From a virus (Duplodnaviria > Caudoviricetes), in IMG/VR virus record IMGVR_UViG_3300027891_000004, positions 103,821 to 167,820 of that record: a DNA stretch of 64,000 nt, one strand, 5' to 3'. Every line of letters begins with the position of its first letter. Position 1 is the first letter of the stretch. The notes beneath the pieces were generated by a model, which was given only the letters and a program-made list of their open reading frames with translations, made no database searches and was not told the DNA's origin. Shown piece after piece: positions 1 to 64,000 of the stretch. The translations under genes were made by a program, and so were the position numbers.

Positions 1-176
1 GCCATAAGTTCGGGATCGATTTCAAGCGGCGACAACCCGCGTCGTTCCCGCTCCGCGTTGAGTATCTCAACAAACTTCAACTCCTGCTCGGACGTAATGG
101 TCAAACCGCTATCCGCCGCAAAAGCAAACGCGTAAAGAAACACAAACAACACGGCAAACATAACTGAAAACCTCAT
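1..176 (-). CDS. Secreted CAP/SCP-domain protein (3' end runs off the window)
   Basis: Not in the ORF track. AGGAG RBS, then MRFSVMFAVLFVFLYAFAFAAD (signal peptide) and LNAERERRGLSPLEIDPELM, a typical CAP-domain start. Confidence 0.7.
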   Translation of the reverse strand, partial: MRFSVMFAVLFVFLYAFAFAADSGLTITSEQELKFVEILNAERERRGLSPLEIDPELM

Positions 177-295
177 ATTCTTCTCCTATACTGAGGATTA
201 AAGACGACCGCATAACGCAGTCATCAGAAAGTGAACGCGGTCCAAGCCGACCGCTACAAAAATATATCGTTTTTATGCCGACAAACGTGACATAA

Positions 296-1246
296 TCAAG
301 AACCAAGTTCGGAAAGGTTCACGTAATACGTACCAAAAGTAAAATTGGTACACATTTTTTTTACATCCGCTTCGGACATCCAGCACCCTCGTTGTTTCAA
401 GCCGCCAGACAACGAATCAGCGACGTAGTTTTGCAGGTGACTATTCAGAAAATAAACATAACGACGACCGGTCTTTTTCCCCTTCCGGGCCGCCACAAAC
501 GCGGTTGCATGGCTCCCTCGCGCCCAACCGCTTACCTCCCCCAGATCATCCGAATTAAGCGTAGAACTCGACGGATAAACGCTAGAACCGACAGCGACAC
601 CAAAACCGGCCATACAGGCGGAATAGATGTAATCAAAACCGGTATCGGGCAAATAGATAACAACAGATTGCGTTTTCAACGCATTTTTGGTCTGCTGACT
701 GTTCGGCTTGTACTTGCGCGTATAGGCACCCACGTCATAAGGACCAAAATCGTCCGACCAGAAATTGCCGACAGTCGCGGCCCATTTGCTCATCGGGTTA
801 AGATTCAAACCTGAACCGAAAGCAACCCTGCCATTTCCACGGGCCAGTGAATAGGTCATAGAGTTCGCGATACCTTTCGGGACCAACCCGGTCCGTCGGG
901 CCATCGTCAACGCCGATGCGTTCAGGGAATTACGATGCGAAAAGCTAACGCAATCGCCGGTACGTTGTTGGAAAGCGTACCCGTCAACCCAGTTGACTCC
1001 GAGCGTTTTATACAGATTCCACGGGAGATAAGAATCCCGGCCTTCGCTATCAATCAACGCCGCCATGTGAGCAATATACTTCTCCCATTCGGCGTCCCAA
1101 TGCATGATTTTTATTTCGTTGTTCGTGTCCATCCAATGCGAGTTAAACGGCACCGCCACGGACATACATTCTTCAAACAACGCCAAATCTGCTTCCGTTG
1201 TCGGCAAGGCTCCGTTTCGCATCTCATACGTGATTATATCGCTCAT
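296..1246 (-). CDS. Papain-like (C1) cysteine peptidase
   Basis: QQRTGDCVSF (Q and catalytic C), GSHATAFV (H), YFLNSH (N). Confidence 0.75.
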   Translation of the reverse strand: MSDIITYEMRNGALPTTEADLALFEECMSVAVPFNSHWMDTNNEIKIMHWDAEWEKYIAHMAALIDSEGRDSYLPWNLYKTLGVNWVDGYAFQQRTGDCVSFSHRNSLNASALTMARRTGLVPKGIANSMTYSLARGNGRVAFGSGLNLNPMSKWAATVGNFWSDDFGPYDVGAYTRKYKPNSQQTKNALKTQSVVIYLPDTGFDYIYSACMAGFGVAVGSSVYPSSSTLNSDDLGEVSGWARGSHATAFVAARKGKKTGRRYVYFLNSHLQNYVADSLSGGLKQRGCWMSEADVKKMCTNFTFGTYYVNLSELGS

Positions 1247-1342
1247 TGCTTTTTCTGCTTGCTGGTTATTTGATTTTACTCACATTTTTCAAGTCAATTC
1301 GCCTGAAAAACAGCGTTTTCCTATTTGCTGGCCATTTGCTGG

Positions 1343-1717
1343 CTATTTGTTTATTCTTGCCGCGAGTTTTTCAAGCTGTTTGCTCATTTCCTTCAAATCG
1401 GGATGCCCCAACTCCTTCAACACCTGCAGACGAACAGCTTCGGGCAACAGCGACGCGAACACGGCGATAGCGTCTTCGGCTGTTGCGTGCGCATCGGCCT
1501 CAACGGAATCGCATGTCAGACGAATAGCTTCCCGAACCAACGCGGCATGTTCGGCGGACATAGAAAGCGTATCGGCAGGCCGGGTTATTTGCACGAGTCG
1601 CCCAATGTCGAACAACCCCTGCATATAGCCAAAAGCAACAAACATGATTGCGGCAATGAAAATCCAACTCAACCAATAACGCCGAATCACATTATGTTTT
1701 TGTTCTGTACGTCTCAT
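1343..1717 (-). CDS. Membrane-anchored hypothetical protein
   Basis: N-terminal hydrophobic segment WLSWIFIAAIMFVAFG. Confidence 0.6.
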   Translation of the reverse strand: MRRTEQKHNVIRRYWLSWIFIAAIMFVAFGYMQGLFDIGRLVQITRPADTLSMSAEHAALVREAIRLTCDSVEADAHATAEDAIAVFASLLPEAVRLQVLKELGHPDLKEMSKQLEKLAARINK

Positions 1718-1723
1718 AACATA

Positions 1724-2446
1724 TTATTTGGCAAGAGAAAAACGGACGATACCAAACGGGCCACGGACGGTTCGCACGCTCGGCGAGGCCATCGCCGATG
1801 CGGAGCATTTGCCCGGTTTACTCGAAATCCCGCCATGTGGCGGGATTGTTGGCAACGCCTCGTCGGACGCAAGGGGCATATCGGATTCCGTAACGACCGA
1901 TTCCAAAAACGCCCATGTCTCCCGACACCGCTCGAAAAGGGACTTTTTTTCATGCGGCGTGCCCATTTCAAAAGCAAGCAGCGCGTTACGCAAATCCAAA
2001 ACAGCCAAACTAACACGAGCAACTTCAGGAACACCTGCGTCAACGTTAGGGACAGGGGGCATTTCCCATGCAAAATCATCCAAAGACGCGGCAACCGCTC
2101 GTGGCGTCTGCGGCAGTTCCCAAAAGCGACTATCTGCCTTTTGGCCCTTCATCCATGAGACAAGGAACCAGATGACAACGGCAAGAATAACCAACTGGAC
2201 AGCATTCTTCCAAACAAAAGTGAGAAGCGGCTCAAAATTTAAAGTAACCGGCTCTCTATTAGTTTGCGAAGAAAACGACATCGATTGTACGTCCATCGAC
2301 GCATTCAACTCTTGCTGCAACGCGGCGATACACTCGTTAAGCGATTTGTAAAGATCGGCAAGGTCTTTGTCAATCTGCTTTTTCTCTTCGAGCCGCTGCT
2401 TTATAGAGGCCCGTAAACCTTCAAGCGAATTTGTAGTTGTTTGCAT
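1724..2446 (-). CDS. Coiled-coil membrane protein
   Basis: N-terminal coiled coil, TM segment AVQLVILAVVIWFLVSW, basic/aromatic tail RGPFGIVRF. Confidence 0.6.
   Translation of the reverse strand: MQTTTNSLEGLRASIKQRLEEKKQIDKDLADLYKSLNECIAALQQELNASMDVQSMSFSSQTNREPVTLNFEPLLTFVWKNAVQLVILAVVIWFLVSWMKGQKADSRFWELPQTPRAVAASLDDFAWEMPPVPNVDAGVPEVARVSLAVLDLRNALLAFEMGTPHEKKSLFERCRETWAFLESVVTESDMPLASDEALPTIPPHGGISSKPGKCSASAMASPSVRTVRGPFGIVRFSLAK
1829..1844. repeat. 16-bp palindrome copy (1 mismatch)
   Basis: CCCGCCATGTGGCGGG, extended by AAT/ATT; inside a CDS. Confidence 0.85.
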
Positions 2447-2531
2447 TTTTTAGTTTCCTTATGTAGACGGAAAAACAAACCAATGAAAGTATAGCAAATT
2501 TCAAACGGTTTGCAACACGTAACTACATAAT

Positions 2532-2738
2532 TTATTTTGACTCCAGTTCCAAACCTAGCCGACATCCTTCAAACAAAGAATTAGAATAGTTTCCATCTCG
2601 CGTGTCCGTTTTATCCATATAGCCGAGAGAACAACAGGCCATATAGCCTCGCTCATTATGGCACTGGTAAGACCTACGACTATAAAAAGGGCAATCGCCG
2701 CAAGTTTCTGGTTTGTCTATTTCTATAGTTACTTTCAT
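2532..2738 (-). CDS. Small Cys-rich phage protein
   Basis: PETCGDCPF motif; abuts the primase gene. Confidence 0.6.
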   Translation of the reverse strand: MKVTIEIDKPETCGDCPFYSRRSYQCHNERGYMACCSLGYMDKTDTRDGNYSNSLFEGCRLGLELESK

Positions 2739-2741
2739 AAT

Positions 2742-3650
2742 TTACCTCAATTCTGCAAAATAAAGTAATTCATCAATTTGTTCTTTTGTCGCGTCTGCCG
2801 GGTCAGACGCGTCCAAACAAACATTATCCGTCCTACCCGGAAAAGGACTTAACGCGCGAGCCAATTCCCGCGCTTGTTGCTGCGTACCGCGTTCGCCGTC
2901 GAAGCAGATAATCCTGCGTTGGAACTTTGCAATCTCGTCAAACTGCCCCCTTGTTATTTTCTTCCCGAACGTAGCCACCGCATTCTGTTCCACACGCATC
3001 GCATCGAAAACCCCTTCGCACACAATGATCGTATCGTAATACGATACGTACTGCGCCCCATACAAAAGCGATTTCAAAGGCCGCAACTCTCGCGACGGCG
3101 GGGCGGCAAGGTACGCTGGTAAAACGTCGTCAGCCGTCGTCCGCGTAAGCCACGAAACAACGACACCGTTCCGATCCGGTACAGGGAAAAACAACCTTCG
3201 ACGATACGCCCATTCCGGACTGGTATGTATCGCCATTACGCCCCATTTGTCTCGAACAGTAAACGGGTCCAATCCGCGTTCAACAATGTACTGACACAAA
3301 TAACCGACATCAAAAAGGGGACGCACGCCACCAGGCGGGCTATACGTGCCGGTCGGTTTTTCAACGGGCACATTATAATGCGACGGGAGTTCAAGCTGCG
3401 AAATAAGGTTCCCGGTATTCTCGCCGGGAAACAGCACTCTAAATACTTGAGGAATTGATTTCCATCCGCAGTTCCAACATGTAAAAAAACCCTTTTGTAT
3501 ATGCCAACCCAGCCAGTTCTTATCGCCACCGCAAAAAGGGCAGGGGAACCCCAAAAAATTGTCGGTAATATGCTTATCTCGAAGACCTTCGTCCCCCTTC
3601 CTTTTTACTGGGACGCCGCGACTCCGAAGAAAATGTTCCATTGTCGGCAT
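2742..3650 (-). CDS. DNA primase (zinc finger + Toprim)
   Basis: CPFC...CWNC zinc ribbon, IVCEGVFDA, ICFDGE, SDPAD. Confidence 0.85.
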   Translation of the reverse strand: MPTMEHFLRSRGVPVKRKGDEGLRDKHITDNFLGFPCPFCGGDKNWLGWHIQKGFFTCWNCGWKSIPQVFRVLFPGENTGNLISQLELPSHYNVPVEKPTGTYSPPGGVRPLFDVGYLCQYIVERGLDPFTVRDKWGVMAIHTSPEWAYRRRLFFPVPDRNGVVVSWLTRTTADDVLPAYLAAPPSRELRPLKSLLYGAQYVSYYDTIIVCEGVFDAMRVEQNAVATFGKKITRGQFDEIAKFQRRIICFDGERGTQQQARELARALSPFPGRTDNVCLDASDPADATKEQIDELLYFAELR

Positions 3651-3680
3651 AGGCTACTGGCTTTACTCAGCGGATGTTTT

Positions 3681-4181
3681 TCATTTATTTACAGCGGTGA
3701 TTCGTCCAATTATTTTTTTGATATCCTTACGAGGGAAATTCCAAGCAACTTCGTCAGGCGGCAACGAAGAGCGATATACAGGATTTCGCAGTTTGCAATA
3801 CTTTTCAACCAACTGCTTTGCCTCGTCTTCACAGGCGGCGAAAACATGAAATGTTCCTGAACGGTCGTAGCGCACCTCTACCTCGTAGCAATATTTATCT
3901 TTGGTTCTATCTGTTCCTATTTTCATCGCTGGCAAAATGCGGTCAGACAAAGTGACATTTTTGATGACGTTACGGCGCCCGCTAACCGCAGGGAAAACCC
4001 ATCCAACAATTGCGAACTGCCCGTTAAGTTTATTCTGCGGCAATGTTGTACAGGCCCTTGATTGATATTTCCAACATTTCTCAGCAACCAACTTTCGCGC
4101 TTCATCCTCATTCTTCGCGCATACAAAGAACTTACCAGGGAAGGTAAACGTGATTTCTACTTCATATTCTCTTTTTTCCAT
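3681..4181 (-). CDS. Protein with two tandem copies of a small DpnD/PcfM-like domain; overlaps the end of the HigB-like gene
   Basis: YEVEITFTFPGKFFVCAKNEDEARKLV..C..W.FP and YEVEVRYDRSGTFHVFAACEDEAKQLV..C..WNFP. Confidence 0.65.
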   Translation of the reverse strand: MEKREYEVEITFTFPGKFFVCAKNEDEARKLVAEKCWKYQSRACTTLPQNKLNGQFAIVGWVFPAVSGRRNVIKNVTLSDRILPAMKIGTDRTKDKYCYEVEVRYDRSGTFHVFAACEDEAKQLVEKYCKLRNPVYRSSLPPDEVAWNFPRKDIKKIIGRITAVNK

Positions 4182-4669
4182 AGCAGATACTCCGGGTCAT
4201 TATGGTAGTCCCAAATTTCCTGTATTTCAACCGCAGTAACCTTTGACCAATCTAAATTCCCGTTAGCATCAACGGGTGTAGGATCGTGTTTTGGCACAAA
4301 AACCAAACGCCACCCACCATGTAAAGCGCCAGCAAGTTGCCCAGCCCTATTACCCTCAAGACTATGAAAGTTACCGCTTTTGTCTCTCAGCCCCCGCAAC
4401 TCCTTTTTATCCTTCAATTCTGCAAGGGTAATGGCCTTTTCTAGCCGTTGCAACTGCTTTATAAGGACTTTTCGGTTTTCTGGCACCACGCCAAATTCTG
4501 AACTTTCTGGATTACAGTGTTCAGCAACTTCTGGATTTTTATAGTGGATATCCACCATATTATCCACCGATTCGCACAGGACGCCGCAGGCAACTTGATC
4601 GCCCCAGATATTCACGCCTTTTCCCAAATCGCTTACTGACCCACCGTATAGCCTTTCAAATTCGCTCAT
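4157..4669 (-). CDS. higB: HigB/RelE-family toxin with an extra 37-aa N-terminal leader ending VDN
   Basis: MVDIHYKN...FHSLEGNRAGQLAGALHGGWRLVF.P...LDWSKVTAVEIQEIWDYH is a classic HigB-like signature. Confidence 0.8.
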   Translation of the reverse strand: MSEFERLYGGSVSDLGKGVNIWGDQVACGVLCESVDNMVDIHYKNPEVAEHCNPESSEFGVVPENRKVLIKQLQRLEKAITLAELKDKKELRGLRDKSGNFHSLEGNRAGQLAGALHGGWRLVFVPKHDPTPVDANGNLDWSKVTAVEIQEIWDYHNDPEYLLWKKENMK

Positions 4670-4825
4670 AATTCTTTATTGCATATATTTTACAAAAAAA
4701 AACATCAAAAACAAAGGGTGCCGCGTTCTCGTTCCGGTATAATGTGCGGGGACGCCGATCAGATATGCGATTTTTTCGGAAAGAATCCATGTTTTTATTG
4801 ACAACTCGTTGTCTATGATCAGCTC

Positions 4826-4857
4826 AAAAAGAAAAGCCCGCCTGTGTGGCGGGCTTC
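4826..4857 (-). terminator. Intrinsic terminator of the head operon
   Basis: AAGCCCGCC-ACACA-GGCGGGCTT followed by TTCTTTTT on the minus strand. Confidence 0.75.
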
Positions 4858-4867
4858 AATGCGGCTT

Positions 4868-5392
4868 TTAGTATTCGCCGTCTTCCGTCTCCGATTCGGG
4901 CGGCGATATTTCGGCCAAGAATTGGTTCACCGCCTTTTTAGAGCCGAGCGGACCACCGGCCAAATTCGTTTTGACAAGCGCATTGGCTTCCGCCACAGCA
5001 TAGGCTCCGAGCGAATCTTTGTAAACATCAACTTTCGCATCCTTAGCAAGCGGAAAGTTTCGAGATACGTTGGCGGCCGACGCAAAATCGAACGGCATCA
5101 TATCTTTCGGCGTCCCGGATGGGGTCTTGTGAACGTGTTCTTCCAAACCCGGCGGCACTTTGTTCTTATCCGGCCCGTCTTCGCCGTCTATCGGGATGTT
5201 CCCTATGTCCAGCGGCTCGCGTTGAAACTTGCCGTGAAACATCAGGTCAAGTTCATCGGGGCATAGAAACGATTCGCCTTTGGAATACTTCCGGTGCTTA
5301 CCCTGATGTTCGCCTTCGATTACGCGAAACTTATAAAGGGGGCGACCGTCTTTTGTGGTGCGCGGCATCGCCGCTACTGTACTTACAGACAT
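4868..5392 (-). CDS. Head-operon hypothetical protein
   Basis: AGGAG RBS; KFRVIEGEH...YSKGE...DLMFHGKF resembles proteins that follow capsid genes. Confidence 0.55.
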   Translation of the reverse strand: MSVSTVAAMPRTTKDGRPLYKFRVIEGEHQGKHRKYSKGESFLCPDELDLMFHGKFQREPLDIGNIPIDGEDGPDKNKVPPGLEEHVHKTPSGTPKDMMPFDFASAANVSRNFPLAKDAKVDVYKDSLGAYAVAEANALVKTNLAGGPLGSKKAVNQFLAEISPPESETEDGEY

Positions 5393-5421
5393 TTTTATCT
5401 CCTATAGGGTTCAAATTGAAA

Positions 5422-5538
5422 GAGGCTCACCAACCTCGAGGGTCCGTTGCGCAACGGACAGCAAAAAGTATGAAAATCGGCAGAGCGCACATGGAAACGC
5501 TCTGCCGTGTAACTGTGGAACAGAAATCCACAGTTACA
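5422..5538. other. Cluster of 3-4 back-to-back hairpins (possible structured RNA or ssDNA signal)
   Basis: Perfect palindrome 5442-5459; 10-bp stem 5478-5507; 12-bp stem 5508-5538. Confidence 0.6.
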
Positions 5539-5547
5539 GGGGCACGG

Positions 5548-6168
5548 TTAGGCGATCCTGACCCTAAGCAGGTTCACAAGCGCACCGTTCAGGTTCGGGT
5601 CGCGCATCGGACGCTCGCTAGTGGACGTATCAACCGCGTCGAAAAAGAACGGCGGCTGGTTCGCAGGCATATCGGTTGCCGGGCAAACGAATTGTTCGAT
5701 AGCATGTGCCTTAACCTCGCTCCCGCCCGCTCCGGATTCGTTAGTAACGTACATACCGTTCGGGGTTTGGATGAGGAAGAGCGGGTCGCCGTTTTTATAC
5801 GATCCCTCGACGCACCGCATAAGCAACCGGTCGCCGGAATTCGGGCGGTGCAACAGCGTAACTTCGCCGGGGATGGCCTTATGGTTGAGACCCTTGCCAA
5901 CAAGTGCGTTTTCGATGACGACGAACATTTCGACGTCATCGATCTCCATATCGGTGGGCACCTGCGATTGAACGCCGACAAGGTTCTGTCGAACAACCTG
6001 GGTGCCGGGCACTCCGGGTAGTTCGGCCAACTCGGGGTCTTCATCAAACGGGACGACGGTAACAACCGCTCCGGGGAGCACGTTGCCTTCCTCATCCTTA
6101 CTCAAAATATATTCTTCGTAAAAACCGTTCGAGGGTTCAAGACGAATAGTGTTTTGGTCAACGATCAT
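5548..6168 (-). CDS. Putative capsid decoration/cement protein
   Basis: NTIRL...PGAVV...VVIENALVGKG...LLRVRIA pattern; follows the scaffold gene. Confidence 0.55.
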   Translation of the reverse strand: MIVDQNTIRLEPSNGFYEEYILSKDEEGNVLPGAVVTVVPFDEDPELAELPGVPGTQVVRQNLVGVQSQVPTDMEIDDVEMFVVIENALVGKGLNHKAIPGEVTLLHRPNSGDRLLMRCVEGSYKNGDPLFLIQTPNGMYVTNESGAGGSEVKAHAIEQFVCPATDMPANQPPFFFDAVDTSTSERPMRDPNLNGALVNLLRVRIA

Positions 6169-6180
6169 TGGGTTTTCTCC

Positions 6181-6876
6181 TTAATAGTAGTTTTGGTTCA
6201 TACCGTTAGATGGGTTTGTCGAAGGCAATTCTAGCGGGGCACCCATCTGATACGCACCCGAATTGAAAACTGCTCTATCCGCCATCCCGGCCCCCTCGAA
6301 ATTCCATTCGTTCATAGAGACGCGAGATTTTTGGTTGGACATCAGAGACGCCCATTTCTTCAGGTCGGGCGTCGGCATCCTTCGCAGGTCGGATTCCGTC
6401 CATGCTCCGTTGCAATTGGTAACGATAACATCGATAGACTCCTGCCGCATCATATCGCGGGCCGCCTTACCTTCTCTCAATATCGCCGCCGTCGGTGTCG
6501 TGGACGTTTCGATAAATTCCTGCACGTCCTTCTCCGTAACGGGGCCGCTTTTTGCCACGTTCGCAACGGCGACCTGCGGCAAGAAGCGGTTCAATACAGA
6601 CACTTCCTCTACATCAAACTCGGTTTCCAAAGCATCGCGTAGTTTCTTTTCAATACCGACCAATTCTACGATATCCTTTTGACAATCCGACAATCCTTCC
6701 TGCAACTCGTGCAGACGTGCTTCATTATGGACAGGGACGGTTTTTGAGCCGAGACCGGAAACCATACGTTGTAACACATCTTCGGGTATCCTTGTCAAAT
6801 GTTTTGCATCGTCCCCACAGAACGATGAATTCGGATCGTTAATGATCTGCTTGATTAAACTATTCTTGCTGCTCAC
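6181..6876 (-). CDS. Putative prohead scaffold protein
   Basis: Two helical repeats (LIKQII..FCGDDAKHL / IVTN..WTESDLRRM), several VxN motifs, C-terminal LELPST. Confidence 0.55.
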   Translation of the reverse strand: MSSKNSLIKQIINDPNSSFCGDDAKHLTRIPEDVLQRMVSGLGSKTVPVHNEARLHELQEGLSDCQKDIVELVGIEKKLRDALETEFDVEEVSVLNRFLPQVAVANVAKSGPVTEKDVQEFIETSTTPTAAILREGKAARDMMRQESIDVIVTNCNGAWTESDLRRMPTPDLKKWASLMSNQKSRVSMNEWNFEGAGMADRAVFNSGAYQMGAPLELPSTNPSNGMNQNYY

Positions 6877-6882
6877 CGGAAA

Positions 6883-7971
6883 CTATTGGTTGTTAGAGGG
6901 AAACGTGGAGGGAATATCCATAGCTTCTCCGAAATCGGAGTTTTCAACGCTAATGCTGGCGGCGTTATGGACAGCTTTTTCATTCTTTGCGGTTTTGCCA
7001 CGTTTGGGACCGCAGCCGCTATTGGCAACACGTCCGTTACGGACCACTTCTACCTGCGGCGAAGTAGCCGAAGACGGGGAATTACCATCGAGTTCGGATT
7101 CTTCTTCGACAACGGGCGCATCGACGGTCGGCGGATCGGCGACTTCATTGTCTTGGACGGCAATATCGGGGCGTGGAGAAGACGGGTTAATATCCGCATT
7201 TTTCACAACCATACCGCTATCGATATTATCCACTTCGATCTCTTCCGTACCGTCGGCGTTGATGATCCGTCGGTAGTTTTTGAACCGTCGGCATTTGCCG
7301 CTTTCGTTCATCAAACCGCCGCTACTTGCGTTCTTTTTCTTCAACGCTTCCTCAACGGCGTCGTCAATAGCCTGATCGATGGTATTCGCAATCGCGCGTG
7401 CTTTCGCGTTCCGGACCAGCGCGTCGTATTTGGCGGCCTTCTCTCGCATGTTTTTGACAGACATGGATTCCATCGTGGTCGTTTCCGTAGTTGCGTAATC
7501 TTTCGACGGCATGACAGGGGCGTATTTCACGCCGTTGGCAACCGTTTTGCGGGCGTTTTTAACCTGGGCCACCGGGACAACTGCGCTAAGTGTACCGTCG
7601 GCGTTTTTGACGATCTTCGCATTGGCGACTCGCCGGTACTTGGCACGGGAAGCCAACACGGGAACCTCGTCAACGATAGAACCATCGCCTTCCGTGTCGT
7701 CGATAATTTCGATAATATCGCCTTCAACGGGTTCGGCTTCGGGATCATCAACCGGCTGGACAACGACAGGATCGCCGACTTCGGCGATCTGGTCGGTTTC
7801 GTCCACGTTCAAATCATCTTCGATAGTTATATCGTCCTCGTTCTTGACGACCCTGGCTTTGGATTTGTTCTTAACGGGCTTCCGGACGGTTTTTTGGGCG
7901 TTATGAATCGCCTGCAAGTTCACATCCGTCGCGCCGAGAGATTCCAAAATCGCTTGCATACTCATTGGCAT
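6883..7971 (-). CDS. Putative prohead core/scaffold protein rich in [VI]-x-N motifs
   Basis: Low-complexity charged blocks, about 17 [VI]xN motifs, C-terminal MDIPST; GGAG RBS. Confidence 0.55.
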   Translation of the reverse strand: MPMSMQAILESLGATDVNLQAIHNAQKTVRKPVKNKSKARVVKNEDDITIEDDLNVDETDQIAEVGDPVVVQPVDDPEAEPVEGDIIEIIDDTEGDGSIVDEVPVLASRAKYRRVANAKIVKNADGTLSAVVPVAQVKNARKTVANGVKYAPVMPSKDYATTETTTMESMSVKNMREKAAKYDALVRNAKARAIANTIDQAIDDAVEEALKKKNASSGGLMNESGKCRRFKNYRRIINADGTEEIEVDNIDSGMVVKNADINPSSPRPDIAVQDNEVADPPTVDAPVVEEESELDGNSPSSATSPQVEVVRNGRVANSGCGPKRGKTAKNEKAVHNAASISVENSDFGEAMDIPSTFPSNNQ

Positions 7972-8267
7972 TGTTTTATTCTCCTTTACTTGGTGAGGTC
8001 GGCAACAGAAACGTTAGGCAACGACCGGTAAATTGACTGCAAAATGCTACGCTAAGCTCGCGTATGAAAACAGGCATAGCGCATCTTTTGTGCAAAATTC
8101 GCACCAAGTATTGTACCAGGTTTTTCGCTACTTTGGAAAAACTAAAAAAAAATTACCAAACGTTCAAAAAGCAAACTTGCTCAGGCCCCTGTTTTACCGA
8201 GTTATTACAGTTTTTTAAACGCTTAAATTTCCTCGCGCAATAGAGAATTTTTTTCGGCAAGTTTGTC

Positions 8268-8531
8268 CTATTTCTTGCGTTTTGCCTGAATTTTTCCAAC
8301 TTTATCTTCTGGTTTGGCTTGTTTATTATACTTCTCTATCAACTGAACAACACGTGTAATAGATATACCATGCTCTTTTGCTATACTTTCCAAAGATTTC
8401 CCATCCTTGCGCAATTTGATAATGGTATCCAAACGTTCATCATAACGGGAGCCCTCCTGTGCGAGGGGCAACACAGGCGCCTGTAGCGGCATCAATGCCA
8501 GATTCGTATGCAAGTTCCAAATGTTTACCAT
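8268..8531 (-). CDS. Small HTH DNA-binding protein
   Basis: GKSLESIAKEHGISITRVVQLI. Confidence 0.65.
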   Translation of the reverse strand: MVNIWNLHTNLALMPLQAPVLPLAQEGSRYDERLDTIIKLRKDGKSLESIAKEHGISITRVVQLIEKYNKQAKPEDKVGKIQAKRKK

Positions 8532-8538
8532 TTACCGT

Positions 8539-9108
8539 TCACCAGGGTTGCAAAACGTCCAACGCGCCCTCCATTTCGGCGACTGTATCCACACGAAAAC
8601 CCGGCTTGTCTTTATTGTAGCCGTGTCCGACGATAATTAGTTTGTTAGATTCTGGAAATTTAGGATGATCGTCAAAGATACGGTCGTTCTTTTCCAATAT
8701 CATATTCTTGCTATTATAGCTCCCTTCTCCGACAAATATCGCGTGTGGGCTAGCAAACCGCCGGGCGAGCCACCGCATGGTTGCATCCTGCGCCGGCAGT
8801 TCTATCTGCGTCGAAAGAATATATGGGGAATCGGTAAACTGTTGCACCGACGGCACAAACACAGTATCGGGCATCTCCTCCAGCTGTGAAAAATCCTCGG
8901 TAATCAATTCGTATATCGATTTACCGGCGACGAGCGACCCCCAACTATCGTCGTCAGTGTCGTAATAGGCCACAATATCTCGCAAAACGCCGTCCACGTC
9001 AAAATACACGCGACGGTCAGGGTCTTTCAATTTTTCAACAATGTACAGCGCAAGCGCGTATATAAAATCAAGCTGCTTACGCGTCATTATCCAGCGTTTA
9101 CCAGGCAT
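8539..9108 (-). CDS. HAD-family 5'(3')-deoxyribonucleotidase-like protein
   Basis: VYFDVDGVL (motif I), IFDDHP (motif IV). Confidence 0.7.
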   Translation of the reverse strand: MPGKRWIMTRKQLDFIYALALYIVEKLKDPDRRVYFDVDGVLRDIVAYYDTDDDSWGSLVAGKSIYELITEDFSQLEEMPDTVFVPSVQQFTDSPYILSTQIELPAQDATMRWLARRFASPHAIFVGEGSYNSKNMILEKNDRIFDDHPKFPESNKLIIVGHGYNKDKPGFRVDTVAEMEGALDVLQPW

Positions 9109-9348
9109 ATACCGTTTTTCAAAACTTACGCATTCCTACGCGGTCGTAGCCGATGCCGTTTGATTCCTGCTTCGTCGAGGTACTTGCGTTTTACGGTGCG
9201 AAGCAGCGTAAAACCAGCGGTAAGAACTCTCCACAGGCTGCCGCCGGTAAACTCTCGGCGGTTTGTTAGTTGTGGTAATGATTGGTCGTGGGAGTGCCTA
9301 ACAAACTCTTACCAACCATAACTTTAATAAACATTTTGTTTATTAAAG

Positions 9349-9879
9349 TTAGAACAGGTATACCATTTTGAAATCAGTTGTCAACCCCACGCTCTTCTCG
9401 AACCAATCAAAAACCTTGTCGGGGTCTTTGTCACGCATAATCGACATCGACAAACAATCGCATACGAATTCTGACAAGGCATCTTCGTCCATGCCGGTCG
9501 CGTCGATATTTGTCTTCGGGTCTTTACGGGCGAACGGTTCATCAGGGGCCAATCTGTTATCCCAATGTTCGGGGTGATGCGGATTCCGCAAAATATGCGT
9601 CCAAGTATCTGCGTCGATCCGTCTGTTGATTTCGTCAATATCTCCCGGCAACTCATCCAATGCGTGTTCGGTTTCCCGCCACTGGAGCAGATAATAGTAG
9701 GGCAGGTCGAATTTATCTTCGTCATGCTTCGGGAAATACCGACCTATGAAAGAAGCGAGCGTATTGACGCGGGCGATATGCCGTTGCGTAAAATCCACGA
9801 AATTCCGCCTGATTTCTTCGCACAAGGGCAGGTACTCCGCGCCCCATCCAAACGCTTGGCATAATTCGTTTTTATTCAT
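9349..9879 (-). CDS. HD-type phosphohydrolase (DUF5662-like)
   Basis: KHDEDKF, H..RNPHHPEHW, EFVCD; start moved to MNKNEL. Confidence 0.65.
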   Translation of the reverse strand: MNKNELCQAFGWGAEYLPLCEEIRRNFVDFTQRHIARVNTLASFIGRYFPKHDEDKFDLPYYYLLQWRETEHALDELPGDIDEINRRIDADTWTHILRNPHHPEHWDNRLAPDEPFARKDPKTNIDATGMDEDALSEFVCDCLSMSIMRDKDPDKVFDWFEKSVGLTTDFKMVYLF

Positions 9880-10361
9880 GGTACAAAAGTATATTGGCAA
9901 TGGGGGCACCGACAATGACCGGGCAGGATCGGGTCGATCTTGGTCTCGAAATCGATCCCGGCAAAATGCAAGTTAGAGGCATCAATCTGGTACTCGTTGA
10001 TATAATCGAGCAACACGTTTTTATTGATTTCACCGTTTTGGTTATTCAGTTCCAAAACCTTGGCGCGCGCTTCCCGTTCGTTTTCGGCTTCGATGAAAAC
10101 GGTGGGTATTTCCGGGATCGTATAGCCCCGGTCCTTCAAATCTTTCAATGCGAGGTACCGCCCGTTCCCGTCCATGAGCCAATTCCGGCCGTCGTTTTGC
10201 CATATAAAAACGGGGAACGAGAACCCTACTTTGAGGATCAGGTTGGACAAATCCATGATATCCTTCTGCCGACGGTCCTTCAGACGGTGTTGGAACGGCG
10301 TAAGTTTATCGAACGGGAGGCTATCCTGCGTTTGGCACGTGATCTGTATTTCTTTTGACAT
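9876..10361 (-). CDS. ParB/Srx N-terminal domain protein with C-terminal zinc ribbon
   Basis: GFSFPVFIW, LMDGNGRY.AL, CPHC. Confidence 0.75.
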   Translation of the reverse strand: MSKEIQITCQTQDSLPFDKLTPFQHRLKDRRQKDIMDLSNLILKVGFSFPVFIWQNDGRNWLMDGNGRYLALKDLKDRGYTIPEIPTVFIEAENEREARAKVLELNNQNGEINKNVLLDYINEYQIDASNLHFAGIDFETKIDPILPGHCRCPHCQYTFVP

Positions 10362-10364
10362 AGA

Positions 10365-10706
10365 TTATCTTTGTTCCAATCGTGTGATAGCCTGCTGCAT
10401 TTGTCCAAGCGTTTGTTCTGTTTTCGCGAACCCGTCCGTTACTACCGTTTTTAGCGTGTCAACGTCAGAACGCAACGATTTAAGTTGACCATTGACCGAG
10501 TTCTTCCATTCGGGCGTGAACTCGTCATCCTGCGTCGCCGCGGATTTTGCGGCGGGCTGCACATTGCCGCTACTTATAGTCCCGTTAGGATTCGATGTCA
10601 TATCAAACCCGTCATTCTCTATCGTATTGAACGCCCCGAGATTCGACAAACCGCCGTTTCCGGCTCCGAGCGATTCAAACATACCAATATCAGCCAGCTT
10701 TTCCAT
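10365..10706 (-). CDS. Leader-bearing small protein (coiled-coil cargo)
   Basis: MEKLADIGMFESLGAG...GAFNTIEN. Confidence 0.7.
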   Translation of the reverse strand: MEKLADIGMFESLGAGNGGLSNLGAFNTIENDGFDMTSNPNGTISSGNVQPAAKSAATQDDEFTPEWKNSVNGQLKSLRSDVDTLKTVVTDGFAKTEQTLGQMQQAITRLEQR

Positions 10707-10719
10707 TGTATTTTATAGG

Positions 10720-11409
10720 CTAGTGTGGTTCAAAATGAATGAACGATTTTTTACATTTCGGGCAATGGACCACCATCTCATCGTCCGGCTCCTGATCTTC
10801 CGGTAAATCGTCGGGCGCAGGCGTTTCTGGCAGGTTTTGCGACAGCGTATGCGTCCGTTCGCCACGTTCGGATGGTTTTTCGCCCTTCGGCGGCTTCGCT
10901 TCAGGCTCGTCCATTATCGGATTGTACTCCGCCGTAGAATCAAGCACAATATCCGCCTTCAGCAACAGCCGCATCTCTTCGGTAATCGAATCCATGTCCA
11001 ACGTCGGAAACTTATATTGGGACAGATCAATCAGCGGCAAATCCCGAACCAAATCTTTGAAGCCCGACACGGTATAATCGCCCGATATTGTATTGATATA
11101 CACCAATTTTTCCCGCGCCTCGGCCTCGTCTTTCGCATCTATATAGACAACGGGCAACGGGGGAATTTCGTAGCCTTCGCTATGCAGTATTTGAAGCGCA
11201 AGTTGACGACCGTGCCCATCAAGGCAGGAACATACGCCGTCGGGCTGTCTCCAAATGAAAAACGGGGCGAAAAAACCATGCCTCAAGATGCTTTCGGCGA
11301 TATGGTCCACGTCATACTGCTCGCGTGATTTAAAAGCACCCTGAAAAGCAACGATATTGGAAAGGGGTAGGTGATCTTTCGACCGACAAGTAATTTGTAT
11401 GGTTTTCAT
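10720..11409 (-). CDS. ParB/Srx N-terminal domain protein with C-terminal zinc ribbon (paralog of 9876-10361)
   Basis: MKTIQITC.., GFFAPFFIW, LDGHGRQ.AL, CPKC. Confidence 0.75.
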   Translation of the reverse strand: MKTIQITCRSKDHLPLSNIVAFQGAFKSREQYDVDHIAESILRHGFFAPFFIWRQPDGVCSCLDGHGRQLALQILHSEGYEIPPLPVVYIDAKDEAEAREKLVYINTISGDYTVSGFKDLVRDLPLIDLSQYKFPTLDMDSITEEMRLLLKADIVLDSTAEYNPIMDEPEAKPPKGEKPSERGERTHTLSQNLPETPAPDDLPEDQEPDDEMVVHCPKCKKSFIHFEPH

Positions 11410-11466
11410 TGAAGATATAGGTGAAGTTGCTTTGCAAAGTATAGCAACTCGCGGCTCGTATGTCAA

Positions 11467-12552
11467 CTATGCCATGCTAAATTTCGACTTCCATTCGGCA
11501 ATAAACAAAGGAAGCGCGTTCCTAAACTCTTGATATTTAAGCAAGTCTGCAAGTTGATAAAACGTATCCTGCTCGGTTTCTTTTCTTTGCAGATCGAGCC
11601 ATTTTGATAGTGCTGTATCAAACGCAGCTGACAATTCGCTTACGACCTGTTTCAAATCATGGCGTTCTGTGGTATTGCATGGGCGAGCCGTCTCGCTAGC
11701 AGGCGATTCGACCGCGATCTCGCCACATGGCGGGATTTCACATTCGGAAGCCTCGCTAAGCATCGCGTTTATTTTGTCGATTTCGACACCTTCGGCACCT
11801 TTGTCCACGGGTGGACAAAGGTCCTGCCTATTTTGATTTTCTTCTACGACAGAAAGATCGGGCACCGTGGGCATGTGAGTTTTACGCAAAAAAACATTGA
11901 GGATTGGCGGGTTCCCGCCAATCTTTATGACCTCGATTATTTTATTTATTGCGCCAGACATTATCCCGGCGTACTGATGCGTACGCGCGACCCAATTCAT
12001 CATATTGTTTCCTGGGACTGATTCTCGATTGATAACATTCGATTCGTACAATTCAATAATCGCTTGGTACGCCTCGGCAAGAAAACCACGGGGCATAGGG
12101 GCTGGAATGCCTTGTTGCAACTGGTCGTAAACCCCCTTCGATTTTGCGTAAAACATCCAGGCATCGTAGATATTACGATCATGCACGGTAGGCCCCACAT
12201 GAAAAAAGAATCTGATAACAGCGTGGTGTATAGCAGCATAGGGCGATGACAACAGGGTAGTACGGGATATGAACGGCGCCCCGAACAACGTTTTCAAATC
12301 GCACCCAAAAGCATTCTTTCGTGGTGCTGGCGGCGGGCACTTGAACGGTATCTCCCCGCATTCACAATAGACGCCCACTTCGGTAGGCTCGGTGCCCAAC
12401 ATTAAATACGATTCGCGTTCTTCCGGCGTACCGCTATTGTAGTCGTCCGAAACCACGCCGATTTTATCAAAAATCTTTTCAAAATCAGCGTCGGTTAGGT
12501 GTTCCAAAGGGGTAGATTCAGTCATATTCGTAATCAAATGGAGGTCCAACAA
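11467..12552 (-). CDS. Hypothetical protein
   Basis: Long ORF in gene-dense context. Confidence 0.55.
   Translation of the reverse strand: MLDLHLITNMTESTPLEHLTDADFEKIFDKIGVVSDDYNSGTPEERESYLMLGTEPTEVGVYCECGEIPFKCPPPAPRKNAFGCDLKTLFGAPFISRTTLLSSPYAAIHHAVIRFFFHVGPTVHDRNIYDAWMFYAKSKGVYDQLQQGIPAPMPRGFLAEAYQAIIELYESNVINRESVPGNNMMNWVARTHQYAGIMSGAINKIIEVIKIGGNPPILNVFLRKTHMPTVPDLSVVEENQNRQDLCPPVDKGAEGVEIDKINAMLSEASECEIPPCGEIAVESPASETARPCNTTERHDLKQVVSELSAAFDTALSKWLDLQRKETEQDTFYQLADLLKYQEFRNALPLFIAEWKSKFSMA
11719..11734. repeat. 16-bp palindrome copy (2 mismatches)
   Basis: CTCGCCACATGGCGGG inside a CDS. Confidence 0.7.
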
Positions 12553-12560
12553 CCGGTTTC

Positions 12561-12950
12561 TTACAGTTCGTAGCCTGCTTCGGTCATCGCGGTTTCAAAC
12601 GCATCATTAAACTCCAAAAAAGTATCGTCATCGAGTTCCCAGTATCCGGGACTCGCTTCCGAAGGTTCTGTTACAAATTTCAAATTACCATGCGAACCTT
12701 CAACTTCACCGAGGTACGCAGCATAACAATCGGCTATATAATCAGAAAGCCCTTCCGACCCGCCAGCTATTGAACAATAATAGGGCCTACAATTGAAAAG
12801 GAAAATCCAACCAGATATAAAGCCGCAATTCTCATCGGGAACGGTAAACACAAAAATACGATCAACGCCGAAGGAAAAACTACAAATAGCTTTTCCGTAT
12901 TCCAAGTTATGGTTATTTTGCATGGAGGCTTCAAGTTGCTGTGGTGACAA
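12561..12950 (-). CDS. Hypothetical acidic protein
   Basis: ORF with plausible composition. Confidence 0.5.
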   Translation of the reverse strand: MSPQQLEASMQNNHNLEYGKAICSFSFGVDRIFVFTVPDENCGFISGWIFLFNCRPYYCSIAGGSEGLSDYIADCYAAYLGEVEGSHGNLKFVTEPSEASPGYWELDDDTFLEFNDAFETAMTEAGYEL

Positions 12951-13007
12951 ACTACGCGATTACGTTTATACAGTATGCCAAACTAGCGCAAAAAAGCAAT
13001 AAACTTA

Positions 13008-13036
13008 TTGTGTAAACTTGTGAAATTCGTTATAAT
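13008..13036 (+). promoter_or_regulatory. Sigma70-like promoter for the leader gene at 13092
   Basis: TTGTGT-17-TATAAT. Confidence 0.5.
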
Positions 13037-13091
13037 TCCGTTTTCGTTTACACTTACGCTCACGCTCACGCTCACGCCAGGGGAATTAGCT

Positions 13092-13504
13092 ATGGACCAA
13101 TTCGCCGATATTTCACGATTTGAAAATTTGCAGTAAATATACGGTTTGCCAACGAAAGTAAGATGGCTGCGTTTAATGAAAATATAGCGGTAGAAAACGA
13201 CATTTTCAAAAAGAACGGGATTTTCATAGACGAAAACAAATTGCCGCCAGAAGAAAAACAAGAGTGTGAACTCATCAATAAATTTGAATCGATATATTTC
13301 ACTGACATAGGCCGTCTAGCAGCACTAAGGTCCAACCCCAAAACGCAAGCACAAATTGAAGATGAATTTAACGGCGTCTACCAAGAAAACGAAATTGAAA
13401 AAGAGCTAGAAGAAACAAAAGATAATTTTCAAATCAGGCGTGAGGTAGCAAAAGAAAACTACGGCATTGAAACTATTTCAAGGTGCCCGCCGTTAAACCG
13501 CTAA
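13092..13504 (+). CDS. Leader-bearing protein split by a -1 frameshift (programmed, pseudogene or sequencing error)
   Basis: MDQFADISRFENLQ* (13092-13136); the -1 frame continues AVNIRFANESKMAAFNENIAVEN into ORF 13163-13504. Confidence 0.6.
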
Positions 13505-13845
13505 CTTTCATTGTCAAGGATACCGTCCAGTTTGGAAAGCAATCTAATCATATAATCTATGCTGCATTTTTTATTACTCAAAACTAACGGACGCATATAT
13601 GGTACGTCGAGATGAGACATACGAATAGAAAACTTTAACCCGTCAAGTTCTCGTTGCACATCCTCAGGTAAGTCCAGACGTTTATCTCCAGTGCTCTCTC
13701 TCTTTGGGGCGGCTCTATCCGTTTTTGGTTTCTTATCGTACTCTTCCATCCATTTTGCCATAGCCTCAATATCCTCTTGCGGCATTTCGATTCCTTTTTC
13801 GGTGGCAAAAGCTGCAACTGACTTTATGTAATCGTGGTGATCCAT
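13501..13845 (-). CDS. Hypothetical protein convergent with the leader gene
   Basis: Its 3' end overlaps that of 13163-13504 by 4 bp. Confidence 0.55.
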   Translation of the reverse strand: MDHHDYIKSVAAFATEKGIEMPQEDIEAMAKWMEEYDKKPKTDRAAPKRESTGDKRLDLPEDVQRELDGLKFSIRMSHLDVPYMRPLVLSNKKCSIDYMIRLLSKLDGILDNES

Positions 13846-13882
13846 TACTTTTTAGGTGTCTACAAAAAATGTCAATTCAGGT

Positions 13883-13933
13883 CGGCATTCCTCCCACCCC
13901 TAAAGGGGTGGGCTTCCTGCCTCTGGGATCGTG
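13883..13933. mobile_element. Orphan IS200/IS605-type terminal hairpin
   Basis: GGCATTCCTCCCACCCCTAAAGGGGTGGGCTTCCTGCC resembles IS200/IS605 subterminal palindromes; no tnpA or tnpB nearby. Confidence 0.5.
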
Positions 13934-13976
13934 AAAAAGTTCCTTTTCAATACTATGCCACAAAGACAAACGAAAA

Positions 13977-14351
13977 TCAAGAGCAATTGGCGATTTTCGC
14001 CAACTGCCAGGTATATTTTAGCATAATAGGCCGGGCGACGGCCGCCTGTTTGTCGGTCAGCCGTCGGCCGTCGGTCAGCCATTCGGCAAGACTGGAAAGG
14101 TAGGGCGCATCGAAGGCGTTAAAGCCTACGCCGTTATCTTCAACGGTCGCCTCACGATCCTTTTCTTCCCGCGTTTGGAAATTATAGACTGCCAAAATCG
14201 CGCGTTCCAACCAACGCTGGTCGGAGATAATTTTTTCGTTGATTTCGGCCTTTGTCCACTTTTTCTGGACGACTGGGACTTCTTCCTGCTCGAATTTAAG
14301 CAGAGCGGTCGCGGGCATTTTCGGCTTGGGTCTCTTCAAAAAACAAATCAT
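13977..14351 (-). CDS. Conserved phage protein (NGVGFNxxDA family)
   Basis: QT.EEK...DNGVGFNAFDA..LSSLA...LTDKQ...KY..QL. Confidence 0.65.
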   Translation of the reverse strand: MICFLKRPKPKMPATALLKFEQEEVPVVQKKWTKAEINEKIISDQRWLERAILAVYNFQTREEKDREATVEDNGVGFNAFDAPYLSSLAEWLTDGRRLTDKQAAVARPIMLKYTWQLAKIANCS

Positions 14352-14431
14352 GGCCTTACCTCCTTAAAATAAAGTTGTTTGTGGGCAACAAACGCTACAC
14401 TTATTTTTCAATGGATTCGTAGAGCAAGTTT

Positions 14432-15877
14432 TCAACAAAAAGTCAAATCCAATTTGATACTTTTTTCAAGAAGTCGTTCAAAATCAATAGACGGCGTTTG
14501 AACGCCATCCACGTCAAAATAACCACGTCGTTCATTCAAAAGGATCGCGGAAATAACGCCGTTGGTTGCAAGCCGATACGGGTAATCCCCCAACTCTTCG
14601 GGCGACAGCGGAATCGTAACGGACGACGTAGAACAAAATTCCTTCTCCCAATCTGCCCGATGCTTGTCGGCGACCATGTTCGCAACGGCCACAAACCGCA
14701 TCTCTTCGGTACGCGGGTTATGGTAATCGAGCCGGACAACCGTACCGGGCAAAAGCCGAACCGAATTCCCCGACCGGGACGCGCCCCATTCGCAGCCGAA
14801 ATATGGCGGGATAGATATTCGGGATTTTGCACGTTTCAAAGAAGCGGGGACCGGCTGTAGCAAAACATGATAAGAACCGATCTCGGCGTTCCATACTGGC
14901 AACGACACGTACCCGTTAAATGGTTTGGCAATATCGGGCGGCAACGAATCGGGCACGAGCTGTTCCGGCTGTAGTTCGGCGTCCAACTGGTTCCACACGC
15001 AAACTTCGCAGCCGCAAACGGAGTTATGGACGGGCGTAAGGGAGCCGAGTTTAAGTTTGTAGCGTCGGTCCAAGCGTTGCCGTAGTTTCTTTACCTTGAA
15101 CTCCTGTTCTTTTTGCTCGGACTGCGTCTTTTTACCGCCGCCGCGTACCAAACGCCACAAGCAGCGGCAATTCGGATGGCGGGGTAACAGGGAACGCGCC
15201 TGTTCAATAGTCATACGTTTGCCTTCGAGTTCTTCGCATTTCTTGCACCGTCGGTGATCTTTGACGGTCTCTATCTGCGCTATCACCTCTTTGATATTTG
15301 CAGCTTGGTAGGCGTCTAATTTTGCTTCTGCTTCGGCTTTGGTTATTTCGTCCTGCACCGTTGTCTTGACTTTTTGTTTGTACTTATCAATCGCCTTCTC
15401 GGCGGCTTCGGTAAGCAATTCGATTTCACGCGGCGACAGGGGTTCCGACGACTCCTGCTTCTTTTTCGGGACAACGCGGTCGTATACTTTTTTCACGGCG
15501 TCCGTAACGATCTTCCCGAACCCCGTGAAAAGCCCGGCTACTTTCTTCCCGGCTGCTTTTACAAGTTCGCCGATAGCCGAGTTCTCAACGGCGATCATTT
15601 CCAATAGTTTTTCGTCGTTGTACGCCGAGTTTCTAATTTCAACGATCCCGGTCCGGTGCGATGCTCGGTACGCCTTATTGATAACGTCTGTTATGAACTT
15701 TTCGGAATAGAACGCGGGCAGCCGTTCCTCAGCGGCGGCAAGAAAGCCCGCCACGTGGCGGGATCGGAACAGTTCCCGGACGTTATTTTTTAACTTCGCA
15801 AAATGTATTTCGATAGCGAGGTCCGTCTCGTTGCGAAGGAAAACAATATCGGAAGGTTCGCTATGCGTGATATTCAT
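14432..15877 (-). CDS. Head morphogenesis (minor head, Mu gpF/SPP1 gp7-like) protein with extensions
   Basis: D.RRCKKCEELEG...LPRHPNCRC; multiple VxN motifs. Confidence 0.75.
   Translation of the reverse strand: MNITHSEPSDIVFLRNETDLAIEIHFAKLKNNVRELFRSRHVAGFLAAAEERLPAFYSEKFITDVINKAYRASHRTGIVEIRNSAYNDEKLLEMIAVENSAIGELVKAAGKKVAGLFTGFGKIVTDAVKKVYDRVVPKKKQESSEPLSPREIELLTEAAEKAIDKYKQKVKTTVQDEITKAEAEAKLDAYQAANIKEVIAQIETVKDHRRCKKCEELEGKRMTIEQARSLLPRHPNCRCLWRLVRGGGKKTQSEQKEQEFKVKKLRQRLDRRYKLKLGSLTPVHNSVCGCEVCVWNQLDAELQPEQLVPDSLPPDIAKPFNGYVSLPVWNAEIGSYHVLLQPVPASLKRAKSRISIPPYFGCEWGASRSGNSVRLLPGTVVRLDYHNPRTEEMRFVAVANMVADKHRADWEKEFCSTSSVTIPLSPEELGDYPYRLATNGVISAILLNERRGYFDVDGVQTPSIDFERLLEKSIKLDLTFC
15747..15762. 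repeat. 16-bp palindrome, perfect
   Basis: CCCGCCACGTGGCGGG inside a CDS. Confidence 0.9.
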
Positions 15878-16602
15878 TTGTGCGTGAGGAAGAGTTCCAA
15901 CAGATGCTTTGATTTGTTAATGAACCGTTGCATATTTGAAAAATGTTTCAGTAGTATCGTCGATTCTTTCTTTATCTCATCTACTTTTTCTGGGTTTGCG
16001 AGCGCTTCGCCGAACCCGTTAAACAGTGCGTGCCAATCTTCATACAAAGTTTCGGCATTCTTAAAATAAGACAATACGTCATTTACGGCTGTCTTGGTTC
16101 GCTTCTTTGTTTTAACGGATTCCCGGTCGCAGCTCGCACATTTTTGCAAACGGTGCAATATCAAACTTTTCAACTGCGGCAAACTATACTGCCTTTTGAC
16201 GAGTTGCTTTTCAATTTCTTTGCGTATTGACGACAATTCTGGCTTGCCTAGTTTTTCCGTGATTGTGCGTAAATGCCCCCAAAGGACTGTAACGCCGTGC
16301 TTGCTTGCGGCTGCGTCTAGCCGCTCAAATTCATCAAGCGTATACAATCTCGCAACATCCAAAATAGAATAAACAAAAGATTTGAAAACGCCTGCCAATT
16401 TCGCCACCTTGAGAATAAAAGACGCCCCATACTCAGGCACACGATCTCTTAGTTTATCCGCAAACAAAAAGTTTTCTCGAACTTTGTGCAAAGCAGACGT
16501 GCGAGCGCACGTGTACAGAAGCCAGGCAATATCTTTTTCCAATTCGGTCGCCGAGTCCCATAGCCGTTCTCTCTTTTTATCCTCTGAAAAAATATAATCC
16601 AT
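15874..16602 (-). CDS. Putative DNA-binding protein (ParB-HTH/DUF1016-N-like)
   Basis: KVAKLAGVFKSFVY helix pair and VLWGHLRTI motif. Confidence 0.4.
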   Translation of the reverse strand: MDYIFSEDKKRERLWDSATELEKDIAWLLYTCARTSALHKVRENFLFADKLRDRVPEYGASFILKVAKLAGVFKSFVYSILDVARLYTLDEFERLDAAASKHGVTVLWGHLRTITEKLGKPELSSIRKEIEKQLVKRQYSLPQLKSLILHRLQKCASCDRESVKTKKRTKTAVNDVLSYFKNAETLYEDWHALFNGFGEALANPEKVDEIKKESTILLKHFSNMQRFINKSKHLLELFLTHK

Positions 16603-16605
16603 AAT

Positions 16606-18138
16606 TTAGAATCCCATGTCGCTTAAGCCTCCCGTACTCGCACCACCTGACATATTAGGCGCGAGACTGGCGGCTTCTTTTTCTGCTGCTTCTGATTTGT
16701 TCTGTTCGGCACGCCGCGTAATCGTTCTAGCTTTCGTTTCCGACATATCGCAAAATTCCATAAGAAACGTAACGGGATCATAAAAACGATCCAAATTGGA
16801 TGCGTAGAACTTTTCAAGGAACTCAATTTGCTTGGCCCTTACCTCGTATATCTCCGTCCGGGTATCTATAGACAAATCGGGCCATTCAACTGAAAAATCA
16901 TTGTTAAACGGATTTGGAACAATCCCGAACGTAACAAGACGTTGGACAACTGGCTTAATAAGGAAGGGGGTCAGATACGATTCCTGCCGTTCCATGAGTC
17001 GTTTCTTCCAAATCACGGCATCCTGCGTAGAGGCCAACTCGCCGCGTTCGGAACCCATCAAAATACGAGCCGGGCACCCAAGTCCGATAGCAATTTGGTT
17101 TATGCAAACTTCGACATGTCCGGTAGGGTCGGCGTATGAAGACGACAACTGGTTTACGGTCGCGTTCTTAAGGGCCATCCACCGCTGGAACTGGTTCTCG
17201 AACAATTCGACCTGCCGTTGGATTTCCGGGATGTCCAATTGAACGGTGTTGAGCAGGTTATCTGTAGCCTGTATAATGTATCCGGGGTACGCGCCTTTGT
17301 AAAACATCTCGCCTGACGAACCGAAAATCTTCATCAGATCGAGGCACGCATTGTAAACGAGCTTCAACCGGGGCACGCCGATTATCTCCGAAATTTCACG
17401 ATTATCCGCGATGTGGACCACGCGAGTCCAATGTATCTCTTGCGTGGAAAGATCGACATGCCCGCCAGAAAACTCAACATTAGGCGATTGGGCCTGGATA
17501 CGGTACATTGTCGGATGCCCGTACCTTTGGCTATTCCGACGAATTTCTGATTCTACAATATCCACCTGCGATTCCGGAAACGCACGTAAATACCCCAATT
17601 CATATTTTACGCCATCTTCGATGGTTACGGGTTCGTTCATCGGCTTGCCATCGTTTATCCCAATAATAAGTATCCCGTAACTACCGATCCCGGAAAGTAT
17701 ATCGGCCCGGCGAAGCCAGCCCCATATATTATGTTTGCTAAAAACGGCGTCAATCTCTCTTTTAAAATCGCTATCGGCTGGCGCGTTAGAATCGAGAATA
17801 GTAGGGCGAGTCTGCCAGCATTCAAGCGGGTACAACTGAACCACGCGGTGCGCGATAGGGTTCCGGTCATACATATCTTGGTAATCAAACTTAGAGATCA
17901 TTTGCGGATAGCCGAACTGGCTCGCGTAATCTCTATTGAGAGGATTGGTATTTACCTCGCCGCCGAACCCGCCGCCCATAGCCATACGACGACGGAATAG
18001 CTGTTGCATAGCGTCGTTCATAACGGAAACACTTTTTGTTTCCGGTTCTTTGTTTGTACTTACGTAAGGGGCAATCTCCAATTCGTGCGAACCTCGCCTA
18101 GTGTCCGAATCGATCCCGTGGCTTATAACGTTGTTCAT
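16606..18138 (-). CDS. Portal protein (DUF1073 type)
   Basis: MYDRNPIAHRVV, SQRYGHPTMY, IHWTRVVH, IGVPRL, GCPARILMGSERGELAS.QD...W. Confidence 0.85.
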   Translation of the reverse strand: MNNVISHGIDSDTRRGSHELEIAPYVSTNKEPETKSVSVMNDAMQQLFRRRMAMGGGFGGEVNTNPLNRDYASQFGYPQMISKFDYQDMYDRNPIAHRVVQLYPLECWQTRPTILDSNAPADSDFKREIDAVFSKHNIWGWLRRADILSGIGSYGILIIGINDGKPMNEPVTIEDGVKYELGYLRAFPESQVDIVESEIRRNSQRYGHPTMYRIQAQSPNVEFSGGHVDLSTQEIHWTRVVHIADNREISEIIGVPRLKLVYNACLDLMKIFGSSGEMFYKGAYPGYIIQATDNLLNTVQLDIPEIQRQVELFENQFQRWMALKNATVNQLSSSYADPTGHVEVCINQIAIGLGCPARILMGSERGELASTQDAVIWKKRLMERQESYLTPFLIKPVVQRLVTFGIVPNPFNNDFSVEWPDLSIDTRTEIYEVRAKQIEFLEKFYASNLDRFYDPVTFLMEFCDMSETKARTITRRAEQNKSEAAEKEAASLAPNMSGGASTGGLSDMGF

Positions 18139-18649
18139 TTCTTATGTCTGTTGGGCTGCGAGTATCGGGGTCTTGGACGCCTTTACGTTCGTAAATTCGA
18201 GACGCCTCATAATACAAAAGCGGGTTGTCAAAAGCAAACATGACGACAGGAAACATAGCGATCCCCTGGAACATATCATATACAAATTCGTCGCCTGAAG
18301 TCGTTAAGTAACGAAAAAAAGTATGATAAGTATGTTTCAACGGCAAAATATGCTGTTTCGCAAACGACAAGAAATCAATATACCTGATTTTGTCGGGAAT
18401 GTAAAGATACGGAACATAAGATTCTGGTTCATACCCATCCGATAGCGTAGGAGTTCTCCTATACGTATTGTCCTCAAAATAATTATACCACCAATTCCCT
18501 GCTTGACGGCGGAACACCACTGGTTGTCGTTGTATAGACCCGCTTCTTCTATACGGCTGGCGAAGTGAAACGCAAGTAAGCGGATGCCGATCTGCGATCT
18601 CATGCGCCTTCTCCCATGTCATGTGTTTTGTCAAAGGTATCCATGCCAT
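18098..18649 (-). CDS. Hypothetical protein
   Basis: ORF between the RecA paralog and the portal gene. Confidence 0.5.
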   Translation of the reverse strand: MAWIPLTKHMTWEKAHEIADRHPLTCVSLRQPYRRSGSIQRQPVVFRRQAGNWWYNYFEDNTYRRTPTLSDGYEPESYVPYLYIPDKIRYIDFLSFAKQHILPLKHTYHTFFRYLTTSGDEFVYDMFQGIAMFPVVMFAFDNPLLYYEASRIYERKGVQDPDTRSPTDIRNEQRYKPRDRFGH

Positions 18650-18662
18650 AACTATTCAAAGT

Positions 18663-19562
18663 TCACTTGAAACATTTTATATAATTTCCCATAAGTAATT
18701 CCATGCTTTCGATATAATTTAGAATACCCGTTCGGCTATCTGTGATTGTCATGTCTTTCCAACAAAACCGCCCGCCGTCAATGGGGCGAATCTTTTTCTT
18801 CGCAAGCAAAAACGAAAAAATCGCCTCAACGTTGCTGTACCCGTGATCCGCAAATATGGGGATAGGAATGGTGCGAAACTTGGGTTCTTTTGGACTTTTC
18901 AACACGGTAAGCGTCGTATCCACACCGATCTCGCGGTATTTCTTACCCACTTTTTCCGTTATACTCGACACGTACTCCGTCCTAAACAAATAATCGGCGT
19001 AAAACGGGACCGCGCTGCCCCCGGCGGCAACTTTCCGCTGTTCGGCAATCTTTTCCTGCGAACAAAACACCAAAATAGAACCTGTCTCTCGAACCTTATC
19101 AAACGTCTCCTTCGCATTTTGATTGTTGACTTTCCAGCCATCGTCACCCTGCAGGCCATCAATCGAATCAAGGACATACACAAAAGGGACCGGAATTTTC
19201 CGTATCCGGTCCCAAAACGTTGTATGCGTTTTGTCTTCCAAATGAACCACTCGCTTTTCAAGGACACTTCCGAACACGCGGCCTATCTTATGCCGTGCGC
19301 TCTCTGCATCATTAAGATAGAACCTATGCCGCCGAAACGAAGCATTCAAATTCGCCTCGGCAAAGAGCGTAAAAGCAAAACAGGTCTTGCCGGAATCGGG
19401 CGGCCCGGTAATCCAAACGACGCTGCCCGCAGGAATACCGCATAGAGGTTCGCCGGACAGTGCCACGTTCAAAGTGGTAAGACCGGTAGAAAGCAAACAA
19501 TGACCAAACGGGGTCTCCTTTTCGTTTGCCGATTCTTTCAACATCGCGGATACAAGATTCAT
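18663..19562 (-). CDS. Divergent RecA/UvsX paralog
   Basis: STGLTTLN.ALSG, GPPDSGKT, DAE, VLDSID, AGGSAVPFYA. Confidence 0.75.
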   Translation of the reverse strand: MNLVSAMLKESANEKETPFGHCLLSTGLTTLNVALSGEPLCGIPAGSVVWITGPPDSGKTCFAFTLFAEANLNASFRRHRFYLNDAESARHKIGRVFGSVLEKRVVHLEDKTHTTFWDRIRKIPVPFVYVLDSIDGLQGDDGWKVNNQNAKETFDKVRETGSILVFCSQEKIAEQRKVAAGGSAVPFYADYLFRTEYVSSITEKVGKKYREIGVDTTLTVLKSPKEPKFRTIPIPIFADHGYSNVEAIFSFLLAKKKIRPIDGGRFCWKDMTITDSRTGILNYIESMELLMGNYIKCFK

Positions 19563-20017
19563 GTCTGTTCGTTTTGAAAAGCGTTTTTGAAGTAACTCGA
19601 CAACAACACTCGCTCGCTCAGCTTTTCGCCACGTTTGTTATGGAACGCCCATTCTTTTTCTTTCGTCCAAACATAAAGGTATTCCGTAACCAAAAAAGAG
19701 TTTCGGAGCCATTCTAAAAAATCCTGCTCAGACTCCAAATCATAAACAGACAAAGAATCGCCGCGATCACGGTGATAGGCCACTGTTGTATCTTTCGCGG
19801 GATCAACAAAAGAATGCGGAACGCCGGGCTGAGGTTCGATATACCTGCCTAACGACGACAGACATCCGAGGCACAACAACCGGTCAATAATTTCGTCGTT
19901 TGTGTAAAAATTGAGTAGCGTATGCCCAACGCCTTTTGGGCCTCCGTCCCAATGGCTGTAGATAACCCTATACGAGCCATCATTATTTTCCTTACTTATT
20001 AAACAACGTGTAGCCAT
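19559..20017 (-). CDS. Conserved phage protein (HWDG family)
   Basis: MATR..I...IYSHWDG.P.GVG..L; start moved to MATR. Confidence 0.65.
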   Translation of the reverse strand: MATRCLISKENNDGSYRVIYSHWDGGPKGVGHTLLNFYTNDEIIDRLLCLGCLSSLGRYIEPQPGVPHSFVDPAKDTTVAYHRDRGDSLSVYDLESEQDFLEWLRNSFLVTEYLYVWTKEKEWAFHNKRGEKLSERVLLSSYFKNAFQNEQT

Positions 20018-20126
20018 AATGGTGCGAGTGTGAAAAAGGGCGAAAAATGATCCAAGCTGTTGCCACGATGGACAAGGATGGCACGGCAACTCACCGCCAG
20101 ACTGGATCAGGACATTTCGGTGGTAG

Positions 20127-20339
20127 CTATCGTTTGGTCGGCGTTTGTTCTTTTTGCTTAGCCGATTCGAGCGGCCCGTAAACCTCCTGCATCGCCTCCA
20201 ACAATGCGGCATTCGATTTCCGATGGTCGCCCAAACGACGGATATCGCCGGACATACCGATCTGGTACATTGTGAACTCTTGCAAATGATTCAAACAAAG
20301 GGCCATCGCCAACAGTAATTTCTTTTCTGATTCGGACAT
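20127..20339 (-). CDS. Small hypothetical protein
   Basis: Helical ORF overlapping the tail of the phosphoesterase remnant. Confidence 0.4.
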   Translation of the reverse strand: MSESEKKLLLAMALCLNHLQEFTMYQIGMSGDIRRLGDHRKSNAALLEAMQEVYGPLESAKQKEQTPTKR

Positions 20340-20631
20340 GGTGGGAAATATGGTTACAAAATATATGCCGATTTATGTTGAAAAACAAATCATTATCCGG
20401 GAAGTATTTGGCTGGACGCAGGCTATCGTGGTTCCCCAGCGTACAAAAAATAGGCGCATTGGCGTGGTGTGCGGCGTAGGGCAAAAGGTCGCAAAAGCGG
20501 TTCAGGACCGAATGGGCCGTAATATCGCCCGCGATCAAAATAACATCGGCCTTCGCCTGCCGCGCCATACCCGACGCCTTCAGCAGGGCGACCGACGACC
20601 CGTGAATATCCGCCACACAAACGCATCTCAT
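20158..20631 (-). pseudogene. Metallophosphoesterase N-terminal half (probably truncated)
   Basis: ADIHG, AGD and GNHD present; later motifs not evident. Confidence 0.5.
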
Positions 20632-20709
20632 CCAATTTATCCCGTGTTACTCGCGTTGAAAAAGGGCGCACTCCAAAACGTTGATTGGAATGCGCCACGA
20701 AAACAAAAA

Positions 20710-21660
20710 TTACCATTCGTCGTCATCTGACTCAACAGGCGTACTGTAGGCTGACGGCGGCTCATCGTCATCCTCAGATTCGGCCATCGGCGGCTCTTCG
20801 GGTTCGACGGGCGGGCGAGTGGCGGGCTTAGACGCCGTTTTAACAATTGGGTTATATCCGTTTGCCGGATCGAACGGAGCCGGTTCTTCCTCGTCCGTTT
20901 TTTCGGGTGTTGCGTCGAACATCTTCTTGAGTTCATCGTAGGATAGAACAGTAAACGTCTTAGAAAGATCGGGCAACACGTCACACATTTCATAGGTAAG
21001 CTGGTACGGCTTACCGTCATCGCCGATACGGGTCTTGAAATCAACCTGTTCAACGGCCATATACGGATTCCTACCCGCCAATTGTTTCTCTTTCAAAAGC
21101 ACCTTTACCGTATACCCTTTCAACGGGTCAGCATAAAGATGCCAATTCTTTTCGGACGGGTCTGTTTTGTCGCGTTCTCGGACTCTCGTTTCCAACTTGC
21201 TCCCAAAGCTATAATCAGCCTGCTCCAGGATAGCGACTTTCCCTTTTAATTCGGGGTTCCCGTCGCGTGGGATCACGTAATACAACTGCCGCTTCTGCGC
21301 CCGCAGTTTCTTCCACTGTTCCGCCTCGCCGCGTGGCAACGCGCGTGCCGCTTCACAAATGGGGCACGGCTTACCGAACTGGGCCTCCAAACAAATCACC
21401 CACGTTTCCATATTATTGTGTATATGGTACGAGAAGTGTGGCACCGCTTCCGGGCCATTCTCGGTTTCCATTATGAACGGCAAAATATCAAACTTAGCGG
21501 ATGTTGCGTCTTTCGAGAAGATATACTTTTTATACCCTTCGGGCATCGTATACACGCCCTTGAATCCCCTGTTTGAGGATTCCTGCCTTTTTTCGGCTTC
21601 CATACGGGCTTCCGCGTTTACGGGCTTGCTCCAACGTCGATTCTGTTCTTGTTTATTCAT
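20710..21660 (-). CDS. gp32-like single-stranded DNA-binding protein
   Basis: H...VICL....PCPIC zinc site, acidic C-terminus ending DDDEW. Confidence 0.75.
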   Translation of the reverse strand: MNKQEQNRRWSKPVNAEARMEAEKRQESSNRGFKGVYTMPEGYKKYIFSKDATSAKFDILPFIMETENGPEAVPHFSYHIHNNMETWVICLEAQFGKPCPICEAARALPRGEAEQWKKLRAQKRQLYYVIPRDGNPELKGKVAILEQADYSFGSKLETRVRERDKTDPSEKNWHLYADPLKGYTVKVLLKEKQLAGRNPYMAVEQVDFKTRIGDDGKPYQLTYEMCDVLPDLSKTFTVLSYDELKKMFDATPEKTDEEEPAPFDPANGYNPIVKTASKPATRPPVEPEEPPMAESEDDDEPPSAYSTPVESDDDEW

Positions 21661-21696
21661 TGGTATTTATTGATATAAGTTGATCTGTGTTGAAAT

Positions 21697-22221
21697 CTAA
21701 TGGGATGAGGCCCTGCCGTAGTAGGCGATCAAAGCCGCCTCCGCCCGGTCGGGCATGATTATTTTTTTCCCTTTCTTGCACGCCCGTTCAAACAGGCTGG
21801 CCGAGTCGGGAAATAACTCTTTCGCTTTACAAACGCTTTCCATTTTCTCCCTCCGTTTTTTCGGATGGTATAAATCTGGAAACGATTTGAGCCATGTACT
21901 AGGCTCAACTCCCCGGAACGGGATGTTTGCGGTTTCAAACGCACACCGGAAAACTCCGTATGATTCGTGCGTGGACATCGTGGTCTGGATATGGAACCCG
22001 CGACCGGCAAATATAGGTTTCTCACATACGCATAACGCCACCTCCTTCCGCTTAAGTTTCCAAGCGATCCAATCGTTTACCAAACGCGGGTTCGCCGAAC
22101 ATTTCGACGCGCCGGTACTGTCATAAAAAACGCTGATATCGAAGACATCAAGTGAATTGTCGTCGTACAACAGCGCGACAGCACCCGATTTTCCGGGATC
22201 GATACCTACGTATACTGACAT
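21697..22221 (-). CDS. RuvC-like Holliday junction resolvase
   Basis: VGIDPGKSGAVA, CEKP, VEPSTW, DRAEAALIA. Confidence 0.8.
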   Translation of the reverse strand: MSVYVGIDPGKSGAVALLYDDNSLDVFDISVFYDSTGASKCSANPRLVNDWIAWKLKRKEVALCVCEKPIFAGRGFHIQTTMSTHESYGVFRCAFETANIPFRGVEPSTWLKSFPDLYHPKKRREKMESVCKAKELFPDSASLFERACKKGKKIIMPDRAEAALIAYYGRASSH

Positions 22222-22248
22222 GGTATATGCCGTTATTGAAAGAGTATT

Positions 22249-23013
22249 TTAAGAAAAAGCAGATAAATAATCGGCAATTATTTTAGCAGGTATCCCGTAG
22301 TTTGTCAAACGTATACGCACTTCTTTTAAAAGATACTCGTTGTTTATAACGGCGGTATAAACATGCGTACGGTTCCAATCCCGCCACGCCAGAAAATGCC
22401 GGGTCACATACTCTCGCGTATCGCCAAAATACTCACGCACGCGGCGTCGGACGTTTTCAGGAATACCAGATTCGTCCCATTTTTTCAAAAATGCTCGCAA
22501 ATTAAAAAGCGACTGGCTCACGGCAGTTACCAAATCTTCCCAATCGCAAACCCAACGTTCAATCTTTAACGATTTGAGTACCGTTTGCAGTTCTTCCTCA
22601 GGGATAGGGCGACACGTTCTTTCGTACCTGCTCTCCAAATAGGTAAAATCCTCGAGAAACGAATCGGCTGTGGTATGCGCCCAACCTTTATTAAGACGCC
22701 AGTTTTTAACATAGAAATCAAAAACCGCGTCTACCTTTTCAAGCGGGACATTCGCAGAAAAACGGTCAAAACTACGCGCCCAATCGTCAAGCATTTGCGG
22801 CGGATTTTTCGTGTCCGGCACACGGTTTACAGTGAAGCGCACAAAATCCCATAGTTTTTGTGCAAGCCGTCTTGCAGTGGCGGTGGGTTCTTTCTTTTTG
22901 TATGCAAACATGAAATTTGGTGTGATGGCTTTTGTAGGTATGCCAACTTTCGATGAAAAAACAAGGTAAACGTCAAAACGCATGGAAAATTCGCTAGTGC
23001 GCCCGATTCCCAA
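22249..23013 (-). CDS. Hypothetical protein (true start probably near 22911)
   Basis: ORF upstream of the resolvase. Confidence 0.45.
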   Translation of the reverse strand: MGIGRTSEFSMRFDVYLVFSSKVGIPTKAITPNFMFAYKKKEPTATARRLAQKLWDFVRFTVNRVPDTKNPPQMLDDWARSFDRFSANVPLEKVDAVFDFYVKNWRLNKGWAHTTADSFLEDFTYLESRYERTCRPIPEEELQTVLKSLKIERWVCDWEDLVTAVSQSLFNLRAFLKKWDESGIPENVRRRVREYFGDTREYVTRHFLAWRDWNRTHVYTAVINNEYLLKEVRIRLTNYGIPAKIIADYLSAFS

Positions 23014-23027
23014 AGTTTACGGATTTA

Positions 23028-23036
23028 TGATATAAT
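23028..23036 (+). promoter_or_regulatory. Extended -10 promoter for the leader gene at 23084
   Basis: TGATATAAT. Confidence 0.5.
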
Positions 23037-23083
23037 GCGGTGGAAGCTGTACTTCAACTGCAAACTTTAACTCGCAAGTAGAC

Positions 23084-23659
23084 ATGCAAAAGCTAGCCGA
23101 TCTTCACGTTTTCGAGGGACTTCAACGCGATGCGCACGCACAAATGAATCTATCGCATTTCGCTGTTTTCAACGACTACAGCGACGCGGAAAAGCAAGAG
23201 CGTTCCGCAAGAATAAAGCAGGAGATAGAACAGATAAATCAGGAAATAGGTAAATTGGAAACTGAGGCCCCACAGGCATTGGCAAAAATGAGAGCGGGAT
23301 ACGATGCGGCAATGGAAGCGTTGGGGCCTATCCCGCGCGGGACAGGTTGGGACGGCGCTGAGGAACGACAGTACCGCGATAAGATGAAACAAAAGGCACA
23401 AGAAAAACACAACGAAATATACGAATGGCCACTACGAGAAATGAGGGATAGGACTGATTCGCTACACGCGCGTATAAAAGAAATACGCGACAACGATCCA
23501 GAGGGACGGTATGCAGTTCCGTGTTTTGCGATAGAGGACAAACTCAACAAATTTGAAACTCAAATAAGAACAGCTGTTGAAGCAGACGAACGAAAGAAGA
23601 TGGGTTTCAATGATTTCAAAGGATACCAAAACATGTCCGCTATGGCGGCGTTTCAATAG
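23084..23659 (+). CDS. Leader-bearing coiled-coil protein with C-terminal SAMAAFQ
   Basis: MQKLADLHVFEGLQ...FAVFN. Confidence 0.75.
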   Translation: MQKLADLHVFEGLQRDAHAQMNLSHFAVFNDYSDAEKQERSARIKQEIEQINQEIGKLETEAPQALAKMRAGYDAAMEALGPIPRGTGWDGAEERQYRDKMKQKAQEKHNEIYEWPLREMRDRTDSLHARIKEIRDNDPEGRYAVPCFAIEDKLNKFETQIRTAVEADERKKMGFNDFKGYQNMSAMAAFQ

Positions 23660-23963
23660 CCTCCTTTGAAATGCCTGTCCCGCCCAATAGATCATCAATA
23701 TAGGCAACAAGGTGCATTTCAAAAAACATATAGCCTGTAAAATTACTATTGCGTTTCAACGCGTGTTCCCATTCATTATACCGCGTTAAAAAATCGTCAT
23801 GGGCCAACAAATACGAAATATCGCTTTTCAAGCAACGAATATCCATTTTTTCCAAGTCCAACTCTTCCTGTAGCGCTCGCCTCCATTCTTGCCGTTGTTC
23901 TTCAGGCTGGAATGGTCCCTTGTAGGGCGCGCCTCTTATTGCTCGATCTATCTGCGATTTCAT
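23640..23963 (-). CDS. Hypothetical protein convergent with the leader gene
   Basis: 20-bp overlap of the 3' ends. Confidence 0.5.
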   Translation of the reverse strand: MKSQIDRAIRGAPYKGPFQPEEQRQEWRRALQEELDLEKMDIRCLKSDISYLLAHDDFLTRYNEWEHALKRNSNFTGYMFFEMHLVAYIDDLLGGTGISKEAIETPP

Positions 23964-24065
23964 GGCTTATTTCTGTGATGACTCAAACAAGTGCAAACAA
24001 CATTGGATGAAAAACAATATGCCAAAAAAGCGAGAAAAAGCAACATAGTCGCCTCATTTTTATTT

Positions 24066-25682
24066 TCAACGGTACTTATTCTTTTTCCGTCTGTACTGAC
24101 TTTCATAGGTTTCCCGCTCGTACCCGGACGTATCTTCCTTCAAAACTCCGCCACGTGGCGGGCTTTCTACCGGTGCCGGACTCCAATCCTGCACGTCGGG
24201 CGTTTTTTCGACTTTGGCTTGCGGGGCACCGCCCGTTGCGAACCCCATTGTTCTTGTAGATGTCGGCCCCCGGTCCTCATGCCGATGGATCGGCGGGTAG
24301 TAAACGCGCATCATCGGGTTGGCTATCTCGAAACAGCGTGCGACGTACAATTGATCGTAAGGGTTACACGGTTCGCCGCGTCGGACAAGGAAGTTCAGCC
24401 GAGCAACGCCCAAATCCCATTCGTATTCCGTCGCGCACAGTCCCAATATAGCGGTCGGGTCGGCGGCCTTGCGTTTATCCTCCGCGAGGTGTTTGCGGGT
24501 CATTACCTTTGATTCCAGCGCATCGGCCTTCGCCTGCGTCGCGCTGACAAGGCAAACGTTGCGGGCGAGCGACAATCCACGCAACTGTTTATACGTCGCG
24601 TTGATCCGGTGCCGAAACTCGACCTCTTTTGATTCAGGGATGAGCAGGTCGGCGTAATCTACAAAGATAAAATCGGGTATAAAGTTCTCGGTCCGTTCCC
24701 ATTCGTCCAGGATGACTTTGATTTCACTTACGGTCAAATCGTGCGAATGGACCGACAATTTCCACGCCTTGCTTGTCTCCGCCAAGTCAACGGCCCACTT
24801 CCGACACTCGGCCAACGCAATATCGACATTCATATCTTCGGCATATTCCCTTTCTTCATGCTGTATATCAACAGAACTCTCACCGTCGATTTCGCGTACC
24901 GATAATGTCGTGGGGATACGGACAGTCCCGGCTCGTTTCGGGTGCCTCGTTATCCGTTGGTAAAGGAGCCGCAGGAGCTGCCCCTGCGAATTATCGCCCG
25001 CGTCGAAATAGGCAACGTTATAGCCCTGTCGCAACGCTCGCAGCGCTATTTCACGAAGCAAAGAAGATTTTCCGCTCTTCTCGGCGGCGTTCACAACCAC
25101 GAAACTCGACCGGCAAAACGTATCTCCGAAAAACGCGGCACTATCGGCTTCTTTGAACGTTAGGAGCGATTTATCGGTGTTTTCGGCGTAGGCGGCCCGA
25201 ATCGCCTCCTCATCCGTGAACGGATTAACGCCGGTTGTTACGCCTCTGCTTATCCGTGAAAAACCGTTTATCAATTCATAGCAACCGTTCGTATCGTCCC
25301 GCGACATTTTCGCCTTCAAACTTTCGATCAGGTACTCTATCTGTACCTGTTCGTAATGTTTCGAGGCGATGTCAATTAGACGGTCATTGTTGCTAGATTG
25401 GAGCGGCGGAAGCGATTCAATAAGAAGCGCAATACGGCGTGCCTGCGATTCATCGGTCAGCGCAATTTCAACGGGAAACTGCGTAATATCGGAACCTGGA
25501 GCTTTACCGTACCGTTTATAGTAATGCACACACCAGCGGGCGACGGAATTGGCGGCGTCGGAACGAAAAAGAAACGGCGATTGTCGATAAGAAACGGCGG
25601 AGGCGGCCAACACGGCGTCCGAGTGGATCAAACTGCTTAATACAGTACGTTCTAGTTCCCCATCAAACGACGCAATCTCCAC
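24066..25682 (-). CDS. dnaB: DnaB-like replicative helicase
   Basis: AAEKSGKS Walker A, IFVDYADLL, VSATQA, AEDKRK. Confidence 0.85.
   Translation of the reverse strand: MEIASFDGELERTVLSSLIHSDAVLAASAVSYRQSPFLFRSDAANSVARWCVHYYKRYGKAPGSDITQFPVEIALTDESQARRIALLIESLPPLQSSNNDRLIDIASKHYEQVQIEYLIESLKAKMSRDDTNGCYELINGFSRISRGVTTGVNPFTDEEAIRAAYAENTDKSLLTFKEADSAAFFGDTFCRSSFVVVNAAEKSGKSSLLREIALRALRQGYNVAYFDAGDNSQGQLLRLLYQRITRHPKRAGTVRIPTTLSVREIDGESSVDIQHEEREYAEDMNVDIALAECRKWAVDLAETSKAWKLSVHSHDLTVSEIKVILDEWERTENFIPDFIFVDYADLLIPESKEVEFRHRINATYKQLRGLSLARNVCLVSATQAKADALESKVMTRKHLAEDKRKAADPTAILGLCATEYEWDLGVARLNFLVRRGEPCNPYDQLYVARCFEIANPMMRVYYPPIHRHEDRGPTSTRTMGFATGGAPQAKVEKTPDVQDWSPAPVESPPRGGVLKEDTSGYERETYESQYRRKKNKYR
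24147..24162. repeat. 16-bp palindrome copy (1 mismatch)
   Basis: TCCGCCACGTGGCGGG in the helicase tail. Confidence 0.85.
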
Positions 25683-25696
25683 AGGCCGCGCTCCAT

Positions 25697-26923
25697 CTAA
25701 AAACCCAATCCGATAATTTTACTCAAATCCCTAGCAAGCATGTACGTAATCAACGCATCTATCCCGTTGTACAGCATAAGTTCCCCCGGCGCGAGCTGTT
25801 CCAACCTGTTTAGCCCGCCGTTACCGGTTGACGAAATATACTTATCAACGACATCGTCATAGCCAACGACACCGTAATGAACCAGCGCTTGAAACTTCAG
25901 CCCGGAGTTCCCGGGCTGACAATCGAGTGTCCGGGCCAAAACGGCGGAATCGACCGCCCAATTGACGACTGGCGTGTTAAAATGAACCAAACTAACATGT
26001 TCCTCGTATTTGATATTCTGTGCAATTTTTAGAACATCCGATTTAAGGAAATCTACCCATGCCCGTCTTACGTTCCCGCTCGCCATAGGAAACGCAACTG
26101 TCCTATGTATCTGGGCACTATCGCCCATAGCGACGGCGGCAGTAAGCACCTTCGCGCCAGGCATCAGCATTTGCAGGGCGTTACATTCGTAATCGAACGC
26201 GGCGTATTTGCAACCGCGTGCCTGTTCCAACGCAGCGACAATCCGGTCAGTATCGAAAATAATTTCGATACCTTCATCAGAAAACAGCGGCCCCGGTCGG
26301 CCTTTCTTCGCCTGCTCCAACGCCCATTTCAAATGTTTCCGTTGCCAGCCGCAAGCCACGTCTATTACATCGCCGTTCCGATACATGTTGAGTTCCCTAT
26401 CAGATTGAACGGGAGCCAACCAGCAATCCCAGCCGGGTTCGGCAGATAGCGGCAGGCAGTAACCTGCGTACTGTTGCGAACTGTAATTCAGGGGGAAATG
26501 AGACGGCTTGTACAACTTAAGCACAGCGCCTGTCGCACCGGCTCCCACCGAAATAATCAAAACTGGCTTCAGAGCGTCAACCGTTTCCTTCAGTTTCAGA
26601 AGGCAATGATCGTACAGGAACGTTTTCATCCTCGCCGGACCGGCGCAGGGAAGCACGGCTGTAAACCATGTATCCTCGGGCAAGTTCAAACCAAAATCAG
26701 AACAGAGAGTTACCGACGTGTTTTGTCGGCTGACGAACCACGATTGTTCTTCGACCTGTTCTTTGGTCGCCATCTCGGTAACGATAAGGATACCCTGTTT
26801 CCCGATCCCGCCAGGTTCCAAAGGGCGCCCATTTCGCCCGCATTCGGCGCATTTGACGAACCGGACGCCCTGTGTCAATTTGCGACCAACTCCAAAATTA
26901 AATCCCATCGTTACGCAATTCAA
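25697..26923 (-). CDS. UDG-like + 3'-5' exonuclease: N-terminal half of an SPO1-type DNA polymerase A
   Basis: LKPVLIISVG (UDG-like); ExoI AFDYE, ExoII AQNIKYE, ExoIII YNGID. Confidence 0.75.
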   Translation of the reverse strand: MNCVTMGFNFGVGRKLTQGVRFVKCAECGRNGRPLEPGGIGKQGILIVTEMATKEQVEEQSWFVSRQNTSVTLCSDFGLNLPEDTWFTAVLPCAGPARMKTFLYDHCLLKLKETVDALKPVLIISVGAGATGAVLKLYKPSHFPLNYSSQQYAGYCLPLSAEPGWDCWLAPVQSDRELNMYRNGDVIDVACGWQRKHLKWALEQAKKGRPGPLFSDEGIEIIFDTDRIVAALEQARGCKYAAFDYECNALQMLMPGAKVLTAAVAMGDSAQIHRTVAFPMASGNVRRAWVDFLKSDVLKIAQNIKYEEHVSLVHFNTPVVNWAVDSAVLARTLDCQPGNSGLKFQALVHYGVVGYDDVVDKYISSTGNGGLNRLEQLAPGELMLYNGIDALITYMLARDLSKIIGLGF

Positions 26924-27956
26924 CAGCAGCTGTGTACATCAATTTATCGCTCCGCACTCGGATACCGTGTTGCGATACGGTACATTCCGTAAATTTTGAA
27001 ATAACGTATTGAAACAGATCGGGCGCGATCTGGAACGTCATCTCCTGCTGGACCGGTTCTTCCAAATCCGCCTCTATCTGGTGTACTCCGTGCTTCCCGT
27101 TCGCCGAAACGAAACACTTGCCGCCGCGTAGCGAAACAACAAGTTTATCCTTCTTTTCCAAAACAGCGCACGCAACGGGAATATCCGCCAAAAGTTCCGA
27201 CGGAAATTTGACTTTAAAAAGCGACGGGGCGAGATAATCGTCCATTTCCGATACAAAATCATCCTTATAAACGGGGGTCGCCACGGAAACACCGGCGTTT
27301 CGGAGATAGAACCATTGTACATTGTTGTTTTCAACGTATTGAAGCTCTTTAGGTTCGATGCTTTGCATACCCTCCAAAATACCGCCACGGGCAAGAAACC
27401 TATTCGGTATATCAAGCGGGCATCGGCACCTTACGACCTGCGTAGCGGAAACCGCTTCCATACATTTCGGGGTAACGTTTATCGAAGACATCACCTCATC
27501 CGTCCGGACAAGTTCCACGACGCTCTCGCACATTTTCACGGCATCGCCGAACTCGGCGGGCACCGGCTTCCAACCGTCGGCGACCGGTTGCAAAACAGAC
27601 TGCAACGAAAGAATAATCTGCGGGTCGTAAGTAAATTTTGTTTTCGACTTCCCGTTACACTTCTGGACCTCAAACGTCGCGCCGTCGGGCACTATTTCGA
27701 CCTCCGCCGGCCCGTATTTTACGAGCACCTCGTATAGCTGTTTGTAGTTGACCGCCCCTACAACAGGGAACGGGAGATCAATCACGGCGAATACTTCGCC
27801 CGAAAACGTAAACGCCTTTCCGTCCTGAAAGATCACGCAGTCAGATTGCGGCAGTGTCGGGTTGGCCGGGACACCATACCGCAACGGTTTCAACTTTGCG
27901 GCCAATTTGTTCGCAACAAATTTCATAAAAAATGCTCCTGTAAATGTGAAAAACAA
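26898..27956 (-). CDS. Sliding clamp (DnaN-like)
   Basis: Size, beta-rich repeated pattern and position in the replication cluster. Confidence 0.55.
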   Translation of the reverse strand: MFFTFTGAFFMKFVANKLAAKLKPLRYGVPANPTLPQSDCVIFQDGKAFTFSGEVFAVIDLPFPVVGAVNYKQLYEVLVKYGPAEVEIVPDGATFEVQKCNGKSKTKFTYDPQIILSLQSVLQPVADGWKPVPAEFGDAVKMCESVVELVRTDEVMSSINVTPKCMEAVSATQVVRCRCPLDIPNRFLARGGILEGMQSIEPKELQYVENNNVQWFYLRNAGVSVATPVYKDDFVSEMDDYLAPSLFKVKFPSELLADIPVACAVLEKKDKLVVSLRGGKCFVSANGKHGVHQIEADLEEPVQQEMTFQIAPDLFQYVISKFTECTVSQHGIRVRSDKLMYTAAVELRNDGI

Positions 27957-27959
27957 ACA

Positions 27960-28337
27960 TCAAAACAAATCTAAAATAGCATCAAGCCTGTATTCGATTT
28001 CGCTCTTATCCAAATCATCAAGATCACACGTCAACTTATCTAACATTTGCTCTACCTTATCGGCCAAAACTTCGTAGGCTTCATTTTCATCTATTCTGCA
28101 TTGAAGGCTACTTATTTCATCTTGAAGTTCTGACAATTCGGCCTCCAATCTTTCCTGCTCTTGCTCGGCGGATTCTAAACTTGAGGATAACTCGTTTTTA
28201 TTAGCAACAAAATACTCATTGCAACTTTCAACAATCTTCTGAATTTGCGGGTCGGTATCCAACCGTCGCAATATGCAAAGCGGCAACTGGTCAGCAAGGT
28301 ATTTACCCAATTTTATATTTGATAAAAACAAAAACAT
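27960..28337 (-). CDS. Acidic coiled-coil protein
   Basis: Heptad pattern. Confidence 0.5.
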   Translation of the reverse strand: MFLFLSNIKLGKYLADQLPLCILRRLDTDPQIQKIVESCNEYFVANKNELSSSLESAEQEQERLEAELSELQDEISSLQCRIDENEAYEVLADKVEQMLDKLTCDLDDLDKSEIEYRLDAILDLF

Positions 28338-28342
28338 CGATC

Positions 28343-29587
28343 TTAAAATAATGAAAGGATGGCCGAATTGGAAGTTGTTATTTCAGACGAATCGGAAGTT
28401 AGCAGGTCGCCGACGCCCGGCCTACGAATATTTGCCTGCCTGATTTCAAATGAACTCAAATCCAACGACACGTCATTGGAAACATTCATAAACAAACACC
28501 GCGTATCTCCCACCTGTACATCAGCGATAGTTTCGCTTTGTTGCATAGATACGGTATAAAAATACTTGACGCCGGGAAACTGTAATACCCTTTTAAAATA
28601 CCTTATTTTATACCACGCCATAAAATCATCAGGCAATTTTGTTGGTATGTTTGTTTTGATAATAACACGGTTCTCATCTCCGTAATTTGGCTGAAAACCA
28701 AAGGCAACATAGCCGCCATGCGACAATAAAAGAACGGAATCAGAAAACCGGCCACGCGGCGCGCTTTTTAAAATAGAGATTACACGTTCAGATTCTTCCT
28801 GCGTTAATACAAATTGCACTGGCCCGTGCGGTTCTTCTACTATATCCAGATGCGGGAATGCGCCGCATTGTCCCGCTTCTGCGTACATAGTCGCGTTGCC
28901 CTGTTTGAAAATCAATACAGGCCGGTTATCAAACGACGCCGCACCAAAATCAACGGAACCTTCGTCGAACCGTATCCCAGGCGGAATCAAAAAGTGTATC
29001 CGCCCCTCCGTCCAAAAAGTTTTGTCCGGATCGCGTTGCGTATTTTGCCGATACTCGTCAATACACGCCGAAACATAGATCGACTTGTAATCCACCAGAG
29101 CTTCCGGCGGAAATTGGAACGTCTTACGCGCGTAGAAAGCACCATCGGATGCCACAACCGCGTTATCGCCGACGCCGACAAAACCTAAGGCTGTTCTTGT
29201 GCTATCCTTGTCCACAAAGGGGCATAACGTTTTGTAGGCGTCTACAAAATCGTCTGGCAACCGTACAAACTTCATTTGTGATTCTGGCAGCACAATTCCG
29301 CCCTCCTCGGTTTCAAGCGGAACCTCTACCTGCGCGCCAGAAACATAGTACCTCACGGCGTTGGGTGTAAACAAAACCGGCTTGTGCAAATCAGGCTCCA
29401 TAGAAAATTGCCGCAAAATAAAACAAAAAGGAACGTCTTCACCTTCTTGTTTACCTTTTATTACAAAATGGCCGTAGTCACTCGCGCCAACAACGGAATC
29501 TCCGGTAACAAAAACATCGCGGGCAAACGAACGACGTAGCGCACGCCGGAGACGCGTAAACTCATGCCCAAAAATAGAAACAGCCAT
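28343..29587 (-). CDS. Second sliding clamp (DnaN-like) paralog
   Basis: DSTRTALGFV...VVASDG...FPHL matches the beta-clamp R..L.GV / VATDG / FP motifs. Confidence 0.6.
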   Translation of the reverse strand: MAVSIFGHEFTRLRRALRRSFARDVFVTGDSVVGASDYGHFVIKGKQEGEDVPFCFILRQFSMEPDLHKPVLFTPNAVRYYVSGAQVEVPLETEEGGIVLPESQMKFVRLPDDFVDAYKTLCPFVDKDSTRTALGFVGVGDNAVVASDGAFYARKTFQFPPEALVDYKSIYVSACIDEYRQNTQRDPDKTFWTEGRIHFLIPPGIRFDEGSVDFGAASFDNRPVLIFKQGNATMYAEAGQCGAFPHLDIVEEPHGPVQFVLTQEESERVISILKSAPRGRFSDSVLLLSHGGYVAFGFQPNYGDENRVIIKTNIPTKLPDDFMAWYKIRYFKRVLQFPGVKYFYTVSMQQSETIADVQVGDTRCLFMNVSNDVSLDLSSFEIRQANIRRPGVGDLLTSDSSEITTSNSAILSLF

Positions 29588-29590
29588 AAC

Positions 29591-29654
29591 GAAAAAAAAA
29601 ATGAAAAAATGAAAAAATGAAAAAATGAAAAAATGAAAAAAATGAAAAAATGAA
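29591..29654. repeat. Tandem repeat (TGAAAAAA) x about 7
   Basis: Directly visible; immediately upstream of the 28343-29587 start. Confidence 0.9.
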
Positions 29655-29708
29655 CAACATCACGTTGTTCTATGTATGCCAAAAACGAAAAGAAAAACAG
29701 CAACAAAA

Positions 29709-30485
29709 TCATTTTCTACGACGTATTTCTTTGGCCGCTATCTTTACCCGCCTCGCCTCGGCCCTTGCGAGTTTTATTTCTTCCTTAGCCCGCTTTTTCG
29801 CCTCGCGTTCTTTCCTTGCGAATTCTTTCAACGCAAGTTTTTCTTTGGCCCTGTTTTTCTTGGCCAATTCTTCTGCCGTATATACTTTCCGCTTACTCTG
29901 TTTCTTGTTAAAAACACGATCCTTACCCAACTGTACTTTTTTATAATAGTACCGAAGCAATTTCCCTTCATAGAGCCAATAGTTTTTAGGCGATACCCAA
30001 TCTTTGGCACCTGCCAAAATACGAGTCCGCTGCGAAAATGAATGCGAAGAATCATCCCCAAAATCAACACGCCACGGATCGCCCTCTACCGTACACGTAA
30101 TTTCAGGATTCGGTTTAAAAACCAACGTAGCACCGGCGGGTATGCCGCATTTGGCAAAAGAAAACGGTTGATCTCGTTTATGACGCTTTTTAAGGCCCCT
30201 GACACGCCCGTCCTTCAACACGGCCAAACGACTCGCCGATTCAACACATTCTGGAAAATCAAAGCCGTAGCGAAGAACAATCTCGGAGTCGCCAGAACAC
30301 GCCAAACGTGACAATAAAATATGATAATCGCCGACATCGATGCGTGGGTCATAAAAGATAGCCGCATGACGAAGCCGCTCAACCATCAAATCATCTTCCC
30401 AACGGCGCACATTCCGACAGCCCAATTTGGAAAACAACTGCTCGGCGCAACTCCGTTCGACAACAAGTATATCGCTGCTCACCAC
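29709..30485 (-). CDS. RAMA/DUF4357-like DNA-binding protein with Lys-rich tail
   Basis: PFSFAKCGIPAGATLVF...ITCTV...YWLYEGKLL. Confidence 0.5.
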   Translation of the reverse strand: MVSSDILVVERSCAEQLFSKLGCRNVRRWEDDLMVERLRHAAIFYDPRIDVGDYHILLSRLACSGDSEIVLRYGFDFPECVESASRLAVLKDGRVRGLKKRHKRDQPFSFAKCGIPAGATLVFKPNPEITCTVEGDPWRVDFGDDSSHSFSQRTRILAGAKDWVSPKNYWLYEGKLLRYYYKKVQLGKDRVFNKKQSKRKVYTAEELAKKNRAKEKLALKEFARKEREAKKRAKEEIKLARAEARRVKIAAKEIRRRK

Positions 30486-30553
30486 AAAATACGTACTTGG
30501 TTTAAGGTTGGTAAAAACGCAATCTTACCAAATATCCGTATTTTGTCAAATAA

Positions 30554-31711
30554 CTAGGAATATTTCTTTTTTCGGTTACTTGAAATCGATGCAAGTATAG
30601 CGTACCAAGTATCAACTATGTCTTTCTTGAACGGCTCAAAATTATTCTCCATCTCCCGAAGCATATTCTCACGAGATAATTCCAGACCCAACGCGGGGTA
30701 CTTATAAAGCCCGGTAATCCTTGCGGGGACGACGACGCGGTCTTCTTCGCACAACCAATTGAGACAAGAATCCATATCGGAGATACCGTACCCGGCAAGG
30801 ATCGGAAAATCGACGCTCGGTTTCATCCCGGTTATCCGATTGCGCTTGATCGTAACCGTAGACGTTTGGCCAAATTTTCGTTCCTTCCCGTCTATAACTC
30901 GCTTCAAAGTTGCTCCCAACGTAAACCACGCCTCAATATGAGAATAATACTTCAACGCCTTCCCGCCGGACGGGATAAACTTGTCCCCGTACCCCGTAAT
31001 ATTATCACGGAGCTGACTTATGATAACGAGTATACTCCCGTTCTCGGCGAGACGGTTGACAACGCGGCGTAGATTTTGCGAATTGACTTTTGCCTTCCCG
31101 TCGCCCATCCCCTGCGTCAATTTTACATCTTTCCCTTTTTCCAACGCGGCCCGCCGGTCGTCTTTGTTCTCATCGAACTTGTCGTCGGACGCCGACGAGG
31201 TAAGCGAATCCATTGAATCCAACACGTACACAAACGGCTTTTTCGCGTCCTGATAATCGTCGAGTAGGAAATAAAAATCCTCAACCTGCGCCGAATAGAC
31301 AGGGCGTCCTGTCTTATCCACAGCGGGCGGCTTGATCCGGTTCGCAAGTTTATGCCCGAACATTTTCGGCACATCGAACAAACTACCGTGTTCGGCGTCG
31401 TCGTAGATCAAATCGTAGCCGTCAAAATTGGGGTTATTTGCGGCCTCGGCCAAAAGCTGCATAGCCAACATTGATTTTCCAGCGCCGGGAATTCCAGCCA
31501 GCCATAAATACGAACCCTTCTCCATGAAGCAATCGGGGTCGTTTGTCGCGGCCAGATTAAGCAGCGTCAAGCCGGACGACAGGTAGTTTTCAGGGTTCAC
31601 ACGTTCGGGGACCCAATTTGGAGCGTCTATTTGCGCAAGGTCTTCGACCTCTTCTATATGTAAATAATCGGGGCCTGTCGTTTGTTCTTCTACGATTTTC
31701 TTTTTGGGCAT
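30554..31711 (-). CDS. recA: RecA/UvsX recombinase
   Basis: GIPGAGKS, DAEH, VLDSMD, IISQLRD, SGGKALKYYS. Confidence 0.85.
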   Translation of the reverse strand: MPKKKIVEEQTTGPDYLHIEEVEDLAQIDAPNWVPERVNPENYLSSGLTLLNLAATNDPDCFMEKGSYLWLAGIPGAGKSMLAMQLLAEAANNPNFDGYDLIYDDAEHGSLFDVPKMFGHKLANRIKPPAVDKTGRPVYSAQVEDFYFLLDDYQDAKKPFVYVLDSMDSLTSSASDDKFDENKDDRRAALEKGKDVKLTQGMGDGKAKVNSQNLRRVVNRLAENGSILVIISQLRDNITGYGDKFIPSGGKALKYYSHIEAWFTLGATLKRVIDGKERKFGQTSTVTIKRNRITGMKPSVDFPILAGYGISDMDSCLNWLCEEDRVVVPARITGLYKYPALGLELSRENMLREMENNFEPFKKDIVDTWYAILASISSNRKKKYS

Positions 31712-31715
31712 GATT

Positions 31716-32546
31716 TTATAATTGGCTAGCTGAAATTTGTTTTTGGATTGCGGCGTAAAGATAGGATGTGCTATCTAACATTCCGATCTTGACCTCATTT
31801 TCGCCTTTACCAATCTTTATATAAGGGTCATATTGTGGAGACGAAGGATATTGAAATTCGATAGGCAGTTTCTCAAATGTCGTTCTGTACGTATTATCAC
31901 CAGTCATGGACCAAGCAAACACATTATGTATTGTGCCTTCAATCAGGGCGTCCACTATTTTATCTTTCAACAAAAACTCCGCGCCGATAGGTAGTTCGGA
32001 AACGCCCGGCGGCGTATTTTCGGGGAGAACGGCAAGCCCGTATTCATTCGTAGGCGTCTTGAAAGGACGTCCTTCCGCTATCCGACGCTTTTGAGAACGC
32101 TGATGATGTCGAAACCTATCTACCAATTTCGGCAATTCTATCTCCAAACGCTCCTTAGAAAGCCGCGTTACTTCTGCCTGCGCCTTCTTCCGCTGTTTAT
32201 CTGTTATCTCGTCTTTTCTTTCACGCATTTCATCCGCTAATGTTCTCATTTTCTGTTCGTAGCAAAAAGGACAGTAATACTCCAGTTCATAAAAAATTGA
32301 GCAGTTACGGCACAGCAGAACTCCTCGGCAATCCGTACACAATTTCGTTGCAAGCCTTTTATCGCAGGCGGCGCAGTAGGCCAACTGCTCCTGCCTTTCA
32401 GTTTCCAACGTCACAGCACTACAGACCCAGTTTTCGTCATATTCGTCGGAGTAAACGACGTAATCCTGTTCGACCTGCACCAAAAAGTAACTCCCGATCT
32501 GCGTTACTTTCGTTCTTGCGTATCCAGAGTGCGTCTTGCGTTTCAT
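31716..32546 (-). CDS. Zinc-finger (B-box-like) + coiled-coil protein
   Basis: CAAC...A...CTDC....CRNC...CPFC. Confidence 0.55.
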   Translation of the reverse strand: MKRKTHSGYARTKVTQIGSYFLVQVEQDYVVYSDEYDENWVCSAVTLETERQEQLAYCAACDKRLATKLCTDCRGVLLCRNCSIFYELEYYCPFCYEQKMRTLADEMRERKDEITDKQRKKAQAEVTRLSKERLEIELPKLVDRFRHHQRSQKRRIAEGRPFKTPTNEYGLAVLPENTPPGVSELPIGAEFLLKDKIVDALIEGTIHNVFAWSMTGDNTYRTTFEKLPIEFQYPSSPQYDPYIKIGKGENEVKIGMLDSTSYLYAAIQKQISASQL

Positions 32547-33946
32547 TCTTTTTCTTTCAACAAAAAAGCATTGGAAATTATCTTAAAACTGACCATAGGA
32601 TTCTGCACCGATTTGAAAACAATGCCTTCTCTCGCGCCGCCGTAGGCACTCTGTCCGTCCGCCTGATTAACCAATCGCTGTACGACCAAATCAATAAGCC
32701 CACCAAGAAAGACATTCCATACATCGCTCTTATCATCAAGATCGTTATATTGCATGGACGCTGCCGTACTTGCAGCACATATCTCCGGAATATCCGGGCT
32801 AATCTTTTGGAATCCAATCCCGGGGACCTGCTGAATCGGCGGGTCATCATACAGACTATTCAGACAACAGATAATACGATCTCTCTCTGCAGCGGAAACA
32901 TATTGTCGAACCTCAATATCATAAATATCAAAAACAAACAGCTCCGCTTCTTTCAATTTGAACGGATTCTTCTGGATGCCGGGGCCCATAATTTCGCCCT
33001 GCAAAGCAAGCAGCCTGTCGGTACCCTTGCAATACTGTACAAGACGTTCACGAATATGATACTTATACGCCATGTCCCAATAGACAGACTTCGTAAAAAC
33101 CTCTTTCGTAAACGGAACCTCATTACCTTCGTCATCAACGCGATTAAACGTCAGATACTCCACAGCAGGCTCTTTGAGTTCCAGATTACGGGAACATACG
33201 CCAAAGTCCCAATATACATTAGGACCGCCACCAATTGTCGGTTCTATTCTCTTGTTGCAATACATCGAACAGGATGTTCCGTCACATTTTTCGGTAACCT
33301 CGAAGACATATTGAAACAGCTCAAGAATATCACGTTGTCCCATACTCTGTATCCGCGTCTGATCGGTCTTGGGCATAATATGCGTAGGGAAACTGCGCAG
33401 CGGCTTACCGATATTAAAACCAAAACCTCCCGTTACAGGACGCTGCCAAAGTTTAATCTTCAACAATTCCGTAACATCCGCACCTTCTTCCGTATCCGAA
33501 TCAATCTCAGGAAACTTCGATAGCGGCAAGGCCAAACCCTGACTAATACAGGATTTGAACTTAGCAGATTTCAGCCGGTAGCCCTCAGTCCCGTTCATCA
33601 CCTTATTGCATCGTCCTTCCAATACAGAGTATCTGTCCTCCTTTGGAAGGAAGCTGTCAATCTCTAAAAAGACACAGGAATCACCAACACGGAACTCGCC
33701 CTTTCCGGCAACACACTGCCAACCGTTTCCCTGAAAAGACACGCACTCAATTCTGTCCGCACCTTCAATAGGGGATACAGACTTGATCCGTGTAACGGTC
33801 GCCAGCTTCCTTGCATCATTTTCCACCGGGTTTTCCATGAACTCTCCAGACGTATCATTTACATTTAAATCGATGCTCATGTTTCTTTTTCCTATAGTTA
33901 GTTGGTCTATAAAATTCGCTTCTGCGGCGTCTCTGTGAAATTCCAT
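32543..33946 (-). CDS. RNA ligase, DRB0094/Rnl5 family (true start probably 33839)
   Basis: RKLATV..I..V.PIEGADRIE, TEKCDGTS, QGEI.GPGIQ, REGIVF, FKIISN. Confidence 0.85.
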   Translation of the reverse strand: MEFHRDAAEANFIDQLTIGKRNMSIDLNVNDTSGEFMENPVENDARKLATVTRIKSVSPIEGADRIECVSFQGNGWQCVAGKGEFRVGDSCVFLEIDSFLPKEDRYSVLEGRCNKVMNGTEGYRLKSAKFKSCISQGLALPLSKFPEIDSDTEEGADVTELLKIKLWQRPVTGGFGFNIGKPLRSFPTHIMPKTDQTRIQSMGQRDILELFQYVFEVTEKCDGTSCSMYCNKRIEPTIGGGPNVYWDFGVCSRNLELKEPAVEYLTFNRVDDEGNEVPFTKEVFTKSVYWDMAYKYHIRERLVQYCKGTDRLLALQGEIMGPGIQKNPFKLKEAELFVFDIYDIEVRQYVSAAERDRIICCLNSLYDDPPIQQVPGIGFQKISPDIPEICAASTAASMQYNDLDDKSDVWNVFLGGLIDLVVQRLVNQADGQSAYGGAREGIVFKSVQNPMVSFKIISNAFLLKEKE

Positions 33947-34488
33947 TCAATCGTATCGGGTTGCGTTTTAAATATATCAACATGAACGCCCCCGCAACAA
34001 ATACTACACTGTTCTTCAACTATCCGTCTGGCCTCTTCCGCATTTTCAGCTTTCACTGTAAACGAGCCGTCGAAAATAAATTGAACGGGAATGTTAAATT
34101 CTTTTTTTCTACTTTTTTTGTTTCGTTTTCGATCCTGTAACTTTCCTCTGCGATGTGAATGCGTGATAAGGCGGATACGCGGTCTAATATCTTCCCCATT
34201 TGCCGCCTGCTCAAGAAGTTCAAGACCGATGTCAATATCCAACAAATTCCAATGGAAACCATGTACCCACCCGTATTTACCGTAATCAGTAGAACTAAAG
34301 TCTACGCTATGAATATCTGCGTCATCGACATAGCGAAACCACGGAAAAAGATCGAATGATAAAAAATAATCCTTCTCGGGCCCTCGAATCCAAAAGCCAT
34401 CTTTTTCTATTGAAAGAATAATGGCTCTCCGGCATACTCTGGGATATTCTTCATTCGACGGGTAAGCCGGATATGTCGGGTATTGCAT
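33907..34488 (-). CDS. DUF2442 antitoxin-like domain fused to the DpnD/PcfM-like domain
   Basis: GFWI...YFLSFDLFPWF...HWNLLDIDI, then EFNIPVQFIFDGSFTVKAENAEEARRIV..C..WNF. Confidence 0.7.
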   Translation of the reverse strand: MQYPTYPAYPSNEEYPRVCRRAIILSIEKDGFWIRGPEKDYFLSFDLFPWFRYVDDADIHSVDFSSTDYGKYGWVHGFHWNLLDIDIGLELLEQAANGEDIRPRIRLITHSHRRGKLQDRKRNKKSRKKEFNIPVQFIFDGSFTVKAENAEEARRIVEEQCSICCGGVHVDIFKTQPDTIEWNFTETPQKRIL

Positions 34489-35035
34489 AGCCTTTGTTTT
34501 GTCTTTTTTGTTCTTTTTTTCCGGCTTTGTATCTTGCAACTGCTTCTGCTTCTTTTTGGGGGTCATTTGTAGGCTCTGTGTTTATTGGAGGCATTAGGGC
34601 ATCCCAATCTTTAAGAAATGCTTTTCTGTTCGCTTTTACATGTTTTAAAGTTCGGTCAATAACCGGCTGTGGCACGCCGCCAAAACTAATCGCTTTTACC
34701 TGATCTCTATTTGGCCCGTAGCAAAGCAAAATCTTAAATGTTCCGTACTGATGCGACTCATTCGTTGGAATTCCTTTTGGATTCACGTGTACGTGCGGTC
34801 CTTCGTTTTTGCGTTCCTCATTGCTCTTTCCCTGGTCATGTGAAGTCGCGCCAAACCAAAAGAGCACGCTGCCTTCTTTGTACGGCGCACTCGTAAAATT
34901 TGCCATGTTCCAAACGGTTTCGCGCCGACCGCCACTTGTGACTTGGCCTGCCTCTATTGTTTGAAACGACGTATTGCTGCCAAAATAGCGGCAATCGCCA
35001 GCACCTTGCAATTGCGAAAAATCGTTCAACATCAT
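34451..35035 (-). CDS. DUF4160 toxin-like protein with a 43-aa N-terminal leader ending VWN
   Basis: LFWF...EGPHVHV...FKI.L...FLKDW; paired with DUF2442. Confidence 0.7.
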   Translation of the reverse strand: MMLNDFSQLQGAGDCRYFGSNTSFQTIEAGQVTSGGRRETVWNMANFTSAPYKEGSVLFWFGATSHDQGKSNEERKNEGPHVHVNPKGIPTNESHQYGTFKILLCYGPNRDQVKAISFGGVPQPVIDRTLKHVKANRKAFLKDWDALMPPINTEPTNDPQKEAEAVARYKAGKKEQKRQNKGYAIPDISGLPVE

Positions 35036-35059
35036 AGTTACGAAATTTCTTATAACTGA

Positions 35060-35087
35060 ATTATAGCAAACAAAAAATTAACGTCAA
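35060..35087 (-). promoter_or_regulatory. Sigma70 promoter for the DUF4160/DUF2442 cassette
   Basis: TTGACG-16-TATAAT. Confidence 0.65.
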
Positions 35088-35091
35088 ATAG

Positions 35092-35598
35092 TTACTGTTT
35101 TGAAGCATAATAGTTGCTATTTTGGAGCCGTGTCAAATTGTCCAACCCGTTCCGTTTCTGTTCCAACGCCACAACAGCGGCGTTGTAAATATCGTAAAAA
35201 TATCTTACGTTTCGGATACGCTCGTTCAACTCTTCGATACTCGGGTCCAATTGAACAACCTCCTCAACAGCCTTTTCGGTCAATTTTGTTATCCCGTGAG
35301 ACTGAAAATTTAGCCGTACATTATTCCCTAGTTTTGTTTCGGCGACCTCCAACTGCCTTTTCAAATCAGATTCTTTCAAACGGTACTGCGCCGCTTTCTG
35401 CGCAAACTTGTAGCTGCGCATCGCCTGAAGCTCCCATTCTGAGACGAGATCGTCGCGATTAATAATAAATATACCAGGATCGATCTCTTCCGTACCTGCA
35501 TCCAATTTTGATCGTTGCCTATCAACGCCTTCGCCATATTTTGAAAGCTGCTCCTCAGACAACTTGCCATACAACGTTTCGTTACTATCGCTAACCAT
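35092..35598 (-). CDS. UvsY-like recombination mediator
   Basis: IN.DDL..E...Q, long helix, KLTEKAVE, ALEQKR..L. Confidence 0.6.
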   Translation of the reverse strand: MVSDSNETLYGKLSEEQLSKYGEGVDRQRSKLDAGTEEIDPGIFIINRDDLVSEWELQAMRSYKFAQKAAQYRLKESDLKRQLEVAETKLGNNVRLNFQSHGITKLTEKAVEEVVQLDPSIEELNERIRNVRYFYDIYNAAVVALEQKRNGLDNLTRLQNSNYYASKQ

Positions 35599-35602
35599 TC
35601 CT

Positions 35603-37627
35603 CTACCCTTTCGTAGTTAAACACCAACATTCGTAGACCATCAAGGCAAGTCCCGGCTTGCCGCTGTTAAACGTATCGTACTGCAAAATACCAATACACG
35701 AGGCAAGCGTCTGGGTATCGATATTACGGGCAGCCCAACCGCGCAACATCGCAGACGAAAGCCAACCGAGCAACGACCAACGGATCGTTTCGGGGTCTTC
35801 TGTAAGCGCATCGAAAATTTTTGCCGTCTCGCGCCACGTCGCCTTCTGCCCGCCAGTAAAGATTTCGCATAGTTTCTTAATCTCCGTCTCAAAAGCTTCA
35901 TCGGCCTGGATCAGCGCGAGCATATTTTGCGGCTTGGTAGCCGCGAGGCATTGTTCGAGTTTCACCAACGCCTTCCGTGCCGACCCGCCTGCGAATTCGA
36001 TAATTTTCGACCGGACGAGCGGGTCGATCTCGCGCTTCTCGCCTTCCAAAACGCGGTCTATAATACCGCCCATCGAATCATCGTCAATCGCGTTTATATT
36101 GATCCGTGAACAACGGTTTATAACAGTAGGCAATAGTTTCTGCGGGTCCGTCGTGCAAAGGATAAAATAGGCAAACGGTCTCGCCTCTTCCAGTATTTTC
36201 AAAAGCGCATTTTGTGCTTTGAGCGTCAAACCGGCTGCCTCGTCTAGTACCCAGATACGGCAATCACCGATCATAGGGGCCTGTATTGCCCGTTCCGATA
36301 AACCACGGACCATATCGACGCCTCCCTCTTCGGAAACGTTCATCTCTTGATAATGCAATTTCTCCTCGCAGCCGAGTTCCTTTGCCAAAATTCGGGCGAG
36401 CGTCGTATTATGCGTAACAATAAAGTCATCAGTAATATACAAACCATCTAACGCGGCAACCTTAATACACTGGCATTCTTCCCTTCTAACTTTTTTGATA
36501 CTTTGTATCCCCGTACCGCTAAAAAACCGTCTATCCCAAGACCCCGCTCTTTTTTTATGTTTTTCAGACGTAAAAGGAATAATACCATTGTCAAATCTAA
36601 TACAAATACGATAGGCCTCCCTTCCAGCAAGCGATTCGCCTTTATAACGGTACTTCACACATTTTTTTACAGACAAACTAGCTATACCCCCCAAAGAACG
36701 AACCAAAAAACAAACCTGTTCGGCCAGCGATTGTGAAGTAGTTGTGTACTCCACGGTTTGTGTTCCTGGGCTCACACTACCATCTGTATCTACCAAACCC
36801 TGTAGTAAAGCTACGCGGGATTCTACGTCCGCGTACAAATAATCCGCTGGAATAAACTTCGCACTTGATCCCTTGTCGCACAAACCATATTTCAACAATG
36901 CCTGTGCCATTTCTGACCTTTCATTATTTTTCTTTTCGCGAGCAAACGACAACCTCGGCGCGCGTTTCTCTGCGCTAACTAATGTAACTTTATCGCCGTG
37001 AATAGCCGACGTCATTACCCTTCTCTGTATGTCTTTTTCACTATTCGTAATAGCACACGATAACGAATTCCCAGAATGCGTTGAAAAATGTCCATCTCCC
37101 AAATAAACGCCCAATAACCACGGGTCAATTAACAACTCCCTTGCATTTGAAAACTGTATAGGATCACATAATGGAAGCATTAAATTATGTATCCTTCCGC
37201 TCTTACCTTTCATATACTTCAACAAGTCTGAAGTAGTTATTGTTCTCCAATACCCCGTTGACTGTGCGGAGCGCACCGTCCAATAATGATCGGCAGTCGC
37301 ATACGTTACGGCCCCGCCTACCGTAGTAATTTCATATACATCTTTTTCCCCCTGTGGAAATACTCCGATTACTTTTGTAGGTCTGCCATCTTTCCCAACA
37401 ACAAAATCGCCCACTTGCAAATCTCGCATCTGGACAAATCCAAACGGCGTAAGAACCTTTGCAGATAACGGCTGAGCTTTGCCCGATCCAGAATTGCCGG
37501 ACAGTAAAATCGAATGCGGGACGGCTTCACGCCCTTTTTTGAGCCACCCTTTGATGACGCCCACCGCGTCGCGCTGCCCTAGCACATCGTCCAAAGCTAC
37601 CGGTCTGTATTTACGATAAAGTTCCAT
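35603..37627 (-). CDS. Clamp loader (DnaX/RFC-like AAA+) with intein
   Basis: LYRKYRP..LDDVLGQ, GSGK/TTLARI, VLDEA, QNALLKILEE, NRC. Confidence 0.9.
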   Translation of the reverse strand: MELYRKYRPVALDDVLGQRDAVGVIKGWLKKGREAVPHSILLSGNSGSGKAQPLSAKVLTPFGFVQMRDLQVGDFVVGKDGRPTKVIGVFPQGEKDVYEITTVGGAVTYATADHYWTVRSAQSTGYWRTITTSDLLKYMKGKSGRIHNLMLPLCDPIQFSNARELLIDPWLLGVYLGDGHFSTHSGNSLSCAITNSEKDIQRRVMTSAIHGDKVTLVSAEKRAPRLSFAREKKNNERSEMAQALLKYGLCDKGSSAKFIPADYLYADVESRVALLQGLVDTDGSVSPGTQTVEYTTTSQSLAEQVCFLVRSLGGIASLSVKKCVKYRYKGESLAGREAYRICIRFDNGIIPFTSEKHKKRAGSWDRRFFSGTGIQSIKKVRREECQCIKVAALDGLYITDDFIVTHNTTLARILAKELGCEEKLHYQEMNVSEEGGVDMVRGLSERAIQAPMIGDCRIWVLDEAAGLTLKAQNALLKILEEARPFAYFILCTTDPQKLLPTVINRCSRININAIDDDSMGGIIDRVLEGEKREIDPLVRSKIIEFAGGSARKALVKLEQCLAATKPQNMLALIQADEAFETEIKKLCEIFTGGQKATWRETAKIFDALTEDPETIRWSLLGWLSSAMLRGWAARNIDTQTLASCIGILQYDTFNSGKPGLALMVYECWCLTTKG
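36407..37477 (-). mobile_element. Class 3 intein with LAGLIDADG endonuclease in the clamp-loader P-loop
   Basis: Starts AQPL; DHYW, CQCI and VTHN/T give the W-C-T triad; LLGVYLGDG, LQGLVDTDG. Confidence 0.9.
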
Positions 37628-37699
37628 AGTTTATTTTGTGTGAGAAAGTTAAAACAAAAGCCTATCGTATATGCCACGCAACGTCGAAAATTCAATCTT

Positions 37700-39616
37700 T
37701 TATTTCTCCCAACTGCGAGGTTCCTTATGCCACCAGCTTAAACCGGCGGGTGCCACCTCTACCTCGGCGTCGAGCGGGACAAGCCATTTCCAAGCATTGG
37801 GCAACCGTCGGGTCATAATACCATACGTTGTCTGCAAAACATCCTCCAACTCATTCCCCGCCACGTCAATCACAATCGAGTCATGGATTTGCCCGATAAT
37901 TAAAGAGGACATTTTTCTTTTATTCAAATCATCGTGCAGCTTGGCCATAGACCAAAGCAAGCAATGGGACGCCGCACCCTGCGCACCGAAATTTGAGATT
38001 GCATTTTTATCTAAGATACCGGCACACCGGAACCCGCTAGGCAAGTCTACGTACCCGTTCCGTTTGTATTTTTTGAAATTTGATTCTTTCCAATCGGCGT
38101 ATACCTTAAATTTTTCGCCCCAAAACCATTGTTCCGTCTTTTTGATATGATGAAAATATGTACCCGGCTGCGGATCGGCGGCGTTGCCCAACCGTGCAAT
38201 CCCTTTCTGGGCGAGATGTTCCAAAAGCAGCGTCCCGTCTTTCAACGTGAGCGGCCGCCCGCCCATGCCCCACACAATTTGATCCCATAGTTCATAGGCA
38301 ATCGACTTCCAATACGAGCCGTAAAAAGCGGCGAACGTATACGGTCCTTTAACGGACGTTCGCAATTGTTTGGTAATCTCCGACTCAGGCAATATGTAGG
38401 CCATCGCCGCCACCGATTTGTGGAAATCCAGCCCCTCGTTAATCGACGCGATCAACGTCGGGTCCCGATTGATCGCTGCGGTTGTCCGTACCTCGACGCC
38501 GGAGAAATCGATCTCAACAAAATGCCGGTCGGGGGCACGCGGTATAAAACACTGCCGGATAATTTTCGCCATCTCCGGGTTACGGGTCGGCATGTTTTGA
38601 AAATTCGGTTGCGAACAATTATGCACGCAAATCCCGTTAGCAATAAAGTTATGACAACCCTCTACTTCGAGATCGTATACATCAACGGTATCCGGCAGGA
38701 ATTCAACGAGTTCAATCCGGCGACAACCTGCGATCATGCGCCACTTTCCGGAATCAACCGACAGCGCGCAACTGTTCCGCAGGCTGTTCGGCGTAAACTG
38801 TCTCCTTTTATAGGCGGCAGTTAAATATGCTTCCACGTATTCGCCGTCGGCCATCCTAATCTTGTGCTCCGGGGTACAATCAAGCACCCGTTTCTGACCG
38901 TTAGCGTCCGTGTGGTGCAAACGCACTACTTCTCTATGTCCTGTTTTCCAGGCATTCAAAACTTTTTTCAGACGCACATTAAATTCATCATCTATACAGT
39001 AAACGTAATCGCCGACACGAACTTCCTCCACGGGAATTTCTACGGGGGCTTTATCTTTGTCGCGGGATACCAAAATCAGCATCCCTTTGGCAATACAGCT
39101 GGTCCGGTAGGAAATTACGGTAAAGAGCGAAAAATTCGGGTGGATCAGCGCGTTGCTATCCATACCTCTTTTTATGCCCCGAAGGTACGTACCGAGCACT
39201 TTATTAAGCCGCTGTAGGCGAGCATAATCACGACCGAACTCTTCCAGCCCTTCGATTCGCTCAACCACGTCTTCCGAAGTTTCGGGATTGCCGCCCTTCG
39301 TCCAATGTGTGCAGTCAAAACCCATATTAAGCCGATGCGCATTTCGGACATTCTTAAAAAGGACAGTACCGCATTGGTCACGCGAAAGAAGATTCGCTCC
39401 GGCCCCGAATATACGGAACCAGCGGTCCCATATTTCGGTTTCTTTTATCTTGCGTTCGACCTCGGCTATCTGCTGCTGCGCATCGGCAATCGCCTGGTCG
39501 AGGTACGGCACGTCTATCTTTATCCCGTTGGCTTCAACGTGCGACAATACGCGCTGCACCTCCGTAAACAAACGGACCGCTTTCTTAACGCCGGGCTGCT
39601 GCTCTCTTTGAAACAT
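37700..39616 (-). CDS. polA: DNA polymerase A, polymerase domain only, with mini-intein
   Basis: NGIKID, R.S..PNFQN.P, DFSGVEVR (A), R..K...F...YG (B), QIHDS (C). Confidence 0.9.
   Translation of the reverse strand: MFQREQQPGVKKAVRLFTEVQRVLSHVEANGIKIDVPYLDQAIADAQQQIAEVERKIKETEIWDRWFRIFGAGANLLSRDQCGTVLFKNVRNAHRLNMGFDCTHWTKGGNPETSEDVVERIEGLEEFGRDYARLQRLNKVLGTYLRGIKRGMDSNALIHPNFSLFTVISYRTSCIAKGMLILVSRDKDKAPVEIPVEEVRVGDYVYCIDDEFNVRLKKVLNAWKTGHREVVRLHHTDANGQKRVLDCTPEHKIRMADGEYVEAYLTAAYKRRQFTPNSLRNSCALSVDSGKWRMIAGCRRIELVEFLPDTVDVYDLEVEGCHNFIANGICVHNCSQPNFQNMPTRNPEMAKIIRQCFIPRAPDRHFVEIDFSGVEVRTTAAINRDPTLIASINEGLDFHKSVAAMAYILPESEITKQLRTSVKGPYTFAAFYGSYWKSIAYELWDQIVWGMGGRPLTLKDGTLLLEHLAQKGIARLGNAADPQPGTYFHHIKKTEQWFWGEKFKVYADWKESNFKKYKRNGYVDLPSGFRCAGILDKNAISNFGAQGAASHCLLWSMAKLHDDLNKRKMSSLIIGQIHDSIVIDVAGNELEDVLQTTYGIMTRRLPNAWKWLVPLDAEVEVAPAGLSWWHKEPRSWEK
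38618..39097 (-). mobile_element. Class 1 mini-intein in Pol A
   Basis: CIAKG...CTPEH...VYDLEV...VHN/C. Confidence 0.9.
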
Positions 39617-39631
39617 GGTTACTGTTGTTGA

Positions 39632-39859
39632 TTATGTTTCTTTACCGGCGAACAAAAAATAGTCATCGCCCAGTTTATGGACGACGACATCGCCACGAGC
39701 AACTCCGGTCGCGCCGTCTTCGTAGCCACTGGCATACCCTTTCTTAAACATAAGAAAGTCTCGGAACCGGGTATCACAAATACTTTCGATAGCGGCGACC
39801 AAACCGGCGCGCAGAGCGACATCTAACGGAACCGTTCCTTTTGTTATACTTATTTGCAT
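39632..39859 (-). CDS. Small hypothetical protein
   Basis: ORF upstream of polA. Confidence 0.45.
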   Translation of the reverse strand: MQISITKGTVPLDVALRAGLVAAIESICDTRFRDFLMFKKGYASGYEDGATGVARGDVVVHKLGDDYFLFAGKET

Positions 39860-40126
39860 AATGTCTGTGTGAAGTGAAGGGAAGCCATCGTTGTCATATT
39901 ATGCCACAAAATGAAAGAAATTCAAACTTCCGAAATATAATTTTGCGGTTGTCGAAGTATAGCACGCATAGTTACGAAACAAGAAAACAAGCATTCCATT
40001 TTACAGGAAAACAACGTTTTTCATAGTGTGTATACCTATGAAAATTATAGATTTTTGGTATACTATGTGTTTTTGGCATACCACGCGAAATAGCAACTAC
40101 ACCTTTCACAACAAATACAGAAAGCT

Positions 40127-40483
40127 ATGGAAAACCAATACGACAAATGCGAAAACTGCCAAACCGTAAACGACCTGAAACATACAATAAACGGCCTCCA
40201 CCATAAATTAGCCTCCTATATGAAACAATACGAGGAAGAGATTGACGGTCTCCAAGAGGAAATCGCCGACCTCCAAATTGAAATCGCGAATTTAGAGGAA
40301 ACCGCCGACTACAGACGCGACGGGATCGCCGAACAGGAAAAGCGGATCAAACGGCTTGAATGGATGCTGGGCCATTACTACGAGCGTTACTGCGCGTCGC
40401 AGGAAGAGAAGCTAAATGAGACAATGAAAGACTTAAAAAAAAACATTATCCGAACACGAAACATAATACTGGCCATTTGTTAA
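40127..40483 (+). CDS. Coiled-coil hypothetical protein
   Basis: CENC followed by heptads; downstream of an AT-rich divergent region. Confidence 0.55.
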   Translation: MENQYDKCENCQTVNDLKHTINGLHHKLASYMKQYEEEIDGLQEEIADLQIEIANLEETADYRRDGIAEQEKRIKRLEWMLGHYYERYCASQEEKLNETMKDLKKNIIRTRNIILAIC

Positions 40484-40516
40484 AACCGTTCTGAAAAACC
40501 TAAAAGGATAAAAACC

Positions 40517-40906
40517 ATGCGGGCAGACATCAGCGCATTTGAAAATCTACAGCGCAACGCAAACGCGGCAATGGGCCACGCCAAAGCAGCATTCGATGAA
40601 ACGGCAGTGAACAATGTGCGTTTTGTAGAAATGCACGAAACTTCTTTGGAACAAATATCCCAAAGAGACCAATTGGAAGCAAAAGTAGAGAAAATCGAAA
40701 AATGGTTTTTAGACAAAGTAAAAGAACATGAAGCGGACATGAAAAAGAATGCAATTAAAATTGCCAAGTACCAGCAAGCTATCGCTACAGTTAAGGAATA
40801 TCTCAAACAAGAAAAAATAACAGAGGGAGCAAAATACCGGCAGATAAAAGAGATATTGTGGGATTTAGGGATTGCGACCAGTTCTGACGTAGATGGCTGG
40901 GATTAG
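40517..40906 (+). CDS. Leader-bearing coiled-coil protein
   Basis: AGGA RBS; MRADISAFENLQRNA...AAFDETAVNN. Confidence 0.75.
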   Translation: MRADISAFENLQRNANAAMGHAKAAFDETAVNNVRFVEMHETSLEQISQRDQLEAKVEKIEKWFLDKVKEHEADMKKNAIKIAKYQQAIATVKEYLKQEKITEGAKYRQIKEILWDLGIATSSDVDGWD

Positions 40907-40907
40907 C

Positions 40908-41201
40908 CTACCGAACAATCGAAAAAGTGCCGTCCTCTTCTTCATAAATGTCGCAAGGAATCCATTCAAGATACTGAAACATTAAGGATAAACCGCTGTC
41001 ACGGGGCCGTAGCCACAAGTCAATGTTACTGCCTTTCACGCGACAGCTATGCTCTAATCGATTCGCCAAAAAGCCGTCAAGTCGGGACAAGCCGCCAAGA
41101 AAATGACGTAAAGAGTCAAAATGGTCTTGTTCACTCCAAGTGAGACATTCCAAAATCCCGCTGTCTTCAATATCTTGTTTCAATTGTATGCCTTTGTCCA
41201 T
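40908..41201 (-). CDS. Hypothetical protein convergent with the leader gene
   Basis: Start moved to MDKGIQ after GAGG. Confidence 0.5.
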   Translation of the reverse strand: MDKGIQLKQDIEDSGILECLTWSEQDHFDSLRHFLGGLSRLDGFLANRLEHSCRVKGSNIDLWLRPRDSGLSLMFQYLEWIPCDIYEEEDGTFSIVR

Positions 41202-41359
41202 CTGCTCGCCTCTCTTTTTGTAGCGCTCCGAGGAAATCAATAGCAGTTAGCCGATATGATCAGACCGGCGAGTCACTTGATTCGATTGTTCTTAACGTAT
41301 AAATTTAGCACTTGGCCATTATACTAAGCGAACTAAGACACAGTAGCATACGACTAGGA

Positions 41360-41722
41360 TTACTTTGATTCAAGGCGTGACCACTTTTTATTGAACCCTT
41401 CCACTTCGCCGCTAAATATCATATCAAGTTCTGCTTTCAATTCTTCGTTACTTTTCACATCTTCTCCGTGCCGTTCGTCCCTGCCTTCATTTAAATTGTT
41501 AAGCCTGCTCTGCGCTGTTTCCAACCGTTTTATATTCTGTAGAACTGACGCTATTTTTTTCGGCAAATACTCCAACCCCATTTTCACGGCTGGCATATTA
41601 CAAATTTCACTTTGTTCGTGGATAAGTTCTAAAAATGAAACTAAACGTCTAATATCACCGGGAATATCTTGGTAGGATTGGATTTCTTTCTGCAGCCGCT
41701 TCCTTTTTTCTTCATTGGCCAT
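41360..41722 (-). CDS. Hypothetical protein
   Basis: Start moved to MANEEK after AGGA. Confidence 0.55.
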   Translation of the reverse strand: MANEEKRKRLQKEIQSYQDIPGDIRRLVSFLELIHEQSEICNMPAVKMGLEYLPKKIASVLQNIKRLETAQSRLNNLNEGRDERHGEDVKSNEELKAELDMIFSGEVEGFNKKWSRLESK

Positions 41723-41752
41723 CGAACCTATCCTTTTGAAAAAACGCAAAAG

Positions 41753-41768
41753 CCCGCCACGTGGCGGG
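41753..41768. repeat. 16-bp palindrome, perfect
   Basis: CCCGCCACGTGGCGGG, intergenic. Confidence 0.9.
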
Positions 41769-41832
41769 ATCGCCCACCCAAACGCAAACAACGATGCTTA
41801 CAATATGCCAAAAAAGAAGTAAAAATCAAGCA

Positions 41833-42645
41833 TCACATGGAAATTTCGCAGTCGTCCGCAGCGTCGTTCACAGACGCGCGGACCCCGACCACCCAGAAAA
41901 GATCACCGGGTCGGACAAACGGGGCGCATTTCGCCTCATAATGCGGGTCAAGCCGCACGCCGTGGAACGCCGCGTCCGAAATAGGCGCATGGTAGTCCGT
42001 ACCCGACCGCACAATCGTAGCCATTTGTCTCCACCCGTAGGGCGCGTACGTCGTCAGCCGCCGGACGGGATCGGCACCGACCCGAACCGCAATGACCGGG
42101 ATACGCAAGCTCGCGTTTTTCAGACCCCAAAGAATCCCGGCAAGCGACATACCGCTCCCGCACGGGACGATAATACGTTTCACGCCATCTGGAATATTCG
42201 CAACCTGCCTGCTCGTCTGGCGGACCGCTTCCGCGCATTCCATGCCGAACGGGATATTCTCCCAACCGCGTGCCCTCGCGTCCTTCCGGGCGTGTGCGAT
42301 TATCACGTTGTTATACCCGGCCTTATGCTGTACAATTTCCGCACCCGCCAGCTTCGCACGCGATACTTCGGGGCCGAGATCACCCGTCGGCGTATGGCAC
42401 CGGACGGGGACACCAAAATAGCGGGCCACATGCGCGACGATATTGACCTGCGGCGAAGAAAGGCTCCCGGCGGTAACAAGGCCGTTACGCCCGCGTTCAA
42501 TCCCCGCGTGGGCCAACGCAACAGCCGTCCGCACCTTCCCGCCGCAAACGCCCGCGAGTTCAAACAGATCGTCTCGTTTGATCCATATATTATCGGATTC
42601 ATGGTATTCGACAGGCGTAACGGCGTTCAAAAGATCGGCAATCAT
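41833..42645 (-). CDS. PLP-dependent fold-type II enzyme (ACC deaminase/D-cysteine desulfhydrase-like)
   Basis: TPVE...WIKRDDL...GGKVR, VPCGSGMSLAG, LDPHYEAK. Confidence 0.8.
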   Translation of the reverse strand: MIADLLNAVTPVEYHESDNIWIKRDDLFELAGVCGGKVRTAVALAHAGIERGRNGLVTAGSLSSPQVNIVAHVARYFGVPVRCHTPTGDLGPEVSRAKLAGAEIVQHKAGYNNVIIAHARKDARARGWENIPFGMECAEAVRQTSRQVANIPDGVKRIIVPCGSGMSLAGILWGLKNASLRIPVIAVRVGADPVRRLTTYAPYGWRQMATIVRSGTDYHAPISDAAFHGVRLDPHYEAKCAPFVRPGDLFWVVGVRASVNDAADDCEISM

Positions 42646-44105
42646 TTCTTCATCCGTTCCAACTGCGCCCGCAGTACGGACGACATCAGGTCAAAATTTC
42701 CGGTATCGACCGCTTCGGTCTTCCCTTCGATCACCGAGTTAAAAGTCTGTTGTTTTTTGAACAGTTTGTTGCACACGATATCTTCTATGGTATCACGCGC
42801 AATTACATAATTGAAATGAACAAAGTTAGACGTACCTATTCTGTAATTGCGCTTTTCGGCCTGTAGATGATTCGCGGGCACAAAATCCACCTCAGCGAAC
42901 AAGCTATGATGCGACGCGGTAAGCGTCAGCCCGGTCCCCGCCGCCACTATCTGGCCGAGGAACAACCGAGTACCCTTAACATTCTGGAAACAATGGACCG
43001 CCGCTTGCCGCTGGCCGGACGATACCTCTCCGTCGATACGAACAATATACGGCTGTTTACCGTTCTTCTTCGCGTACCGGTCCCAAATTGCGTCAAGTAT
43101 CTTACGGTGGATACCAAAAATTATCAATTTTCCGTCGTTCCCGGATAGAAAAGTATCGATCTGTTCAATAACGGCGGGTATTTTCCATTCGGCGACCTGC
43201 CGCTTCATGTACCCAACATGGACCATCGCCTGCACCATACCGGATCGCGGCACTTTGCGGTCCGGGTACCGTTCCGTAAGCCAATCCTCAAACTCCTGTT
43301 CCAACCGCGTGTATTCACGACGTTGCTTCGGTTCCAGATCGATCAGCGTCGTCTGCCGGGCGAACGGGGGCAGGTCGGGCAAACACTCGACCACGGTTTT
43401 ACGTATCATGCACCTATTATTCAAGAAGGCGTTAAGTTCCTCCATGTTTTTCGCCCCGTCGTACTTGCGCACCTTTACCTTATTCCAATGCCTGCCCCGC
43501 TTGATAGGCACTTCGATTGTATGGGACCTTGTGTACCGTTCCTCAAACACATCTTTTTTGCAAAAGTGGGCCCCGAAGATCATATTAAGCGTCGTATACA
43601 ACTCCATAGGGTTCCCGTTCGTCATCGGCGTCCCGGTCAACGCAAGGAACCGATCCGCTTCATAGGCGAGCGTAGCGCACGCGCGGGTTCGCTTCGCGTC
43701 TATCGTCTTCACATAGTGCGATTCGTCAAAGATTACAAGCGAAGGACGTATCAGCAGAAGCGATGGAAGCCACGCCTCCAAAACATCATAATTTATGATA
43801 AACACGCGCTGCCCTACCGTAGGCAACGGTTCGCATTTACTGGGTTCCCGGCCTGAAAGAATCCTTGTCTTCTTCCCGTAATGCACCGCAAATTCGGAGG
43901 CCCAATTAAACTTGAGCGACGCCGGGCATACGACAACAACCGGAAACGATCCGGATTCAAACGCATAGCACATACTTACCAGCGTTTTCCCCAAACCCAT
44001 TTCCATCGCAAGTAGGCAACGCCCGTTAAACTCCTTGATCCGCTCCACGGCGTCCCGTTGAAACGGGTACAACGACGTCTTCAAAATATGCTTTTCTTCA
44101 TCCAT
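42642..44105 (-). CDS. SNF2/HARP-family helicase
   Basis: EMGLGKT, VCPASL, DESH, LTGTP, GLTLT, QAEKR..RIG. Confidence 0.9.
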   Translation of the reverse strand: MDEEKHILKTSLYPFQRDAVERIKEFNGRCLLAMEMGLGKTLVSMCYAFESGSFPVVVVCPASLKFNWASEFAVHYGKKTRILSGREPSKCEPLPTVGQRVFIINYDVLEAWLPSLLLIRPSLVIFDESHYVKTIDAKRTRACATLAYEADRFLALTGTPMTNGNPMELYTTLNMIFGAHFCKKDVFEERYTRSHTIEVPIKRGRHWNKVKVRKYDGAKNMEELNAFLNNRCMIRKTVVECLPDLPPFARQTTLIDLEPKQRREYTRLEQEFEDWLTERYPDRKVPRSGMVQAMVHVGYMKRQVAEWKIPAVIEQIDTFLSGNDGKLIIFGIHRKILDAIWDRYAKKNGKQPYIVRIDGEVSSGQRQAAVHCFQNVKGTRLFLGQIVAAGTGLTLTASHHSLFAEVDFVPANHLQAEKRNYRIGTSNFVHFNYVIARDTIEDIVCNKLFKKQQTFNSVIEGKTEAVDTGNFDLMSSVLRAQLERMKK

Positions 44106-44114
44106 TACAAAAAA

Positions 44115-44300
44115 CTAATCCGAAAATATTTCAAAAGAAACGCGGCCCGCATCGTAAACGCGGCGAAAACCCAAGTAGGCCATCATCTCAAAACAATTCC
44201 AACCAGCGCACACTGCAGGCAGGTATGCACCAAAACGTTCCAGTATCAAAGACTTTGAAAACAAAAACCTATCCCAAGTTCGACAGTCAATCCTATTTGA
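44115..44300 (-). pseudogene. C-terminal remnant of a Hef-like homing endonuclease
   Basis: Translates RTWDRFLFSKS...EMMAYLGFRRVYDAG; no upstream start in frame. Confidence 0.4.
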
Positions 44301-44416
44301 TCCTCATTTTTCCGGGGTTGGCGTTTAAAAATCTTGACTACATCGGCTTTTAAAATTATTTTTGAATTGTCGGGGCAGTTTCAAGCCCAGGTATTCTATC
44401 GCAAGGTTATGCCGCG

Positions 44417-47400
44417 TCAAAACAGTGCGCCCGCCTTTCTTACGCCCGCCTTCGACAACAGATTAAACGCTCCGACCGCAGAGTCAACCTGATCCTTCAA
44501 CTTCCCCTGCGGAAATTGGGCCAGCTCGCTTATAAAATCGGTATTCCAGGCCCCGTGTGTCATAAACACGTTCCCGTGTTCCACCTGGATCGCCATAGGT
44601 TCCGCGCGTGCCTCTTTCGATTGCGACGCGCGGTCCGCGTGGACCATGAACCCGGCCAGGTTCCGGATCGTATACTGTGCCGATTCGATACCTCCCGAAT
44701 TATGGACAACGAAATCGTTTGCCAAAAAACTAGCACCCTCCACCACGGTCAGACACCGGCAGGGCAGGTCGCCCGCGTCATCGATCCGAACAATCCGGTC
44801 TGGGAACATATTGCGGCTCCTCGTTTCCGGAAACAGACGTCGGTACAATATGCCGCCTTCTACCAATTTTTCAACGGCGGCCCAGCCGTCAGTAGTAAGG
44901 AATGGGTGGTCCAACGCGGCGTGTACGACGCGTCCGCTTTTCAACGCAATCTTCCGGCACTCGCGGGTGCCCTGTACATGCGTTTCAACGACCTGTGTCG
45001 CGTTGCCGCTGGCGTTTATGACCCAATCGCCATCGCAAACGTCCTTCAATTTCTTACGGGTCCCGCCAGCCATACGAACCTGTTCTTCTTCCCAAACGGG
45101 TCCCGGCTCAATTTCGATACCGACAAGCGTGGCTGGGCCGTCCGACTTCGCAATGTTGAGTATCATCCGCTCGCGGGTCGCGGCGTCCCATTGACCACGC
45201 TGCACGTCCAAAATTACGAACCGCCCTGACGCCGTTTTGCCCATGAGCGTACCGGCGGTAAAAGCCGCGTTGACCTTTGTGCTAATTGCCTTATCCCAAT
45301 ACCGCACCTTATTGACAACAGGATCAAGCGGGTCTATTGACTGCACCTGTATATTCTGCACCTTAAACATAAGCCCTTCGGAGGGCATCGGCTCCTGCTG
45401 GTACTGGGCCGAAAAATCCGACGCGGACATCCGCTTCCGGATACCTTCCAATGTATGTCTAGGCAACCGAATCGGATCAAGAAGCCCGTCCATATAATAC
45501 CTTCGCAAACCGGGCGGATTCACGGGCGAATTATCATCCAAACTAGCGGGGAGCCGAATGTGTAGGATTTCATTGCCCGCCGATTTCTCAAGCCATTCGC
45601 CGGTCGGATCGCTCTCCGACAATCGCTGCATAATCAAGATAAGCGGCGTAACATCCGCCTTGACGGTACGCGAGCGGATAACGCGGTTCATCCACATATT
45701 GATATTCGCAATCTGAAAATCCTTATCGGCGGCCATCGGTTCAATCGGGTCGTCTATAAGAATAAAATGCGCGTGCTGCCCAGTCGGGGATTGAGCGGTC
45801 GTATAGACCATTCGCTCACCCTTATATTGATTCATATAATGCGCCTTACGTTCGGGGAAGAATTTGAACCTTCCGAAACATTTTACAAACAACGGGGATT
45901 TCAATACCTGTCGGGATTGTAGGGCAAAAGACTGCGCTATATCAAGCGAGAAGGAGGCGGTGATGAACCGGCACTGCGGCATACGAGAATGGCACCAAGC
46001 AGGAAAAAGGACCGAGGCGAGTGATGAATTATGAACCAACGTATTATCCGAAAAATAATTCTGATTGTCATAATTTGCAGATTCTACACCTATATTGTAT
46101 ACCCTTTGCCTTCCGGCATCCGTTACATTTTTTACCTTATCCCATCGACAAGGACTAATGTACAATTCATGCAAAGCTGGTTCTAAAGGCAACAGTTTTT
46201 CTACCAACACCCTAGAAATTTTTCCCGAATTGGAAAAGGCCAACCGGATATCCCGTTTGCCTCCCTTCCGCAATACTTCCGTATGGTGCCTGTAGGTAAG
46301 CTGACTTTTTGAAAACGTAACAACGCCATTTTTTATTTTATCAAGCACCAACGACGTAGGGTAGTACCATCTTACGCTATGCCGTTGCTTTGATTTTTTT
46401 ATTTTTGATTGCTTGTGCAAACAATCAATATATTTAAACAACTCGCTGCATGTCTCTCTGTGGATACACAATTCCCAAGAATCAAACTTTTTTCGTTCAC
46501 CTGTTTTTTTATCTGGAATTGTATTGCGCTTGTAAACCACAGTTGACATAACGCCCATAGTGGCTAACAATCTTTTAATATCTTCAATAAGCCCTTTCGA
46601 TGATAGCCCTACGTATAGCGTACTGTATGCTCTATTTACCCAGCCATCAGTGGCTGCCATCAATCCAACAAAACGACACTTTTGTTCAAACGGCATGGTA
46701 TAAAACTTCTGCGGCAACCGTTTATGCTTCGCTAAACAATCATATAGGCCATAATCAATCAAAAGTTGGCTGGACTTCCCCGTCTTTTTAGTTACTTGTT
46801 TGACATTTTTATCCCATTCCTTACTATCTCGAATCGCAAACTGACCCTGCCTTGCCCCATTACAAACGGGAACTAAATAGATACCCAAATCAGAACAAGC
46901 CTTCTCCATTACGTTCACTACCTGTGGATCGAAATTAGTAAATTTCTTGCTGCGACCAGTTGTACTGCCTTCAAAGAGCATTAAAGTTATAAAATCCAAC
47001 TCTGCGTCGGGGATCCTATCATTTGTATCCACTTTTGCGCAAAGTGTCTGTACGAAATCCTCAGTGGTCAAATCTTCAGCGCACACCCATCCTCGCTGTG
47101 TCATAAAAGGATGATTCCCGGAGTATGTCCTAGAATTCCCTAAATCTGTATGTATCGTCACGCAATCGGCGTAATAAGAACCCTTGCTAATGATTTTTTG
47201 GCTACAAAGAACGCCCTCTTTAATAGAAATCACATCTTCGCCCAAATCCAACTGTTCTATAGGTACATACCCTTTTGGAGTAAAAACAGGGTTGCCTGCC
47301 ACCTCGCACTTCCCACTGCCAGGGGGAATGTTGATTACGAGATCGTGTTTCTTAGGCCGCCCTGCTTCGACATCCTCGAATAGTTCTTGTAACTTTTGGC

Positions 47401-47557
47401 AAATGTATTCGTGGTGCCAGTTCAATTGGAGTTTCTCGGTAGACGCGAGATGCCAAAATTCTTGAAAAAACCGGTAAAAAGATTGCTGGCATACACTTTT
47501 CAACAGTGCTATTTCCATAGCAGGGTTGAAAATCATATTGGGGCTAATTTCTTGCAT
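44417..47557 (-). CDS. terL: Terminase large subunit with two inteins
   Basis: NIPPGSGK/S, ILIDDP, IMQRL, YQQEP, RYWDKA, EPG/SGG, DQVDS. Confidence 0.95.
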   Translation of the reverse strand: MQEISPNMIFNPAMEIALLKSVCQQSFYRFFQEFWHLASTEKLQLNWHHEYICQKLQELFEDVEAGRPKKHDLVINIPPGSGKCEVAGNPVFTPKGYVPIEQLDLGEDVISIKEGVLCSQKIISKGSYYADCVTIHTDLGNSRTYSGNHPFMTQRGWVCAEDLTTEDFVQTLCAKVDTNDRIPDAELDFITLMLFEGSTTGRSKKFTNFDPQVVNVMEKACSDLGIYLVPVCNGARQGQFAIRDSKEWDKNVKQVTKKTGKSSQLLIDYGLYDCLAKHKRLPQKFYTMPFEQKCRFVGLMAATDGWVNRAYSTLYVGLSSKGLIEDIKRLLATMGVMSTVVYKRNTIPDKKTGERKKFDSWELCIHRETCSELFKYIDCLHKQSKIKKSKQRHSVRWYYPTSLVLDKIKNGVVTFSKSQLTYRHHTEVLRKGGKRDIRLAFSNSGKISRVLVEKLLPLEPALHELYISPCRWDKVKNVTDAGRQRVYNIGVESANYDNQNYFSDNTLVHNSSLASVLFPAWCHSRMPQCRFITASFSLDIAQSFALQSRQVLKSPLFVKCFGRFKFFPERKAHYMNQYKGERMVYTTAQSPTGQHAHFILIDDPIEPMAADKDFQIANINMWMNRVIRSRTVKADVTPLILIMQRLSESDPTGEWLEKSAGNEILHIRLPASLDDNSPVNPPGLRRYYMDGLLDPIRLPRHTLEGIRKRMSASDFSAQYQQEPMPSEGLMFKVQNIQVQSIDPLDPVVNKVRYWDKAISTKVNAAFTAGTLMGKTASGRFVILDVQRGQWDAATRERMILNIAKSDGPATLVGIEIEPGPVWEEEQVRMAGGTRKKLKDVCDGDWVINASGNATQVVETHVQGTRECRKIALKSGRVVHAALDHPFLTTDGWAAVEKLVEGGILYRRLFPETRSRNMFPDRIVRIDDAGDLPCRCLTVVEGASFLANDFVVHNSGGIESAQYTIRNLAGFMVHADRASQSKEARAEPMAIQVEHGNVFMTHGAWNTDFISELAQFPQGKLKDQVDSAVGAFNLLSKAGVRKAGALF
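44699..45100 (-). mobile_element. Atypical mini-intein starting with Pro in the TerL nuclease domain
   Basis: Removal restores EPG-SGG; DHPF, PCRCLTV, VHN/S. Confidence 0.8.
46028..47308 (-). mobile_element. LAGLIDADG intein in the TerL Walker A
   Basis: CEVAG...SGNHPF...MAATDG...VYNIGV...VHN/S. Confidence 0.9.
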
Positions 47558-47578
47558 AAGTTATCTCGCTATTTCAAA

Positions 47579-48478
47579 TCACGCCTCTACGGGTAGAGGT
47601 TCCAAAACATCATTAGGCATACCAGCGGGCAGTTCATGTTCGAGGAACGTGGTGGCGGACGGTTCCTCTTCTTCAATAAAATGGGTAGGGGCGGTCGGTG
47701 TCGTATTATCCTGCGCCTTACGCATGAGACGGAGCAGGGTATCCTGTTCTTCAAGCGAAAGTTTCGAAATATCCATACCCTGCACGGCGGACGCGGACAT
47801 ATCGACGGCGGTCTGCGATACCAATTGCAGATGCGGGCCGAACCCTTTGTAAAGGATAGCGAGCGCACCGAGATCGCCGTCCTTGATACCCTTAACGAGC
47901 AGCTTCGCACCGACCTGTTCCGCCGTTCGGATTTGTATCGCCCGGAACGAATCAGCAAAATTCGGGTCGGTCCGCAACCAGATCATTACCGTTTTTTCAT
48001 CGACCCCGCAGGCGTTGCAGGCGATGCCTGGGAAATGGGCAGATTCGAGCGTCTTTAGAAAGAACTTCTTATCTCGTTCGATTTTTTCCTTCGTCCACAC
48101 GGGATCGTTTTTTATTTTATCTGCGAACGATTGGTACACCTGTTCCTGTTTTACCGACGTCGGCAGGTTCGTATCTACATGGAAATGTTCGGCCAATACA
48201 TCCAAATCGGCACCTTGCATCGTAAGTATATCTTCATTATGTTTCATAAACATTTTCCTCAATTTAGCGGTATCGCCCTTCGGATTAAAACCGGTCCATT
48301 TCCGTCCCAACGCACGGATAGCTTCCCAACGATTTATCCCTTTTCTCTCTTCATACGCCTTTATATATTTAAATTGACGCAATTGTTGAAGATACACATA
48401 GAAAGGCGACTTTTTACGCGGCGTCTTATTTTGAAAATTAAGAAACGCTGCTATCGACGCTTCGATAGGACGGAACAT
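47579..48478 (-). CDS. Putative terminase small subunit
   Basis: Directly upstream of terL; HTH ACNACGVDEKTV..W...DPNF; DISKLS.EE. Confidence 0.6.
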   Translation of the reverse strand: MFRPIEASIAAFLNFQNKTPRKKSPFYVYLQQLRQFKYIKAYEERKGINRWEAIRALGRKWTGFNPKGDTAKLRKMFMKHNEDILTMQGADLDVLAEHFHVDTNLPTSVKQEQVYQSFADKIKNDPVWTKEKIERDKKFFLKTLESAHFPGIACNACGVDEKTVMIWLRTDPNFADSFRAIQIRTAEQVGAKLLVKGIKDGDLGALAILYKGFGPHLQLVSQTAVDMSASAVQGMDISKLSLEEQDTLLRLMRKAQDNTTPTAPTHFIEEEEPSATTFLEHELPAGMPNDVLEPLPVEA

Positions 48479-48532
48479 GACAACTTTGAAAGCAATTTTA
48501 GTTTATGTTTACGTGAACGTCAACAGCGCACG

Positions 48533-49174
48533 TCAATCAGACCGACCGATCCGATAAACTTTGCCCAACTCGAATTCGGAAGCGTGCGTTACAAGTATAA
48601 ACTGGAACCCGAACTCATCGCACAGGCGTTCCAACAGATGCGACATCTTACTGCGGTATTCAACGGATAGGTATTTGAACATCTCGTCCATAATTACGAC
48701 GCTGCGAAGGGACCGACGGGACAGGTAAATAACGGCCAACCGCAGGGCCATAGCGGACACGTCAAGAACGCCGCCACCGATGTCCCGGTAGGTATAGTAT
48801 TCGCCGTCCCTGTACCATGCGCACTGCGCTTCACACTGCCCGCGTTTCTGGTTGAATAGGATTTTGAACTCATACGCATCGTTGCCGAACACCTCGGCCA
48901 AACAATACGAAACGATTTGCATAATCTGCCCGTGGAACCGTTCCTGTGTTTGTTCGTAAAGGTCTCGCAACAATTGAGTCGCCTCGCCAAAGGCGGACAA
49001 CGACTGCCCAACGGCGCATTTTTCCGACAAGGTATCAGCAAGTTCTGCTTCCGCCCGGTCAAGCAGCGCAAGTTTACCGGTAATCTGTTTCCTATAATTC
49101 TGCAATTCTATCTTTTGATTCATTCGTCTATAGGTAATCGCGGCATAACGCGGCATCGTCAACCGTCTCATCAT
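48533..49174 (-). CDS. Rad50/SbcC C-terminal half
   Basis: GGG signature, VIMDE Walker B, LVTH. Confidence 0.8.
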   Translation of the reverse strand: MMRRLTMPRYAAITYRRMNQKIELQNYRKQITGKLALLDRAEAELADTLSEKCAVGQSLSAFGEATQLLRDLYEQTQERFHGQIMQIVSYCLAEVFGNDAYEFKILFNQKRGQCEAQCAWYRDGEYYTYRDIGGGVLDVSAMALRLAVIYLSRRSLRSVVIMDEMFKYLSVEYRSKMSHLLERLCDEFGFQFILVTHASEFELGKVYRIGRSD

Positions 49175-49583
49175 TCGCCTTATTTACTGCGAACCGTTTC
49201 CGGTATTGCAACGCCCGGAACAGGGGTATGGATTCACGTGGCAATACGTACCCGTCAATTTCTACTGTATCAGACATATCCAGACCGCTTTCCTGACTCT
49301 TACGACGGGTCAACTCAGCCCGTAAACAGCCGCAGCTACGGACGGAGCCTTTCAGCATCGAATAATAGTGGACAAACACTACATTGCCGCACGAACATTC
49401 GCATTCAGCCAAAGTAGCCTTGCCTCTTCTTACCGGCCGGTCGCCCACGAGGGTAAGCCGTCCGTAAACGCAGCCTTTTGTATACTTTGTTTTTTTTTCA
49501 CGCCTTTTCGGTTTTGTTTCTGCGGCTTTATTTTCACGACAGGTTTTCATAACGCTCACGAAACTCACGGTAGGCATCTTCAA
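49128..49583 (-). CDS. HNH/AP2 homing-endonuclease-type N-terminal zinc domain protein
   Basis: YGRLTLV...CECSCGN...RSCGC. Confidence 0.6.
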   Translation of the reverse strand: MKMPTVSFVSVMKTCRENKAAETKPKRREKKTKYTKGCVYGRLTLVGDRPVRRGKATLAECECSCGNVVFVHYYSMLKGSVRSCGCLRAELTRRKSQESGLDMSDTVEIDGYVLPRESIPLFRALQYRKRFAVNKANDETVDDAALCRDYL

Positions 49584-49806
49584 AAGCCTCCTCCATACAT
49601 GGCAATTCCTTCTCCAACCGGATTACTTCTTTTTCGGCTTCCTCTGGCGTTAGCCCGTAGGTCGCGTGCAGGTGCTCGACCAACTGCGACTCCTTCGCCT
49701 CCAAAGTAGTAATCTCCTTTTGGATTTCGGCCAATTGTTTTTTATACTTTTCGTACTGTTCTACGCTTAGACTCATAATTATTCCACACCAAAAAAGTAA
49801 TTGCAC
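49534..49806 (-). CDS. Small coiled-coil protein in the Rad50/Mre11 cluster
   Basis: Heptads; YGLTPEEAEKE. Confidence 0.55.
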   Translation of the reverse strand: MQLLFWCGIIMSLSVEQYEKYKKQLAEIQKEITTLEAKESQLVEHLHATYGLTPEEAEKEVIRLEKELPCMEEAFEDAYREFRERYENLS

Positions 49807-50066
49807 GCCTTTTCGACATACGCGATCCCGCCGCTATCGTACCACCTATCCAATACGGAAACGTCAACATCTGCGTCAACGATCAGGCGAAAGAGCCCGG
49901 AAGGAACCCGATCCACAAATTTCGACCGCAGCCACCGGGCGCGATCAACGCGAGCCAAATAATCATCGTACCAAACGATACCATCAAACTCGTTGCTTTT
50001 CGACAACGCAAACGGGAACAAATTGGGCACCCGCTCTTTACGCGGAGACGATAGTCGTGATCGCAT
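49779..50066 (-). CDS. Hypothetical protein
   Basis: Overlapping operon arrangement. Confidence 0.4.
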   Translation of the reverse strand: MRSRLSSPRKERVPNLFPFALSKSNEFDGIVWYDDYLARVDRARWLRSKFVDRVPSGLFRLIVDADVDVSVLDRWYDSGGIAYVEKACNYFFGVE

Positions 50067-50928
50067 CCCTCACCTCACTCGAAATATCACGCGACACCAA
50101 AAACGCCCGAAGCAATTCATCCACATCGCAAACAAGCGATTCCGAATAGCTCAGCGATTGGAAAAACCGCGTAAAATCAGGGCTATCCTTTTCTGCTTTC
50201 GTATCGCCCCGGACGGAAATAATATCGTCGGCAACCGGGACGGGCACAAATTCCAACCGATCTTTAAAAACAAACACGACAACGGGTTGAAACGTCACGT
50301 GTCCCTTCTCTCGCCGGTAAAACGAGCCGCAATTGACAACGTTACCCTGCAGGAACGGGATATGGTTGTCCCCGAAAACGCAGAAATCATAGCCCGTCAA
50401 CAGATCGGCAATCCGGTCCAAATGGTATTCGTTTGATGCCCCGCCGTAACACGAACCGTGCGCCCATACGAAACGGTGAGCCACAAGGATGTCAACGTCC
50501 GCCCGTTTCTCACACGAGGCCAGTTCTTTGTCAAAATAGAATCCGTGCAGGGCAACGGAAACGCCGTTCACATTTAAAATAACCACGCCGTCTATATCCA
50601 CGATCCGTTTAGTACGCATAAGCATCCCGTAGGCAGATTCCGATATATTCTTGACATTATGGTAGGGCAAGTCATGGTTGCCCGCGACAGCATAGGCGCA
50701 GGGGAGTACGCGGTCCGCAAAATTAAGGAGCCGGGAATCGGACACGGCCCGGTCGAAAATATCGCCCGCGATAACAACGGGGCACCCGTATTGTTTCGCC
50801 AGTTTTTTTAGCCACCGGAGTGGCCGAGCCTGTGCGGCCAGCCAATCGGGTTCGGCGGACCGAAACGCGGGCGGCTGCATAGACAAATGCAGATCGGAAC
50901 AAGCAATCAAAAGTGGGGCTTCATCCAT
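50038..50928 (-). CDS. Mre11/SbcD nuclease
   Basis: SDLH, AGDIFD, GNHD, VAH, GDNH, NCGS. Confidence 0.85.
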   Translation of the reverse strand: MDEAPLLIACSDLHLSMQPPAFRSAEPDWLAAQARPLRWLKKLAKQYGCPVVIAGDIFDRAVSDSRLLNFADRVLPCAYAVAGNHDLPYHNVKNISESAYGMLMRTKRIVDIDGVVILNVNGVSVALHGFYFDKELASCEKRADVDILVAHRFVWAHGSCYGGASNEYHLDRIADLLTGYDFCVFGDNHIPFLQGNVVNCGSFYRREKGHVTFQPVVVFVFKDRLEFVPVPVADDIISVRGDTKAEKDSPDFTRFFQSLSYSESLVCDVDELLRAFLVSRDISSEVRDAITTIVSA

Positions 50929-50935
50929 TCGTTTT

Positions 50936-52186
50936 TTATATCTTTGAACCACAAATAGGGCATAGTCCACCCGATTTCTCTTCAAACTCGGCACACAATT
51001 CGCCATGCGTCCTACGCGCCAACAGCAATGCGGTCCTGTACTTCTCGATACCAACAATCACATTTTTGGCATTATCCACGTATGTTTTCCGTTCCAACAG
51101 ATCGGAAAACAACTCGCCCAACGGCTCCCCACGTTTGCGCAACAAGCAAAGGCGCAAAACAACCGAAGTATACTTTAAAAGCAACTTGTATTTTTTGGCG
51201 TTATTTTGAAGTGTGCGAAAATTATCCAACAATTTGTGTAGGCAATTTTGTTTTTCCAACAAACGATCCCGCCACGTGGCGGGGTCTCGCAACGAAACAA
51301 CAATTTGCGAGAGGGCGCTGTACCGTCGTTTCTCGGAAATAATGGAATCCGCATCGGGGGCGACGGAAACCATTTTACGCAGGAGAGACGCGCGTTTCTT
51401 TTTCTGATCGATACCCGTTAAAACAGCAGTAAGATTGTCCAACAATTCTCGACGCGTTTGTAATTCAGCGAACAGTTCAACAAAAGTGTGCAGGCAATCA
51501 CGTCGCACGGCCTTCATACCTATATCCGTTTGGAAGTCCTCGAGGCAGATAAGCAACCGGTTGTATTCGTCTTTTTTAATTTTGGCTTCTGCGTATTTCG
51601 CCTGTTGCCGTTCCAAAACATCCAAATCCTTCTCCAACGCCCGGTAGGGGGCCAGTGCCTCCAAATAGGACCGCACGGTTTTTTCACGTTCGGCGAGGTA
51701 CGCCTGTCTCTCTTTTAATTGACGTTCTTTCGACGCGCCCGTTTTGATCCATTGTTCCAATTTGGTTAAATCAACGATCCGGTTCAGCTTTGAAACCAAT
51801 TCGGAACCAGTCGCGTTGAACCAATAGTAGGCATCAAACTGCTGCTGTACGTTATCCTCGCCCATCCGGAGGAACATTTCAATTTCGTGGGGCACACCCT
51901 TGCCAATAGCATTCGACACGTTGCCATCGAAGTAATAGCCGTTCTTTGATTTTGTCCGGAACCGTTCAATTACATGCCCGTCCGCCTGGAGGCGGACCGA
52001 CATATCATCCGCGCCGCGACGGAGCAACGCGGATGGCGAGCCGTTATTGAAACATACCCATTCCAAAGACCGGACAACGGCCGACTTTCCGGAATCCGAT
52101 TTGCCCACAAAGGTCGTGATACGATCCAAGTCTAACTCACGACTTTCATGGCATTGGAAATTGGTTAGCGTCAGTTTTTCAAACAT
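50936..52186 (-). CDS. Rad50/SbcC N-terminal half ending at the zinc hook
   Basis: LTNFQCH, GKSDSGKS, Q-loop, coiled coil, terminal CPICG. Confidence 0.8.
   Translation of the reverse strand: MFEKLTLTNFQCHESRELDLDRITTFVGKSDSGKSAVVRSLEWVCFNNGSPSALLRRGADDMSVRLQADGHVIERFRTKSKNGYYFDGNVSNAIGKGVPHEIEMFLRMGEDNVQQQFDAYYWFNATGSELVSKLNRIVDLTKLEQWIKTGASKERQLKERQAYLAEREKTVRSYLEALAPYRALEKDLDVLERQQAKYAEAKIKKDEYNRLLICLEDFQTDIGMKAVRRDCLHTFVELFAELQTRRELLDNLTAVLTGIDQKKKRASLLRKMVSVAPDADSIISEKRRYSALSQIVVSLRDPATWRDRLLEKQNCLHKLLDNFRTLQNNAKKYKLLLKYTSVVLRLCLLRKRGEPLGELFSDLLERKTYVDNAKNVIVGIEKYRTALLLARRTHGELCAEFEEKSGGLCPICGSKI
51268..51283. repeat. 16-bp palindrome, perfect
   Basis: CCCGCCACGTGGCGGG inside a CDS. 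Confidence 0.9.
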
Positions 52187-52187
52187 T

Positions 52188-52871
52188 TTAAAAGGAAGGC
52201 AGCAGGTCCAGCACGTCTGTAGAAATAGGAGCTGTTTCCACGTCAAACCATTGCAAGCGCAATGTAGAAGGCGGAACCAATTCATGGGATACCAATTGCA
52301 TTACTAAATCGCGGCTACATTCTGTCCGCAAAAAATTAGTGATACCGTCGTTCAACTCTAGCCGTTTCCGTTTGCAGTCAAGAATCAAATTCAGCATCTT
52401 CATAACATCATGCGTCACTAAGTTATCCTTCATTTGACAGATGAAAAAAGAACATGTCGAATCGCCGGGTTTTGGCCGTTCCAATGTATATTGGAAAACA
52501 AAGAAACCGTTACTCAACCCAATCGCATCGAAATCCTCCCACAAACCACGTTTCACACCGAGTATTAACGTGCTGCTTGGCATCGTGCGACGCTTTTCCG
52601 ACTCAAGATCACGTTTGACACTCGCAAGCTCTACGGTCATATTTTCAAGCAACGCCAGCAGCGTTGCTTGCTGCCCTATAGAATAGAATAAGGCTTTCGC
52701 AAGATCATCATAGGCGCCGGTAGACGGCGCGACCACCTTCTTCTTTGTTTTTGGGATATTACTTTCACTGGGGTTTGGCCCGTTTTGTGGCATTCTCCTT
52801 TCTTTTGTTGACTTTTTACTCGCATTTTTAGTAACAGGCTTCTTTGCTTCTTTATATATTCTCGTTTTCAT
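52188..52871 (-). CDS. Hypothetical protein
   Basis: Basic N-terminus, coiled coil. Confidence 0.5.
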   Translation of the reverse strand: MKTRIYKEAKKPVTKNASKKSTKERRMPQNGPNPSESNIPKTKKKVVAPSTGAYDDLAKALFYSIGQQATLLALLENMTVELASVKRDLESEKRRTMPSSTLILGVKRGLWEDFDAIGLSNGFFVFQYTLERPKPGDSTCSFFICQMKDNLVTHDVMKMLNLILDCKRKRLELNDGITNFLRTECSRDLVMQLVSHELVPPSTLRLQWFDVETAPISTDVLDLLPSF

Positions 52872-52902
52872 AACTACTCAGGGCTAATGGGTTTACAAAA
52901 GT

Positions 52903-53781
52903 TTAAAAATCAAACAAACTACGCGCTTTGGTACGCGCTTGCCATACGTGTTCCCATTCGTCGTATATCCGTTTCTTGGAAACGGATACGTACTCTGGAA
53001 TTTTATCAACTCCGATAAAATTCCGGCCCAGCTTGACCGACGCAACGCCGGTCGTGCCAGAACCCATAAAAGGGTCCAAAACGGTATCTCCGGGCCGCGT
53101 AAACAAACGTATGAAAAAATCGGGCAACGCCTCCGGGAACACGGCGCTATGCCCTTTATTCATACCGACAACGGGCAGATGTAAAACATTCGAGGGGAGC
53201 ACCATGTCGGGATTTGCGAGGGATTCATCTATTCCAAACCCGGAACAGGTCCGCATCTCGCGGCGCCCCTGCGAAGAACCCAAAGAACGGCGTTTGGCCC
53301 GCTCGTCTGGCGACCGTTTCGATGGCACTTTAACGGCATCTTGGTATATTGCAAACTCACGGCATACGTTGAACTGCAACAAACGTTCCCATGCGTCCTT
53401 GAGCCGGTACGTCCATTTGCCTGGTATGGCATTTTTCTTATGCCATACGTATTCCTCCGTCCATAGCCACCCGTCTTTTCGCATCTCCTGTATCAATTCC
53501 AACACGTAGGTCAAGCGTTCGTAATTCTGAACCCCTTCTTTGATATTGAGGATAAACGTACCTGTCGGTTTCAAAACGCGGCGAAACTCGCGCGCGCGTT
53601 CTACAAACCAACCTGCATACTTATCATGCGGCACGCCGCCGTAGGTATGCTCGCGGCGGTCGGCGTAGGGCGGCGACGTTACGATCAAATCGACTGTGCC
53701 GCGTTCGACACATCGCAACGCATCAAGGCAATCGCCAACCAACAGGTGGCACGAAACTCCGTTCAACCGAAACAAATCCAA
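52903..53781 (-). CDS. DNA N4-C/N6-A methyltransferase (beta class)
   Basis: TSPPY before VLDPFMGSGTT; HSAVFP. Confidence 0.9.
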   Translation of the reverse strand: MDLFRLNGVSCHLLVGDCLDALRCVERGTVDLIVTSPPYADRREHTYGGVPHDKYAGWFVERAREFRRVLKPTGTFILNIKEGVQNYERLTYVLELIQEMRKDGWLWTEEYVWHKKNAIPGKWTYRLKDAWERLLQFNVCREFAIYQDAVKVPSKRSPDERAKRRSLGSSQGRREMRTCSGFGIDESLANPDMVLPSNVLHLPVVGMNKGHSAVFPEALPDFFIRLFTRPGDTVLDPFMGSGTTGVASVKLGRNFIGVDKIPEYVSVSKKRIYDEWEHVWQARTKARSLFDF

Positions 53782-53803
53782 AGTGATCTCAAATTCAAAA
53801 CTA

Positions 53804-54505
53804 TTACATTACTCGCGCCAAATACAGCCCATCCCATATCGAATACCAATTGCAAAACAACCGCGAGGCGGCGTTAAACTTACGGTCAGTGTCTATAAAC
53901 TGCACGGCATCAAAAAACGTATCATCCGCCGTGCAGCCATCTCTCAATTCACCGATATAAACAATCAGACCGTTTGGATTCTTTTTCTTAAAAGCGGCCG
54001 CAGCGCGAGTGGCCATCTCGCGCTCTTGTTTCTTGGCATTCCGGCCCGGCGGCCAACATAAAATCAAAATATCCGTATCCTTCCCATAGTTTTTTACCGC
54101 CTGCAACGCGGTCTTTTTTTCTACCGGAGTCCACATGCCACCGTCAAAATCACACAGGAATTTCCAACTCCGGCTATCGGTCGCCCGAACGTCAACGCCA
54201 CAATTCTTCAAAGCCTTCGCAAGCATCCCACGCCCCGCACCTACCTCAAGGCACCGTCGGTCGCCGATCCACGCCGCAAGTTTGGATACCCAATCATGCG
54301 CAACAAGCGCATAGCTCCCGTTACGTATGAACTCGTTTCGCACAGAATGGAGCAGATCGTCCAATTCCGTATGATTAAAGAAATTCCACGATGCCGGAAC
54401 CTGTTTCTTTTCGGTCGCCCATAGGTTCACCAAGATAGCAGCGAGCGTATCACAGACGGACAACTTTTTTCGTTTTCTACTCATTTTTCGATGAAAAGAT
54501 GCCAA
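53804..54505 (-). CDS. SAM-dependent methyltransferase-like protein
   Basis: LEVGAGRG, ATDS, LCWPP, YIGE. Confidence 0.7.
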   Translation of the reverse strand: MASFHRKMSRKRKKLSVCDTLAAILVNLWATEKKQVPASWNFFNHTELDDLLHSVRNEFIRNGSYALVAHDWVSKLAAWIGDRRCLEVGAGRGMLAKALKNCGVDVRATDSRSWKFLCDFDGGMWTPVEKKTALQAVKNYGKDTDILILCWPPGRNAKKQEREMATRAAAAFKKKNPNGLIVYIGELRDGCTADDTFFDAVQFIDTDRKFNAASRLFCNWYSIWDGLYLARVM

Positions 54506-54777
54506 ACAAGGGCACCGTCAAACAGGGTATCAAAATAGGCAAAGGGGGAAAACGGGAATTCGTCGGGAATAGGATGGCTCGAACCGATAAATTTAAAACG
54601 CTGATCAAACGTTTCCGTAGAGTCGTGTTCGCCCGACGCCCATACGCAAACAACGGGCGGCTTCTTGCCCGGAATGCCTTTTTCGGTAATCCTCGCCTTC
54701 AAAATCCTCGATTTGACCGGCATCTTGATTACGGCATCGTCGCCGAACGGAATGTAGTATTGTTGGACCGTTCGCAT
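54481..54777 (-). CDS. Conserved small phage protein
   Basis: MRTV..Y.IP...CVWA...GSSHPIP...LVWHLF. Confidence 0.55.
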   Translation of the reverse strand: MRTVQQYYIPFGDDAVIKMPVKSRILKARITEKGIPGKKPPVVCVWASGEHDSTETFDQRFKFIGSSHPIPDEFPFSPFAYFDTLFDGALVWHLFIEK

Positions 54778-54832
54778 AAAATAGTATGCAAAATTGAAGG
54801 TGAAATTCAAAGTAAAAAACCGCATATTATGC

Positions 54833-54861
54833 TTGCATATTTTGCAAACTAACCTTATAAT
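54833..54861 (+). promoter_or_regulatory. Sigma70 promoter for the leader gene at 54904
   Basis: TTGCAT-17-TATAAT. Confidence 0.65.
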
Positions 54862-54903
54862 AACGGTACAAACGAAACACGAACCTAACAAAATAAAACA
54901 AAC

Positions 54904-55203
54904 ATGCAAAAACTTGCCGATATATCAACGTTTGAGTTGTTGGGAGCCGTCGCAAACACGCAGCAGCCGAACGCATGGGTAACGAAACTATCCATACTCA
55001 AGGAAAAAATGCGGGAGGGCGACTGGCGTGGCGCGATCAGCTTGGCATCCAAATTCGGTCAACTAGGCCCGCAACGAAACGCCATATTAGACGCGCAGGG
55101 AGCCTATACCAACCCACGTTTCTACACACAAATCGAAAAAGACCCGGACGCGCTTATCGAAGCTGGGAAACGGGCCCTTATTGAACGTTACGGTTCCGAT
55201 TGA
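54904..55203 (+). CDS. Leader fused to a common small phage domain
   Basis: MQKLADISTFELLGAVAN, then TKLS.LK..M..GDWRGA...A.KF..LG...NPRFY.QI.KDPDALI.AG. Confidence 0.75.
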   Translation: MQKLADISTFELLGAVANTQQPNAWVTKLSILKEKMREGDWRGAISLASKFGQLGPQRNAILDAQGAYTNPRFYTQIEKDPDALIEAGKRALIERYGSD

Positions 55204-57068
55204 TCGAAATCGGAACCGTCATCAACGCCGTTGAATTCCAAATCTTCGTCCCGGACCTCAATCTCCTCAACGTCAACAGGCCCAATATACTTAGCAGCTT
55301 CTTGCGGGCTGCCCTTAACGAACATCAATATATTCTGATGTTGTTTCCCAAATTTACGCGATTTATTAAACATAGGCCCAACACGGAAAGTTAGCGAACC
55401 GGCAACGTTCACAAGTATGGCCTCATTATAATAAGTCAAACCCGCCTTCTCAAACGCGCGTACCGTGTCGCCCACAAAATTCATATAGCCGCCGGTAGCC
55501 TTCGACCGGTACTCGCCAACCACGAAACAGGCGAACCGGTTATTTTTCAGCAGACGGCACCACGTGTCAATAATCCGCTCGTAGGTTTCAACGAACCTGC
55601 CGTAGGGCATATTGGATATATCCGCCGGATCATCCGAATAAACTTCCAAATCGCCGTAAGGCGGGCACGAAAATAGGAAATCAAACTGCGGCTCATGCCC
55701 AACAAAATCATTTACCATCGCCGAGTCGCCGACGAGCCATTTAACGTCCCCGACCGTATCGTCTTGTTTTACGCCACCGTTAGCAACCAAAAAATCGAAC
55801 GAATCGCGTGGCATCTCGGCGTAGAAATCTTTCGCGTTCGGCGCCTGGACAATAGATTCAATCCTGGCCACTTCCGACGCACCAAAAAGCGATACAAGCG
55901 CCGAGTTAAACTTAACGTATGCCGGAATATCGCCGCCTCCAGCATAACAATCCATCAACCGATACCTACGGCTAACAATAAGGGCTCCATTTTTATTCAA
56001 CTCAAACGGAAACACGTTACGACAATTGCCGAAACAAGAATCAGAGAAATCGGTCGGGCATCCTTTGAATTTTAACGTCATCATAGCGGCCGATACTCGT
56101 ACGCGCACCTTACCGCCTACTTCACGTGCCATACGCGGCCCGTATATCTGATTGAAATTCTCGATATTTGCATCGATCTGTTCTTCACGCAGGTCCATGC
56201 CGACATAGTTCCGGCCCAGTTCCGACGCGACGATCCCTCGCACGGACCCGCCCGCAAAAGGGTCTCCGATAACGCCCCCGGCCGGGCAAAACCACCGGTA
56301 GAACAATTCACACAACACGGGATCGAAAATACTGCTACCCGCGGCGGCGTCATCCTTCGGATCGAAATAACGTGTCGCAAACTCAGACGCCGTAAGCGCG
56401 TAGCCAAGTTCCTTCTCCTTCTTTGTCTTCTCGCGGTAAAACGTTGGATGCGATGTTTTAGTTTTAAACAACACACCGCCGGTAGACAAACCGCTCCCTT
56501 CGGTGCCCCGCCCCGCTTCGCTCTTTATGCCCAGCTCCTTCCATTTTATCTTACGATCCTTCCACCAACCCTGTCTGGTGTCGAACACGGAAAAAGGCGG
56601 GAACACAAACTTTTCACGGAGCGAGCCGGGAAGAACCAAAGGCGGTCGTTCCGTGTTTTCAAACACGGAGGGGCCGGATTCAAGCAGCTTCGACAATTCG
56701 GAGGCGTCGAACCCAAAAGATTGCATGTCGTACCCGTTCGCAAGCGACATTTCAAGCTCACGCGAAAGCAGGTCCAAATCCCACTCGGCGATCTCGCCGG
56801 TCTTGTTATCAACAATCCGGTACGCCTGCGCTTTTTCCGGCGTCATATCTTTCGCGATATGGACCGGAACCTCTTTCAAGCCCAATTTCCGCGCCGCGAG
56901 CAACCGCGTATGCCCGACAACAACCTCCATATTCTCGTCAACGACGATGGGCTGCCGGAACCCAAAATCACGGATAGAAGCCATGACTTTATCAACGGCG
57001 TTATCGTTGATACGAGGGTTCCCTTTGTACGGAAAGACACTATCAATAGGAAGATTTTCAATAATCAT
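55188..57068 (-). CDS. ParB N-terminal domain + DNA methyltransferase fusion with a Cys-containing insert
   Basis: NPRIN, FGFRQPIV, VGHTR; DPFAGGSVRG; SCPPY. Confidence 0.85.
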   Translation of the reverse strand: MIIENLPIDSVFPYKGNPRINDNAVDKVMASIRDFGFRQPIVVDENMEVVVGHTRLLAARKLGLKEVPVHIAKDMTPEKAQAYRIVDNKTGEIAEWDLDLLSRELEMSLANGYDMQSFGFDASELSKLLESGPSVFENTERPPLVLPGSLREKFVFPPFSVFDTRQGWWKDRKIKWKELGIKSEAGRGTEGSGLSTGGVLFKTKTSHPTFYREKTKKEKELGYALTASEFATRYFDPKDDAAAGSSIFDPVLCELFYRWFCPAGGVIGDPFAGGSVRGIVASELGRNYVGMDLREEQIDANIENFNQIYGPRMAREVGGKVRVRVSAAMMTLKFKGCPTDFSDSCFGNCRNVFPFELNKNGALIVSRRYRLMDCYAGGGDIPAYVKFNSALVSLFGASEVARIESIVQAPNAKDFYAEMPRDSFDFLVANGGVKQDDTVGDVKWLVGDSAMVNDFVGHEPQFDFLFSCPPYGDLEVYSDDPADISNMPYGRFVETYERIIDTWCRLLKNNRFACFVVGEYRSKATGGYMNFVGDTVRAFEKAGLTYYNEAILVNVAGSLTFRVGPMFNKSRKFGKQHQNILMFVKGSPQEAAKYIGPVDVEEIEVRDEDLEFNGVDDGSDFDQSEP

Positions 57069-57266
57069 AGAGGAGGTAATTAGCAATTTATTAGCATCCG
57101 CAGCGACAAGATTCCGACGTCGAGGACGCATGTGTCGAACAATCGTTCGATTTAACCGATACTTCTTTTGTTTGTTTCGGCGTGAACCATTCGCATACGG
57201 ACCCGGCATTAGGGCATGAAAGTACCTGCTCACAATCGCGGCACGTTCTTGTACTGTTAAAAACGG

Positions 57267-57650
57267 TTACTTGTTCGCTGGCCATAATGGAATCTCCTGT
57301 TCTTGGGTTTCAAACGGTTCCGTTGCCGCCACATGGGGCAACGTCTCTATATCGCGGACGGCGGCAACGCCATTTACGGAAGCGTCCATAGCCGCCTTAG
57401 CAGCGTTAAACGCCTTTCGTATTGTATTCTGTATTCTCGTTTTTATGCTAGCGTAAAATTCCGTACCCGCCTTCGTGCGCGAGAACACCACGCGGTCCTC
57501 TTCACACGGTTGATCGTGCCGATGGTACAGACCGTACCGGGACAACAAATCAAGCAACACAAAACGCGGATCAGCCGGCTCTACGTAGTACAATTCATGT
57601 TGCATCAATTCCAAATCATGGACGCCGAATTCAACAGACATGTGAGTCAT
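57267..57650 (-). CDS. Hypothetical protein
   Basis: ORF in operon context. Confidence 0.45.
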   Translation of the reverse strand: MTHMSVEFGVHDLELMQHELYYVEPADPRFVLLDLLSRYGLYHRHDQPCEEDRVVFSRTKAGTEFYASIKTRIQNTIRKAFNAAKAAMDASVNGVAAVRDIETLPHVAATEPFETQEQEIPLWPANK

Positions 57651-57675
57651 AGGTGGGATTTCCGCCCGTCCCTGT

Positions 57676-58041
57676 TTAAGTTAGGCTATTCGTACCTCGA
57701 ATAACTCGTTTGCCGCCGCCGGTACTGGCGTACGGGTTTACATTGTTCTGTTCTTCGGGGTGGTCTTCATAAAGCCGCAATATCTCGTCGATTTCTTTTG
57801 TAATCTTTTTCAATGCGTAACCTCTTGGAAGCGTAGCAGCCGCATTATTTGCAAACGCAATAAGGCGTTCCATATCGGCTTCGTAATCCCCGTCGTAATG
57901 TTCCAACCGTCGGTTCAATTGCGTTTCGATATAGGACGCGCCTCGCCCGTATGCCTTTTCACTGCCCGTAGTAATCCGCCGGACAATTGTTACCAATTGG
58001 TCTCGCAATACATGGGCCGATACGGGTATTTCTTTCGACAT
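57676..58041 (-). CDS. Hypothetical protein
   Basis: ORF in operon context. Confidence 0.5.
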   Translation of the reverse strand: MSKEIPVSAHVLRDQLVTIVRRITTGSEKAYGRGASYIETQLNRRLEHYDGDYEADMERLIAFANNAAATLPRGYALKKITKEIDEILRLYEDHPEEQNNVNPYASTGGGKRVIRGTNSLT

Positions 58042-58053
58042 AGTTAAAATGTG

Positions 58054-58257
58054 TTATTGGAACGCGGCCATAGCAGAAACTGCGGACCGACCGCCCAGCC
58101 CGGCAATACTTGTCGGCTCCGACTCTACCGACGGGGCTTTCTTCGCCTCGTCACCTTCCTTTTTCTGCCGCCGCAGGTTTTCGTCGTTAAAAACGTCTAT
58201 CTCGGAAGGCATATCATCGTCGTCGAACCATACTTGGTTGTAATCGTGTCTAGGCAT
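58054..58257 (-). CDS. Small protein with VFN motif and C-terminal SAMAAFQ
   Basis: Shares its last 7 aa with 23084-23659. Confidence 0.6.
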   Translation of the reverse strand: MPRHDYNQVWFDDDDMPSEIDVFNDENLRRQKKEGDEAKKAPSVESEPTSIAGLGGRSAVSAMAAFQ

Positions 58258-58278
58258 ACAACAGTTAGTAGTTAGTAG

Positions 58279-59508
58279 TTAGTATTCTTCGGTTTGTTCG
58301 TTACTTTCGGTCGCGTTCAAAACCGAAGCGTTTTTCGAGGCGGCGTGTGCAGCTTGGATTTTATCACGCAATCGCTCGGCTTCTTTTTTGACCCGTTTGC
58401 ATCCTTCGGCATATTTTTGCCGGATAGCGTCAAGCACTTCACCCTCAACGCAACGATCAACGTCGGCAATGTCAAACATACCGAGTTTGTTGACCTCGGC
58501 GATCAGTGTCGTTATCATATCCTTCATTTGACGGACATTGATCTTTGTATCCAAAAATCTCTTTATGGGATCGTCAAACATTTGGACGATCATGTTGAGC
58601 ACCATCTTTAACGTCGTTTCGTTATGAAACGATTGCGACAATTCAAGGCAAGAATTAAAAAGATCAGGCAACGTTTGCGTTCGGGTCATAATATCGTTTA
58701 TTTCCCTAATCTGTTTCTCCCATAGTCGTCCGTCATAGGCACCCGCCAATACCTGATCGTTGAACGCGACAAGATTCGGGTCCGGTTTGAAGTTTTTTGA
58801 CCATTCGGATTCCACTTCCGGCTCTTCATCATTCGGGACCGTCTCCTCCTGCAACTTTGCTTTTCTCGTGGCTCGCTTAGACTCTTGCGTCTGTTTTGGC
58901 TTAAGCGATTCCGGGTCGGTTTTTACCAACTCGTCAACGCGGGCTCGCATCTCGGCGGACAACGCTTCGCCCGCCGCATCCGCCACGCTCAGCCCCGCCT
59001 TTTTGGGAACCCCTTTCTCGTCCTGCACTTGTTTAATGGCATTCTCAACCTGACTAATTGCAAGTTCGCCGCTTGCAATCTTCTGCCGCACTTCCTCGGT
59101 CGTAAATTCATTCACAAGAACGGCCCGGTCCAACGTCCGCTCGCCGACGCCGAATCGTTCCGCCACCTCTTTACGCGATATGTGTTTGCCCGCCTTGCGT
59201 GCGGCCTTATAATAGGCGGAACCCACATCCGCCCGCTGCGACGGCGTAAGTTGGCGACGGTACAAATTGCACCGCATTACATAATCAAGCGGGTCGTCCC
59301 CCTGGTACTCTCGAAAAACAGGCTCAACGCCAACCTTCAAACACGCCAGATAACGATTGCGGCCGTCGAGTATCTTCCCCTCGAACATAATAATGGGCTG
59401 ATCCTGGCCTTCATTTAGGATACTCTCGGCAAGTTCCGACTGCTCCTGATCCGAAGCGGGCGGAAATAACGAACAATACTCATGGAACTCAATTTGATTC
59501 TTTGCCAT
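58279..59508 (-). CDS. ParB-like protein with HTH
   Basis: ILDGRNRY.AC, NL.RRQLT.SQRA, SRKEVAERFGVGERT. Confidence 0.8.
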   Translation of the reverse strand: MAKNQIEFHEYCSLFPPASDQEQSELAESILNEGQDQPIIMFEGKILDGRNRYLACLKVGVEPVFREYQGDDPLDYVMRCNLYRRQLTPSQRADVGSAYYKAARKAGKHISRKEVAERFGVGERTLDRAVLVNEFTTEEVRQKIASGELAISQVENAIKQVQDEKGVPKKAGLSVADAAGEALSAEMRARVDELVKTDPESLKPKQTQESKRATRKAKLQEETVPNDEEPEVESEWSKNFKPDPNLVAFNDQVLAGAYDGRLWEKQIREINDIMTRTQTLPDLFNSCLELSQSFHNETTLKMVLNMIVQMFDDPIKRFLDTKINVRQMKDMITTLIAEVNKLGMFDIADVDRCVEGEVLDAIRQKYAEGCKRVKKEAERLRDKIQAAHAASKNASVLNATESNEQTEEY

Positions 59509-59581
59509 AGTTAGTTAGGGTTTGGATGGTTTCTTTGAAAACTGTTATTTTGTATGACGGGCGACCAACACAATACAACCT

Positions 59582-59905
59582 TTAATTTACAGAAAAACTC
59601 GAAATATCCTTTTCCCGTGTCAAACTGGCGCATTCCTTTTCAGTCAACGCATTCAGACCGCCGACGAAATAGAGATAGGCGTCAAGCGAGATCAGGTTCT
59701 CGCTTAGTTTTTCGGGGGCCCATCCGCTTAGCTTTGCCTTTTCTATCGTTTCTTTGATATATAACTGGTACAGTCCGGGGTGGACATCAAACGGCGGGAT
59801 CAATTTGTCGCGGAAAAGAAAATCAAAGACGGCGGACTTCTTACGACACCCGCCGCTCGCTCCTTTAGCGGCAACTTTTTTTGTGCTCTTTTTAATGGGA
59901 CTCAT
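59582..59905 (-). CDS. Hypothetical protein
   Basis: Start moved to MSPIKK. Confidence 0.4.
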   Translation of the reverse strand: MSPIKKSTKKVAAKGASGGCRKKSAVFDFLFRDKLIPPFDVHPGLYQLYIKETIEKAKLSGWAPEKLSENLISLDAYLYFVGGLNALTEKECASLTREKDISSFSVN

Positions 59906-59957
59906 TCGATTCTTTTGAAAACTATCGGAAAAATATGACGATGCCGAACGGGGCAAC

Positions 59958-60134
59958 TTATAGCAAACCAATCGTCAAGAACTCAAGTTCCGTATAGTAT
60001 ATTTCCTGCAAAATTTCATTTAGCCGTTCCAACGTGTCCGGTTGTTCGCAACAAACCGGCTCGTAAGGGTCCGGCTCGTAAGGGTCCGGCTCCTCATGTA
60101 TACAATCCAAATGTGCCCTGTAACTTCTGCTCAT
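59958..60134 (-). CDS. Small acidic protein (58 aa) with EPDPY repeat
   Basis: MSRSYRAHLDCIHEEPDPYEPDPYEP...; below the ORF-track cutoff. Confidence 0.4.
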   Translation of the reverse strand: MSRSYRAHLDCIHEEPDPYEPDPYEPVCCEQPDTLERLNEILQEIYYTELEFLTIGLL

Positions 60135-60254
60135 GTTTACAATTCAACGCAAGTCATTTCTATAGTATGCACAACAAAAAATAAAAATCAAGATGTCAAT
60201 TAAATTTTATTGATATTCGTGTTTTGGTTTATGCGAACCAAAACGCAAACATAG

Positions 60255-60280
60255 GTCATCCCGCCACGTGGCGGGATGAC
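60255..60280. repeat. 16-bp palindrome, perfect, extended to 26 bp
   Basis: GTCAT-CCCGCCACGTGGCGGG-ATGAC, intergenic. Confidence 0.9.
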
Positions 60281-60307
60281 GAACGCAACAAAGGCATGCC
60301 CGCCGTG

Positions 60308-61477
60308 TCATTCGGGGTCATTTTCTCCGAGGGTCATGGTTTGACCGCGCCTGCGTCGGCATTCGCCGTCGAACAGCTCCCAAACGGAATAAACGGCCGC
60401 GTACAAAACGCAAAGTGTTTCCCTACCCACGCCCTCGCATTGCTGCGCCCGGAACACGGAATGCCACGCCTTGTCCAATATCGCAAAATGCCGTCCGGAT
60501 TCATTCGCCGTTTTTGGCAGCAAGTCAAGCCCGACTTCCACAAGCTGAACGCCATCGGGAAGTAGGAGTCTAAAGAAGGACTGCAAACAGCTCGCGATAG
60601 CCAACGCACGTAAAGCCCACGCATCCAACACGGCTTCCTCGGCGGCATCGGGCCCGGAGTCGGCTATCTCCCGCCCAAATAAAAACAACTCCTCCAACAA
60701 CCAGGAACGCAGCGCACCCCATTGGCCGTCGAAATCCGTACTCTTTTTCGTACTCAACATCTTCGGAACATCGCCGTAGCAAACGGGCGGCGATACAAAG
60801 AACCGATGATCGAGCCTGTATATGGTTTTCGACAACGCATCCTTCGGCTCACGGCAACTACTCGGAATTTCAAACTTATAAACGCGCACTTCCCAACCGC
60901 AGGGGCACCCTTTCTCAGTACTCGGCGTACCGCCCTCTCTTTCGTCCGATGGTTCCGCGACATCTTCGCCGTTCGCCGGTTCTTGTTTAGGCTGCTTAGA
61001 CTCAGTAGTCTCCCCCGACGGCCCGCCCGTGGCGCAATCGCAGATGCCGCATTCACACGGGGTTTCAAAACGCGGTTCGGACCCTACAACGGCCCCTTCC
61101 GCTGTGGTGCCCGTGCCTACTTCGGTATCCAACTCCGGCGTATCTTCCGAAAAAAGTTCCTTACACAATATGTACAAATTCGGTTCAACCAAATCCGGAT
61201 ACCGCATCGCCGTCGCCTCTTGCAACTCTTTTTGTTGACTCCCGGAATAAAAACACAAACCACGCTGCAAAAACAGCCTCATACCAGTCATCGGATGGAA
61301 ACCGGCCACCTTCCATAGCCGGTAATCTTCCCACGGGATGCCCAACCATTTCGCATAATCCACGTCATCGAACGTGCGACCCGTCAGCGCACACAGCTGA
61401 TAGTAAAGCGTACGCCACGACGGAAGATTCAAAAACTCCAACGGGCACTCGCAAATCGTATCACGAAAATTTTTCAT
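60308..61477 (-). CDS. Hypothetical protein
   Basis: GGAGG RBS; long ORF. Confidence 0.6.
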   Translation of the reverse strand: MKNFRDTICECPLEFLNLPSWRTLYYQLCALTGRTFDDVDYAKWLGIPWEDYRLWKVAGFHPMTGMRLFLQRGLCFYSGSQQKELQEATAMRYPDLVEPNLYILCKELFSEDTPELDTEVGTGTTAEGAVVGSEPRFETPCECGICDCATGGPSGETTESKQPKQEPANGEDVAEPSDEREGGTPSTEKGCPCGWEVRVYKFEIPSSCREPKDALSKTIYRLDHRFFVSPPVCYGDVPKMLSTKKSTDFDGQWGALRSWLLEELFLFGREIADSGPDAAEEAVLDAWALRALAIASCLQSFFRLLLPDGVQLVEVGLDLLPKTANESGRHFAILDKAWHSVFRAQQCEGVGRETLCVLYAAVYSVWELFDGECRRRRGQTMTLGENDPE

Positions 61478-61871
61478 ACCACCTCCTCATACATTGTTAA
61501 AACAAAAAACCTAAACGCGCAACTATATGCTGGCGGGCTACTCAAATTTCAAAACATTGTTTACATATTTACGCAAACATGACTAAACCGGCTGCTCGCG
61601 CTCCGGAACATTGAAAAGACGCATCCAACCTACCACATGGCCCGCCCCCCATTCGTTCCGACACGCAACCTCGTAAACCACCTCCGGATCAGAACAAAAA
61701 AGCAACACAATAAAACCATCCGCACGACGCCAACCGCGCACACTACGGTACTCCAAACGCAACACGCCACCAGTAGAAATCGTCAAATCAACACCGTCCA
61801 AAGAAGAACGGAAAACGCTACATTTTACAGTATTCATAGTTACCAATAAAAAACCTGGCACGCCTTACAAA

Positions 61872-62285
61872 CTATCGCGGCTTCGCACAAAAATCCGTGC
61901 CTTCAACATGCTCCGAACTATCAAATGAGTCCAACCGTCCCTCGCACACCATCTCAACAAACGAATCAAACGGCATACCAACCTCCACCAATTCAACGCC
62001 GGTGCCCGTATCGTAACGGACCGCGCACACGCCCTCCGCACGACAACTCTCCGCACCAACAATCCGATCATATCGCATCAACATCCGACTGCGACGACCA
62101 TCCGACAATACAATCGGAACAACAAACCAACGATCAGCACTCTTCATAGTCGTATACATAACCGCTCCACAAAAAAAGTCGTTCCGTCGAAAACAAATCA
62201 GACGTATGGACGTCAAGGCCATCTTTCTCTCATAGCCACGTAAATATATGCAACTATCACGACAAATATCAAGAAAAAAACACAA
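61872..62285 (-). CDS. Hypothetical protein
   Basis: ORF in the strongly skewed region; start uncertain. Confidence 0.35.
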   Translation of the reverse strand: MCFFLDICRDSCIYLRGYERKMALTSIRLICFRRNDFFCGAVMYTTMKSADRWFVVPIVLSDGRRSRMLMRYDRIVGAESCRAEGVCAVRYDTGTGVELVEVGMPFDSFVEMVCEGRLDSFDSSEHVEGTDFCAKPR

Positions 62286-62866
62286 ACATTACAAGACAAA
62301 TCCAAAAAGGAAAACCAAAATTTGGAACTTAAGAAAGGTTTGTACATTTGTACAAATCCATTGAACGTCCAGAAATTGAACGTCCAGAATACGGATGCTC
62401 AAAAGACGGTTTAGCGGCCATTCCCAAAATACCTATAGAGAAACTCGAAAACACGAACGACAAGAAATAAAAACACTCAACGCAAAAGAAACATCAAAAA
62501 TACAATAAAAAACAAAATCGCAGTCAATGAAGCAGACAACCACAAAAACGCAGAATCGCCTCCCAACTGGCGAGCTGACGCTCCCGCACTATACGGCAAA
62601 CTATGATCCGAGGACGAAACCGACGACGGACGCCCAACCGACCATATTTCATAAGGTAATTACACTGAAATACCACCAAACGAATCGATTCCAAAACTCC
62701 GTGGCAACTCGCTCGCCGCCAGACAAATAGTAATACCACTGAGACATAATTACACCTCAAAAAAAGCATACGCAAAGAAAACAATATGCCACTAAAGCAT
62801 ACCGTAATTATAAGACACAATTACAAAAAAGAAAAATAAAAAAAAGAAGTTGACAATCCCTACAAC

Positions 62867-63235
62867 TCAACCGCGTAACTTACGCCACGGGTACACATCA
62901 CGTATATTATAGTAAAAATACTGACCATTACTGTCCGCGTCCAACAAATCTCGAAACTCGCCCTCCGGAACGCCACGATATTCAATCAAAACGCCATCCG
63001 TAAACTCCACCAATAACCGGCTACGATCACTATCGTAGCCCACAACGCCCAAATAACTACTCACCACAGGTATATCCGGCAATTCCCGCTTCTCCCCACC
63101 AGTACGACCTCCACCACGAAACCGATCCCATACGCCATTACGAACGCCGACATCCTCATAGCCAAACAACTCGTTACCCGTACGACAGCCTACCACACCA
63201 ATACCGCTCAACTCCCCAAAATCTCCTACTACCAC
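62867..63235 (-). CDS. KTSC-domain protein with N-terminal leader
   Basis: GGAGGT RBS + GTG; MVVGDFGELSGIG...GVRN; VVSSYL..VGYD....LLVEF..G..YRGVP...LLDADS.GQYF..NIR. Confidence 0.8.
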   Translation of the reverse strand: MVVGDFGELSGIGVVGCRTGNELFGYEDVGVRNGVWDRFRGGGRTGGEKRELPDIPVVSSYLGVVGYDSDRSRLLVEFTDGVLIEYRGVPEGEFRDLLDADSNGQYFYYNIRDVYPWRKLRG

Positions 63236-63275
63236 AGCACACCTCCATTTTCCAGTTTTACATATCTTACAAAAG

Positions 63276-63291
63276 CCCGCCACGTGGCGGG
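63276..63291. repeat. 16-bp palindrome, perfect
   Basis: CCCGCCACGTGGCGGG upstream of the KTSC gene. Confidence 0.9.
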
Positions 63292-64000
63292 ATCACGCTC
63301 TTTCCAGTACCCCCTCTCTCCTCTGAAAAACATTTCACGCATCGACCAATTTCCAGTACCCCCTCTTTCTGAAGAACCACGTATACGCATTCCCCACGCC
63401 TCTGCGGGTCGGTAACACGCCTGTGGTTTTTTGGTTATGAGTCGTCAAGTGTCGTTTTGTTTTTCATGTTGTATGTTTTATTTGGTTTGTGTTTTTGTCG
63501 CGTTGGGCGGGGTATGCGTTTTGTTTGTACGGGTTTTGATTATACCATAGGTTTTGTGTATTGTGTCGTTTGTTGCAGAAAAAAGTGAAAAAAAGATAAG
63601 AATATATTGTCGGGGCAGTATCTTTTCTCTGACGTTTGTGCTATGATACGAGCTATGCACATTGTGCGGTCTGTATGTCCTCGTTTGTATGGGTTATACG
63701 GAACAGGTTGGTATGCCGTATAGCGTGTTTTCATATTTTTGTTTGTGCGCTGGCTGTCAACAAGGCATACGGTGTTGGTGGCGATTGATCGGTGCGCAGT
63801 TGTTCGTAAAAGTATGTTGTAGTCCGATCATGTCTCTTATGTTCGGTCAGAAATGGCCGGAACACGGGGAAGATTGTGTTTTGGGGTGTTGTTTTTTACG
63901 TAAGGGTCGGCGTGCCCTATCTTTACGTAAATTGTGATCTTTTATTATCGGACGTGTAACATGGACTATTCTGGCGTGATGAATGTGAGCGGCGTCGGCG

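What the first reader, a model, noticed from the sequence alone, without database searches (positions are those of the whole stretch)
3681..4669. HigB/RelE toxin carrying the leader and lacking a HigA antitoxin
Seen: a complete HigB-like domain starts right after SVDN. The overlapping downstream gene (25-bp overlap) is not an HTH-type HigA but a doubled small domain. Known: HigB/RelE toxins are ribosome-dependent mRNases usually paired with a HigA antitoxin. Inference: this is a domesticated TA toxin that may be packaged and unmasked by head-protease cleavage, then injected to shut off host translation or a defence response. The downstream gene may be a new type of antitoxin.
Basis: partly seen in the sequence, partly recalled or inferred. 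Interest (0 to 1): 0.82.

Follow-up and report, generated by a model that had tools for sequence, protein, structure and literature searches.

The report
Leader-tagged phage HigB toxin, new partner
An uncultured 168-kb phage carries an intact HigB-type RNA-cutting toxin behind a short disordered leader, paired with a previously undescribed two-domain protein instead of the usual HigA antidote; this points to a toxin-immunity cassette that the phage may load into its capsid, though neither toxicity nor loading has been shown.

Summary
Gene 4157-4669(-) encodes 170 aa: a disordered 37-aa N-terminal extension ending in SVDN, then a complete HigB fold. Of 66 aligned relatives, 44 are about 110 aa with no extension and start exactly at the column of M38. 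The AF2 model aligns to P. vulgaris HigB from residue 39 (Z 9.0, rmsd 2.5 A, 93 residues). The residues aligned with HigB His54, Asp90, Tyr91 and His92 are present (H102, D154, Y155, H156).

Gene 3681-4181(-) overlaps the toxin gene by 25 nt. It is an internally duplicated ~70-aa alpha+beta domain (E 6e-9) with no HTH and no clear structural match. The genome has no HigA.

In 8 of 11 leader-bearing loci with a readable downstream gene, this domain follows the toxin. Two loci have an ankyrin protein and one an unrelated protein. Two distinct bacterial relatives without a leader have true HigA.

The same domain is also fused to a DUF2442-like antitoxin domain, behind a leader-tagged DUF4160-like gene at 33907-35035.

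This copy's leader resembles the phage's shared leader only marginally. All 13 leader-bearing relatives have Asn just before the core.

The antitoxin role is plausible. Capsid loading, cleavage and injection are untested.

The scan had already noted a paralogous cassette 41 kb upstream in this genome (e1-5751157).

Verdict: new variant of a known kind.

The parts
4157..4669 (-). Toxin gene, 170 aa: leader + HigB-like core + 14-aa C-terminal tail
   Evidence: ORF. PHROG 3066 'toxin of TA system' E 8e-6. Family profile against PDB HigB, E 4e-9 to 2e-8. AF2 pLDDT 80.6. VIA Z 9.0 to HigB.
4559..4669 (-). N-terminal extension (residues 1-37), acidic and predicted disordered, ending in SVDN
   Evidence: pLDDT about 50 over residues 1-30. 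pI 4.1. Absent from 44 of 66 relatives. Weak match to the type-B leader profile.
4202..4558 (-). HigB-like core, residues 38-156, with H102, R121 and D154-Y155-H156
   Evidence: Column conservation: H 65/66, R 65/66, D 52/66 (N 13), Y 60/66, H 65/66. Alignment to the HigB 'KLHPL' and 'EDYH' motifs. Critical residues are as given in PMC5027501.
3681..4181 (-). Partner gene, 166 aa, basic (pI 9.4): two copies of a ~70-aa alpha+beta domain (about 3942-4178 and 3684-3899)
   Evidence: Internal repeat E 6e-9. AF2 pLDDT 88.3. No clear PDB or BFVD match. Conserved downstream of leader-HigB genes.
4833..4857 (-). Intrinsic-terminator-like hairpin (10 pairs, 7 GC, T-run) ending the upstream gene's transcript; a 163-nt AT-rich spacer then leads to the toxin start
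2742..3650 (-). DNA primase gene 30 nt downstream of the partner, with no terminator between (context)
   Evidence: PHROG 47, E 5e-36.
33907..35035 (-). Related cassette. A leader-tagged DUF4160-like gene (34451-35035) is followed by an ORF (33907-34566) with a DUF2442-like region and a C-terminal copy of the partner domain
   Evidence: Leader match to the paralogue's leader, E 3.5e-8. PF13711 E 0.022 and PF10387 E 0.064. Partner-domain profile E 3e-11.

Best explanation
This is a two-gene toxin-immunity cassette of HigB descent that has been adapted to a phage.

The first gene makes a pro-protein. It has a 37-residue acidic, disordered leader followed by a complete HigB-type ribosome-dependent mRNA endonuclease with its catalytic His, Arg and Asp-Tyr-His in place.

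The second gene is translationally coupled through a 25-nt overlap. It makes a basic protein built from two copies of a new ~70-residue alpha+beta domain. This protein has replaced the HTH antitoxin HigA and most likely binds and silences the toxin in the producing cell.

The leader is a diverged member of a leader family that this phage puts on many unrelated small proteins. The most likely reading is that it directs the toxin into the prohead and is cut off after the invariant Asn, between Asn37 and Met38. That cut would free a protein identical in extent to a free-standing HigB. The untagged partner would stay behind. The freed toxin would then enter the next host with the DNA and cut mRNA there.

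Shown here: the fold, the catalytic residues, the exact domain boundary, the absence of HigA, the conserved adjacency of the partner, and the Asn junction.

Inferred: toxicity, neutralisation by the partner, capsid loading, cleavage, and delivery.

Sub-confidences: HigB-type domain 0.95; partner is the cognate neutraliser 0.6; the leader loads this copy into capsids 0.35.
For: HigB identity:
- A profile of 66 family members hits P. vulgaris HigB structures at E 4e-9 to 2e-8, and GraT at 1.8e-8.
- 32 of the 66 members hit PF05015.
- Foldseek's top hits are HigB. VIA gives Z 8.5-9.0, rmsd 2.3-2.7 A, covering the whole HigB chain from model residue 39.
- H102, R121, D154, Y155 and H156 are conserved. 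They align with the HigB residues shown to be critical in PMC5027501.

Boundary:
- 44 of 66 relatives start at the M38 column.
- All 13 leader-bearing relatives have Asn just before the core: DN|MV, EN|KV, FN|L or IN|L.
- The same cargo carries different leader types, for example P0015 with the 'MERLADIS..FE' type.

Partner:
- Eight loci have the new domain downstream: the window, its paralogue, L001, three tandem pairs in L002, and L011, L012 and L019, where L011 and L019 have a single copy.
- The genes overlap or are at most 12 nt apart.
- The partner carries no leader.
- Partners diverge faster than toxins (42-63% against 60-86% identity).
- Leaderless bacterial relatives have HigA instead: L016 has PF01381 at E 2e-11 and PDB HigA at 8e-8; L009 hits HigA 2icp at E 0.007.
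- There is no HigA or XRE HTH in the genome.
- The partner domain is fused to a DUF2442-like antitoxin region behind another leader-tagged toxin-like gene.
- Ankyrin proteins, a common type of immunity protein, take the partner's place in L004 and L020.

Leader family and head protease:
- The genome holds a leader family and a head maturation protease gene at g85184-86878.
Against: - The window protein itself does not reach PF05015.
- Its own leader is not significantly similar to any other leader in the genome (phmmer found nothing; profile E = 2).
- The cassette lies in the replication module, upstream of the primase and after a terminator, not with the head genes. Late expression is therefore not evident.
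- The toxin core is acidic and the partner basic. This is the reverse of the usual toxin-antitoxin charge pattern and is unexpected for an rRNA-binding toxin.
- Co-divergence of toxin and partner is weak (Mantel r 0.43, p 0.065, 6 pairs).
- The partner domain also occurs with a non-HigB toxin, so it may not be a HigB-specific binder.
- No complex model, no toxicity data and no virion data exist.
Confidence: 0.5

Rival explanations
1. This is an ordinary intracellular toxin-antitoxin or moron cassette. The pair acts only inside the infected cell, for example in timed host mRNA decay, exclusion of competing phages, or as a selfish addiction unit. The N-terminal extension of this copy would be a decaying remnant, or a regulatory or inhibitory propeptide, rather than a capsid ticket.
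For: This copy's leader is degenerate. The cassette is placed with replication genes after a terminator. It occurs at unrelated positions: the tail operon for the paralogue, the helicase region in L001, a triple tandem array in L002, and next to an integrase in L017. That is the behaviour of a mobile two-gene unit. The two paralogues share DNA similarity only within the coding cores.
Against: All 13 phage-clade members keep an N-terminal extension with an invariant Asn at the junction, and several carry well-conserved leaders of two types. This argues for selection on the extension. The switch from HigA to a new partner tracks the presence of the leader: 11 leader-bearing loci against 2 distinct leaderless loci.
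Confidence: 0.25
2. The downstream protein is not an antitoxin. It would be a helper, such as a chaperone or adaptor that hands leader-tagged cargo to the prohead, or a nucleic-acid-binding regulator. Toxin restraint would come from the leader itself.
For: The partner is basic (pI 8.5-9.5). Its ferredoxin-like alpha+beta fold recalls RNA-binding modules, but only weakly (S6-like hits at Z about 5). The same domain is attached to a DUF2442-like antitoxin region in a cassette with a different toxin type. It may therefore serve a function common to leader-tagged toxins rather than bind HigB.
Against: It is found in only 3 ORFs of a genome with about 20-30 leader-tagged genes, so it is not a general loading factor. 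In other loci its place is taken by ankyrin or other proteins, as expected for interchangeable immunity proteins. The tandem pairs in L002 each keep their own diverged copy.
Confidence: 0.15
3. The HigB-like protein has been domesticated to a non-lethal role, for example as a ribosome- or RNA-binding factor or a specific RNA processing enzyme for phage transcripts. The pair would form a functional heterocomplex, not a toxin plus antidote.
For: The whole leader-bearing clade has shifted to an acidic core (pI 4.9-7.2, against a median of 8.7 in leaderless relatives). The phage subclade has a 9-residue insertion before the catalytic His. A 14-aa C-terminal tail follows the terminal DYH in the window copy.
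Against: All catalytic residues are retained across the clade. A dead variant does exist (the L012 fragment with His and Arg replaced), which shows that loss can happen but has not happened here.
Confidence: 0.1

Closest known systems
HigB/HigA type II toxin-antitoxin systems (P. vulgaris HigB, PDB 4mct, 4px8, 4ypb; P. putida GraT, 6f8s; Pfam PF05015)
   Same: Same fold. The residues aligned with His54, Asp90, Tyr91 and His92 are present, and the motif is the C-terminal DYH. The toxin gene lies upstream of its partner, as in higBA. Leaderless relatives of this very family are paired with true HigA.
   Different: There is a 37-aa N-terminal leader. A roughly 16-residue insertion in the C-terminal beta-hairpin and a 9-residue insertion before the catalytic His are present. 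The core is acidic. The partner is a tandem alpha+beta domain with no HTH. The window protein itself is below the PF05015 threshold.
Phage T4 internal proteins and Alt, with the capsid targeting sequence removed by prohead protease gp21 (PMC3012670, PMC9026906)
   Same: A short N-terminal tag is shared by unrelated, fast-evolving cargo proteins of one large phage. A conserved junction residue sits just before the mature protein.
   Different: There is no sequence relation. No S77 (gp21) or S78 Pfam match exists in the genome, and the protease candidate is of DUF2213 type. The junction residue is Asn, whereas T4's is Glu (from my own knowledge of T4). The cargo here is a toxin with its own partner gene. 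Loading and cleavage are untested.
MuF polymorphic toxins of temperate phages (PMC5576092) and polymorphic toxin systems in general (PMC3482391)
   Same: A delivery module at the N-terminus is combined with swappable toxin domains and a small immunity gene immediately downstream. Ankyrin-type partners occur in some loci.
   Different: The delivery module is a ~30-45-aa disordered leader, not a MuF head-morphogenesis domain. There is no MuF Pfam hit on this protein. The toxin is a whole TA-type toxin rather than a C-terminal tip.
DpnD/PcfM-like small proteins (PF14207)
   Same: The best, sub-threshold Pfam hit for the partner's beta-beta-alpha start (E 8e-4, 19.8 bits against a cutoff of 25). 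The precomputed annotation lists PF14207.
   Different: The hit covers only the first 30 residues of each repeat. No functional knowledge transfers from it. Membership is not established.

Membership tests
HigB-like toxin (PF05015, RelE/ParE superfamily) | RelE-type alpha/beta fold superposable on HigB | tested here: met
   VIA Z 8.5-9.0, rmsd 2.3-2.7 A, 88-94 residues aligned to all P. vulgaris HigB chains. Foldseek's top 6 hits are HigB.
HigB-like toxin (PF05015, RelE/ParE superfamily) | Catalytic residues equivalent to HigB His54, Asp90, Tyr91, His92 | tested here: met
   H102, D154, Y155 and H156 are present and conserved in 52-65 of 66 relatives. The residue list is from PMC5027501.
HigB-like toxin (PF05015, RelE/ParE superfamily) | The protein itself scores above the Pfam gathering threshold | tested here: not met
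   No PF05015 hit for the protein or in a six-frame search of the genome. Homology is reached only through a family profile and through 32 of 66 relatives.
HigB-like toxin (PF05015, RelE/ParE superfamily) | Ribosome-dependent mRNA cleavage and growth arrest | not testable with these tools
   Needs expression and cleavage assays.
HigBA type II TA module | Cognate HTH (XRE-type) HigA antitoxin encoded next to the toxin | tested here: not met
   The partner has no HTH. TIGR02607 gives no hit, and PF01381 gives only two sub-threshold hits inside large unrelated ORFs of the genome.
Type II toxin-antitoxin module (generic) | Two small co-oriented, adjacent or overlapping genes that are conserved together | tested here: met
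   25-nt overlap. The partner domain lies downstream in 8 of 11 leader-bearing loci.
Type II toxin-antitoxin module (generic) | The partner binds and neutralises the toxin | not testable with these tools
   No multimer prediction was available. Co-divergence is weak (Mantel r 0.43, p 0.065).
Capsid-targeted, protease-processed internal proteins (T4 CTS type) | N-terminal tag shared by unrelated cargo proteins of the same phage | tested here: inconclusive
   The tag family is real: 7 ORFs at E 1e-15 to 1e-20 with a type-B profile, and about 10 more of type A. This gene's own tag scores 7.7 bits, reached by 0 of 2000 shuffles, but E = 2 genome-wide.
Capsid-targeted, protease-processed internal proteins (T4 CTS type) | Conserved cleavage junction at the start of the mature protein | tested here: met
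   Asn immediately precedes the core in 13 of 13 leader-bearing relatives, and the core start coincides with the start of 44 leaderless relatives. Cleavage itself is not shown.
Capsid-targeted, protease-processed internal proteins (T4 CTS type) | Presence of the processed protein in virions | not testable with these tools
   The phage is uncultured and no proteome is available.
MuF polymorphic toxins | N-terminal MuF head-morphogenesis domain | tested here: not met
   No Pfam family matches the toxin protein. Its N-terminus is a 37-aa disordered peptide.
DpnD/PcfM-like (PF14207), for the partner | Score above the gathering threshold over the domain | tested here: not met
   19.8 bits against a cutoff of 25, covering profile positions 1-30 of 46.

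The most novel reading that the evidence does not exclude
The phage runs a polymorphic-toxin-like delivery system of its own. A family of disordered leaders loads many swappable cargo proteins into the capsid, including a ribosome-dependent HigB RNase and DUF4160-type toxins. A head protease (or capsid-assisted cleavage) cuts after an invariant Asn to release proteins with native N-termini. A new modular immunity domain protects the producing cell. That domain occurs alone, doubled, or fused to a DUF2442 antitoxin. The toxins are fired into the next host with the DNA.
Probability: 0.3. Interest if true: 0.85.

Novelty: new variant of a known kind. Interest (0 to 1): 0.62.

Why it matters
Classical TA toxins are thought of as intracellular, self-addressed poisons held in check by DNA-binding antitoxins. 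Here a HigB lineage has been taken over by large uncultured phages. Three changes go together: gain of a leader peptide, loss of HigA, and gain of a new partner domain (or an ankyrin protein).

If the leader is a capsid ticket, this would be a case of a ribosome-dependent mRNA interferase used as an injected weapon. It would also extend the T4 internal-protein principle to toxin-immunity pairs.

Even without delivery, the partner is a candidate new antitoxin fold that can be tested directly. The exact coincidence of the leader's end with the native start of free-standing HigB gives a clean cleavage-site prediction.

Tried and rejected
- Searches of the cultured-phage collection with the region (megablast) and with the toxin (tblastn) found nothing.
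- Pfam, NCBIfam and PADLOC gave no hit for the toxin itself.
- A tblastn of this copy's leader against the window found no second copy. A simple SVDN-type motif scan also found none.
- Searches for more partner genes found little. The viral-contig scan found none. The metagenome-contig scan found only one fragment that was already known. A word-indexed search with the whole partner found only itself and the L001 homologue. A search with the single-domain profile found nothing.
- Structure searches for the partner gave no convincing match. Foldseek PDB and BFVD had nothing at E <= 1e-3. VIA wide gave at most Z 5.6, to generic ferredoxin-like folds. ESM Atlas scores were at most 0.83, with only unnamed 76-77-aa Bacteroidota or viral clusters.
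- S78 and S77 protease Pfam models found nothing in the genome.
- A literature search for a virion-packaged HigB found nothing relevant; the one 'HigB' hit was a surname. A 'DpnD/PcfM' search returned unrelated acronyms.
- A promoter consensus scan and a short-blast of the 166-nt upstream spacer against the genome showed no repeated promoter-like motif.
- Comparison of the two paralogous cassettes at DNA level showed no shared flanks or insertion scars.

Full report
**Setting.** The window is bases 103821-167820 of a single 167,820-bp virus contig that CheckV rates 94% complete. Nearly all genes are on the minus strand. Around the finding lie a DNA primase gene (2742-3650, PHROG 47, E 5e-36), ParB-like genes and a DUF5662 gene. 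This is a replication and nucleotide-metabolism neighbourhood. No cultured phage in the reference collection resembles the region at DNA level, or the toxin at protein level.

**Check of the observation.** Two minus-strand ORFs are present as described: 4157-4669 (170 aa) and 3681-4181 (166 aa), overlapping by 25 nt. Residues 34-37 of the first are SVDN, and Met38 follows.

Direct family searches on the 170-aa protein are weak:
- no Pfam, NCBIfam or PADLOC hit;
- PHROG 3066 'toxin of TA system' at E 8e-6;
- GraT (PDB 6f8s) at E 0.002.

Collecting relatives resolves the identity. Seven close homologues exist in metagenomes, plus one paralogue in the same genome. A profile of these, scored against 1.84 billion representative proteins, finds 773 relatives at E <= 1e-3.

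I aligned 66 of them (A4). The profile of that alignment hits P. vulgaris HigB structures at E 4e-9 to 2e-8, and GraT at 1.8e-8. Of the 66, 32 match PF05015 on their own.

The AF2 model has mean pLDDT 80.6. Residues 1-37 score about 50 and the core scores mostly above 85. It superposes on every P. vulgaris HigB chain at Z 8.5-9.0, rmsd 2.3-2.7 A, with 88-94 aligned residues. Model residue 39 falls on HigB residue 1 (Foldseek ranking).

In alignment A4, 44 of 66 proteins begin exactly at the column of Met38.

**Catalytic residues.** Schureck et al. (PMC5027501) showed that His54, Asp90, Tyr91 and His92 of HigB are critical. In the profile-to-HigB alignment, the HigB 'KLHPL' His and the C-terminal 'EDYH' align with H102 and D154-Y155-H156 of the window protein. 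Across the 66 relatives these columns are H 65/66, D 52/66 (N in 13), Y 60/66 and H 65/66. The Arg of 'WRL' (R121) is 65/66. The active site is intact.

Differences from canonical HigB are:
- an insertion of about 16 residues in the last beta-hairpin, shared by the whole ~110-aa family;
- a 9-residue insertion before the catalytic His, specific to the phage subclade;
- a 14-residue tail after DYH, shared with the closest homologue.

An unexpected feature is charge. The cores of all 13 leader-bearing members have pI 4.9-7.2 (window copy 6.3). The leaderless relatives have a median pI of 8.7.

**The leader.** The genome does have a family of N-terminal leaders on unrelated ORFs. A profile built from 'M..(V/Y)NSFNEL ... 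SFQ ... (V/F/D/E)N|M'-type N-termini recovers seven ORFs at E 1e-15 to 1e-20. A second type ('MEKLADI..FE.L') links about ten more. This agrees with earlier notes of this scan.

The window gene's own N-terminus is a poor member. phmmer finds no similar leader in the genome. Against the type-B profile it scores 7.7 bits. No shuffle out of 2000 reaches that score, but in a search of all genome ORFs the E-value is 2.

The case for calling it a leader is therefore indirect:
- It is disordered and acidic (pI 4.1).
- It occupies the place where close homologues carry clear leaders. The paralogue P0003 and P0004-6, P0009, P0012 and P0014 have the NSF(N/S)EL type. P0015 has the other type.
- It shares an 'LG(K/R)G' stretch with the leader of its closest homologue P0002, which itself has a recognisable 'YN..HEL' start.
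- All 13 leader-bearing family members have Asn immediately before the core: DN|MV, EN|KV, FN|L or IN|L.

The same cargo behind different leader types, together with an invariant junction residue, argues that the extension is under selection in this clade.

**The partner.** The 166-aa protein is an internal duplication (E 6e-9) of a ~70-residue unit with a beta-hairpin, a helix and further strands. Its conserved motifs are Y.V...F...G.F.V.A...(D/E)EA..LV and LP..(E)V.W.FP. AF2 models it well (pLDDT 88.3).

It has no HTH. Its best Pfam hit is sub-threshold DpnD/PcfM (19.8 bits against 25). No solved or predicted viral structure matches convincingly. It is basic (pI 9.4) and carries no leader.

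*Genomic association.* Among the 11 leader-bearing HigB loci whose downstream gene I could read:
- Eight have this domain directly downstream. It is doubled in the window, the paralogue (g61410-61931), L001 and three tandem pairs in L002. It is single in L011 and L019. In L012 it is doubled, and there the ORF runs on into a HigB-like fragment with the catalytic His and Arg replaced.
- Two have an ankyrin-repeat protein instead (L004, L020).
- One has an unrelated 197-aa protein (L017).

Two distinct leaderless bacterial members that I checked have genuine HigA downstream. L016 has PF01381 at E 2e-11 and PDB HigA at 8e-8. L009 (L010 is an identical copy) hits HigA 2icp at E 0.007. The phage genome has no HigA and no XRE HTH above threshold. 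So gain of the leader, loss of HigA and gain of a new downstream partner go together.

Partners diverge faster than toxins (42-63% against 60-86% identity). Co-divergence is only suggestive (Mantel r 0.43, p 0.065).

*A finding beyond the given coordinates.* A profile of the partner domain finds a third copy in this genome (E 3e-11). It lies at the C-terminus of ORF 33907-34566(-). The middle of that ORF is DUF2442-like (E 0.064), and it follows a leader-tagged, DUF4160-like gene at 34451-35035(-) (E 0.022; leader match). The two Pfam hits are each weak, but they are each protein's top hit. To my knowledge DUF4160 and DUF2442 are described as a toxin-antitoxin pair.

So the new domain is physically joined to an antitoxin-type domain in another leader-tagged cassette. 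This ties it to toxin control. It also raises the possibility that it does something common to such cassettes rather than binding HigB specifically.

**Transcription context.** A strong terminator-like hairpin (4857-4833, 10 pairs, T-run) ends the upstream gene. A 163-nt AT-rich spacer precedes the toxin start. No terminator separates the partner from the primase gene 30 nt downstream. I found no recognisable or repeated promoter. The cassette thus looks co-transcribed with replication genes, which does not by itself fit a late, head-loaded protein.

Cassettes of this family sit in quite different places: between the tape measure gene and a tail gene for the paralogue, near a helicase in L001, in a tandem triple array in L002, and beside an integrase in L017. 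The two paralogues share DNA similarity only inside the coding cores. The unit is mobile.

**Mechanism.** The best-supported reading is a toxin-immunity pair derived from higBA, in which the partner replaces HigA as a stoichiometric inhibitor. The leader most plausibly marks the toxin for incorporation into the prohead and for removal at the Asn|Met junction. This is analogous to the T4 capsid targeting sequence on internal proteins and Alt (PMC3012670) and to MuF polymorphic toxins with downstream immunity genes (PMC5576092). A head maturation protease candidate exists (g85184-86878, DUF2213 and PHROG 530).

Toxicity, neutralisation, loading, cleavage and injection are all inferred. The rivals are an intracellular TA or moron with a vestigial leader, a partner that acts as helper or regulator, and a HigB domesticated to a non-lethal role. 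These are weighed in the report sections.

**Novelty.** I found no description of a leader-tagged HigB, or of this partner domain, in the paper library. The scan itself had already noted the paralogous cassette in this genome (e1-5751157) and the leader family.

- the exact start-column coincidence;
- the HigA pairing of leaderless relatives;
- the ankyrin and other alternative partners;
- the fusion of the partner domain to a DUF2442-like antitoxin;
- the charge inversion.

I class it as a new variant of a known kind.

Noticed in passing
window 33907-35035 (-): A third leader-tagged cassette. A DUF4160-like gene (34451-35035, PF13711 E 0.022) is followed by an ORF (33907-34566) that combines a DUF2442-like region (E 0.064) with a C-terminal copy of the partner domain (profile E 3e-11). 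The two ORFs overlap by up to 116 nt, depending on the true start.
   Followed up: partly
L012:611-1213 (JGI 3300005200, contig end): The doubled partner ORF continues without a stop into a HigB-like fragment. In it the catalytic His and Arg are replaced ('IVYEL', 'NNYLVF'). This may be a dead toxin remnant fused to its partner. The contig ends inside it.
   Followed up: no
L004:6543-7280 and L020:1497-1895: Ankyrin-repeat proteins (PF12796, E 8.5e-59 in L004) take the partner's place directly downstream of two different leader-HigB genes. The L004 pair overlaps by 4 nt.
   Followed up: partly
genome g85184-86878 (L013:15184-16878, -): This 564-aa protein has a head-maturation-protease N-domain (DUF2213, PHROG 530) and an acidic, coiled-coil-like tail. 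The tail contains 'VTSFNEALILNLL' (aa 342-354), which resembles the leader motif NSFNELL. This could be chance, or a hint that leaders mimic a scaffold segment.
   Followed up: no
window 4202-4558 against 3681-4181: The charge pattern is the reverse of typical TA pairs: acidic toxin core (pI 6.3) and basic partner (pI 9.4). This holds in all six doubled-partner pairs examined.
   Followed up: partly
window 4559-4576 (-): The codons for SVDN ('tcg gtg gat aat') place a GGTGG-like purine-rich stretch about 6 nt before the ATG of Met38. A leaderless isoform from internal initiation is conceivable. Met at this position is kept in 9 of 13 leader-bearing relatives.
   Followed up: no
L017:1601-2842: One leader-HigB homologue (P0009) lies next to a phage integrase gene, so some carriers of this toxin clade may be temperate elements.
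   Followed up: no
L001:6142-6501: In the closest homologous locus, the cassette is followed by another leader-type gene that starts 'MNTYGSFEELF'. Leader-tagged genes therefore also cluster there.
   Followed up: no
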